Assembly: GCA_964360125.1 (NCBI GenBank)
Contig: CAYHXK010000001.1
Span: forward strand, 5,921 to 37,313
Reading direction: 5' to 3'
From: an uncultured Sterolibacterium sp.
Lineage (GTDB): Bacteria; Pseudomonadota; Gammaproteobacteria; Burkholderiales; Rhodocyclaceae
Length of the DNA stretch: 31,393 bases
The translations under genes were made by a program, and so were the position numbers. The notes under the pieces are model-generated. The model ran no database searches, was not told the origin of the DNA, and saw nothing but the letters and a program-made list of their open reading frames with translations. Shown one piece after another: positions 1 to 31,393 of the stretch; position 1 is the stretch's first letter, and every line of letters starts with the position of its first letter.

Positions 1-300
1 CCCAGGATCCAGGTGGATTTCCTCCCCCCCCTGCCTGATCTCACACCACCCCTTGAGCTGCAGCTGTACGATAAACCGGTGATCGGCCGAGGCGCGCTTG
101 CGTTCTACCGTATGCGGTGTTCCGCCGGTTTCCCTGAGGAGAACAGTGCCGATCGCGTACTGGGTCAAGCTGGCCTGAAACGAGAGTTCGTGGTACGGAT
201 CGCAACACGCCTGCAAACCGAAATGCTTCAGCATTGCTTCGCGCCAATAGGGAAAGCGCTCAGGCGGGGGGAGCGGGTCGGTGTCGAGTACGAGGTTCAC
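1..300 (-). CDS. AraC-family transcriptional regulator, N-terminal ligand-binding domain (partial; runs off the window edge)
   Basis: Manual translation of the minus strand from GTG 300: VNLVLDTDPLPPPERFPYWREAMLKHFG...FIVQLQLKGWCEIRQGGEEIHLDPG. This resembles the 'T..P..ERF.YWRE' and 'QgG.e..L.PG' pattern of FeaR-like AraC N-termini. Not in the ORF track because the frame is open at the edge. Confidence 0.75.
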   Translation of the reverse strand, partial: MNLVLDTDPLPPPERFPYWREAMLKHFGLQACCDPYHELSFQASLTQYAIGTVLLRETGGTPHTVERKRASADHRFIVQLQLKGWCEIRQGGEEIHLDPG

Positions 301-432
301 GAAAATTACCGGTAGCCGTTCAACGCTTCGATTTTAAAGTATTGCCGGAGATCCGGGTAGTTGCAAAGGAATGCCGGTTTCGCGGAGGGCTTCCTGGCGG
401 GGTGGGGCGCAAGAAGCACCAGCTGACGCAAG

Positions 433-1614
433 TCATGACTGGGCGGTCTTGGCATCATCCCAAGGCGGAAACAACCGGACTGCCACCGTCAGCAGCACAA
501 AGGGCGCCATCAGCAGCAGCGCAGCGGTCAGGCCACCCTCCCTCTCGATGAAGGGCATGTGGTAGGTGAGCAATCCCTTGCCGGTCTTGGCGATTTCCTG
601 TCCGCCGATGACCACGTTCCAGCGCATCATCAGCACCCCGACGAGCACCAGGAAGGCGCTCATGACGGTTCCCGCGATCAGCGCATTTCCCTTGGTGCCC
701 CGCCAAATCATGAAGGTCAACAGGAGCACCGGCACTACCGAGCAGATGCCTATCTGGACGATCCAGAATGGAACAATGAGCGGGCCTCTGACGTATTCCA
801 TGATCACTTCTATCCCCTCCCGGCCCCTGTAGACAAGGCTGGCGAATTCCACCGCCTCCAGCAACAGGGCAAACAGCATGAAGCCCCACAGCGAATAGGT
901 CATGCCCTTCAGACATTCCAAGTCGACCGCGATCTTGCGCAGCCTGCAGGACAGGACATAGAGGACGATCAACAGCGCAATGCCGGAGATGATCGCGGAA
1001 AACAGGAAGATCGGCGGCATGAGGTCGGAGGACCACCATTCCCTGGATTTCAGCGAACCGAAGACGAACCCGACGTAGCCGTGCAAGCCGTGAGCGCCGG
1101 GGATGCCGATCGCGGCCAAGGCGAAGATCCACTTCCGGTCATAGTGCATCGCCTTTTCGGAAACATCGTAGGACCCGAGCGTCAGGATACGATAAAACCA
1201 GCCCGGTAGCCCTTGCCTTTGCTGTGCCTGCTCGACGATGTAAGGGCGAAACACGAACCAGTTTTCCAGCAGCAGGAGAATCAGGTAGAAAGCCGCGACA
1301 TAACCGAAGACGGCGAAGGCCGAGGTGGTGTGCGGCGTGATCATGGGATTCAATGCCCGCTCCGGATGGCCGAGGTGCAGCAGCAAGGGCAGCGGCACGA
1401 TGAGCATGCAGCAAAGAGAGGTGAGCATGGCGAAGTGCGCGACGGGCTTGAAGCGCTCCATGCCGAAGACCTGGTAGAGACTGGACATGGTGAAGGCGCC
1501 GGCCACCAACCCGGTCAAATAAGGATAGACGACGATCAGCACGGTCCAGGGGATGATCGTCTCATTGGGATAGACGTAGCCGGTGAACGGCGCGACGTGA
1601 TAGAGCGCTTCCAC
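433..1614 (-). CDS. NrfD/PsrC-family polytopic membrane quinol-interacting subunit
   Basis: GTG at 1614 overlaps the upstream TAG and follows an AAGGAGGTG SD. Motifs 'PNETIIPWTVLIVVYPYLTGLVAGAF', 'LLHLGHPER' and 'WWSS.LMPPIFLFSAI.SG'; about 8-10 hydrophobic segments; 393 aa. Confidence 0.9.
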   Translation of the reverse strand: MEALYHVAPFTGYVYPNETIIPWTVLIVVYPYLTGLVAGAFTMSSLYQVFGMERFKPVAHFAMLTSLCCMLIVPLPLLLHLGHPERALNPMITPHTTSAFAVFGYVAAFYLILLLLENWFVFRPYIVEQAQQRQGLPGWFYRILTLGSYDVSEKAMHYDRKWIFALAAIGIPGAHGLHGYVGFVFGSLKSREWWSSDLMPPIFLFSAIISGIALLIVLYVLSCRLRKIAVDLECLKGMTYSLWGFMLFALLLEAVEFASLVYRGREGIEVIMEYVRGPLIVPFWIVQIGICSVVPVLLLTFMIWRGTKGNALIAGTVMSAFLVLVGVLMMRWNVVIGGQEIAKTGKGLLTYHMPFIEREGGLTAALLLMAPFVLLTVAVRLFPPWDDAKTAQS

Positions 1615-2450
1615 TAGCTCACCTCCTTGTCGATGCCGACATAGAACACATTCGGCGCATTGCCGGATTCGGGCTTGAGGACGGTCACCCGGTTGTTGCG
1701 CAGGAACAGGCTGATCGGACTTTGCTTGTCGTTGCGATCGCCGAAGACACGCGCACTCACCGGACAAACCTCGACGCAGGCAGGCTGCAGGCCCTTGGTG
1801 ATGCGGTGATAACACCAGGTGCACTTGTCCGTGGCGCCGGTTTCCTCGTTGAAAAAACGGGCGCCGTAGGGGCAAGCCTGGACGCAGTACTGGCAGCCGA
1901 TGCAATAAGTGTGGTCGATGACGACCACGCCGTCTTTGGTCTTGTAGGTCGCTCCGGTCGGACACACTTGCACGCAGGCCGGATGGGTGCAGTGATTGCA
2001 AAGCTTGGGCACGAAGAATGCCTTTTCCACCTTGGCATCCTTGTAGCGATTGGCGAATCGATACTTTCCCTCCGCGCCCGAGGCCTCGATGTTGACTGGA
2101 TCGTGCTGGCTGTCGATGCGCGCCTTATCCTCTCCCTCCAAAGTGACGTAGCGCTCTACCCAGGTGCGGAAGTGACTGGCGTCTATGGGGACGTTGTTTT
2201 CCACCTTGCAGGCCTCGACGCAACGCAGGCAGCCGATGCACTTCGTGGCATCGACGCCAAAGGCCCAACGATGCTTGCTCCAGTCATACCCCGGAATGTC
2301 CGGTTTGGACGGGGCGTCGACGGCGGCGGCTTCGGGCAGGAGGGCATTGGCCGCGATCGCCACGCCGCCGCCGATGGCGCCGCCGAAGAGGCGCAGGAAG
2401 TTCCTGCGCCCTGCTTCTTCAAGCTTCTCGACCTCATCTTTGTTTTCCAT
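1614..2450 (-). CDS. NrfC/DsrO/TtrB-type 4x[4Fe-4S] protein with Tat signal
   Basis: Start ATG 2450. RRNFLR twin-arginine motif; CIGCLRCVEAC, CNHCTHPACVQVCP, CIGCQYCVQACP and KCTWC...PACVEVCP. Confidence 0.92.
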   Translation of the reverse strand: MENKDEVEKLEEAGRRNFLRLFGGAIGGGVAIAANALLPEAAAVDAPSKPDIPGYDWSKHRWAFGVDATKCIGCLRCVEACKVENNVPIDASHFRTWVERYVTLEGEDKARIDSQHDPVNIEASGAEGKYRFANRYKDAKVEKAFFVPKLCNHCTHPACVQVCPTGATYKTKDGVVVIDHTYCIGCQYCVQACPYGARFFNEETGATDKCTWCYHRITKGLQPACVEVCPVSARVFGDRNDKQSPISLFLRNNRVTVLKPESGNAPNVFYVGIDKEVS

Positions 2451-2485
2451 ATTTTTCCCCGTAAGGCTCTGTTTTTTTACCTGTC

Positions 2486-3520
2486 TCACCTGCAAGCGGC
2501 ATTGGCGTAATAGGCCGCCAAGGCTGCCGCATCGGCATCGTTGAGATCTTTGGCAATCTTGCTCATCAAGCCGTTCTTGCGTCCGGCCTTGTAGGATTTC
2601 ATGGCGCTCGCTAGATAGTCCTTGGATTGTCCGGCCAGGTTTGGCCACATGGCCTGTCCGCTGATTCCGTTCGCGCCGTGGCAGGAGGCGCATTTCGAGG
2701 CAAGCACTTGACCTCTGGCGGCGGCCTTGGTCTCCCCATTCCGAGCGCTCTTGCATTGCAGACCGGCATAATAGGCAGCGAGATTTTCGGCAGCGGTATC
2801 GCTCAAGTCCTTGGCCATGCCGGTCATCATGGGGTCCTCCCGCAAACCTCGCCTGTATGCCATGATGGCATTGGCGAGATAGGCCTCATTCTGGCCGGCA
2901 AGGCTTGGTATGGTGGGGATTTCGCTGACCCCCGACTTTCCGTGGCAAGCTGCGCAATTGCCAGCAATTGCTTTTCCGGCCGCCGCATTGCCTGGCTGGG
3001 AAGTCGACGCCAAGGCCCAGACGAAAATCCTGGGCGAGTGGACATTGTGGCAAGCTTTGCATTGCTGGTCTTCGGCGTGCGTGGCGACCACGATTTGTTT
3101 TTGCTCAAGCGGCCGCCCAGGCATCTGCTCGTGGCAGAGGGTGCACAGTTTTACGGTATCGCTTGGGTTCTCGAGCTTCAGCTGGTTCGTGTGATCCGCG
3201 CCGGTAGCAGAGATATCGGAGAGGGGGGTTTCATCCCGACTGCCCGCAACGCCGTGACAGACTTCGCATTTGACGACTTTCCCCAGGGCAGGGCTGTTGT
3301 GTACGCCCTTGGACCATTCCGCGTATTTCTCGGCATGGCACTGCTTGCAGGCTTCCGGGGTCCGGAATTTCGGCTGGTCTGAGGCGATTTCCGTCACCGA
3401 GTTGCCTCGATAGTGCCCATAGCGGTAAAAGGAGTCGACGGTCAGGAATTGTTTTCCCGCATACCCGAGCACGCCGAGGACCACGATGAGGAGAACGAGC
3501 CGAACAATATGTTTTGGCAT
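2486..3520 (-). CDS. Membrane-anchored hexahaem c-type cytochrome (tetrahaem domain plus two class I c553/c4-like domains)
   Basis: N-terminal hydrophobic helix; six CxxCH motifs (CKQCH, CEVCH, CTLCH, CKACH, CAACH, CASCH). The last two sit in 'P.LAGQ...YL...M..' class I domains. Confidence 0.88.
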   Translation of the reverse strand: MPKHIVRLVLLIVVLGVLGYAGKQFLTVDSFYRYGHYRGNSVTEIASDQPKFRTPEACKQCHAEKYAEWSKGVHNSPALGKVVKCEVCHGVAGSRDETPLSDISATGADHTNQLKLENPSDTVKLCTLCHEQMPGRPLEQKQIVVATHAEDQQCKACHNVHSPRIFVWALASTSQPGNAAAGKAIAGNCAACHGKSGVSEIPTIPSLAGQNEAYLANAIMAYRRGLREDPMMTGMAKDLSDTAAENLAAYYAGLQCKSARNGETKAAARGQVLASKCASCHGANGISGQAMWPNLAGQSKDYLASAMKSYKAGRKNGLMSKIAKDLNDADAAALAAYYANAACR

Positions 3521-3591
3521 GATTTCTTGATCAGTGGACGTTCGAGTGCAACGGCCCTGGATCCGATACGCGTGCCTCGTACCGACTCAGG

Positions 3592-4227
3592 TTATTTCGC
3601 TGCGGTGGCGCCCTGGTTGAACATGTAAACAACCGCATCGCGCATCTCGGCGTCGGTGAGATCGGCCATGCCGCCGCGCGCAGGCATTCCTCCATGTCCA
3701 TTGATGGCGGAACGGACCAGGGCATCCATTCCATTCGCGCCGCGCGGTAGCCAGGCAGTCCGATCGCCGATCTTTGGGGCGCCGTGCAGTCCGGTTTGGT
3801 GGCACTTGACGCATTGCGCCCGGACAATGTCTTTACCGGGGCGATCGGCAGTCTTGCTTGCCTTGTTGGTGGGCTCGGTCCAGTGGCCGCCAGACTGGTT
3901 GACCATGTAGGTAATGGCGCGCTGGATTTCGAAATCGCTGACGTCCGGATTGCCTCCATGCGCCGGCATCTTCCGGATGCCCTTCAAGGCGGTTTGCGTG
4001 AGGCTACCGAGACCCCGCGAAGCGCGCTTGCTCCATGCCTGCTTGTCGCCGATTTTTGGCGCACCATCGGCGCCGGTTGCGTGGCATGCGGAGCACACGG
4101 CTTCCGCCACTTCCTTGCCGTTGCGTTCGCCGCTCTTGGCCCGCGCCGCCTCCGGGATGATGAGCATCGCGAAAGCAAGGGCGATGGTTGTTATGATCAG
4201 TTGCTTCGGCGCCTTGATAGAGTTCAT
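3592..4227 (-). CDS. Dihaem cytochrome c5-type protein
   Basis: Signal peptide; CSACH and CVKCH, each followed by 'GAPKIGD..AW..R' and 'MPA.GG' c5 motifs. Confidence 0.88.
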   Translation of the reverse strand: MNSIKAPKQLIITTIALAFAMLIIPEAARAKSGERNGKEVAEAVCSACHATGADGAPKIGDKQAWSKRASRGLGSLTQTALKGIRKMPAHGGNPDVSDFEIQRAITYMVNQSGGHWTEPTNKASKTADRPGKDIVRAQCVKCHQTGLHGAPKIGDRTAWLPRGANGMDALVRSAINGHGGMPARGGMADLTDAEMRDAVVYMFNQGATAAK

Positions 4228-4308
4228 GACTGTCCCACCGTTGTCGAGGGTGAACTGCCAATTTTGTTCTTAGCCGCAGGAATGCGATCACCCGAGCGCA
4301 TATTGAGG

Positions 4309-4842
4309 TCATTGACCGGGTCGCGATTTGATCTCGATCAAATATCTCATTAGCTCCCGATACTGGCCGCCCTGAAACAGCAGCGGCGCTCGTTCCTCAC
4401 GCAAGTATTTCTCCACCAGGCCGACGAATATCAGGTGGTCGCCGCCGGCATGACGCGTCTCGTTGCGACATTCGAAGCGCGCGCAACAGCCTTGCAGAAG
4501 TGGGGCGCCGCCGCTGCCCGTGTCGAATTTCAGGGCGGCGAACTTGTTCTCGGATTTTTCCTTGGAGGGTCTGGCGAAATGCTCCGACAACTCGACTTGG
4601 TCAGCCGCCAGCACATTGATCGCATAGTGGCTGCAGTGCTGGAATACCGCCAGGGCCGGCGAGTAGAGCGACAGACTCCACAGCACCAGCGGCGGGGCTA
4701 GCGATACCGATGCGAAGGAGTTGACCGTCAAGCCCACCAGTTCGCCGCCGACGCCGCGCGCGGTAATCACGGTGACGCCGGTGGCAAAGCTGCCCAGAGC
4801 GGTGCGGAAAGCCCGCGTGTCGAATTCATTCTCAGCGTTCAT
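4309..4842 (-). CDS. Flavin reductase (HpaC/HsaB/RutF-like)
   Basis: Start ATG 4842. 'FRTALGSFATGVTVIT', 'GLTVNSFASVSL.PPLVLWS' and 'GGDHLIFVG.V' motifs; overlaps the monooxygenase stop by 11 nt. Confidence 0.92.
   Translation of the reverse strand: MNAENEFDTRAFRTALGSFATGVTVITARGVGGELVGLTVNSFASVSLAPPLVLWSLSLYSPALAVFQHCSHYAINVLAADQVELSEHFARPSKEKSENKFAALKFDTGSGGAPLLQGCCARFECRNETRHAGGDHLIFVGLVEKYLREERAPLLFQGGQYRELMRYLIEIKSRPGQ
4328..4341. promoter_or_regulatory. FNR/ANR/DNR box
   Basis: TTGAT-CTCG-ATCAA is a perfect FNR consensus about 100 bp upstream of the c5 ATG. A possible -10 (CAATAT, 4305-4300, minus strand) lies at class II spacing. Confidence 0.8.
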
Positions 4843-6052
4843 AGGGCGGCAAGTCGGCGCCGTGGCCCAGGGCAACGCGACCATAGATCGCGGCGGCGAC
4901 ATCCCAGTTGAGGGCGATGTGCGAACAGGCGGCGCGGATGTCGCGCAAGGCGCGTTGCGCCGGATGGGCGAGGAATAGCGCTGCGCCGCCGGAAGCGTCG
5001 AACAATAGATCGACGGCGCGGCGGCCGAGTTGTGCGGCAAACGCGGCATCGCGACGCAGACGGGCTTTTTCCAGCAGCGCCGGCGCTTCCGCGCGCGCGG
5101 CGTCGGCCATGATGTCGGCGCAGTTGCCGAGCAACAGGCGCCGCGCCGCATCGATGCTGGCCGCAGCCTCGGCAACCCGCGCCTGCACCGCGTGGAAATC
5201 CGTCAGCATGCGGCCTGAGTAGGAAGTCAGGCGGTCGCGGTCGTCGCCGGTAAACAGATCCAGGGCGCCCTGGGCAATACCCAGTGCTACGCCGGCAACC
5301 ACATAACCGAAAGCCGGCAGCAGCGGGATGCGGTAGAGCGGCCCCGGATTGACCTGCGAGCCCGGCGTAATGCCTCCTTGCAGCGCCGCCAGCGGCAGGC
5401 TGCGATGCGCCGCCACAAACACTCCGGCGACACTCACTTCATTGCTGCCGGTGCCGCACAGACCGGCCGCATACCAGGTGTCGCGCACCGAGTAATCGCC
5501 TTTGGGTAACAGGAACATGCGGTACTCTCCGGGAATAGCGGCGAAGGCATCGAGGTCGTGCTGCCGACTATCCTCGCCTCCCTCGCCGACGATGGCGCCC
5601 AGCATCACCCAGGCACAGTCGTCGATACCGCTGGCGAAAGTCCAGCGACCGCTCAACCGATAGCCGCCTTCACAAGCCTGGGCGCGACCGGCGGGGAAAA
5701 TCAAGGAAGCACAGATCAAGGCAGCGGCGGTTTCCCCGCTGGCTCCCCACACCTCGTCCTGCGCCGCCTGCGGCCACATGCCGAGCATCCAGTGATGGCT
5801 GGCGAGATTGGCCAGCACCCAGGCGCTGGCGGCGCAGCCGCGCGCCAGCTCGGCGGAGACCTCGACCAGCGCGGCAATATCCAGCTCGGCGCCGCCGACC
5901 CGCGCCGGCTGCAACAGGCGGAACAAGCCGGCGCCATGCAACTCGTCGAAGGTCGTCGCGGAGACGCGCCGGGCGGCCTCGGTTGCCAGCGCGCGCTGCG
6001 CCAGCGCCGGTCGCAACGCGGCGGCACGCGCCAAAGCTTCGGCAGGATTCAT
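4832..6052 (-). CDS. Acyl-CoA-dehydrogenase-fold flavin-dependent monooxygenase (group D, HsaA/C2-like)
   Basis: 'LFRLLQP.RVGG', 'GRWTFASG', 'W...GL.GTGSN.V' and 'RDI.AAC.HIA' motifs; coupled to a flavin reductase. Start ATG 6052 (TTG 6064 is an alternative). Confidence 0.85.
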   Translation of the reverse strand: MNPAEALARAAALRPALAQRALATEAARRVSATTFDELHGAGLFRLLQPARVGGAELDIAALVEVSAELARGCAASAWVLANLASHHWMLGMWPQAAQDEVWGASGETAAALICASLIFPAGRAQACEGGYRLSGRWTFASGIDDCAWVMLGAIVGEGGEDSRQHDLDAFAAIPGEYRMFLLPKGDYSVRDTWYAAGLCGTGSNEVSVAGVFVAAHRSLPLAALQGGITPGSQVNPGPLYRIPLLPAFGYVVAGVALGIAQGALDLFTGDDRDRLTSYSGRMLTDFHAVQARVAEAAASIDAARRLLLGNCADIMADAARAEAPALLEKARLRRDAAFAAQLGRRAVDLLFDASGGAALFLAHPAQRALRDIRAACSHIALNWDVAAAIYGRVALGHGADLPPYER

Positions 6053-6118
6053 GGAGGCGGACAAGGCGGCTTCCTCGGCTAGGCTAGAATTGCACTATTC
6101 ATCAATCTGGAGGACCCG

Positions 6119-7318
6119 ATGAAAATCGGCACCCCGCTTTCCCCCTCATCCACCCGCGTGATGCTGCTCGGCAGCGGCGAACTCGGCAAGGAAGTGATTA
6201 TCGCCTTGCAGCGCCTGGGTGTCGAGGTGATCGCCGTCGACCGCTACGCCGACGCCCCCGGCATGCAGGTGGCGCACCGCAGCCATGTCGTGACCATGAC
6301 CGACGGCGCCGCACTGCGCGCGGTCATCGAAAAAGAGCGTCCGCATCTGGTGGTGCCGGAGATCGAGGCCATCGCCACCGAGATGCTGCTGGAAATCGAG
6401 CGGGAAGGACTGGCCGAGGTGATCCCGACGGCGCGCGCGGCGCGCCTGACCATGAACCGCGAAGGCATCCGCTGCCTGGCCGCGGAAGAACTCGGCTTGC
6501 CGACCTCGCCGTACCAGTTCGCCGACACGCTGGCGGAATTGCAGGCGGCCATTGAAACCATCGGCTACCCGTGCGTGGTGAAACCGGTGATGTCGTCCTC
6601 GGGCAAGGGGCAATCGCTGCTGAAGACGCCACTGGACGTCGCCAAGGCTTGGGACTATGCCTGCGCCGGCGGCCGGGTGCGGCAGAACCGTGTCATCGTC
6701 GAGGGTTTCATCGCTTTCGATTACGAAATCACCCTGCTGACGGTGCGCGCCATCGGCGCTTCCGGCAAGGTGGAAACTTGTTTTTGCGAGCCGATCGGCC
6801 ATGTCCAGGTCAACGGCGATTACGTCGAATCCTGGCAGCCGATGGCCATGTCGGCGATAGCGCTGGAGAAGTCGCGCGCAATCGCCGCAGCCGTCACCGG
6901 CAACCTCGGCGGACGCGGCATTTTCGGCGTCGAACTGTTCGTCAAGGGCGACCAGGTATGGTTCTCCGAAGTCAGTCCGCGCCCGCACGATACCGGCCTG
7001 GTGACGCTGTGCACCCAACGCCTGTCGGAGTTCGAACTGCACGCCCGCGCCATCCTCGGCCTGCCGGTGGATGTCTCGCTGCGCATGCCGGGAGCCTCGG
7101 CGGTGATCTACGGCGGCATGGAAGAAAAAGGCATCGCTTTCGAGGGCGTCGCCGAGGCACTGGCCGTGCCGCAGTCCGACCTGCGCCTGTTCGGCAAGCC
7201 GGAAAGTTTCGTCAAGCGGCGCATGGGCGTGGCCGTGGCCAACGGCCAGGATACCGACGAGGCGCGCACGCGCGCCAAGCTGGCGGCCAGTCGTGTCAGA
7301 CCGGTCAAGGGAAAATGA
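6119..7318 (+). CDS. purT: Formate-dependent phosphoribosylglycinamide formyltransferase
   Basis: '[12 protein letters not shown]', '[12 protein letters not shown]', '[12 protein letters not shown]' and 'RRMGVAVA' motifs; GGAGG SD. Confidence 0.97.
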
Positions 7319-7363
7319 TACTCGCAGCGAGACCGGCGCCTGCTCGCCGAGGCCGGGTACTGC

Positions 7364-7657
7364 TCAGACGCAGCCAGTCGGCTTGGGCATGCCGCCGTAC
7401 TTGGTGATGGGCTTCATCGGCCCGGTCAGCCACAATTCGAAGATTTCCTTTTGATCCATCTCGATGTATTTGGCGAATTTGCGGATCGGCGGTACTACAT
7501 TGAATTCTTCGAAATATTCCCGCGCCTTCATGATCTGTTGCCATTTCAAATCGTCCAGATCAAAGCCGTCGGCGGCGGCCATGGCCCGGGCGATCTCAGG
7601 GGTCCAGCTATTCATGTCGGTAAGATAGCCATCGCCATCGCGTTCAGGTGTGCTCAT
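7364..7657 (-). CDS. TusE/DsrC-family sulfur relay protein (single C-terminal Cys)
   Basis: 'DGDGYL.D...WT.EIA' N-terminus and 'GGMPKPTGCV' C-terminus; lacks the second Cys of canonical DsrC. Confidence 0.88.
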   Translation of the reverse strand: MSTPERDGDGYLTDMNSWTPEIARAMAAADGFDLDDLKWQQIMKAREYFEEFNVVPPIRKFAKYIEMDQKEIFELWLTGPMKPITKYGGMPKPTGCV

Positions 7658-7737
7658 AGTGTTTACCTCAAGAGTGGCAGCCGGCCCGGATGCGAATGCA
7701 ATCAGGTCAAGCCGCAGTATTGCAAAATCCGGTCGCT

Positions 7738-7766
7738 ATTAAATAATACTTGAGTATATTAGTCAA
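7738..7766 (-). promoter_or_regulatory. sigma70 promoter for the tusE/dsrC-like gene
   Basis: Minus strand reads TTGACT (7766-7761), 17 bp spacer, TTTAAT (7743-7738), about 80 bp upstream of the ATG. Confidence 0.7.
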
Positions 7767-7770
7767 GTAC
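7746..7770. promoter_or_regulatory. IscR type-1-like (Rrf2 family) operator
   Basis: ATACTTGAGTATATTAGTCAAGTAC matches 23 of 25 positions of the IscR type-1 consensus ATASYYGACTRWWWYAGTCRRSTAT; contains the inverted repeat TACTTGA-N9-TCAAGTA. Confidence 0.7.
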
Positions 7771-7791
7771 AAATTAGAATGGTGTGTCTTT

Positions 7792-8889
7792 ATGCCAACG
7801 AGCGGTGACGAAACATTTTCAGCACGATTGATTGCCTGGCACAGCATCCATGGTCGCCAAAACCTGCCCTGGCAGGGAACAAAAGAACCTTACCGTGTCT
7901 GGCTGTCGGAGATCATGTTGCAGCAGACCCAGGTGGCTGCGGTGATCCCTTATTACCGGCGCTTTCTGGAACGTTTCCCGACCCTGCCCGAATTGGCTGC
8001 AAGCCCGGTAGAGGAGGTCATGGGCTGGTGGAGCGGCCTGGGCTATTACGCCCGGGCGCGCAACCTGCATCGCTGCGCGCAGATCGTCATGGAGCAACAT
8101 GGCGGCGACTTCCCGCGTCATCCCGGGGTCATCGCGCAACTGCCCGGCATCGGCCGCTCCACCGCCAATGCCATCGCCGCGTTCTGCTTCGGCGGGCGCG
8201 CAGCGATCCTTGATGGCAACGTCAAGCGGGTGCTATGCCGCAGCCACGGCATCGAGGGTTATCCCGGTACTCCGGCGGTTGAAAAGACCTTGTGGGCATT
8301 GGCGACTGCGCTGCTGCCCAAGCGGGAATCGGCAAGCATGGCAACTTACATCCAGGCCCAGATGGACCTTGGCGCCACCGTCTGCACGCGCACCAGGCCG
8401 CTTTGCCTGGCGTCCGGCGCGAATTGCCCGGTGGCCGACAGCTGCGTTGCGCGCACCCAGGGCCGCATCGCGGAGCTGCCCACAACGCGTCCACGGAAGA
8501 TATTGCCGCAGCGCGAAACGCGCGTGCTGCTGCTGCTCGACGGCGACAAGGTGCTGCTCGAGCGGCGTCCGCCGAGCTGCATCTTGGGCGGACTGCTGAG
8601 TCTGCCGGAACTGCCCGCGGACGCCGATCCGCGGGCCCATGCGGCGCAGCAACTGGGCTGCGCGGTGGCGCACTTTGAAGCCCTGCCGACGCTGCGCCAT
8701 GGCTTCACGCATTTCCAGCTGAGCTTGCAGCCCTTGTCGGGGGCAGCGCGACTGTTGCCGCACGCCGCCGAGGCTACGGGTTATTGCTGGCTGGGACGCA
8801 CAGAAATCGACACCGCGGCGCTGCCGGCGCCGATCCGGAAAATTCTCGCTGGCGCTTTTCGAGCCGAGGGCGCTGCGGTCGGCTGTTAA
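7792..8889 (+). CDS. mutY: A/G-specific adenine glycosylase
   Basis: 'PYRVWLSEIMLQQTQV', 'GLGYYARARNLH', 'LPGIGRSTA', 'DGNVKRVL' and FCL-type 'VCTRTRPLC...CPV...C'. ATG 7792 is the likely start. Confidence 0.96.
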   Translation: MPTSGDETFSARLIAWHSIHGRQNLPWQGTKEPYRVWLSEIMLQQTQVAAVIPYYRRFLERFPTLPELAASPVEEVMGWWSGLGYYARARNLHRCAQIVMEQHGGDFPRHPGVIAQLPGIGRSTANAIAAFCFGGRAAILDGNVKRVLCRSHGIEGYPGTPAVEKTLWALATALLPKRESASMATYIQAQMDLGATVCTRTRPLCLASGANCPVADSCVARTQGRIAELPTTRPRKILPQRETRVLLLLDGDKVLLERRPPSCILGGLLSLPELPADADPRAHAAQQLGCAVAHFEALPTLRHGFTHFQLSLQPLSGAARLLPHAAEATGYCWLGRTEIDTAALPAPIRKILAGAFRAEGAAVGC

Positions 8890-9431
8890 TGCTGCGCTAC
8901 CGGATCCAGCGTCTGGATTCGATCCGCTGCCAGCAGCTTGGCCGCGGCCAACCCGTTGGCCAGCCCGAACACCAGCGCCGCCACGGCGAAGATCGGCGTC
9001 AGATAGATCAATCCATCGTGCGGCACCAGCCACAGGCGCGCCAGCGCCAGCTGCCCGGCAATATGCGCGTAAGCCATCAGCAGGCTCTGGCTGACCGGGC
9101 CGAACCAGCGCGCCGGCAAGAACCGAGCCGCGCCGAGCACGGCCAGGCTGGCCAGGGATCCGGCCAGGCTGAGAAAAAACCCCGGCGCCAGGAACTGGCC
9201 CAGCACCAGGCTTCCGGCGAGCACGCGCAGCAGCGTCACCCAGGCCGCAACGCGCCAGCCATGGCGCGTCAGCACGATCAGCGTGACGATATTCGCCAAA
9301 CCGGGCTTGACGCCGGGCAACGGGCTCGGAATCGCCGCCTCGACCACGGAGAGCGCAATCGCCGCTGCCGCATAACGGGCGATGCGATGATCCTCGGCGC
9401 TCGGCCACAGCTCAATAGTTGAGGGAGTCAT
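8886..9431 (-). CDS. Gx transporter family membrane protein (the 'heptaprenyl diphosphate synthase component I' annotation family)
   Basis: 'IPSPLPGVKPGLANIVTL' and 'AYAHIAGQL' motifs; hydrophobic; ATG 9431 overlaps the end of the NusG-II gene. Confidence 0.8.
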   Translation of the reverse strand: MTPSTIELWPSAEDHRIARYAAAAIALSVVEAAIPSPLPGVKPGLANIVTLIVLTRHGWRVAAWVTLLRVLAGSLVLGQFLAPGFFLSLAGSLASLAVLGAARFLPARWFGPVSQSLLMAYAHIAGQLALARLWLVPHDGLIYLTPIFAVAALVFGLANGLAAAKLLAADRIQTLDPVAQH

Positions 9432-9789
9432 AGCCCGGTCCGCGCCCGACCAGGGCGAGGCTGACATGATTGGGAGCGCAGATCGCCATGGCATTGGCCT
9501 GGGTCAGCCAGCCTTGCCGCACGCAATACTGGCGCGGACCGGGATCGGCGGCGACGCGGGCACGGCCGGGTTGCACCTCGATCACGGTAATGCCGAGCGG
9601 GCCGGCCACCTCGAATTTACGCGTGCCGTTCAGGCCGATCTCCGCAACGATCCGGCCGTCGCGCTTGATCACCGCCTTCTCCGCCACTCCGCCGCGCCAG
9701 GCGTAGGGCAGCAGTATTGCGCAAAGCGTGGCGGCCAACAGCAACATCAACCAGTCGCCGGGCCGCAGCAGGCCAAGAGCCTGTCTCAT
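9412..9789 (-). CDS. NusG domain II (DUF1312)-containing membrane-anchored protein
   Basis: N-terminal TM helix; 'GPLG...IEV..GRARV..DPGPRQYCVRQGWL.......IC.PN.VS'. Confidence 0.82.
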   Translation of the reverse strand: MRQALGLLRPGDWLMLLLAATLCAILLPYAWRGGVAEKAVIKRDGRIVAEIGLNGTRKFEVAGPLGITVIEVQPGRARVAADPGPRQYCVRQGWLTQANAMAICAPNHVSLALVGRGPGYDSLNY

Positions 9790-9792
9790 GAA

Positions 9793-10656
9793 TCACGTCA
9801 CCAGCGCCCGATGCCGCACCAGCACTTGTGCCTGGGGCGGCGTGAGCTGTCTGAAGTAGGCCGCCAGGCGTTCGGCAAAATACACCGAACGATGCTGGCC
9901 GCCGGTGCAGCCGATGGCGACGGTGAGATAGGAACGCGAATCGCGGGTATAGGCCGGCAACCACTCGGCGACGAAGCGGCGGATATCCTCGGCCATGCGC
10001 AGAACTTCGGGCTGCGCTTCGAGGAATTCCGCCACTGCCGGATCGAGGCCGGTCAAGGGGCGCAACAGCGGTTCGTAGTGCGGATTGGGCAGGCAGCGGA
10101 TATCGAAAACCAGGTCCGCATCCAGCGGCAGGCCGTGTTTGAAGCCGAACGACTCGAACAGCAGGGTAAGCGTGGTGTCTGCAGTTTGATCGTTTAGGGC
10201 TGCGAAATCCTTGATGTAGGCGCGCAGTGCGCTGGGCCGCAGATTGCTGGTATCGATATGGTGGCCCAGTGCGGCGATGTCCTCCAGCCCCCCGCGCTCG
10301 CGCAGGATAGCCTCGGCCAGGGTCGTGTCCTGGTCGGCCAGTGGATGGCGGCGACGCGTTTCCGAAAAGCGCTGGATCAGCACCCCGTCGCGCGCGTCGA
10401 GAAAAATAAAGCGCGACTCGATGCCCTGGTTGTGCAGATCGCCCAGTTGCGCCGGCAGCGCGGCGGTACTGGCGCCGCCGCGCATATCCACCGCCACGGC
10501 GGCCTTCTTATAGCCGTCGCCGCGCAACTGCTCCACCAATTGCGGCAACAGCGGCGCCGGCAGGTTATCGACGCAATAATAGCCGGCATCCTCCAGCACG
10601 TTGAGGGCGATGCTCTTGCCGGAGCCGGACAGACCGCTGATGAGGATCAGTTGCAT
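9793..10656 (-). CDS. rapZ: RNase adapter RapZ (P-loop protein)
   Basis: '[24 protein letters not shown]', '[11 protein letters not shown]', '[21 protein letters not shown]' and '[11 protein letters not shown]'. Confidence 0.95.
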
Positions 10657-10751
10657 GGCGGCAAGCATAGCCAATCCCGGCGCTGCTGTCATTCCCGGCG
10701 TGGTTTTGCCTAGACGGGCGGGGGTAAAACGCGCTATGCTTGCCACCCTTC

Positions 10752-10828
10752 GCGCCCGTAGCTCAGCTGGATAGAGTGCCACCCTCCGAAGGTGGAAGTC
10801 GCACGTTCGAATCGTGTCGGGCGCACCA
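10752..10828 (+). tRNA. tRNA-Arg(CCG)
   Basis: 77 nt GCGCCCG...CGGGCGC-A-CCA; D arm AGCTCAGCTGGATAGAG; anticodon stem CCACC/GGTGG with loop CT-CCG-AA; T loop TTCGAAT. Confidence 0.96.
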
Positions 10829-10847
10829 TATTACCCATCCTCGCTCC

Positions 10848-11486
10848 ATGAAATTTCGCGTCATTCCCGTCACGCCGTTCCAGCAGAACTGCTCGCTGCT
10901 GTGGTGCGAGGAAACACGGCAGGGCGCCGTGGTCGATCCGGGCGGCGACCTCGATCTCATCCTGGCCAGCGCCGCGCAACTGGGCGTGCGCATCGTCAAG
11001 ATCCTGCTGACCCACGGCCATATCGACCATGCCGGCGGCGCCGCGGAACTCGCCGCGCGTCTGGACATCCCCATCGAGGGGCCGCAACAGGAGGAACGTT
11101 TCTGGATCGACCAGTTGCCGCAACAGGGGCAGATGTTCGGCCTGGGCCACGCCGCCTCATTCACCCCCGATCGCTGGCTGAATGACGGCGATACGGTGAG
11201 CTTCGGCAAGATCACCCTGAGCGTGCTGCATTGCCCCGGCCACACGCCCGGCCACGTGGTGTTCTTCCATGCGCCGTCGAAACTGGCCATCGTCGGCGAT
11301 GTGTTGTTCCAGGGCTCGATCGGCCGCACCGATTTCCCGCGCGGCGATCACGCCACGCTGATTAGAGCAATCCGCGAAAAACTCTGGCCGCTCGGCGACG
11401 ACGTCGCCTTCATTCCCGGTCACGGTCCGATGTCGACCTTCGGCGCGGAACGACGCGACAACCCATTCGTCGCCGACCGGGCGTAG
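10848..11486 (+). CDS. MBL-fold metallohydrolase (GloC/YcbL-like)
   Basis: '[11 protein letters not shown]', 'LLTHGHIDH', 'HCPGHTPGH', '[15 protein letters not shown]' and 'PGHGP.ST...ER..NPF'. Confidence 0.92.
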
Positions 11487-11523
11487 CCCCTTTCAACACA
11501 ATGAACCTAGAAAAATCTATTGA

Positions 11524-11652
11524 ACCGCAAAGGACGCAGAGGACGCAAAGAAATTCAAATGCCGATGCAACATAGTCGATTCACCCTACAGGTGAGATGC
11601 AACAGTTCGCCAATTCCTGGTTTTCCTTTGCGTCCTCTGCGTCCTTTGCGGT
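11524..11652. repeat. Intergenic element with perfect 27-bp terminal inverted repeats (REP/MITE-like)
   Basis: ACCGCAAAGGACGCAGAGGACGCAAAG (11524-11550) and its exact reverse complement (11626-11652), 75-bp spacer; the arms are built from 9-mer units. Confidence 0.85.
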
Positions 11653-11669
11653 GAAACGCCGTTTTTAGG

Positions 11670-13265
11670 ATGAAAGCTCTCAAAATCGCCGGCATCGTTC
11701 TTGGCGCCCTGGCTGTCCTGCTCCTCGCCGGCATTGCCTACGTCGCCCTCAGCTTCGATGAGATTCGTGTCAAGAACGAACTGGCCAGAATGGTGCAGGA
11801 GAAGACACGGCGTTCCCTGAATATCGATGGCGAGCTGACACTCTCGTTCTGGCCAAGGCTGGGCGTCAGGATCGGACATGCCGCATTATCCGAGCGCGGC
11901 AGTGACCAGGCATTCGCCGCGCTCGAATCGGCACATTTCTCGGTGCGGATGCTGCCCCTCCTGTCAAAGAAAATCGTCATCGACCAGGTCGAGCTCAGCG
12001 GTGTCCAGGCGGCCTTGCTGCGCCGCCTGGACGGTTCGCTCAACATCGACGACCTGCTGGCTCCAGACGGAGAACCGACACTGAAGTTCGACCTCGCCGG
12101 CATCAAGATCGCCAACGCCCGCTTGGGCTGGCGCAATGAAATGAGCGGCCGGGATGTGACGCTGAGCAAGCTCCAATTCACTTCCGGACGCATCGCCAAT
12201 GCCGCACAGGGCAAACTGGAGCTTTTTGCTCAACTGAACGGCGGCAATCCCCATATCGACAGCGCCATCCAGCTCAATGCCATCTATGACTATGACATCG
12301 TGGAACGACGTTTCAGCCTGAGCCAGCTCGACGCGCGGATCGCCGGCTTGCTCTTCGGCTTGGAACGCGTGGAGGTATCGATGGGGGCAGGCGCCATCAA
12401 CCTTCACCCGCGTGGCAATCAACATTCGAGTGAACTTCAGATCGAGGCGCTGACACTCAGTGCAAATGGCAAGGCGGGCAATGCCCCTTTCGAATTAATG
12501 CTCGCTGCGCCGCAGTTGCTGCTCGCTGCGGACAAGACCAGCGCCGGTGCGCTGATGCTAAATGCCAAGTATGCCGGTGCTCAGGGCATGCTTGATGCCA
12601 GACTCGATCTATCCGGTATTGAAGGCACCCCGCAAACCATGAAAGCCTCCCAACTGGCGCTGCTGCTCGATGCCCAAATCGGCGCCACAACGCTCAAAAG
12701 CGCAGTATCTTCTCCCTGGGTCGCCGATCTGTCGGCGCGAACCATGGAGTTGCCCGGATTCTCCGGCGAGATCCAAGTCGCCAACCCGCTACTGCCGATG
12801 AAACAGTTGAAACTTCCGCTCTCCGGTGCTCTGTTCGCCGATTTCGCCCGGCATTGGGCTCGAGGTGCCGCCAGTTCGCAATTAGACCAAAGCAAAATCA
12901 AGGCGAAGTTCCATCTGAGCGAGTTCGTCCCGTTGGCGCTGAGTTTCGCCGTTGACATCGACAAGATCAACCTCGATCGGTATTTTCCGCCCAGGCAGGA
13001 CGACGAAACTTCGACAAATGGCGGCGGTGAGCAAACCGTATCCCAGCTCTTCGGAAGTCCCGCACCGACCACTCTGAAACCTCCCAAGCTACAGGGCAGC
13101 GTGAGAATCGGCGCACTGCATTATGCCCGGGTCGAGGCAAAAAACGTCCGCCTGGAACTCAAGTCGGCGGATGGCAGACTCCGGCTGGAGTCTGCGGCAT
13201 CCCGGCGCAACGCGGAAAAGCTTTCGCCCGCAGTTATCGGCACGCTCCCAGGCGACTCAAAGTAA
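11670..13265 (+). CDS. AsmA family protein
   Basis: N-terminal anchor; 'V..KT.R.L.IDGEL.LSFWP.LGV', 'S.R.LPLLSK...ID.V.L.G' and 'DIDKINLDRY' patterns; the C-terminus may be shortened. Confidence 0.8.
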   Translation: MKALKIAGIVLGALAVLLLAGIAYVALSFDEIRVKNELARMVQEKTRRSLNIDGELTLSFWPRLGVRIGHAALSERGSDQAFAALESAHFSVRMLPLLSKKIVIDQVELSGVQAALLRRLDGSLNIDDLLAPDGEPTLKFDLAGIKIANARLGWRNEMSGRDVTLSKLQFTSGRIANAAQGKLELFAQLNGGNPHIDSAIQLNAIYDYDIVERRFSLSQLDARIAGLLFGLERVEVSMGAGAINLHPRGNQHSSELQIEALTLSANGKAGNAPFELMLAAPQLLLAADKTSAGALMLNAKYAGAQGMLDARLDLSGIEGTPQTMKASQLALLLDAQIGATTLKSAVSSPWVADLSARTMELPGFSGEIQVANPLLPMKQLKLPLSGALFADFARHWARGAASSQLDQSKIKAKFHLSEFVPLALSFAVDIDKINLDRYFPPRQDDETSTNGGGEQTVSQLFGSPAPTTLKPPKLQGSVRIGALHYARVEAKNVRLELKSADGRLRLESAASRRNAEKLSPAVIGTLPGDSK

Positions 13266-13426
13266 TTCGACAGCAGGCAGCGATTGTTAAACATTGGCGC
13301 CGTCCCATGCGAAAATATTCCTCATATCGGCCAAATGACGATTTGCCGATGACTGGCGACCAATTCGGGCAAGCGTGGGGCAAGTAAGGCACATGGAATC
13401 GACCGGCATTACTATTGACTTGCAAG

Positions 13427-14320
13427 ATGCGCCTCGGGATTGACCTCGGCGGCAGCAAGATAGAAATCATTGCCCTGGGGGAGGACGGTGCGGAACTCCT
13501 GCGCCGTCGTGTGCCGACCCCGCAGGGCGATTACCCGGAAACATTGATGGCGATTACCGCGCTGGTCGAGCAGGCCGAGTTGGCGCTGAATCGTCGCGGC
13601 ACGGTCGGCATCGGCATCCCCGGCGCGCTTTCCGGCGCCAGCGGCCAGGTCAAGAACGCCAATTCCACCTGCCTGAACGGCAAGCCGTTGCAACGCGATC
13701 TGCAGGCAGCGTTGCGCCGTGAAGTGCGCCTGGCCAACGACGCCAACTGCCTGGCCCTGTCGGAAGCCACCGACGGCGCGGCGGCAGGCGCCGATGTGGT
13801 GTTCGGGGTAATCCTCGGCACTGGCGTGGGCGGCGGCATCGTCGCCCATGGCCGCGTCCTGACCGGCGCCAACGCCATCGCCGGCGAGTGGGGGCATAAC
13901 CCCCTGTCCGGCGAAGCGGTCCCCGGCCCTGACTGCTATTGCGGACGGTGCGGCTGCATCGAAACCTTTCTCTCCGGGCCGGGGATGCGGCAGGATCATT
14001 GCCGGGTGAGCGGCGGCATGCTCGACCCGCCCGACATTGTCGCCCTCGCCACTGCCGGCAATGCCTCGTGCGCCGCCACCCTGCAGCGCTACGAGGCGCG
14101 TCTGGCGCGGGGTCTGGCCCAGGTGATCAACATTCTCGATCCCGCCGTAATCGTCCTCGGCGGCGGCTTGTCGAATATCGGGCGGCTCTATGACAACGTG
14201 CCGCGCCTGTGGGGCAAGCAGGTGTTTTCGGACCAGGTCGTGACACGACTGGTCCGAAGCCGCCACGGCGATTCTTCCGGCGTACGCGGCGCCGCCTGGC
14301 TATGGGAAAACAACGCATGA
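13427..14320 (+). CDS. ROK family sugar kinase (Mak/fructokinase-like)
   Basis: 'GIDLGGSKIE', 'ANDANCLALSEA.DGAAAG', 'GVILGTGVGGG', 'GEWGHNP', 'CYCGRCGCIETFLSG' and 'HGDSSGVRGAAWL'. Confidence 0.92.
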   Translation: MRLGIDLGGSKIEIIALGEDGAELLRRRVPTPQGDYPETLMAITALVEQAELALNRRGTVGIGIPGALSGASGQVKNANSTCLNGKPLQRDLQAALRREVRLANDANCLALSEATDGAAAGADVVFGVILGTGVGGGIVAHGRVLTGANAIAGEWGHNPLSGEAVPGPDCYCGRCGCIETFLSGPGMRQDHCRVSGGMLDPPDIVALATAGNASCAATLQRYEARLARGLAQVINILDPAVIVLGGGLSNIGRLYDNVPRLWGKQVFSDQVVTRLVRSRHGDSSGVRGAAWLWENNA

Positions 14321-15552
14321 ACTTCCCCAATGCAAACACCGCCAACACTGCCATCAATCCATGGCTGCGCATCTTCCTGCCCTTCGCGGCGGGCTATTTT
14401 CTTTCCTATCTGTTGCGCAACGTCAATGCCGTGATTGCGCCGGAACTGACGCGCGATCTGGGCGTCTCGGCCGCCGACCTGGGCCTGCTGACCAGCGCCT
14501 ATCTGTTTGCCTTTGGCGCGTTCCAGTTGCCGCTCGGCATTCTGCTCGACCGCTATGGGCCGCGCCGGGTCGAATCGGCGTTGCTGCTGCTGACCGCGGC
14601 GGGCGCCGCACTGTTCGCGCTGGGCCAGAGCATCTCCGAACTCGCACTGGCGCGGGCGCTGATCGGCCTGGGTGTATCCGCCTGCCTGATGGCCTCATTC
14701 AAGGCTTTCTCGCTGTGGTTCCCGATGGAGCGTCAGGCTTCGTTGAATTCCGCCATCATGGCCGCCGGCGCCTTGGGCGCACTCACCGCCAGCACTCCGC
14801 TGGGCTGGGCGCTGCCGCTGATCGGCTGGCGCGGCGCATTCTACGGACTGGCGGGACTCTCGCTGCTGGCCGCACTGCTGATCTTTACCACCCCGGATAA
14901 GCCGGCTGCGGCCGGCAATGAAACCCTGTCCAAGCAGTTGCGCGGCGTCGGCCAGGTGTTCGCCAGTCCAATATTCTGGCGCTACGCCCCGCAGACGGCG
15001 CTCATCACCGGCGGTTTCATGGCCATGCAAGGCCTCTGGGCAGTGCCCTGGCTGATGAGCTTCAACGGCCTGACACGCGCAGCGGCCGCCTTCCATTTGC
15101 TGCTGATGGGCATCGGCATGCTGGTCGGTTTTGTTTCGATTGCCGCCTGCGTCACCCGCCTCGCCGCGCGCGGCCTCCACCCCGAGCGCATCCTGGCGGT
15201 CGGCATGGGCGGCGGCATTGCGATTACCTGCCTGATCGTCATCGATGGCGCGCCGACCCACCTGCTGTGGTTCGCCATGGGTTTGGTCTTCAGCGTCGGC
15301 AACCTCTCCTATGCCCTGCTTTCCGCGCAATTTCCGGCGCAGCTGGCGGGGCGGGTCAACACCACCCTCAACCTGCTCGCCTTTATCGGCGCCTTCGGCA
15401 TCCAGTGGGGCTTCGGCGCGGCGGTGGATGCCTTCACCGCCGGCGGCCTGGCGCCGCGCGCCGCCTATCAAACCACCTATGCCGTATTGCTGGTGCGGCC
15501 GGCAGCGAGTTACGCCTGGTATGTGCTGGGCGGAAAACGCGCCAGGAACTGA
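14317..15552 (+). CDS. MFS transporter
   Basis: ATG 14317 overlaps the ROK stop; motif A 'GILLDRYGPRR'; about 12 TM segments. Confidence 0.9.
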   Translation: MNFPNANTANTAINPWLRIFLPFAAGYFLSYLLRNVNAVIAPELTRDLGVSAADLGLLTSAYLFAFGAFQLPLGILLDRYGPRRVESALLLLTAAGAALFALGQSISELALARALIGLGVSACLMASFKAFSLWFPMERQASLNSAIMAAGALGALTASTPLGWALPLIGWRGAFYGLAGLSLLAALLIFTTPDKPAAAGNETLSKQLRGVGQVFASPIFWRYAPQTALITGGFMAMQGLWAVPWLMSFNGLTRAAAAFHLLLMGIGMLVGFVSIAACVTRLAARGLHPERILAVGMGGGIAITCLIVIDGAPTHLLWFAMGLVFSVGNLSYALLSAQFPAQLAGRVNTTLNLLAFIGAFGIQWGFGAAVDAFTAGGLAPRAAYQTTYAVLLVRPAASYAWYVLGGKRARN

Positions 15553-15682
15553 GGAATTGACGTGCGGACTCGGTCGGCCAGGTTACCGGAATGCGGGATG
15601 TGACGTTGAATCCGCCCCTTGTTCCTTGTTGCGTTTCACGGCATATCTGTCCAAAATGTAGGCACTTATCCGGACAAAACTA

Positions 15683-16384
15683 GTGAGAAACGCCGCCTTC
15701 ATTCACGACGACCCCGCCTACACCGCCCGCGAAGCGGCGCACATCCTCAATCTGCCCGCCGCCACCCTGAAGGCATGGTGCTTCGGCCAAGGCTACCGCT
15801 CCAATTCGGGCGCACGCAAACGCTTTCAACCGGTAATCCGTCCCGCCGACAGTGCCGCGCGGCTGCTGTCGTTCGCCAACCTGTGCGAACTGCATATCCT
15901 CTCGGCCATCCGCCGCCAACACAAGATTTCCCTGCCCAAGGTTCGCGACAGCATGGGGTACGTACGCTCGCAACTGGGCTCCGATCGTCCGTTGATCGAC
16001 CGCCAGTTCCGTACCAACGGCATCGACCTGTTCGTGGAACATGCGTCGCAACTGCTCAATGTCTCCAAGCAAGGCCAGAAAGCCCTGCGCGGCGAGTTCG
16101 AACTTGCCCTGGCACGCATCGAACGAAATCGCAACGGCATGCCTGTCCGCCTGTTTCCCTTCAGCCGCAGTTCGGCGACGGACAAGGATCAGCCGATGAC
16201 TGTGGTCATCGATCCGCGCCTGTCCTTCGGCCGGCCGGTGCTCTCGAAGGTGGCCGTACCGACCGAAGTGATAGTCGACCGCTTCCGCGCGGGCGATTCG
16301 GTCGCCGAAATGGCCGGGGACTATGGCGTCGGCGAAGACGAAATCGAAGAAGCGCTTCGCTTCGAACAGCGTCGCGCCGCCTGA
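15683..16384 (+). CDS. HTH + DUF433 putative antitoxin (VapB45/Rv2018-like)
   Basis: N-terminal 'YTAREAAHILNLP..TL..W' HTH; 'LSF.NL.E'; C-terminal 'IDPRLSFGRPV....VPTEVIVDRFRAGDSVAEMAGDYG' DUF433. Confidence 0.85.
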   Translation: MRNAAFIHDDPAYTAREAAHILNLPAATLKAWCFGQGYRSNSGARKRFQPVIRPADSAARLLSFANLCELHILSAIRRQHKISLPKVRDSMGYVRSQLGSDRPLIDRQFRTNGIDLFVEHASQLLNVSKQGQKALRGEFELALARIERNRNGMPVRLFPFSRSSATDKDQPMTVVIDPRLSFGRPVLSKVAVPTEVIVDRFRAGDSVAEMAGDYGVGEDEIEEALRFEQRRAA

Positions 16385-16781
16385 TTTTCCGGCCGGGACG
16401 CCGCTGCTGTTCGTGGATCGTTGTGCATGGAGCCGGCGACTGGGCGAGGCGCTTCGCAACGCTGGCATCCCCTTCGTCGCCCATGACGACAAGTTTGCAA
16501 AGAACTGCGCGGATGTCGATTGGCTGCCGGTAGTGGGGCGAGAAGAATGGATTGTCATCACCCGCGACAAGAACATTCGCCGCAAACCCAACGAATTGAA
16601 GGCGTTCCGGGATGCCAAAGTAATTGCGTTTGCCCTCGCCTCGGGGAATGCATCGGCCGAGGACACGGCCCGGCTCGTCGTCGGTCTTTATCCGAAAATC
16701 CTGCGCAAGACGAGAGGCGCCAAGCCACCCGCCATGTTCTCGGTGACGCTGGCGGGAACAATCAGCCCGGTTCGTCTGTAG
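16323..16781 (+). CDS. PIN-domain toxin (VapC45/Rv2019-like)
   Basis: 'LFVDRC', 'DVDWL..VG...WIVITRDKNIR..P.E' acidic PIN residues; overlaps the 3' end of the antitoxin gene. Confidence 0.8.
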   Translation: MASAKTKSKKRFASNSVAPPDFPAGTPLLFVDRCAWSRRLGEALRNAGIPFVAHDDKFAKNCADVDWLPVVGREEWIVITRDKNIRRKPNELKAFRDAKVIAFALASGNASAEDTARLVVGLYPKILRKTRGAKPPAMFSVTLAGTISPVRL

Positions 16782-16932
16782 CCGCCTGCAGAGTCGTCAG
16801 CCGCAAGCAGAGATCGAAAGGAAACGCAACGCAGGTATTTCGCTGGTCCGGTTACCGGGATATGGGAAGTCGGGCGAATCCACCTATTGTTCACTGACTG
16901 GGTGAGCGGATATCCAATCCAGGCTTCGGACG

Positions 16933-17016
16933 CAAGGGCTGGGCGGGAGGTTTGCACGACCGATATGTGCGCTTACCAGCACCGGGAGGGCGTGCGAACC
17001 TCCTGTCCCGCCCTTG
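16933..17016 (+). other. Long imperfect hairpin (candidate structured RNA)
   Basis: 16933-16958 pairs with 16991-17016: 22 Watson-Crick pairs, 3 G-U pairs and 1 mismatch; inner GTGC/GCAC stem. Confidence 0.55.
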
Positions 17017-17095
17017 GAATGGACTGAGCGTACTTCGGTTAAATGCGGGACGCAGTGAAACGTGATGTGACGAAGAAAAATAGTGGGAGAAACAA

Positions 17096-17989
17096 GTGAA
17101 AGCGATTTACCTTGACCACAACATCATCCAATACTTTAGTGGATGCTTTCCAAATAGCGTTGATGCAGCGACAGAGTTCGCCGCGCTAGCGGCCGCTAAG
17201 TCAGACCCAGATTGCCATTTTGTATTCTCGCCTTGGAGCATTTTCGAAGCTGCAAGCGGCACTGACTTGAAGCGTGTTGAAGCCTGCGCAAACTTCGTCG
17301 AAAGCCTCAGTCTTTGGTTCATCCCAGATCATCCTGTACTCGCAAAACGAGAAATGCGGCGCTATGTGTTCAGGAAGTACTTTGGCGAAGACACGCCGTT
17401 AGAACTTCCGTTTGCAGCTTGCTACTCGCAACATCTTACGGACCTTGGACTAGAGAACGTGCTTGTGGGGAAATATACGGCTGCTGGAATGATCCGACAT
17501 TATTCAAGAACGTCATCACCATTGAACCCCATTGATCAACAGAAAGTGGCTCGTCCATTGATTCTGAAGCAGTTGCAGGAAGCGAAGGCAGAGGGGAAGA
17601 TAACCGCCGAGTTGGAGCGGCAAGTTATCCAAGAGAGTTTCTCAATGCATTTTCCGGAACGATATCCTGATAGCACTCCGATATCTCTGGCCAGGCGAAA
17701 AAATATTATTTGCGACCTCGTAGCGAACCATAAAGAGGTGTTGCGCGAGTACCCGACGCTCTGGATTGATTCCCTCCTTGCGGACTACCGCATTGAAAAT
17801 AGAAACCGCAACCCACAAGCGGGGGATGCGATTGACTTGATGCATGCCGGCTCGGCATTGGTGTATTGCAATGCATTCGTAAGCTATGATGGATATACGC
17901 GAAACGGAGCTGAACGTGCAGCAAGAGCCGCGGAAACCGGGTGTAAAGTCGTGCCTCTGCTGTCCGCCTTATTCCCCGCTGAAGGATAG
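17096..17989 (+). CDS. Hypothetical protein with PIN-like catalytic motifs and a large insertion
   Basis: GTG start after a GGGAGA SD. 'IYLDHN' at the N-terminus, 'FSPWSIFE', and C-terminal 'GDAIDLMHA..ALVYCNAFVSYD'. Lower GC than the flanking core genes. Confidence 0.6.
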   Translation: MKAIYLDHNIIQYFSGCFPNSVDAATEFAALAAAKSDPDCHFVFSPWSIFEAASGTDLKRVEACANFVESLSLWFIPDHPVLAKREMRRYVFRKYFGEDTPLELPFAACYSQHLTDLGLENVLVGKYTAAGMIRHYSRTSSPLNPIDQQKVARPLILKQLQEAKAEGKITAELERQVIQESFSMHFPERYPDSTPISLARRKNIICDLVANHKEVLREYPTLWIDSLLADYRIENRNRNPQAGDAIDLMHAGSALVYCNAFVSYDGYTRNGAERAARAAETGCKVVPLLSALFPAEG

Positions 17990-18273
17990 ACTCACCAGTA
18001 TTGCGTTCAGGGAAGAGTGCTTGTGAGACATGGGGGCAGACCCACTGGGCGAACGGCTGTAATTCTGCCTGGGAGCGGACGAAACCTATAACCACGCTAA
18101 CTGACCGTTCAGGGTTTGAGACATTCGGTTGCCCCGTCTGATGACATTATCATACCATCGGCACTATGCCGCGCGGCATACCAAGCGCGGAGCAATCACG
18201 AAATCAGAATACAAAAAACGATAGCGGCCTGTTCGCAATAGGCCTCCAGGAGAGAGGCATGTGGGAATATCCG

Positions 18274-18861
18274 TTAACTTTTCAACTTGGCTAGGCCGGC
18301 ATTCAACTCCTCGATATCGAAGGCGGTGGGGTCGTAATCGTCTCCGACCCATTCAAGCAGTTCTTCCCGTTCCGGGTGCGCGGGATCGGCCAGCGCCTGC
18401 CTCATCTCGGCGTATCCCCAAGGACCGCCGCAGTCCTCCGGCGGCGCGGCGTTCTTGCCGGCGGTGCAACGCGGGTAAGGCACGCCAGGTATTGGCGGAA
18501 CAATCTTTTCGACCTTGATCGCATGCGTCCAGTCGTCGCCGAAGTCGTAGGTATAGGTGAAGCGGCTGCTCAATTCCGCCACCTGGCTCAGGCGGAACTT
18601 GCGCTCGTCGAGTTCGTCCATCTCCAAGCCGAAGGGGCCGGGCATCGGCTGGCCGTAATTCCGCCCTTCGATGTGGAAGCCGTGCAAATGGCTGTCCGTC
18701 CAGTCGAAGGCCATCTGGATCGCTTGATGCAGCCGCGCCAGGGTGATGTTGGCGGGGACTTCCAGTCGCCGCCAGATGGCCGGTTTGATATGGGTCAGAT
18801 CGATGCGCAGGACATAGATGCTGTCCGGAGTCTTGGTCGCTGCCGATTTTCTTGTGACCAT
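18274..18861 (-). CDS. Plasmid pRiA4b ORF-3 family protein
   Basis: 'L.I.L..I.P.IWRR..VP..ITL..LH..IQ.AF.W.DSHLH.F', 'YTYDFGDDW.H' and 'PPEDCGGPWGY'. Confidence 0.9.
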   Translation of the reverse strand: MVTRKSAATKTPDSIYVLRIDLTHIKPAIWRRLEVPANITLARLHQAIQMAFDWTDSHLHGFHIEGRNYGQPMPGPFGLEMDELDERKFRLSQVAELSSRFTYTYDFGDDWTHAIKVEKIVPPIPGVPYPRCTAGKNAAPPEDCGGPWGYAEMRQALADPAHPEREELLEWVGDDYDPTAFDIEELNAGLAKLKS

Positions 18862-18871
18862 GAGGATTCCC

Positions 18872-19471
18872 TCAGTCGTCTGTCGCCCGCAGGCGCTCGG
18901 CCAGGGGTTCCCACTGGATCGTCACGCCAGGCAGCACGGCAACCGGCGTTTCGCCCTTCAGTTCCTGCATATCCGGCTTGCCGAACTCGGCGCCTTCCAG
19001 CCGATACAGGGTAAGCACCCGGTCGATGGGATGAATCAGCCAGTATTCGCGCACGCCATGCCGTTCGTAGAGGCGGCGCTTGATGACCATATCGTGGCTG
19101 GCGGTGGCGGGCGACAGCACTTCGACGACGAAATCCGGCGCGCCGCGCACGCGTTTCTCGCCGATCTTGCCCGGATCGCAGACCACCAGCACGTCGGGTT
19201 GCACCACAGTGTCCGCCTGTTCGTCCGCCTCGCCCGCACGCGGCAGCACCACATCGACCGGCGCGATCAACACGCGGCAGAGCTTGCCTTCCAGGGCGTT
19301 GGCGAGCTGGCGGAAAATTTCTCCGACGATGTCCTGATGGCGCACGGTCGGCGCCGGCGCCATCAGGTAGGCGACGCCGTCGATCAGTTCGTAGCGGGCA
19401 TCTTCCGGCCATCCCAGATAGTCGCCGTAGGTATGGTAGGCGGCGTCGCGTTTCGCCAGGCTCATGTGCAT
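18872..19471 (-). CDS. Uma2 family (DUF820) PD-(D/E)xK endonuclease-like protein
   Basis: 'RYELIDG', 'P...HQ', 'VQPDVLVVCD', 'GAPDFVVEVLSP' and 'K..LYE.HGVREYWLI.P'; GAAGGAG SD before ATG 19471. Confidence 0.9.
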   Translation of the reverse strand: MHMSLAKRDAAYHTYGDYLGWPEDARYELIDGVAYLMAPAPTVRHQDIVGEIFRQLANALEGKLCRVLIAPVDVVLPRAGEADEQADTVVQPDVLVVCDPGKIGEKRVRGAPDFVVEVLSPATASHDMVIKRRLYERHGVREYWLIHPIDRVLTLYRLEGAEFGKPDMQELKGETPVAVLPGVTIQWEPLAERLRATDD

Positions 19472-19510
19472 TTCTCCTTCCCGCCCATCATAAGACACGA
19501 TCCGCCGAAA

Positions 19511-21553
19511 TCAAAACTCCAGCGGATCGACATCCAGATGCCAGCGCAGGTCGCGCGGCGCTTTCATCTGGTACAACTGTTCCACCCAGGCGGTCAGGAA
19601 GGCTTGCAGCGTCGGCCGACTGACCGATTCGACCAAGAGTTGCGCGCGCTCCAGCGCCATCACCCGATACATGCGCATCGGCACCGGGTCATAGAGACTC
19701 ACCCCATTGGGCAACAAGCTCCGCGCCACTGCGGCAGCCGTCTTGAGGAAGGCAATGGAAGCGTCAAGCTGCTTGGCCTCGGCGCGTAGCAGCGCCTGAA
19801 AGGTGAATGGGGGAAAGCCCGCCGCGCGGCGTTCGTCGAGTTGAGTGGCGGCGAAGCGCGCATAGTCGTGTGTTAGTAACGCCTGATACAGCGGATGCGC
19901 CGGATACTCGGTCTGGATCAGCACTTCGCCGGGCAGCGCTGCGCGTCCGCTGCGACCGCCGACCTGCATCAATTGGCTAAAGAGGCGTTCCGGCGCACGG
20001 AAGTCGGCAGCGAACAGCGCCGCATCGGCGCCGACCACGCCGACAAGGGTCAGCAGGGGAAAATCGTGGCCCTTGGCCAGCATCTGCGTGCCGATCAGGA
20101 TGTCGGCACGGCCGGCGTGGATGGTTTCGAGCATCGCCTGCCATTTGGCGGGGGTGCTGGCCGAGTCGCGGTCGACGCGTAGCAGGCGCGCAGCGGGAAA
20201 GCGCTGGGCGAGGTTTTCTGCGAGCCGCTGCGTGCCGCGACCGAAGGGATGGATATCCAGGTTGCCGCAGCCCGGACAACTCTTCGGGATCGCCGCTTCC
20301 AGGCCGCAGTGGTGACAGCGCAGGCACCGGTCGGCCAGATGCACCACCAGGTTTGCCGCGCAGCGCCCGCAGCGGCTCACCCAGCCGCAGGCGGGACACG
20401 CCAGCACCGGCGCATAGCCGCGACGGTTGAGGAAAATCAGGCTTTGCTCGCCGCGTTCCAGGCGTTGCGCGATGGCGGCCAGCAGCGCGGCGCTCATGCC
20501 GTCTTGCAGTTTCTCGCGCCGTGTATCGATGCAACGCACCGTCGGCGGCGCTTCGGCGACGGCCCGCTGCGTCAGTTCCAGCAACTTGTAACGGCCGCCC
20601 TCCCGACGTGCATGGTGGAAAGTCTCCAGCGATGGCGTGGCCGAACCCAGCACGATCGGCACGCCGCATTGATTGGCGCGCCAGACGGCGACATCGCGCG
20701 CCGAATAGCGCAGGCCTTCCTGCTGCTTGAAGGAGGCGTCATGCTCCTCGTCGACGACGATCAGGCCGAGCCGCGGCAGCGGCGCAAACACCGCCAGGCG
20801 CGTGCCGAGAACGATGTCGGCGCGACCTTCGAGAGCCTCTATGAAGCCGCGCGCCCGCGCCGCATCGGCCATGCCGCTGTGCGCCGAGACCACCCGGGCG
20901 CCGGGAAAACGCGCGGCAACACGTCCCTCCAGTTGCGGTGTCAGCGCGATCTCCGGCACCAGCATCAGCGCCTGCCTGCCCTGCGCCAGGGTCTGCTCGA
21001 TCAGGCGCAGATACACTTCGGTCTTGCCGCTGCCGGTGATGCCATGCAGCAGGAAGGCTGCGTAACGGCCGAAACCGGCGGCGACCGCAGCGACGGCGAC
21101 AGCTTGCTCGGGGTGAAGTTCTGGCACACTCGGCACACTCGGCACACTTGGCACACCCGGCACGCCCGACCCGGCTGCGGAGGCAGTTTCGGGCAAGGGT
21201 TTCGGCTTGCGTGTATTACGCTTAGCCGGTAATTTGCCGCGCCGCAAATAAGGCGGCAAGGCCAATGCCATCACTTCGCCGAGCGGATGCTGGTAATAAC
21301 GGCTGCAAAATTCCGTCAGCGCCAACCAGTCGCTTGGCAAGGCCGGCATGCCGCGCAATATTTCGCCCGCCGGCTTGAGCTTGTCCGGCGATTGCTCGCT
21401 GCTCCCGGTCACGGCGACGATCACGCCCAGCTTCGCGCCGCTGCCAAATGGCACGCGCACGCAACGGCCGATATCCTGCGGCGATGCATCATCCGAGGTG
21501 TAGTCGAACAGTCGCGGCAGCGGAATATCGATGGCGACGCGCAGTATGCTCAT
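19511..21553 (-). CDS. priA: Primosomal protein N' (replication restart helicase)
   Basis: 'LLHGITGSGKTEVY', 'LVPEIALTPQ', 'VDEEHDASFKQQEG.RYSARD', Zn-binding CxxC pairs and 'GTQMLAKGHDFP'. Confidence 0.97.
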   Translation of the reverse strand: MSILRVAIDIPLPRLFDYTSDDASPQDIGRCVRVPFGSGAKLGVIVAVTGSSEQSPDKLKPAGEILRGMPALPSDWLALTEFCSRYYQHPLGEVMALALPPYLRRGKLPAKRNTRKPKPLPETASAAGSGVPGVPSVPSVPSVPELHPEQAVAVAAVAAGFGRYAAFLLHGITGSGKTEVYLRLIEQTLAQGRQALMLVPEIALTPQLEGRVAARFPGARVVSAHSGMADAARARGFIEALEGRADIVLGTRLAVFAPLPRLGLIVVDEEHDASFKQQEGLRYSARDVAVWRANQCGVPIVLGSATPSLETFHHARREGGRYKLLELTQRAVAEAPPTVRCIDTRREKLQDGMSAALLAAIAQRLERGEQSLIFLNRRGYAPVLACPACGWVSRCGRCAANLVVHLADRCLRCHHCGLEAAIPKSCPGCGNLDIHPFGRGTQRLAENLAQRFPAARLLRVDRDSASTPAKWQAMLETIHAGRADILIGTQMLAKGHDFPLLTLVGVVGADAALFAADFRAPERLFSQLMQVGGRSGRAALPGEVLIQTEYPAHPLYQALLTHDYARFAATQLDERRAAGFPPFTFQALLRAEAKQLDASIAFLKTAAAVARSLLPNGVSLYDPVPMRMYRVMALERAQLLVESVSRPTLQAFLTAWVEQLYQMKAPRDLRWHLDVDPLEF
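21123..21167. repeat. In-frame 9-bp tandem repeat (5 copies) in the priA linker
   Basis: GGCACACTC x2, GGCACACTT, GGCACACCC, GGCACGCCC; encodes GVPGVPSVPSVPSVP. Confidence 0.85.
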
Positions 21554-21643
21554 GCTTCCTTCAGTGATCAGATGCTTGCCGAAGAATCGTCGACGTCACA
21601 TTGGTTTTGTCGGCTAATTCATTGCTGACAAAGGTGAATACAG

Positions 21644-21907
21644 TTACCCACTCTCTCTGTGGATAGTTTTGTGCACAAATTCCTGGATATTTACGCAAAT
21701 CCTTGCCGGATAAAGCCATCATGCTACGTGTGAATTTACTGATACAGTTATAATAGAAATAAATCAATTAGTTAGAATACATACCGGAATTGAGAGGGAA
21801 TAGACCGGGGTTTTTCCAGGCCATGCCGTTTTCTGTGCATAAGTCAAGCGATCGGACCAGTAGCAGGGGATCCGCAACCGCTTCTGTATAGCCAAAGTTA
21901 TGTATAG
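21644..21907. promoter_or_regulatory. DnaA-box cluster with IHF site and AT-rich tract (oriC- or datA-like)
   Basis: TTACCCACT 21644, TGTGGATAG 21658, TGTGCACAA 21670 and TGTGCATAA 21834 (the last matches TTWTNCACA exactly). IHF consensus AATCAA-TTAG-TTA at 21762-21774 lies within an AT-rich stretch. Confidence 0.6.
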
Positions 21908-22001
21908 GAGTGAGTGCCAACCCTGCTCCATCACCCATCTCTTCCAATGGTTCCCCGCAATAGGCTTGTATAGAGGTGGGTATGACGACCTGTACCGCTG
22001 G

Positions 22002-23078
22002 CTAGCGCTGGTGAAATTGTCGACTGTATTCATGCACCGTATTCACCAATACCGATACATTCTCCGGTTTTGTGAATTGCGAGATGCCATGACCCAGATT
22101 AAATACATGACCGCCGCCGGGACCGGCGGCATGAAAATCGTCGAGCACTTGCTTGGCCTCGCTGACTATCGCCTCCGGGGAGGCAAACAACGCGACCGGA
22201 TCGAGGTTGCCTTGCAAGGCTACACGGTCAGCCACGCGCCGGCGCGATTCGGCCAGGCTCGAGGTCCAGTCGAGACCGACTGCATCGCAGCCGATGGCGG
22301 CAATCTCTTCCAGCCACTGGCCGCCGCCCTTGGTGAACACGATGCTCGGCACGATCTCCCCGTCGCGCTCCCGGATCAGGCCGGCGACAATGCGCTGTAG
22401 GTAGGCGAGTGAAAATTCACGGTAGGCGCGCTGCGAAAGCGCGCCGCCCCAGGTGTCGAAAATCATCACGGCCTGGGCGCCGGATTCGATCTGGGCATTC
22501 AGGTAACTCGTCACCGACTCTGCCGTCACTTCGAGGATGTGATGAAGCAGGTCGGGCCGATCGTAGAGCATGGTCTTGACGCGACGGAAATCCTCCGAGG
22601 CGCCGCCCTCGATCATGTAGCAGGCCAGGGTAAACGGACTACCGGAAAAGCCGATCAGCGGCACCGAATTGTCCAGCGCCTTGCGGATTTCCACCACGGC
22701 ATCCATCACATAGCGCAAATGGTCGTAGGGGTCGGGCGCCGCCAGGGCGCGGATCTCCCATTCCTCGCGCAATGGCCGCTCGAACTTCGGTCCTTCGCCA
22801 TCGGCGAAATACAGGCCGAGACCCATCGCATCGGGCACGGTGAGTATGTCCGAAAACAGGATCGCCGCATCCAGCTCGTAGCGCGCCAGCGGTTGCAGCG
22901 TCACCTCGCAAGCCAGGCTCGGCGACTTGCACAGATTCAGGAAATTCCCGGCGCGGCGGCGCGTTTCGCAATATTCCGGCAAATAGCGGCCCGCCTGGCG
23001 CATCAGCCAGACAGGGGTGTACTCGACCGGCTCGCGCAACAGGGCACGCAGGAAACTGTCGTTCTTGGGGCGAGCCAT
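22002..23078 (-). CDS. hemE: Uroporphyrinogen decarboxylase
   Basis: '[15 protein letters not shown]', '[10 protein letters not shown]', '[18 protein letters not shown]' and 'FNLGHGI'. Confidence 0.97.
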
Positions 23079-23109
23079 GGAAAACTCCGTCAATAAAAAA
23101 CCAATTATC

Positions 23110-24564
23110 TCACTTGCGCCAGAAAGCCGGGGTGATCACCACCAGCAAAGTGAAGATTTCCAGCCGTCCGAGCAGCATGGCGAAGGTGCACACCCAGGTT
23201 TGAAAATCGGTCAGGCCCGCGAATGTGGTCGCCGGTCCGACCTGGTTGAGGCCAGGGCCGGTATTGTTGATCGAGGCCACCACGGCCGAGAAAGCGGTGA
23301 CAACTTCCAGCCCGGAGAAGACCAGGAGCAGCGTCATGCAAACGATGCTGGTCATATACATGAAGCCGAAAGCCAGCACCGCGAAAAGGATAGCCTGGGG
23401 CACCGGCTCGCCGTGCAGCTGCACCGGCCACACGGCATTCGGGTGCATGGCGCGGATCAGTTCGCGATACACCAGCTTGTAGAGCAGGATCGCCCGGATC
23501 ATCTTGATGCCGCCTCCGGTGGAGCCGGCGCTGGTGGCGAAACTGCACAGAAACAGCATCCACAGGGGGGCGAAGAACGGCCACAGGTTGTAGTCGGTAT
23601 TGGCGAAGCCGGTGGTGGTGGCGATGGAAACCACGTTGAACGCGGAAAACCGCAACGCAGTGAGAAAATCCGGGTAGGCGCCCAACGCCCACAGATAAAC
23701 CGCGATGCCCAGGACGCTGCCGAGAGTCACGACAAGAAACCAGCGGGCTTCCGGGTCGCGCAAGTAAGGCAGCAGCGACCGTCCCCGCAAGGCCAGGAAC
23801 AGCGTCGCAAAGTTCATTCCGGCGAGCAGCATGAAAATCACCGTCACCAACTCAATGGCGGGCGAATTGAAAAAACCGAAGCTGGCGTCATGGCTGGAAA
23901 ACCCGCCCAGCCCCATGGTCGCGAAGGAATGCATGACGGCATCGAACCAATCCATGCCCGCCCAGCGCAAGCTGAGGATGCAGGCGGCTGTCGCCAGCGC
24001 ATACACCAGCCACAAGCCTTTGGCGGTCTGGGTCATGCGCGGCGTCAACTGGGCGTCTTTCATCGGTCCGGGAGTCTCCGCCTTGAACATCTGCCGCCCG
24101 CCTATGCCCAGCAACGGCAGGATCGCCACGGCCAGCACGATCAGTCCCATGCCCCCCAGCCAGACCAGCAGGCCGCGCCATAAATTGATCGACGGCGGCA
24201 ATTGATCGAGACCGGTGAGCACCGTCGCACCGGTGGTGGTCAATCCCGAGACGGCCTCGAAGTAAGCGTCGGTAAAAGAGATTCCCAGATGGAAATACAG
24301 GGGCAGGCAGGCGAACACCGGCAGCAGCGTCCACACCATCACCACCATCAGGAAACCGTCGCGCACCTTGAGCTCGCGCGTTTCGCGGCGCGTCACCCAC
24401 CACAGGCCGCAGCCGGTGGCAAAGGTCAGCAGAAACGCATCATCGTAAGCCGACTCGGCGCCATCCAGCAGCCACCACGACTGCAGCAGTGGCGCCAGCA
24501 GGGTCAGGGCGAAGCCCATCAGCAGGACACCGAAGACGCGGATGACGGGGTAGTAACGCCGCAT
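23110..24564 (-). CDS. trkH: Trk potassium uptake membrane protein
   Basis: '[13 protein letters not shown]', 'WLGGMG', 'GGFS', 'TTTGF', 'GSTGGGIK', 'INNTGPG' and 'GRLE' motifs. Confidence 0.95.
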
Positions 24565-24570
24565 CGCGGA

Positions 24571-26001
24571 TCAAAGGAAGTTGAAGCCGACCTGAAACAG
24601 CTTCTCGACCTCGGGAACCTGGCGCTTGCGGCTGCAGAACACCACCACATGATCGCCGGCCTCGATCAGCGTATCGTGGTGCGGGATGATGACCCGATCG
24701 AGGCTCGCGTCGGTTGGCTCCCCGTTGCTGACGGCAATCCGGTTTTCTTGGCTCACCCTGACGATGGCGCCGATCCGCGCACCCTTGATGACCGGCAGCT
24801 CCTCGATGCGGCGACCCACCACCTTGGAACTGCCGCGATCGCCGTGCACCACCAGTTCCAGCGCCTCCGCGGCGCCCCGGCGCAGGCTGTGCACCTGGGC
24901 CACGTCGCCGCGGCGGACATAGGCCAGCAGGGAACCGATGGAGATCTGGGCCGGCGACAGGCCGATGTCGATCGGCCCCCCCTGCGCCATTTCGGCATAG
25001 GCGCGGCGGTTGATCAGCGCCACTACGCGCCGGCAGCCGAGGCGCTTGGCCAGCGACGCGGCCATGATGTTGTCCTCGTCGTCGCTGGTCAGGGCGAGAA
25101 ACATTTCCATCTCTTCGATGTTCTCCTGGGCCAGCAGATTTTCGTCGGTGGCGTCGCCGCACAGTACCAGCGCCTCCCTGAGGCGGACGGCAATGGATTC
25201 GGCGCGCTGCGCATCGCGTTCGATCAGCTTGACCTGAATCTGCGCCCCGAGCGCCTCCGCCACCCGCGCGCCGATATTCCCTCCGCCGGCAATCATTACC
25301 CGCATAACCGGCTGCTGCATGCGGCGCAATTCGCGCATCACCGGGCGGATGTGCTCGCTGGCGGACAGCAAGAAAACTTCGTCCTCGGCCCTGATGATCG
25401 TGCCGCCCTCGACATCGACCGATCGATGCTCGCGGAAAATCGCCGCAATGCGCGCGTCGACGCCCGCGGGAAGGTGGCTCTTCATTTCCCTGATCTGCTT
25501 CCCGACCAGCAATCCACCCTCATAGGCGCGCACGCAAATCAGGGTCACCCGGCCCGAGGCGAATTCCAGCACCTGCAAGGCCTCGGGAAATTCAATCAGC
25601 TTGGCGATGTAATCGGTGATGTCCTGTTCCGGACAGATGGCATGACTGACGGCAAAATTGTCGTCGGCCAGCAGGCGCTGGTCGTCGAGAAAATCCCTCG
25701 AGCGCAGGCGCGCGATGCGCGTGGGAACACTGAACAGGCTCCTGGCAATCTTGCAGGCGACCAGATTGGTCTGGTCGGACTGGGTCACCGCCACCAGCAT
25801 TTCGGCATCGTCGATGCCGGCCTCTGTCAACACCGAAGGCAGGGAAGCGTCACCCGTGACGGTGCGGATGTCGAGACGGTCGGCAAGTATCGACAGCCGC
25901 TGGCGGTCCTTGTCCACCACGGTAATGTCGTTGGCCTCCGACGCCAGCGCCTCGGCTACGCTGGTTCCGACCTGGCCAGCGCCAAGAATCACGATTCTCA
26001 C
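24571..26001 (-). CDS. trkA: Trk potassium uptake NAD-binding regulatory subunit
   Basis: Two RCK domains: 'ILGAGQVG' and 'IAGGGNIG'; 'VHSLRRGAAEA.E'. Confidence 0.95.
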   Translation of the reverse strand: MRIVILGAGQVGTSVAEALASEANDITVVDKDRQRLSILADRLDIRTVTGDASLPSVLTEAGIDDAEMLVAVTQSDQTNLVACKIARSLFSVPTRIARLRSRDFLDDQRLLADDNFAVSHAICPEQDITDYIAKLIEFPEALQVLEFASGRVTLICVRAYEGGLLVGKQIREMKSHLPAGVDARIAAIFREHRSVDVEGGTIIRAEDEVFLLSASEHIRPVMRELRRMQQPVMRVMIAGGGNIGARVAEALGAQIQVKLIERDAQRAESIAVRLREALVLCGDATDENLLAQENIEEMEMFLALTSDDEDNIMAASLAKRLGCRRVVALINRRAYAEMAQGGPIDIGLSPAQISIGSLLAYVRRGDVAQVHSLRRGAAEALELVVHGDRGSSKVVGRRIEELPVIKGARIGAIVRVSQENRIAVSNGEPTDASLDRVIIPHHDTLIEAGDHVVVFCSRKRQVPEVEKLFQVGFNFL

Positions 26002-26037
26002 GCAGTCACCTTCTCACCCTTTCACCCGCTCACCCTT

Positions 26038-27294
26038 TCACTCTTCTTCCTTGCGTCCGGAACGCAAGCCCAGATCCTTGAGTTTACGGTACAGATGAGT
26101 GCGTTCAAGACCGGTCTTTTCCGCCAGACGCGTCATATTGCCGCCGTCGAGCCGCAGATGATGTTCGAAATAAAAGCGTTCGAAGGCTTCGCGGGCCTCG
26201 CGCAATGGCAGCCCCATGACATCGGGTGGCAAGGCGGCCGGGGCGACGTTGGCGGCGCCCGCCGGCGCCAGCAGGAAGGTCACATCCTCGGCAAGGATTT
26301 CCTCATTCAAGGCGGCTAGCGCCAGCGATTTAACCGCGCTCCTCAGCTCTCCATAACCGCCCGGCCAGTCATGTTGACGCAAGGCATTGAGCGCCGAAAT
26401 GGAAAATCGCCGCGCCGGCGCCTCGCCTGATTCGATCATTTGCGTGAGCAGATGGCCGGCGATCTCGGGAACCTCGTCACGCAGTTCGGACAGCGCCGGC
26501 ACCCCCAGCCAGACATCCGACAAGCGCGCCAACAGGGCTTCCTCCCAGCCCTGACCGAGCAGACTTGCATGATCGAGGGAAGTGGCGACGATCAGGCGCA
26601 AGCCGAATTTCTCCAGCCGTTCCAGGGCAAACTGCAAATTCTTCTGCTGTATCCGTGACAGCCAGCCCAGTTCCTCGGCGTACAGGACGCCGCCGTTTGC
26701 CGCCTGCAAGACCTCCAGGGTCAGCGGGGTGCTATCCTGGGCGAGGTCGAACCAGACCTTGCCCGGCGCATGCAGGGTCCGTGCCGTCAGCTCGACGATG
26801 CCGCCCTTGGCCGACTTGAGCATTAACAAGCGGCTTTTCTCGGCGACCCGCTCGAGACGCTTCTTGAGATCCCGCAGCGGCGCCGAGCGTGGGAAAGCCG
26901 CCAGCGACAAGCCGCCGATCGCCGGCACCGACGCCTTGGCGAGCGCACGCTTGACCGAAGCCAGCAGCTTTTGCAAGGCGATCGGCTTCTCGAGGAAGTC
27001 GAGAGCGCCGATGCGGGTCGCCTCTACCGCGCTATCGATGGTTCCGTGGCCGGACATCATGATCACCGGCATGGTCAGCTGGCCGCCCCCGGCCCACTCC
27101 TTGAGCAGGGTAATGCCGTCGGTGTCGGGCATCCAGATATCCAGCAATACCAGGTCGGGCCGCATCGCATCCCGCGCCAGGCGCGCCGTAGCGGCATTTT
27201 CAGCGAGCCGCACATCGTGGCCCTCATCGGAAAGAATTTCCGAGAGTAGCTCGCGAATTCCCATTTCATCATCGACTACGAGTATTTGCGCCAT
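26038..27294 (-). CDS. ntrX: NtrX-like response regulator (REC + degenerate AAA+ + Fis HTH)
   Basis: 'ILVVDDE', 'LLDIWMPD.DG', 'MSGHGTI..AV.AT' and 'LREAREAFER.YF...TGLERTHLYRKL'; directly downstream of ntrY. Confidence 0.85.
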   Translation of the reverse strand: MAQILVVDDEMGIRELLSEILSDEGHDVRLAENAATARLARDAMRPDLVLLDIWMPDTDGITLLKEWAGGGQLTMPVIMMSGHGTIDSAVEATRIGALDFLEKPIALQKLLASVKRALAKASVPAIGGLSLAAFPRSAPLRDLKKRLERVAEKSRLLMLKSAKGGIVELTARTLHAPGKVWFDLAQDSTPLTLEVLQAANGGVLYAEELGWLSRIQQKNLQFALERLEKFGLRLIVATSLDHASLLGQGWEEALLARLSDVWLGVPALSELRDEVPEIAGHLLTQMIESGEAPARRFSISALNALRQHDWPGGYGELRSAVKSLALAALNEEILAEDVTFLLAPAGAANVAPAALPPDVMGLPLREAREAFERFYFEHHLRLDGGNMTRLAEKTGLERTHLYRKLKDLGLRSGRKEEE

Positions 27295-27311
27295 AGGTCC
27301 AATTCATTCAA

Positions 27312-29477
27312 TCATGCTGCCAGCGGCAGTCTAATGGTTACTTCCGCGCCGAGCGGTTTGCGGTTGGCGATACTGATTTCGCCACGGTGATCGTCCACGA
27401 TTTTCTTGACGATGGCCAAGCCCAATCCGGTTCCCTTGGCCTTGGTGGTGACATAAGGCTCGAAGGCGTTTGCCAGGATACGCGCCGGAAAACCACTGCC
27501 ATTGTCGCTGACTGCAAGCAGCGCACTACTGTCCTCGAAGCGCGTGACAATCCGGATTTCCGGCCCGGCCGTGCCGCCACCTGGAACATTTCCCCCGTCC
27601 GCGGCGGCATCCTCCGCAGCCTCCTCGGCATTGGTCAGCAGATTGTGGATCACCTGCCGCAGTTGCGTCGGGTCTCCCGCTACTAGTGGCAATTGTGGCG
27701 CCAATGCAGTGACGATCCTGACGCTGGAGGTTGCGTAGAGCTCCAGCACTTCCAACACCAGTGCATTCAGGTCGATGGGCTGCAACTGCGCCGGCGGCGT
27801 GCGGGCGTAGTCACGGAAATCGTTGACCATGTTTTTCATCGCCTCAACCTGATTGACGATGGTCTGGGTCGAACGATCCAGCATCTCCTGGGAGTCCGCA
27901 TCGAGCTTGCCGGCAAGCTTTTGCTGGAGCCGCTCGGCGGAGAGCTGGATCGGTGTCAAAGGATTTTTGATCTCATGCGCCAGCCGCCGCGCCACTTCGC
28001 CCCACGCGGCAGTGCGCTGCGCGGCGATGAGATGGGTAATGTCGTCGAACACCACCACATAACCGCCGCCGCCGGTTGCGGGCAGGGTCGATCCCCGCAA
28101 CAACAGCATTTGCGGGACGCCGTCGTCACGCTCAAGATCAAGCTGACGTTGCCACTCCTTGGCTTTCCCGCCCTGTCCGCCAGTTCCGGCAAACCCCTCG
28201 CGGATCGCCTGTTTCAGCGCCAAATGCCCCTGCCAGTCAGCCAGCGGCTGACCCTCCAAGGCATCAATGGCGTCGTCGAGGATGGCGCTGGCGCCGCGAT
28301 TGCAGGCGCGCAGCACGAAATCCCGGTCAAAGGCCAGCACCCCGGCGGAAAGGTTGGCCAGCACGCTTTCCAGATAGGCGCGCGCCGCTTCGACTTCACC
28401 GCGATGCCGTTCGGTCTGTTGTCGAGCATCGTCCAGCTGGCGCGTCATCCGGTTGAAAGACTGGATCAGCACACCCAACTCGTCATCGGTTTCCAGTGCC
28501 GCGCGCGGAGTGAAGTCGCCAGCCGCCACCGCCTGTGTACCCTCGGCCAGAATCAATAGCGGCGCGGCCAGGCGCTTGGCCAGGAAAAAAGCCAGGGCGA
28601 TCGCGGCGAACAACGCCAGCAGCAGGGTCAGGGTCAGGGTCAGGGTGTAGATGCGTTTCAAGCCTTGGCGGCCCAGCGACAGTTCCTGATAGTCGCGGTA
28701 AGCCGCTTCGACGCTGGCGGCGCTCCTGGCGATGGCCGGAGGCACCGGCTGGGTCAGTTGCAGTAGGCGCGGTTCCATCGACAGCGCGCTACCGGTCACC
28801 GGCGCCAGCACCCGCAGGGTCAGGCCGGTGGTGGCATCGCCTTCCACCAGCGACAGGCCGCGCCCCTGGCGCCCCTGGCGGAGTTGCGCGGTACTCGGCA
28901 GATCGGGCAGGAGCTTTTCCGAATCGCTCGAACTGCTCGCCAGCACCTGGCCTGCTGCAGTGAACAAGGTCGCCGTTTGCACGCCGGCTTGTTCCCGCAA
29001 GCGGTTTATCTGCGTCGCTCGCAAAATATTGGCATCGCCGGCATCGCCCAGATCGAGCGCCATGCCCCGCGCCTTTTCAGTGAGATCGGCGAGTTGGCTG
29101 TCGAGCACGTTGCGCCCGAGATCCAGTCCGCCTTCCAGGGCGCTATCGACGCGCACGTCAAACCACGACTCAATGCTGTTGATCGCGAATTGCAGGGAAA
29201 CGACATATACCAATGCGCCCGGCAGCACCGCCATCAGCGCCAGCATCAGCAACAACCGCGATTTCAGGTGCGAGCCGAAAACACCCCGTCGGTACTCTCG
29301 CCACAAGGTATGCAATTGCACTATCACCAACACCAGCAAGGCCACCACGACGACGGCATTGAGGCCCAGCAGCAATGGATAGTTGCGCCCGAACAAGGCC
29401 GTGTTGGCACTCGCCGAAGCCAGCAGGAATAGCAGGATCGCGCCGATTGCGGCGACTATGATGAGCAGCACTCTCAT
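27312..29477 (-). CDS. ntrY: NtrY-like sensor histidine kinase (TM, HAMP, PAS, HisKA, HATPase)
   Basis: 'AW.EVARRLAHEIKNPLTPIQLSAERL', 'N.L.NA', 'DNGSGF' and 'EPYVTTKAKGTGLGL'. Confidence 0.9.
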   Translation of the reverse strand: MRVLLIIVAAIGAILLFLLASASANTALFGRNYPLLLGLNAVVVVALLVLVIVQLHTLWREYRRGVFGSHLKSRLLLMLALMAVLPGALVYVVSLQFAINSIESWFDVRVDSALEGGLDLGRNVLDSQLADLTEKARGMALDLGDAGDANILRATQINRLREQAGVQTATLFTAAGQVLASSSSDSEKLLPDLPSTAQLRQGRQGRGLSLVEGDATTGLTLRVLAPVTGSALSMEPRLLQLTQPVPPAIARSAASVEAAYRDYQELSLGRQGLKRIYTLTLTLTLLLALFAAIALAFFLAKRLAAPLLILAEGTQAVAAGDFTPRAALETDDELGVLIQSFNRMTRQLDDARQQTERHRGEVEAARAYLESVLANLSAGVLAFDRDFVLRACNRGASAILDDAIDALEGQPLADWQGHLALKQAIREGFAGTGGQGGKAKEWQRQLDLERDDGVPQMLLLRGSTLPATGGGGYVVVFDDITHLIAAQRTAAWGEVARRLAHEIKNPLTPIQLSAERLQQKLAGKLDADSQEMLDRSTQTIVNQVEAMKNMVNDFRDYARTPPAQLQPIDLNALVLEVLELYATSSVRIVTALAPQLPLVAGDPTQLRQVIHNLLTNAEEAAEDAAADGGNVPGGGTAGPEIRIVTRFEDSSALLAVSDNGSGFPARILANAFEPYVTTKAKGTGLGLAIVKKIVDDHRGEISIANRKPLGAEVTIRLPLAA

Positions 29478-30106
29478 TTGGGTTCGCGCTCCCCTGCTGC
29501 GGCTGGGGCCGTGGCGGATTCCGCTGTGGGCGTGAATTGCCAGCGCAGCACTTTCGCTTCAACCTGCCAATCCTTGTTGGCGATGGCATCGACCTGGAGC
29601 GGTTTGGGAAGCTGTTGGCGATCCAAAGCCAAACGCAATGCCACCTGGTAGGTTTCGCCGATTTTCAGCGCACCCTTGTCGGCGACCGGGAGTTCGGCAA
29701 TCCGTCCCATGACATGCAAAGCCTCCGCCAGCGAAGAAAAGTTCAAGTGCAGCGCACCGCCCCGGGAAAGACGATATTGGCGCGTCAGTGGAATATAGGC
29801 GAGACGGTAATTCAGCGTGCGGCCGGCAATGTGTTCGCCAGGCCAGTACCAGCGGTTACGGGTAATTTCCAACTCGAGTATGAAATACAGCGGCACGCCG
29901 TGTGAAACGGCCTCCTCGAGACGACTGCCGAGATCGATGTTGAATTCCGCTGAAACCAGATAAGCGTTTTCTCCAGCCGTCAGCTTCGCCGTGGTTGGCT
30001 CGATCGTGCCGGCCCAAGCCGCCCCAGGCATTCCTGAGAGACACAACGCGCCCGTCAGAACGACAGCGCAGAGCAGCCTCCGCATTGGTTCAAGAACCTG
30101 CCTCAT
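29474..30106 (-). CDS. DUF4390 domain-containing protein
   Basis: Signal peptide; 'LEEAVSHGVPLYF', 'YRLAY.PLTRQYR' and 'QLPKPLQV.A'; sits between rsmB and ntrY as in the conserved betaproteobacterial operon. Start is uncertain (30106 or 30085). Confidence 0.8.
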   Translation of the reverse strand: MRQVLEPMRRLLCAVVLTGALCLSGMPGAAWAGTIEPTTAKLTAGENAYLVSAEFNIDLGSRLEEAVSHGVPLYFILELEITRNRWYWPGEHIAGRTLNYRLAYIPLTRQYRLSRGGALHLNFSSLAEALHVMGRIAELPVADKGALKIGETYQVALRLALDRQQLPKPLQVDAIANKDWQVEAKVLRWQFTPTAESATAPAAAGEREPK

Positions 30107-30166
30107 GAAATCGCAGGCGACTCTATGCGCCAGGCTCTTGGGCGTGTTCTCGATTGAAAGCACGCT

Positions 30167-31393
30167 TTAAGCACGTTTCTGCAATAAAGCATAAAAAAAA
30201 CCATCATGTTCCGCTTGCGGCAACAGTTGCCAAGGCTGCCGTGCTGACGCCACTCCTCCGCGCTCGTCTCCGCCATCCACGGGTAGACGCAACGCATCGG
30301 CGTGACGGGAGCTAAAAAAACCGACTTGCATAGCGTTTTCCTGAGGAAACAGCGAGCACGTGCAATAGAGCATTTTGCCACCGGGGGCGAGCACTTGCCA
30401 CAGGGCATCGATAATTTCAGCCTGATTGCGGGCAAAACCGGCAATATCCGCTTCCCGCCGCAACCATTTTCCGTCTGGATGACGGCGTACTACACCCGAA
30501 GCCGAGCACGGCACGTCAGCGATGATACGCTCGAACGGACGACCGTCCCACCAGGACTCCAACACTCGGCAATCGGCGGCTTTGACTTGCGCTTGCAGGC
30601 CAAGACGTTGAAGATTTTCGTTAACCCGTGCGATCCTGGCCGGCTCGGCATCGAGCGCCAGCAGATCGACAGCGGCGAGTTCCAGCAGGTGCGTGGCTTT
30701 GCCGCCGGGCGCGGCACAGGCATCCAGGACGCGCATGCCGTCCTGCGCCTCGAGCAGGGGCGCCGCGCGTTGGGCGCCCCAGTCCTGCACCGATACCAGC
30801 CCGTCAACAAAGCCCGGTAATTTATCCACCGCCTGGGGCCGCTCCAGCAGGATGGCCGATTCCCGCTCTGCCAACAGGCGCGCGCCAATTCCGACTGCAG
30901 CCAGCTGGGCGAGATAGGCCTCGGCGCCGATGCGGCGCCGATTCACGCGCAGGGTCATCGGCGGATGGGTATTGTCGGCGGCCAGGATGCTTTCCCATTG
31001 TTCAGGATAGGCAGCGCGGATTCTGTCGATCCACCAGAGCGGATGTTGATGGAGCGCCACCGGATCGGCGTTGGCGGCAGCCAGCAACTCGGCTTCCCGG
31101 CGCAACCGGTTACGCAGAACGGCATTGGCCAGCGCCTTGAACCGCCCCTGATCGATGCCGGCAGTCGCATTGACGGCTTGATCCACGATGGTATGGGCAT
31201 CGGCCGGGCGGGTTTCGAGCCGATACAGCGCGGTCAGCAGCAGGGCGCGCAACAGCGTTTTGCCGGGTTTGTCCTCGCCCTCCTGCAGCGGCGAGCGCAA
31301 TAGGTGCGCCAAAATGAAATCCCCGCGGCCATACTGACGCAGGGTGCCGTAAGCCAGATCCTGCACGGCGCCGCGCTGTGACGGCGAAAGCTC
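30167..31393 (-). CDS. rsmB: 16S rRNA m5C967 methyltransferase (5' partial)
   Basis: 'VQDWGAQ', 'VLDACAAPGGKATH', 'ADVPCSASGVVRRHPD', 'YCTCS' and 'HDGFFYA'; the frame is open to the window edge. Confidence 0.95.
   Translation of the reverse strand, partial: ELSPSQRGAVQDLAYGTLRQYGRGDFILAHLLRSPLQEGEDKPGKTLLRALLLTALYRLETRPADAHTIVDQAVNATAGIDQGRFKALANAVLRNRLRREAELLAAANADPVALHQHPLWWIDRIRAAYPEQWESILAADNTHPPMTLRVNRRRIGAEAYLAQLAAVGIGARLLAERESAILLERPQAVDKLPGFVDGLVSVQDWGAQRAAPLLEAQDGMRVLDACAAPGGKATHLLELAAVDLLALDAEPARIARVNENLQRLGLQAQVKAADCRVLESWWDGRPFERIIADVPCSASGVVRRHPDGKWLRREADIAGFARNQAEIIDALWQVLAPGGKMLYCTCSLFPQENAMQVGFFSSRHADALRLPVDGGDERGGVASARQPWQLLPQAEHDGFFYALLQKRA

Follow-up and report, generated by a model that had tools for sequence, protein, structure and literature searches.

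A conserved hexahaem cytochrome, iron-sulphur and NrfD-type gene trio near mtr genes in a Sterolibacterium-like bacterium, a candidate link between the quinone pool and periplasmic cytochromes

Gene content and predicted products

The DNA analysed here (the window) is a stretch of 31,393 nucleotides from an uncultured Sterolibacterium sp., and it carries four genes on the minus strand that encode, in reading order, a dihaem cytochrome, a hexahaem cytochrome, an iron-sulphur protein and an NrfD-type membrane protein. The first gene, g1 (positions 3592 to 4227), is predicted to encode a periplasmic dihaem class I cytochrome c of 211 amino acids with a Sec signal and two CxxCH motifs, and g2 (2486 to 3520) a membrane-anchored hexahaem cytochrome of 344 amino acids with an N-terminal transmembrane helix and six CxxCH motifs. 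They are followed by g3 (1614 to 2450), for a Tat-exported ferredoxin-like subunit of 278 amino acids with four [4Fe-4S] motifs, and g4 (433 to 1614), for an NrfD-family integral membrane subunit of 393 amino acids with an ActC-like ten-helix fold and a presumed quinone site. The intergenic gaps are 71, 35, and −1 nt, with the GTG start of g4 overlapping the g3 stop as TAGTG, and no convincing internal terminator was found between the four genes. A first-pass annotation had described the co-oriented genes, the TAGTG overlap and a perfect FNR box, and all were found as described. Its observation that the four genes have no molybdopterin, NrfA or hydrogenase gene beside them holds for the window and for the rest of the contig, in support of its view of a cytochrome/FeS/NrfD module without a catalytic subunit.

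PF13442 matches the g1 protein with 98.5 bits over two stretches, which correspond to its two class I cytochrome c domains. The g2 protein comprises a transmembrane helix (residues 3 to 26), a tetrahaem bis-His domain (four haem motifs in a c3/c7/NrfB-like part) and a C-terminal cytochrome c4-like dihaem His-Met domain (two haem motifs). All six CxxCH motifs are invariant among 32 homologues, as are H74, H110, H148, H161, M232, and M319. The c4 domain matches 6q2u_A with 121 bits in a profile comparison, and g2 scores 68.8 bits against the PdsA model, which is under the cut-off of 330. No CxxCK substrate-binding haem motif is present in the cytochromes. His-Met c4 haems are usually of high potential.

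The g3 protein has a twin-arginine motif (RRNFL) and 16 cysteines in its four cluster motifs, all 16 of them invariant. It matches PF13247 with 99.4 bits, and its nearest solved sequence is PsrB (2vpw_B, 160 bits). Among the family models, only that of DsrO is nominally reached (203.2 versus a cut-off of 200); the scores for TtrB (216 versus 416), NrfC (150.3 versus 377.6), ArrB (149 versus 450) and QrcC (91 versus 400) all stay below theirs.

For g4, the Pfam NrfD model gives 142 bits, but none of the curated family cut-offs is reached (NrfD, 48.1 versus 347.6; DsrP, 45.6 versus 350; HmcC, 27 versus 550), and by these models the subunit does not join a characterised complex; the result named in the first-pass annotation as refuting its reading was thus not obtained. 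An AlphaFold2 model of g4 (mean pLDDT of 79.5) superimposes on ActC (8k9e_C) with a Z score of 32.0 and a root mean square deviation of 3.4 Å over 359 residues, compared with Z scores of 26 to 27 for ActF and 17.5 for PsrC, and Foldseek returned ActC with TM scores of 0.72 to 0.75. ActC chains were top-ranked with two aligners, at a sequence identity of just 16 to 18%. As judged from the predicted structure, g4 is thus ActC-like rather than PsrC-like, and the proposed likeness to Alternative Complex III (ACIII) holds at fold level.

Conservation of the trio and of an FNR-type box

The hexahaem-FeS-NrfD gene order, whose conservation across genomes the first-pass annotation had proposed to check, is unchanged in about 76 of 80 related loci, which come from Beta-, Alpha-, and Gammaproteobacteria and have NrfD subunits 64 to 86% identical. 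The trio occurs widely: its homologues number in the thousands, and 575 genomic loci were confirmed. Each related locus has a single NrfD gene, and tblastn found one NrfD homologue in the source genome, which is 93% complete. Only among the nearest relatives, which are Sterolibacterium-like, does a g1-type dihaem gene adjoin the trio, while a dihaem cytochrome of the g1 cluster occurs somewhere in 34 of the 80 loci. CbcL-like nonahaem/cytochrome b fusions also neighbour the trio in 34/80.

Upstream of g1 lies a perfect FNR/CRP-family palindrome of the form TTGAT-N4-ATCAA (TTGATCTCGATCAA, positions 4328 to 4341), which sits within the final codons of an upstream flavin-reductase-like open reading frame. 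It lies 100 nt before the g1 ATG (its centre is 107.5 nt upstream) and is the sole match with at most one mismatch in the 31-kb window, where 0.38 would be expected. The same box is found at the same place 5′ of the dihaem gene in two loci from Sterolibacterium metagenome-assembled genomes (L002 and L004). FNR-like boxes precede the genes in 32 of 59 related loci, at a density of 1.65 per kb upstream of the hexahaem gene versus 0.08 per kb elsewhere. Scanning for promoters gave no sigma-70 consensus match. A candidate −10 hexamer, CAATAT (4300 to 4305, minus strand), could be read from the sequence, with three of six positions matching, including A2 and T6; relative to it, the box would fall at about −41.5, the geometry of class II FNR promoters. 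Two regulators encoded in the genome have the cysteine spacing of E. coli FNR, and three further CRP/FNR-family members are without the FNR cysteines. Given the phylogenetic conservation of the boxes, anaerobic control of the operon, which had been suggested from the box in this window, is plausible.

Linkage to mtr genes and possible routes of electrons

The window truncates the locus, more of which lies left of its edge on the same contig. Positions 1 to 300 (minus strand) hold the 5′ part of a gene for an AraC-family regulator of 326 amino acids (PF12833 and PF14525) that runs off the window and lies between the operon and a cytochrome c-mtrA-mtrB-mtrC cluster. This cluster occupies contig positions 2 to 4289 on the same strand as the operon, downstream and 2 kb past the window edge. 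Its MtrA and MtrB score 288 bits against TIGR03508 (cut-off 192) and 403 bits against TIGR03509 (cut-off 240), respectively; the N-terminus of MtrC, an MtrC-type surface cytochrome, is present, and the cytochrome c encoded next to mtrA is monohaem. The join between the NrfD and AraC genes is bridged by DNA contigs from two different studies, which supports the assembly. Two AraC-type genes stand between the trio and the mtr genes, and no FNR box was found before the latter, so the two sets of genes do not form one transcription unit.

The linkage recurs beyond this contig. Among 93 distinct neighbour gene groups, MtrB/PioB porins are the top family, followed by MtrC-like and multihaem families, and the recurrent families include no molybdopterin, NrfA, hydrogenase, cd1 or NosZ group. 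Of 80 related loci, 12 have an MtrB/PioB porin gene within 8 kb, and only 12 to 16 have Mtr genes within that distance. A survey of 401 genomes of the order showed MtrB/PioB in 9 of the 11 that carry the trio and in 47 of the 390 that do not (odds ratio, 33); two carriers without an MtrB match are 92% and 96% complete. The cd1 nitrite reductase is also enriched (8/11 versus 102/390; odds ratio, 7.5). Since the genomes counted are related, Fisher tests overstate the significance of both associations. These data revise the first-pass annotation on two points: its description of the module as stand-alone is not supported, and the partner, which had been left as an unknown terminal enzyme, is probably the Mtr conduit.

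Most likely, the products of the four genes make up a small membrane complex, similar in shape to ACIII, by which the quinone pool and periplasmic cytochromes are linked in the absence of oxygen. With moderate confidence, we read the trio as a cytoplasmic-membrane quinol complex, a minimal relative of ACIII under FNR/DNR control, that feeds MtrABC through class I cytochromes. An FNR/DNR-type regulator bound at about −41.5 would turn on transcription without oxygen or under denitrifying conditions, and the hexahaem cytochrome, the four-cluster protein and the ActC-like subunit would assemble into one complex whose NrfD subunit binds quinol or quinone. Electrons would then pass from the four FeS clusters to the four bis-His haems, on to the pair of His-Met haems in the fused c4 domain, and from there to soluble class I cytochromes, namely the dihaem g1 product and the monohaem cytochrome encoded next to mtrA. 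In this groundwater Sterolibacterium-like bacterium, these periplasmic cytochromes are most likely the connection between the complex and the MtrA-MtrB-MtrC conduit, and the module would fill the role that CymA, NetBCD or MtoC has in other Mtr/Mto pathways. Quinol oxidation feeding outward electron transfer is the direction we favour, only slightly over the reverse. Against this reading, His-Met c4 haems, being usually of high potential, fit donation to denitrification enzymes, or an uptake of electrons from Fe(II), better than they fit the reduction of a low-potential MtrA.

Denitrification enzymes are the basis of an unlikely but credible alternative, in which the complex is an anaerobic, ACIII-like bypass of bc1 that oxidises quinol and, by way of its c4 domain and the dihaem cytochrome, supplies cd1 nitrite, NO or N2O reductase with electrons, the Mtr genes being uncoupled neighbours. 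The FNR-type box is also recognised by DNR/NNR-type regulators, and the genome has the three family members without FNR cysteines; NirS is encoded in the source genome and in most trio genomes, as opposed to 26% of the others; and the c4 domain with its invariant Met resembles the donors of oxidases and reductases, such as the cytochrome c4 solved with cbb3 oxidase (6q2u/8smr). In addition, a hexahaem cytochrome of the same architecture in Ferrigenium straubiae KS was called “specific to denitrification” by its authors (bioRxiv 10.64898/2026.01.22.701106). Yet Mtr-type genes recur next to the trio and nir, nor or nos genes do not, and the association with NirS is weaker than that with MtrB. 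Moreover, a bc1 cytochrome b gene is present in the source genome, so that a bypass is not required and the trio is not a replacement for bc1.

It is rather unlikely that the trio runs in reverse, as a quinone reductase that takes electrons of extracellular Fe(II) or another donor from Mtr/Mto and the periplasmic cytochromes under anoxia, driven by the proton motive force through the ActC-like subunit. It would then be the missing link, at the cytoplasmic membrane, of nitrate-dependent Fe(II) and mineral oxidation, and a reversible minimal ACIII would explain how conduits are coupled to respiration in many Beta-, Alpha-, and Gammaproteobacteria that lack CymA. The high-potential His-Met haems would suit such uptake, and in several loci (L006 to L008 and L018) the trio stands directly behind MtoA/MtoB-type genes with no MtrC gene. 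[quoted passage not shown] Against reverse operation, the source genome encodes an MtrC-type surface cytochrome, which is typical of outward transfer, and the direction of electrons is fixed by nothing in the sequence. The trio is also carried by Georgfuchsia (L019), a genus known for Fe(III) reduction.

Very improbably, g3 and g4 are PsrBC/TtrBC-type subunits of a molybdoenzyme encoded elsewhere, as the nearness of g3 to PsrB and ArrB and to the TtrB and DsrO models might suggest, or the complex is itself a nitrite reductase, nitrite having been offered as a possible acceptor in the F. straubiae preprint and labelled “highly speculative” there (bioRxiv 10.64898/2026.01.22.701106); the hexahaem cytochrome takes the place of a catalytic subunit at nearly every locus, molybdopterin families do not recur nearby, the membrane subunit is not PsrC-like, and a CxxCK-type haem motif is absent.

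An acknowledged gap concerns the way in which Mtr/Mto conduits are joined to the quinone pool in genera other than Shewanella, Aeromonas, and Vibrio, and the inner-membrane component varies by genus (PMC8805035). Because of its wide occurrence, high conservation, probable anaerobic regulation and statistical association with MtrB/PioB porins, the trio is a concrete and testable candidate for this link in Proteobacteria of groundwater, peat, lakes, and soil. It would, moreover, rank as the smallest ACIII relative known so far, useful for studies of NrfD-type quinone-proton coupling.

Comparison with known systems

Several complexes with NrfD-type subunits were considered and rejected as counterparts. 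Assignment to the nitrite reductase NrfABCD is contradicted by the NrfD and NrfC scores, far below cut-off, by the missing CxxCK motif and by the lack of an NrfA-like gene on the contig. A Psr/Ttr/Arr BC module would not fit the absence of an adjacent molybdopterin gene, TtrB and ArrB scores below cut-off and a much lower Z score for PsrC, an eight-helix anchor, than for ActC. DsrMKJOP was dismissed despite the nominal DsrO match, given the DsrP score and the absence of DsrJ, DsrK, and DsrM genes from the locus. The trio resembles Geobacter Cbc (likened by composition) and the Qrc and DsrJOP modules of sulfate reducers in combining cytochrome c with a four-cluster protein and a subunit of the NrfD family and in having no catalytic subunit, but it differs in taxa, haem number and c4 fusion and lacks DsrMK or QrcB partners.

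The likeness to NetBCD/PdsA of Aeromonas hydrophila is one of layout only: a cytochrome, NrfC-like and NrfD-like proteins and a c4/PdsA-like dihaem carrier beside mtr genes, with a proposed role in tying the quinone pool to the outer-membrane conduit. NetBCD, a functional analogue that is characterised, is encoded next to mtrCAB and forms with PdsA the quinol-to-Mtr link in Aeromonas (PMC8805035). It differs in that g2 does not match the NetB model (NrfB-like pentahaem, NF049875) at an E value of ≤0.01, although MtrA of the source contig does so weakly; g2 scores 21 to 25 bits against NrfB models. In addition, the PdsA-like dihaem unit is here fused to the membrane cytochrome, and g4 is distant from NrfD proper (48 of 348 bits).

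With ACIII (ActABCDEF; PDB entries 6BTM, 6F0K, 6LOD, and 8K9E), the trio shares a ten-helix, ActC-like membrane subunit, an FeS subunit in the periplasm, a multihaem cytochrome anchored by a transmembrane helix and terminal His-Met class I haems, and both contain electron carriers only, with no catalytic metal site besides. The trio lacks the molybdopterin-like ActB1 (g3 aligns only to residues 681 to 828 of 6btm_B), the second NrfD-like subunit ActF, and ActD and ActE; it has 4 + 2 haems in one chain rather than a pentahaem ActA and a monohaem ActE, and four Cys ligands on all four clusters of g3. Neither g4 nor g2 matches Act chains at the sequence level; g2 has six haems, and its tetrahaem domain was modelled with a pLDDT below 50.

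A close counterpart by description is the “novel membrane-bound redox complex” SU1-SU3 of F. straubiae KS (bioRxiv 10.64898/2026.01.22.701106; a 2026 preprint), so the architecture of the trio is already described, contrary to the first-pass annotation, which had seen in it the best candidate in the window for an undescribed system. Here, the trio stands between an upstream dihaem gene and a downstream mtrABC cluster, and the preprint draws no Mto/Mtr link. The three adjoining genes stand in identical order (hexahaem cytochrome, 4×[4Fe-4S] protein, membrane subunit), the hexahaem cytochrome has four bis-His followed by two His-Met haems, the membrane subunit resembles those of ACIII and Psr by Foldseek, and the anoxic nitrate-reducing induction in F. 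straubiae fits the conserved FNR-type box found here.

Gene layout and conservation of the trio

The first-pass annotation described four co-oriented genes between positions 433 and 4341, and this layout was borne out, with all four genes on the minus strand. The first gene (3592 to 4227) encodes a dihaem cytochrome of 211 amino acids (aa) with a Sec signal, two CxxCH motifs, and two class I cytochrome c domains (PF13442, 98.5 bits). The second (2486 to 3520) encodes a hexahaem cytochrome of 344 aa with a hydrophobic helix at its N terminus and six CxxCH motifs, of which motifs 1 to 4 match c3/c7/NrfB-type multihaem families and motifs 5 and 6 form a cytochrome c4-like unit. The third (1614 to 2450) encodes an FeS protein of 278 aa with a twin-arginine motif and four cysteine clusters (PF13247, 99.4 bits), and the fourth (433 to 1614) an NrfD-family membrane protein of 393 aa (142 bits), whose GTG start codon overlaps the stop codon of the FeS gene as TAGTG. 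The successive intergenic gaps are 71, 35, and −1 nt, and a terminator scan found no credible internal terminator within the operon. In two aquifer RNA runs, contigs covered 29 of 30 bins of a 14-kb stretch about evenly, including housekeeping genes and regulators, and no RNA contig spanned a gene junction by at least 31 nt; since the coverage is even with that of the surroundings, it is no proof of specific expression or cotranscription.

A homology search with the NrfD-type subunit returned thousands of homologues, with identities of 74 to 100% for the best 120, and a genome scan confirmed 575 loci, 80 of which were fetched and subjected to ORF calling for the neighborhood analysis. These 80 loci are from Beta-, Alpha-, and Gammaproteobacteria, mostly metagenome-assembled genomes (MAGs) from groundwater, peat, lakes, and soil, the nearest being Sterolibacterium MAGs (83 to 86% identity); the window stretch itself is present in groundwater and aquifer metagenomes from seven studies. 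The hexahaem gene lies directly before the FeS gene, and the latter directly before or overlapping the NrfD gene, in about 76 of the 80 loci, while the dihaem gene adjoins this trio in the closest relatives only. Across 32 aligned hexahaem homologues, the six CxxCH motifs as well as H74, H110, H148, H161, M232, and M319 are all invariant, which fits a predicted arrangement in which two His-Met haems come after four bis-His haems. In the homologue alignment of the FeS protein, 16 of 16 cluster cysteines are invariant, and the NrfD homologues show a mean column identity of 77%. All of the nine other genomes of the family lack the trio, suggesting that it has spread horizontally.

Resemblance to Alternative Complex III

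The affinity of the NrfD-type subunit was judged by curated HMM scores and fold ranking. It scored below every curated family cut-off (NrfD, 48 versus 348 bits; DsrP, 46 versus 350; HmcC, 27 versus 550), and neither the single sequence nor a profile gave a sequence-level match to solved structures. The top structural match of its AlphaFold2 model (pLDDT 79.5) was ActC of Alternative Complex III (ACIII): Foldseek gave TM scores of 0.72 to 0.75 to four ACIII structures, and an independent all-against-representatives alignment gave ActC a Z score of 32.0 over 359 residues, compared with 26 to 27 for ActF and 17.5 for PsrC. By sequence, the FeS protein is nearest to PsrB (160 bits) and ArrB, and a profile search identified the C-terminal half of the hexahaem protein as cytochrome c4 (121 bits). 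The tetrahaem part of the latter gave only weak generic multihaem matches (MccA, 30 bits; NrfB, E value 0.004), and the pLDDT of its AlphaFold2 model is below 50 across this domain (residues 30 to 171), so that the domain is not comparable with the ActA, NrfB, and NapC folds. In a complex prediction with NrfD, FeS protein, and residues 1 to 180 of the hexahaem protein, one control, with chain 1 replaced, fell inside the required margin, so that the prediction carries no weight as to binding either way.

The predicted complex therefore resembles ACIII in its membrane subunit and overall plan; unlike ACIII, it is without the molybdopterin-like ActB1 domain, ActD, ActE, and ActF. The trio is a real, conserved, minimal ACIII-like module with a putative quinone:cytochrome c function.

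Predicted regulation

The module is predicted to be anaerobically regulated. The sequence TTGATCTCGATCAA at 4328 to 4341 is the window's only FNR-type palindrome with at most one mismatch (0.38 expected). It sits in the last eleven codons (4309 to 4341) of an upstream flavin-reductase-like ORF, so that regulatory site and coding sequence use the same bases. A weak −10 candidate, CAATAT, at 4305 to 4300 would, we infer, be where a class II FNR promoter needs its −10 element; the 5' end of the transcript is predicted near position 4293. In 32 of 59 loci, FNR-like boxes with at most one mismatch occur in the 350 bp that precede the hexahaem gene. Their density there is 1.65 per kb, versus 0.42 per kb in intergenic regions elsewhere and 0.08 per kb across the remainder of the loci, and the Sterolibacterium MAGs have an identical box equally far upstream of the dihaem gene.

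Two regulators encoded in the source genome (L084:1000-1746 and L086:1471-2232, stretches on contigs C73 and C78) share the cysteine spacing of E. coli FNR, that is, an N-terminal Cys-x2-Cys-x5-Cys and a distal Cys; in one of the two, the cysteines are exactly at E. coli FNR positions 20, 23, 29, and 122. Three further CRP/FNR-family members without these cysteines are also encoded, and the box may therefore respond to either oxygen or denitrification signals. A Burkholderiales subset (L049:3008-6146 and about 12 other loci) has no FNR-like box; upstream of the trio, these loci have a gene with a rhodanese domain and, in divergent orientation, one for a HisKA_3 kinase paired with a NarL-type response regulator, which suggests a different, possibly sulfur-related, regulatory input.

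Mtr-type genes next to the operon and comparison with known systems

The first-pass annotation regarded the operon as stand-alone, which did not hold: genes for a cytochrome c, MtrA, MtrB/PioB, and MtrC/OmcA lie to the left of the window, which spans positions 5921 to 37313 of a 37.3-kb contig, on the same strand. Also on this strand are an AraC-type regulator gene left of the window, with its first 300 nt inside, and a second, shorter AraC-type ORF farther outside the window's left edge. The stretch L081:2-4289 (contig C1) contains a monohaem class I cytochrome c, an MtrA/DmsE-family decahaem protein (10 CxxCH; 288 bits versus a cut-off of 192), and an MtrB/PioB porin (403 versus 240 bits); at the contig end, which cuts it, lies the N-terminal domain of an MtrC/OmcA-family surface cytochrome. 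DNA contigs from public groundwater runs of different studies bridge NrfD-AraC and MtrB-MtrA-cytochrome c, which shows that the linkage did not arise as a binning artefact. No FNR box precedes the cytochrome c-mtrA genes, which are therefore regulated separately from the operon. At L083:5884-5911, within the AraC-type gene, two DNA runs from different studies differ from the assembly by small indels (+1, −1, +1, and −10 nt) and substitutions; this cluster, in the regulator gene that separates the operon from the mtr genes, reflects either strain variation or an error in the assembly.

In the 80 loci, neighbor clustering showed that the recurrent companions of the trio are electron carriers without exception, including c4-type tetrahaem cytochromes and small monohaem and dihaem cytochromes. 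A membrane protein of 263 aa with four helices and one CxxCH (PF27139, Aq_1264_TM) and a c4-type tetrahaem cytochrome of about 410 aa (both at L004:9353-11511, for example) each accompany the trio in 50 loci; tblastn found neither in the source genome. CbcL-like nonahaem/cytochrome b fusions are near the trio in 34 loci, MtrA-type decahaems in 15, and MtrB-type porins, detected with an HMM built from MtrB genes, within 8 kb in 12. Among 93 distinct neighbor gene groups, a Pfam census placed MtrB_PioB first (7 groups), followed by MtrC-like and multihaem families; molybdopterin, NrfA, hydrogenase, cd1, and NosZ families were all missing from the recurrent ones. Several loci without a separate MtrA/MtrB pair (L011, L039, L052, and L064) have large ten-haem proteins (786 to 898 aa) downstream of NrfD; these proteins may represent a further type of surface or outer-membrane cytochrome.

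The source genome, a 3.0-Mb MAG (93% complete, 547 contigs), has a second cytochrome island at L082:3814-9962 (contig C75), with a 658-aa ten-haem protein, a 684-aa CbcL-like multihaem/cytochrome b fusion (62% identical to its counterpart adjoining the trio in Sterolibacterium MAGs), and a monohaem c and two trihaem cytochromes, followed by ccm-like genes. Of 401 evenly sampled genomes of the order, 11 carry the trio, and an MtrB/PioB match was found in 9 of these 11 versus 47 of the 390 others (odds ratio, 33); for cd1 nitrite reductase, the numbers are 8 of 11 versus 102 of 390 (odds ratio, 7.5), and both associations overstate independence, since the sampled genomes are related.

With moderate confidence, we favor the view that the module forms the cytoplasmic-membrane end of a chain for extracellular electron transfer of the Mtr type. 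Serving a denitrification branch appears a less likely role. The source genome encodes bc1 cytochrome b and cd1 nitrite reductase; neither cbb3 CcoN nor NarG scored above the cut-off there, which in a fragmented MAG is no proof of absence.

The module is a new variant of known NrfD-family modules, to which a preprint on Ferrigenium straubiae has already drawn attention; it describes three adjacent genes of the same architecture, ACIII-like by Foldseek, with no function assigned (bioRxiv 10.64898/2026.01.22.701106). That complex is likened to ours by the preprint's description, which matches the architecture exactly, not by sequence homology. The F. straubiae trio is among the most strongly induced genes under nitrate-reducing Fe(II) oxidation (bioRxiv 10.64898/2026.01.22.701106), a setting in which the module would run in reverse and reduce quinone; we consider such operation rather improbable here. 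In the literature searched, we found no description of the trio adjoining Mtr genes. For the favored role at the inner end of an Mtr-type chain, the characterized counterpart is NetBCD with PdsA of Aeromonas, a quinol-to-MtrCAB link (PMC8805035). The hexahaem protein does not match the NetB model, and its C-terminal half matches that of PdsA weakly (68.8 bits versus a cut-off of 330), whereas layout and proposed role are shared between NetBCD/PdsA and the trio.
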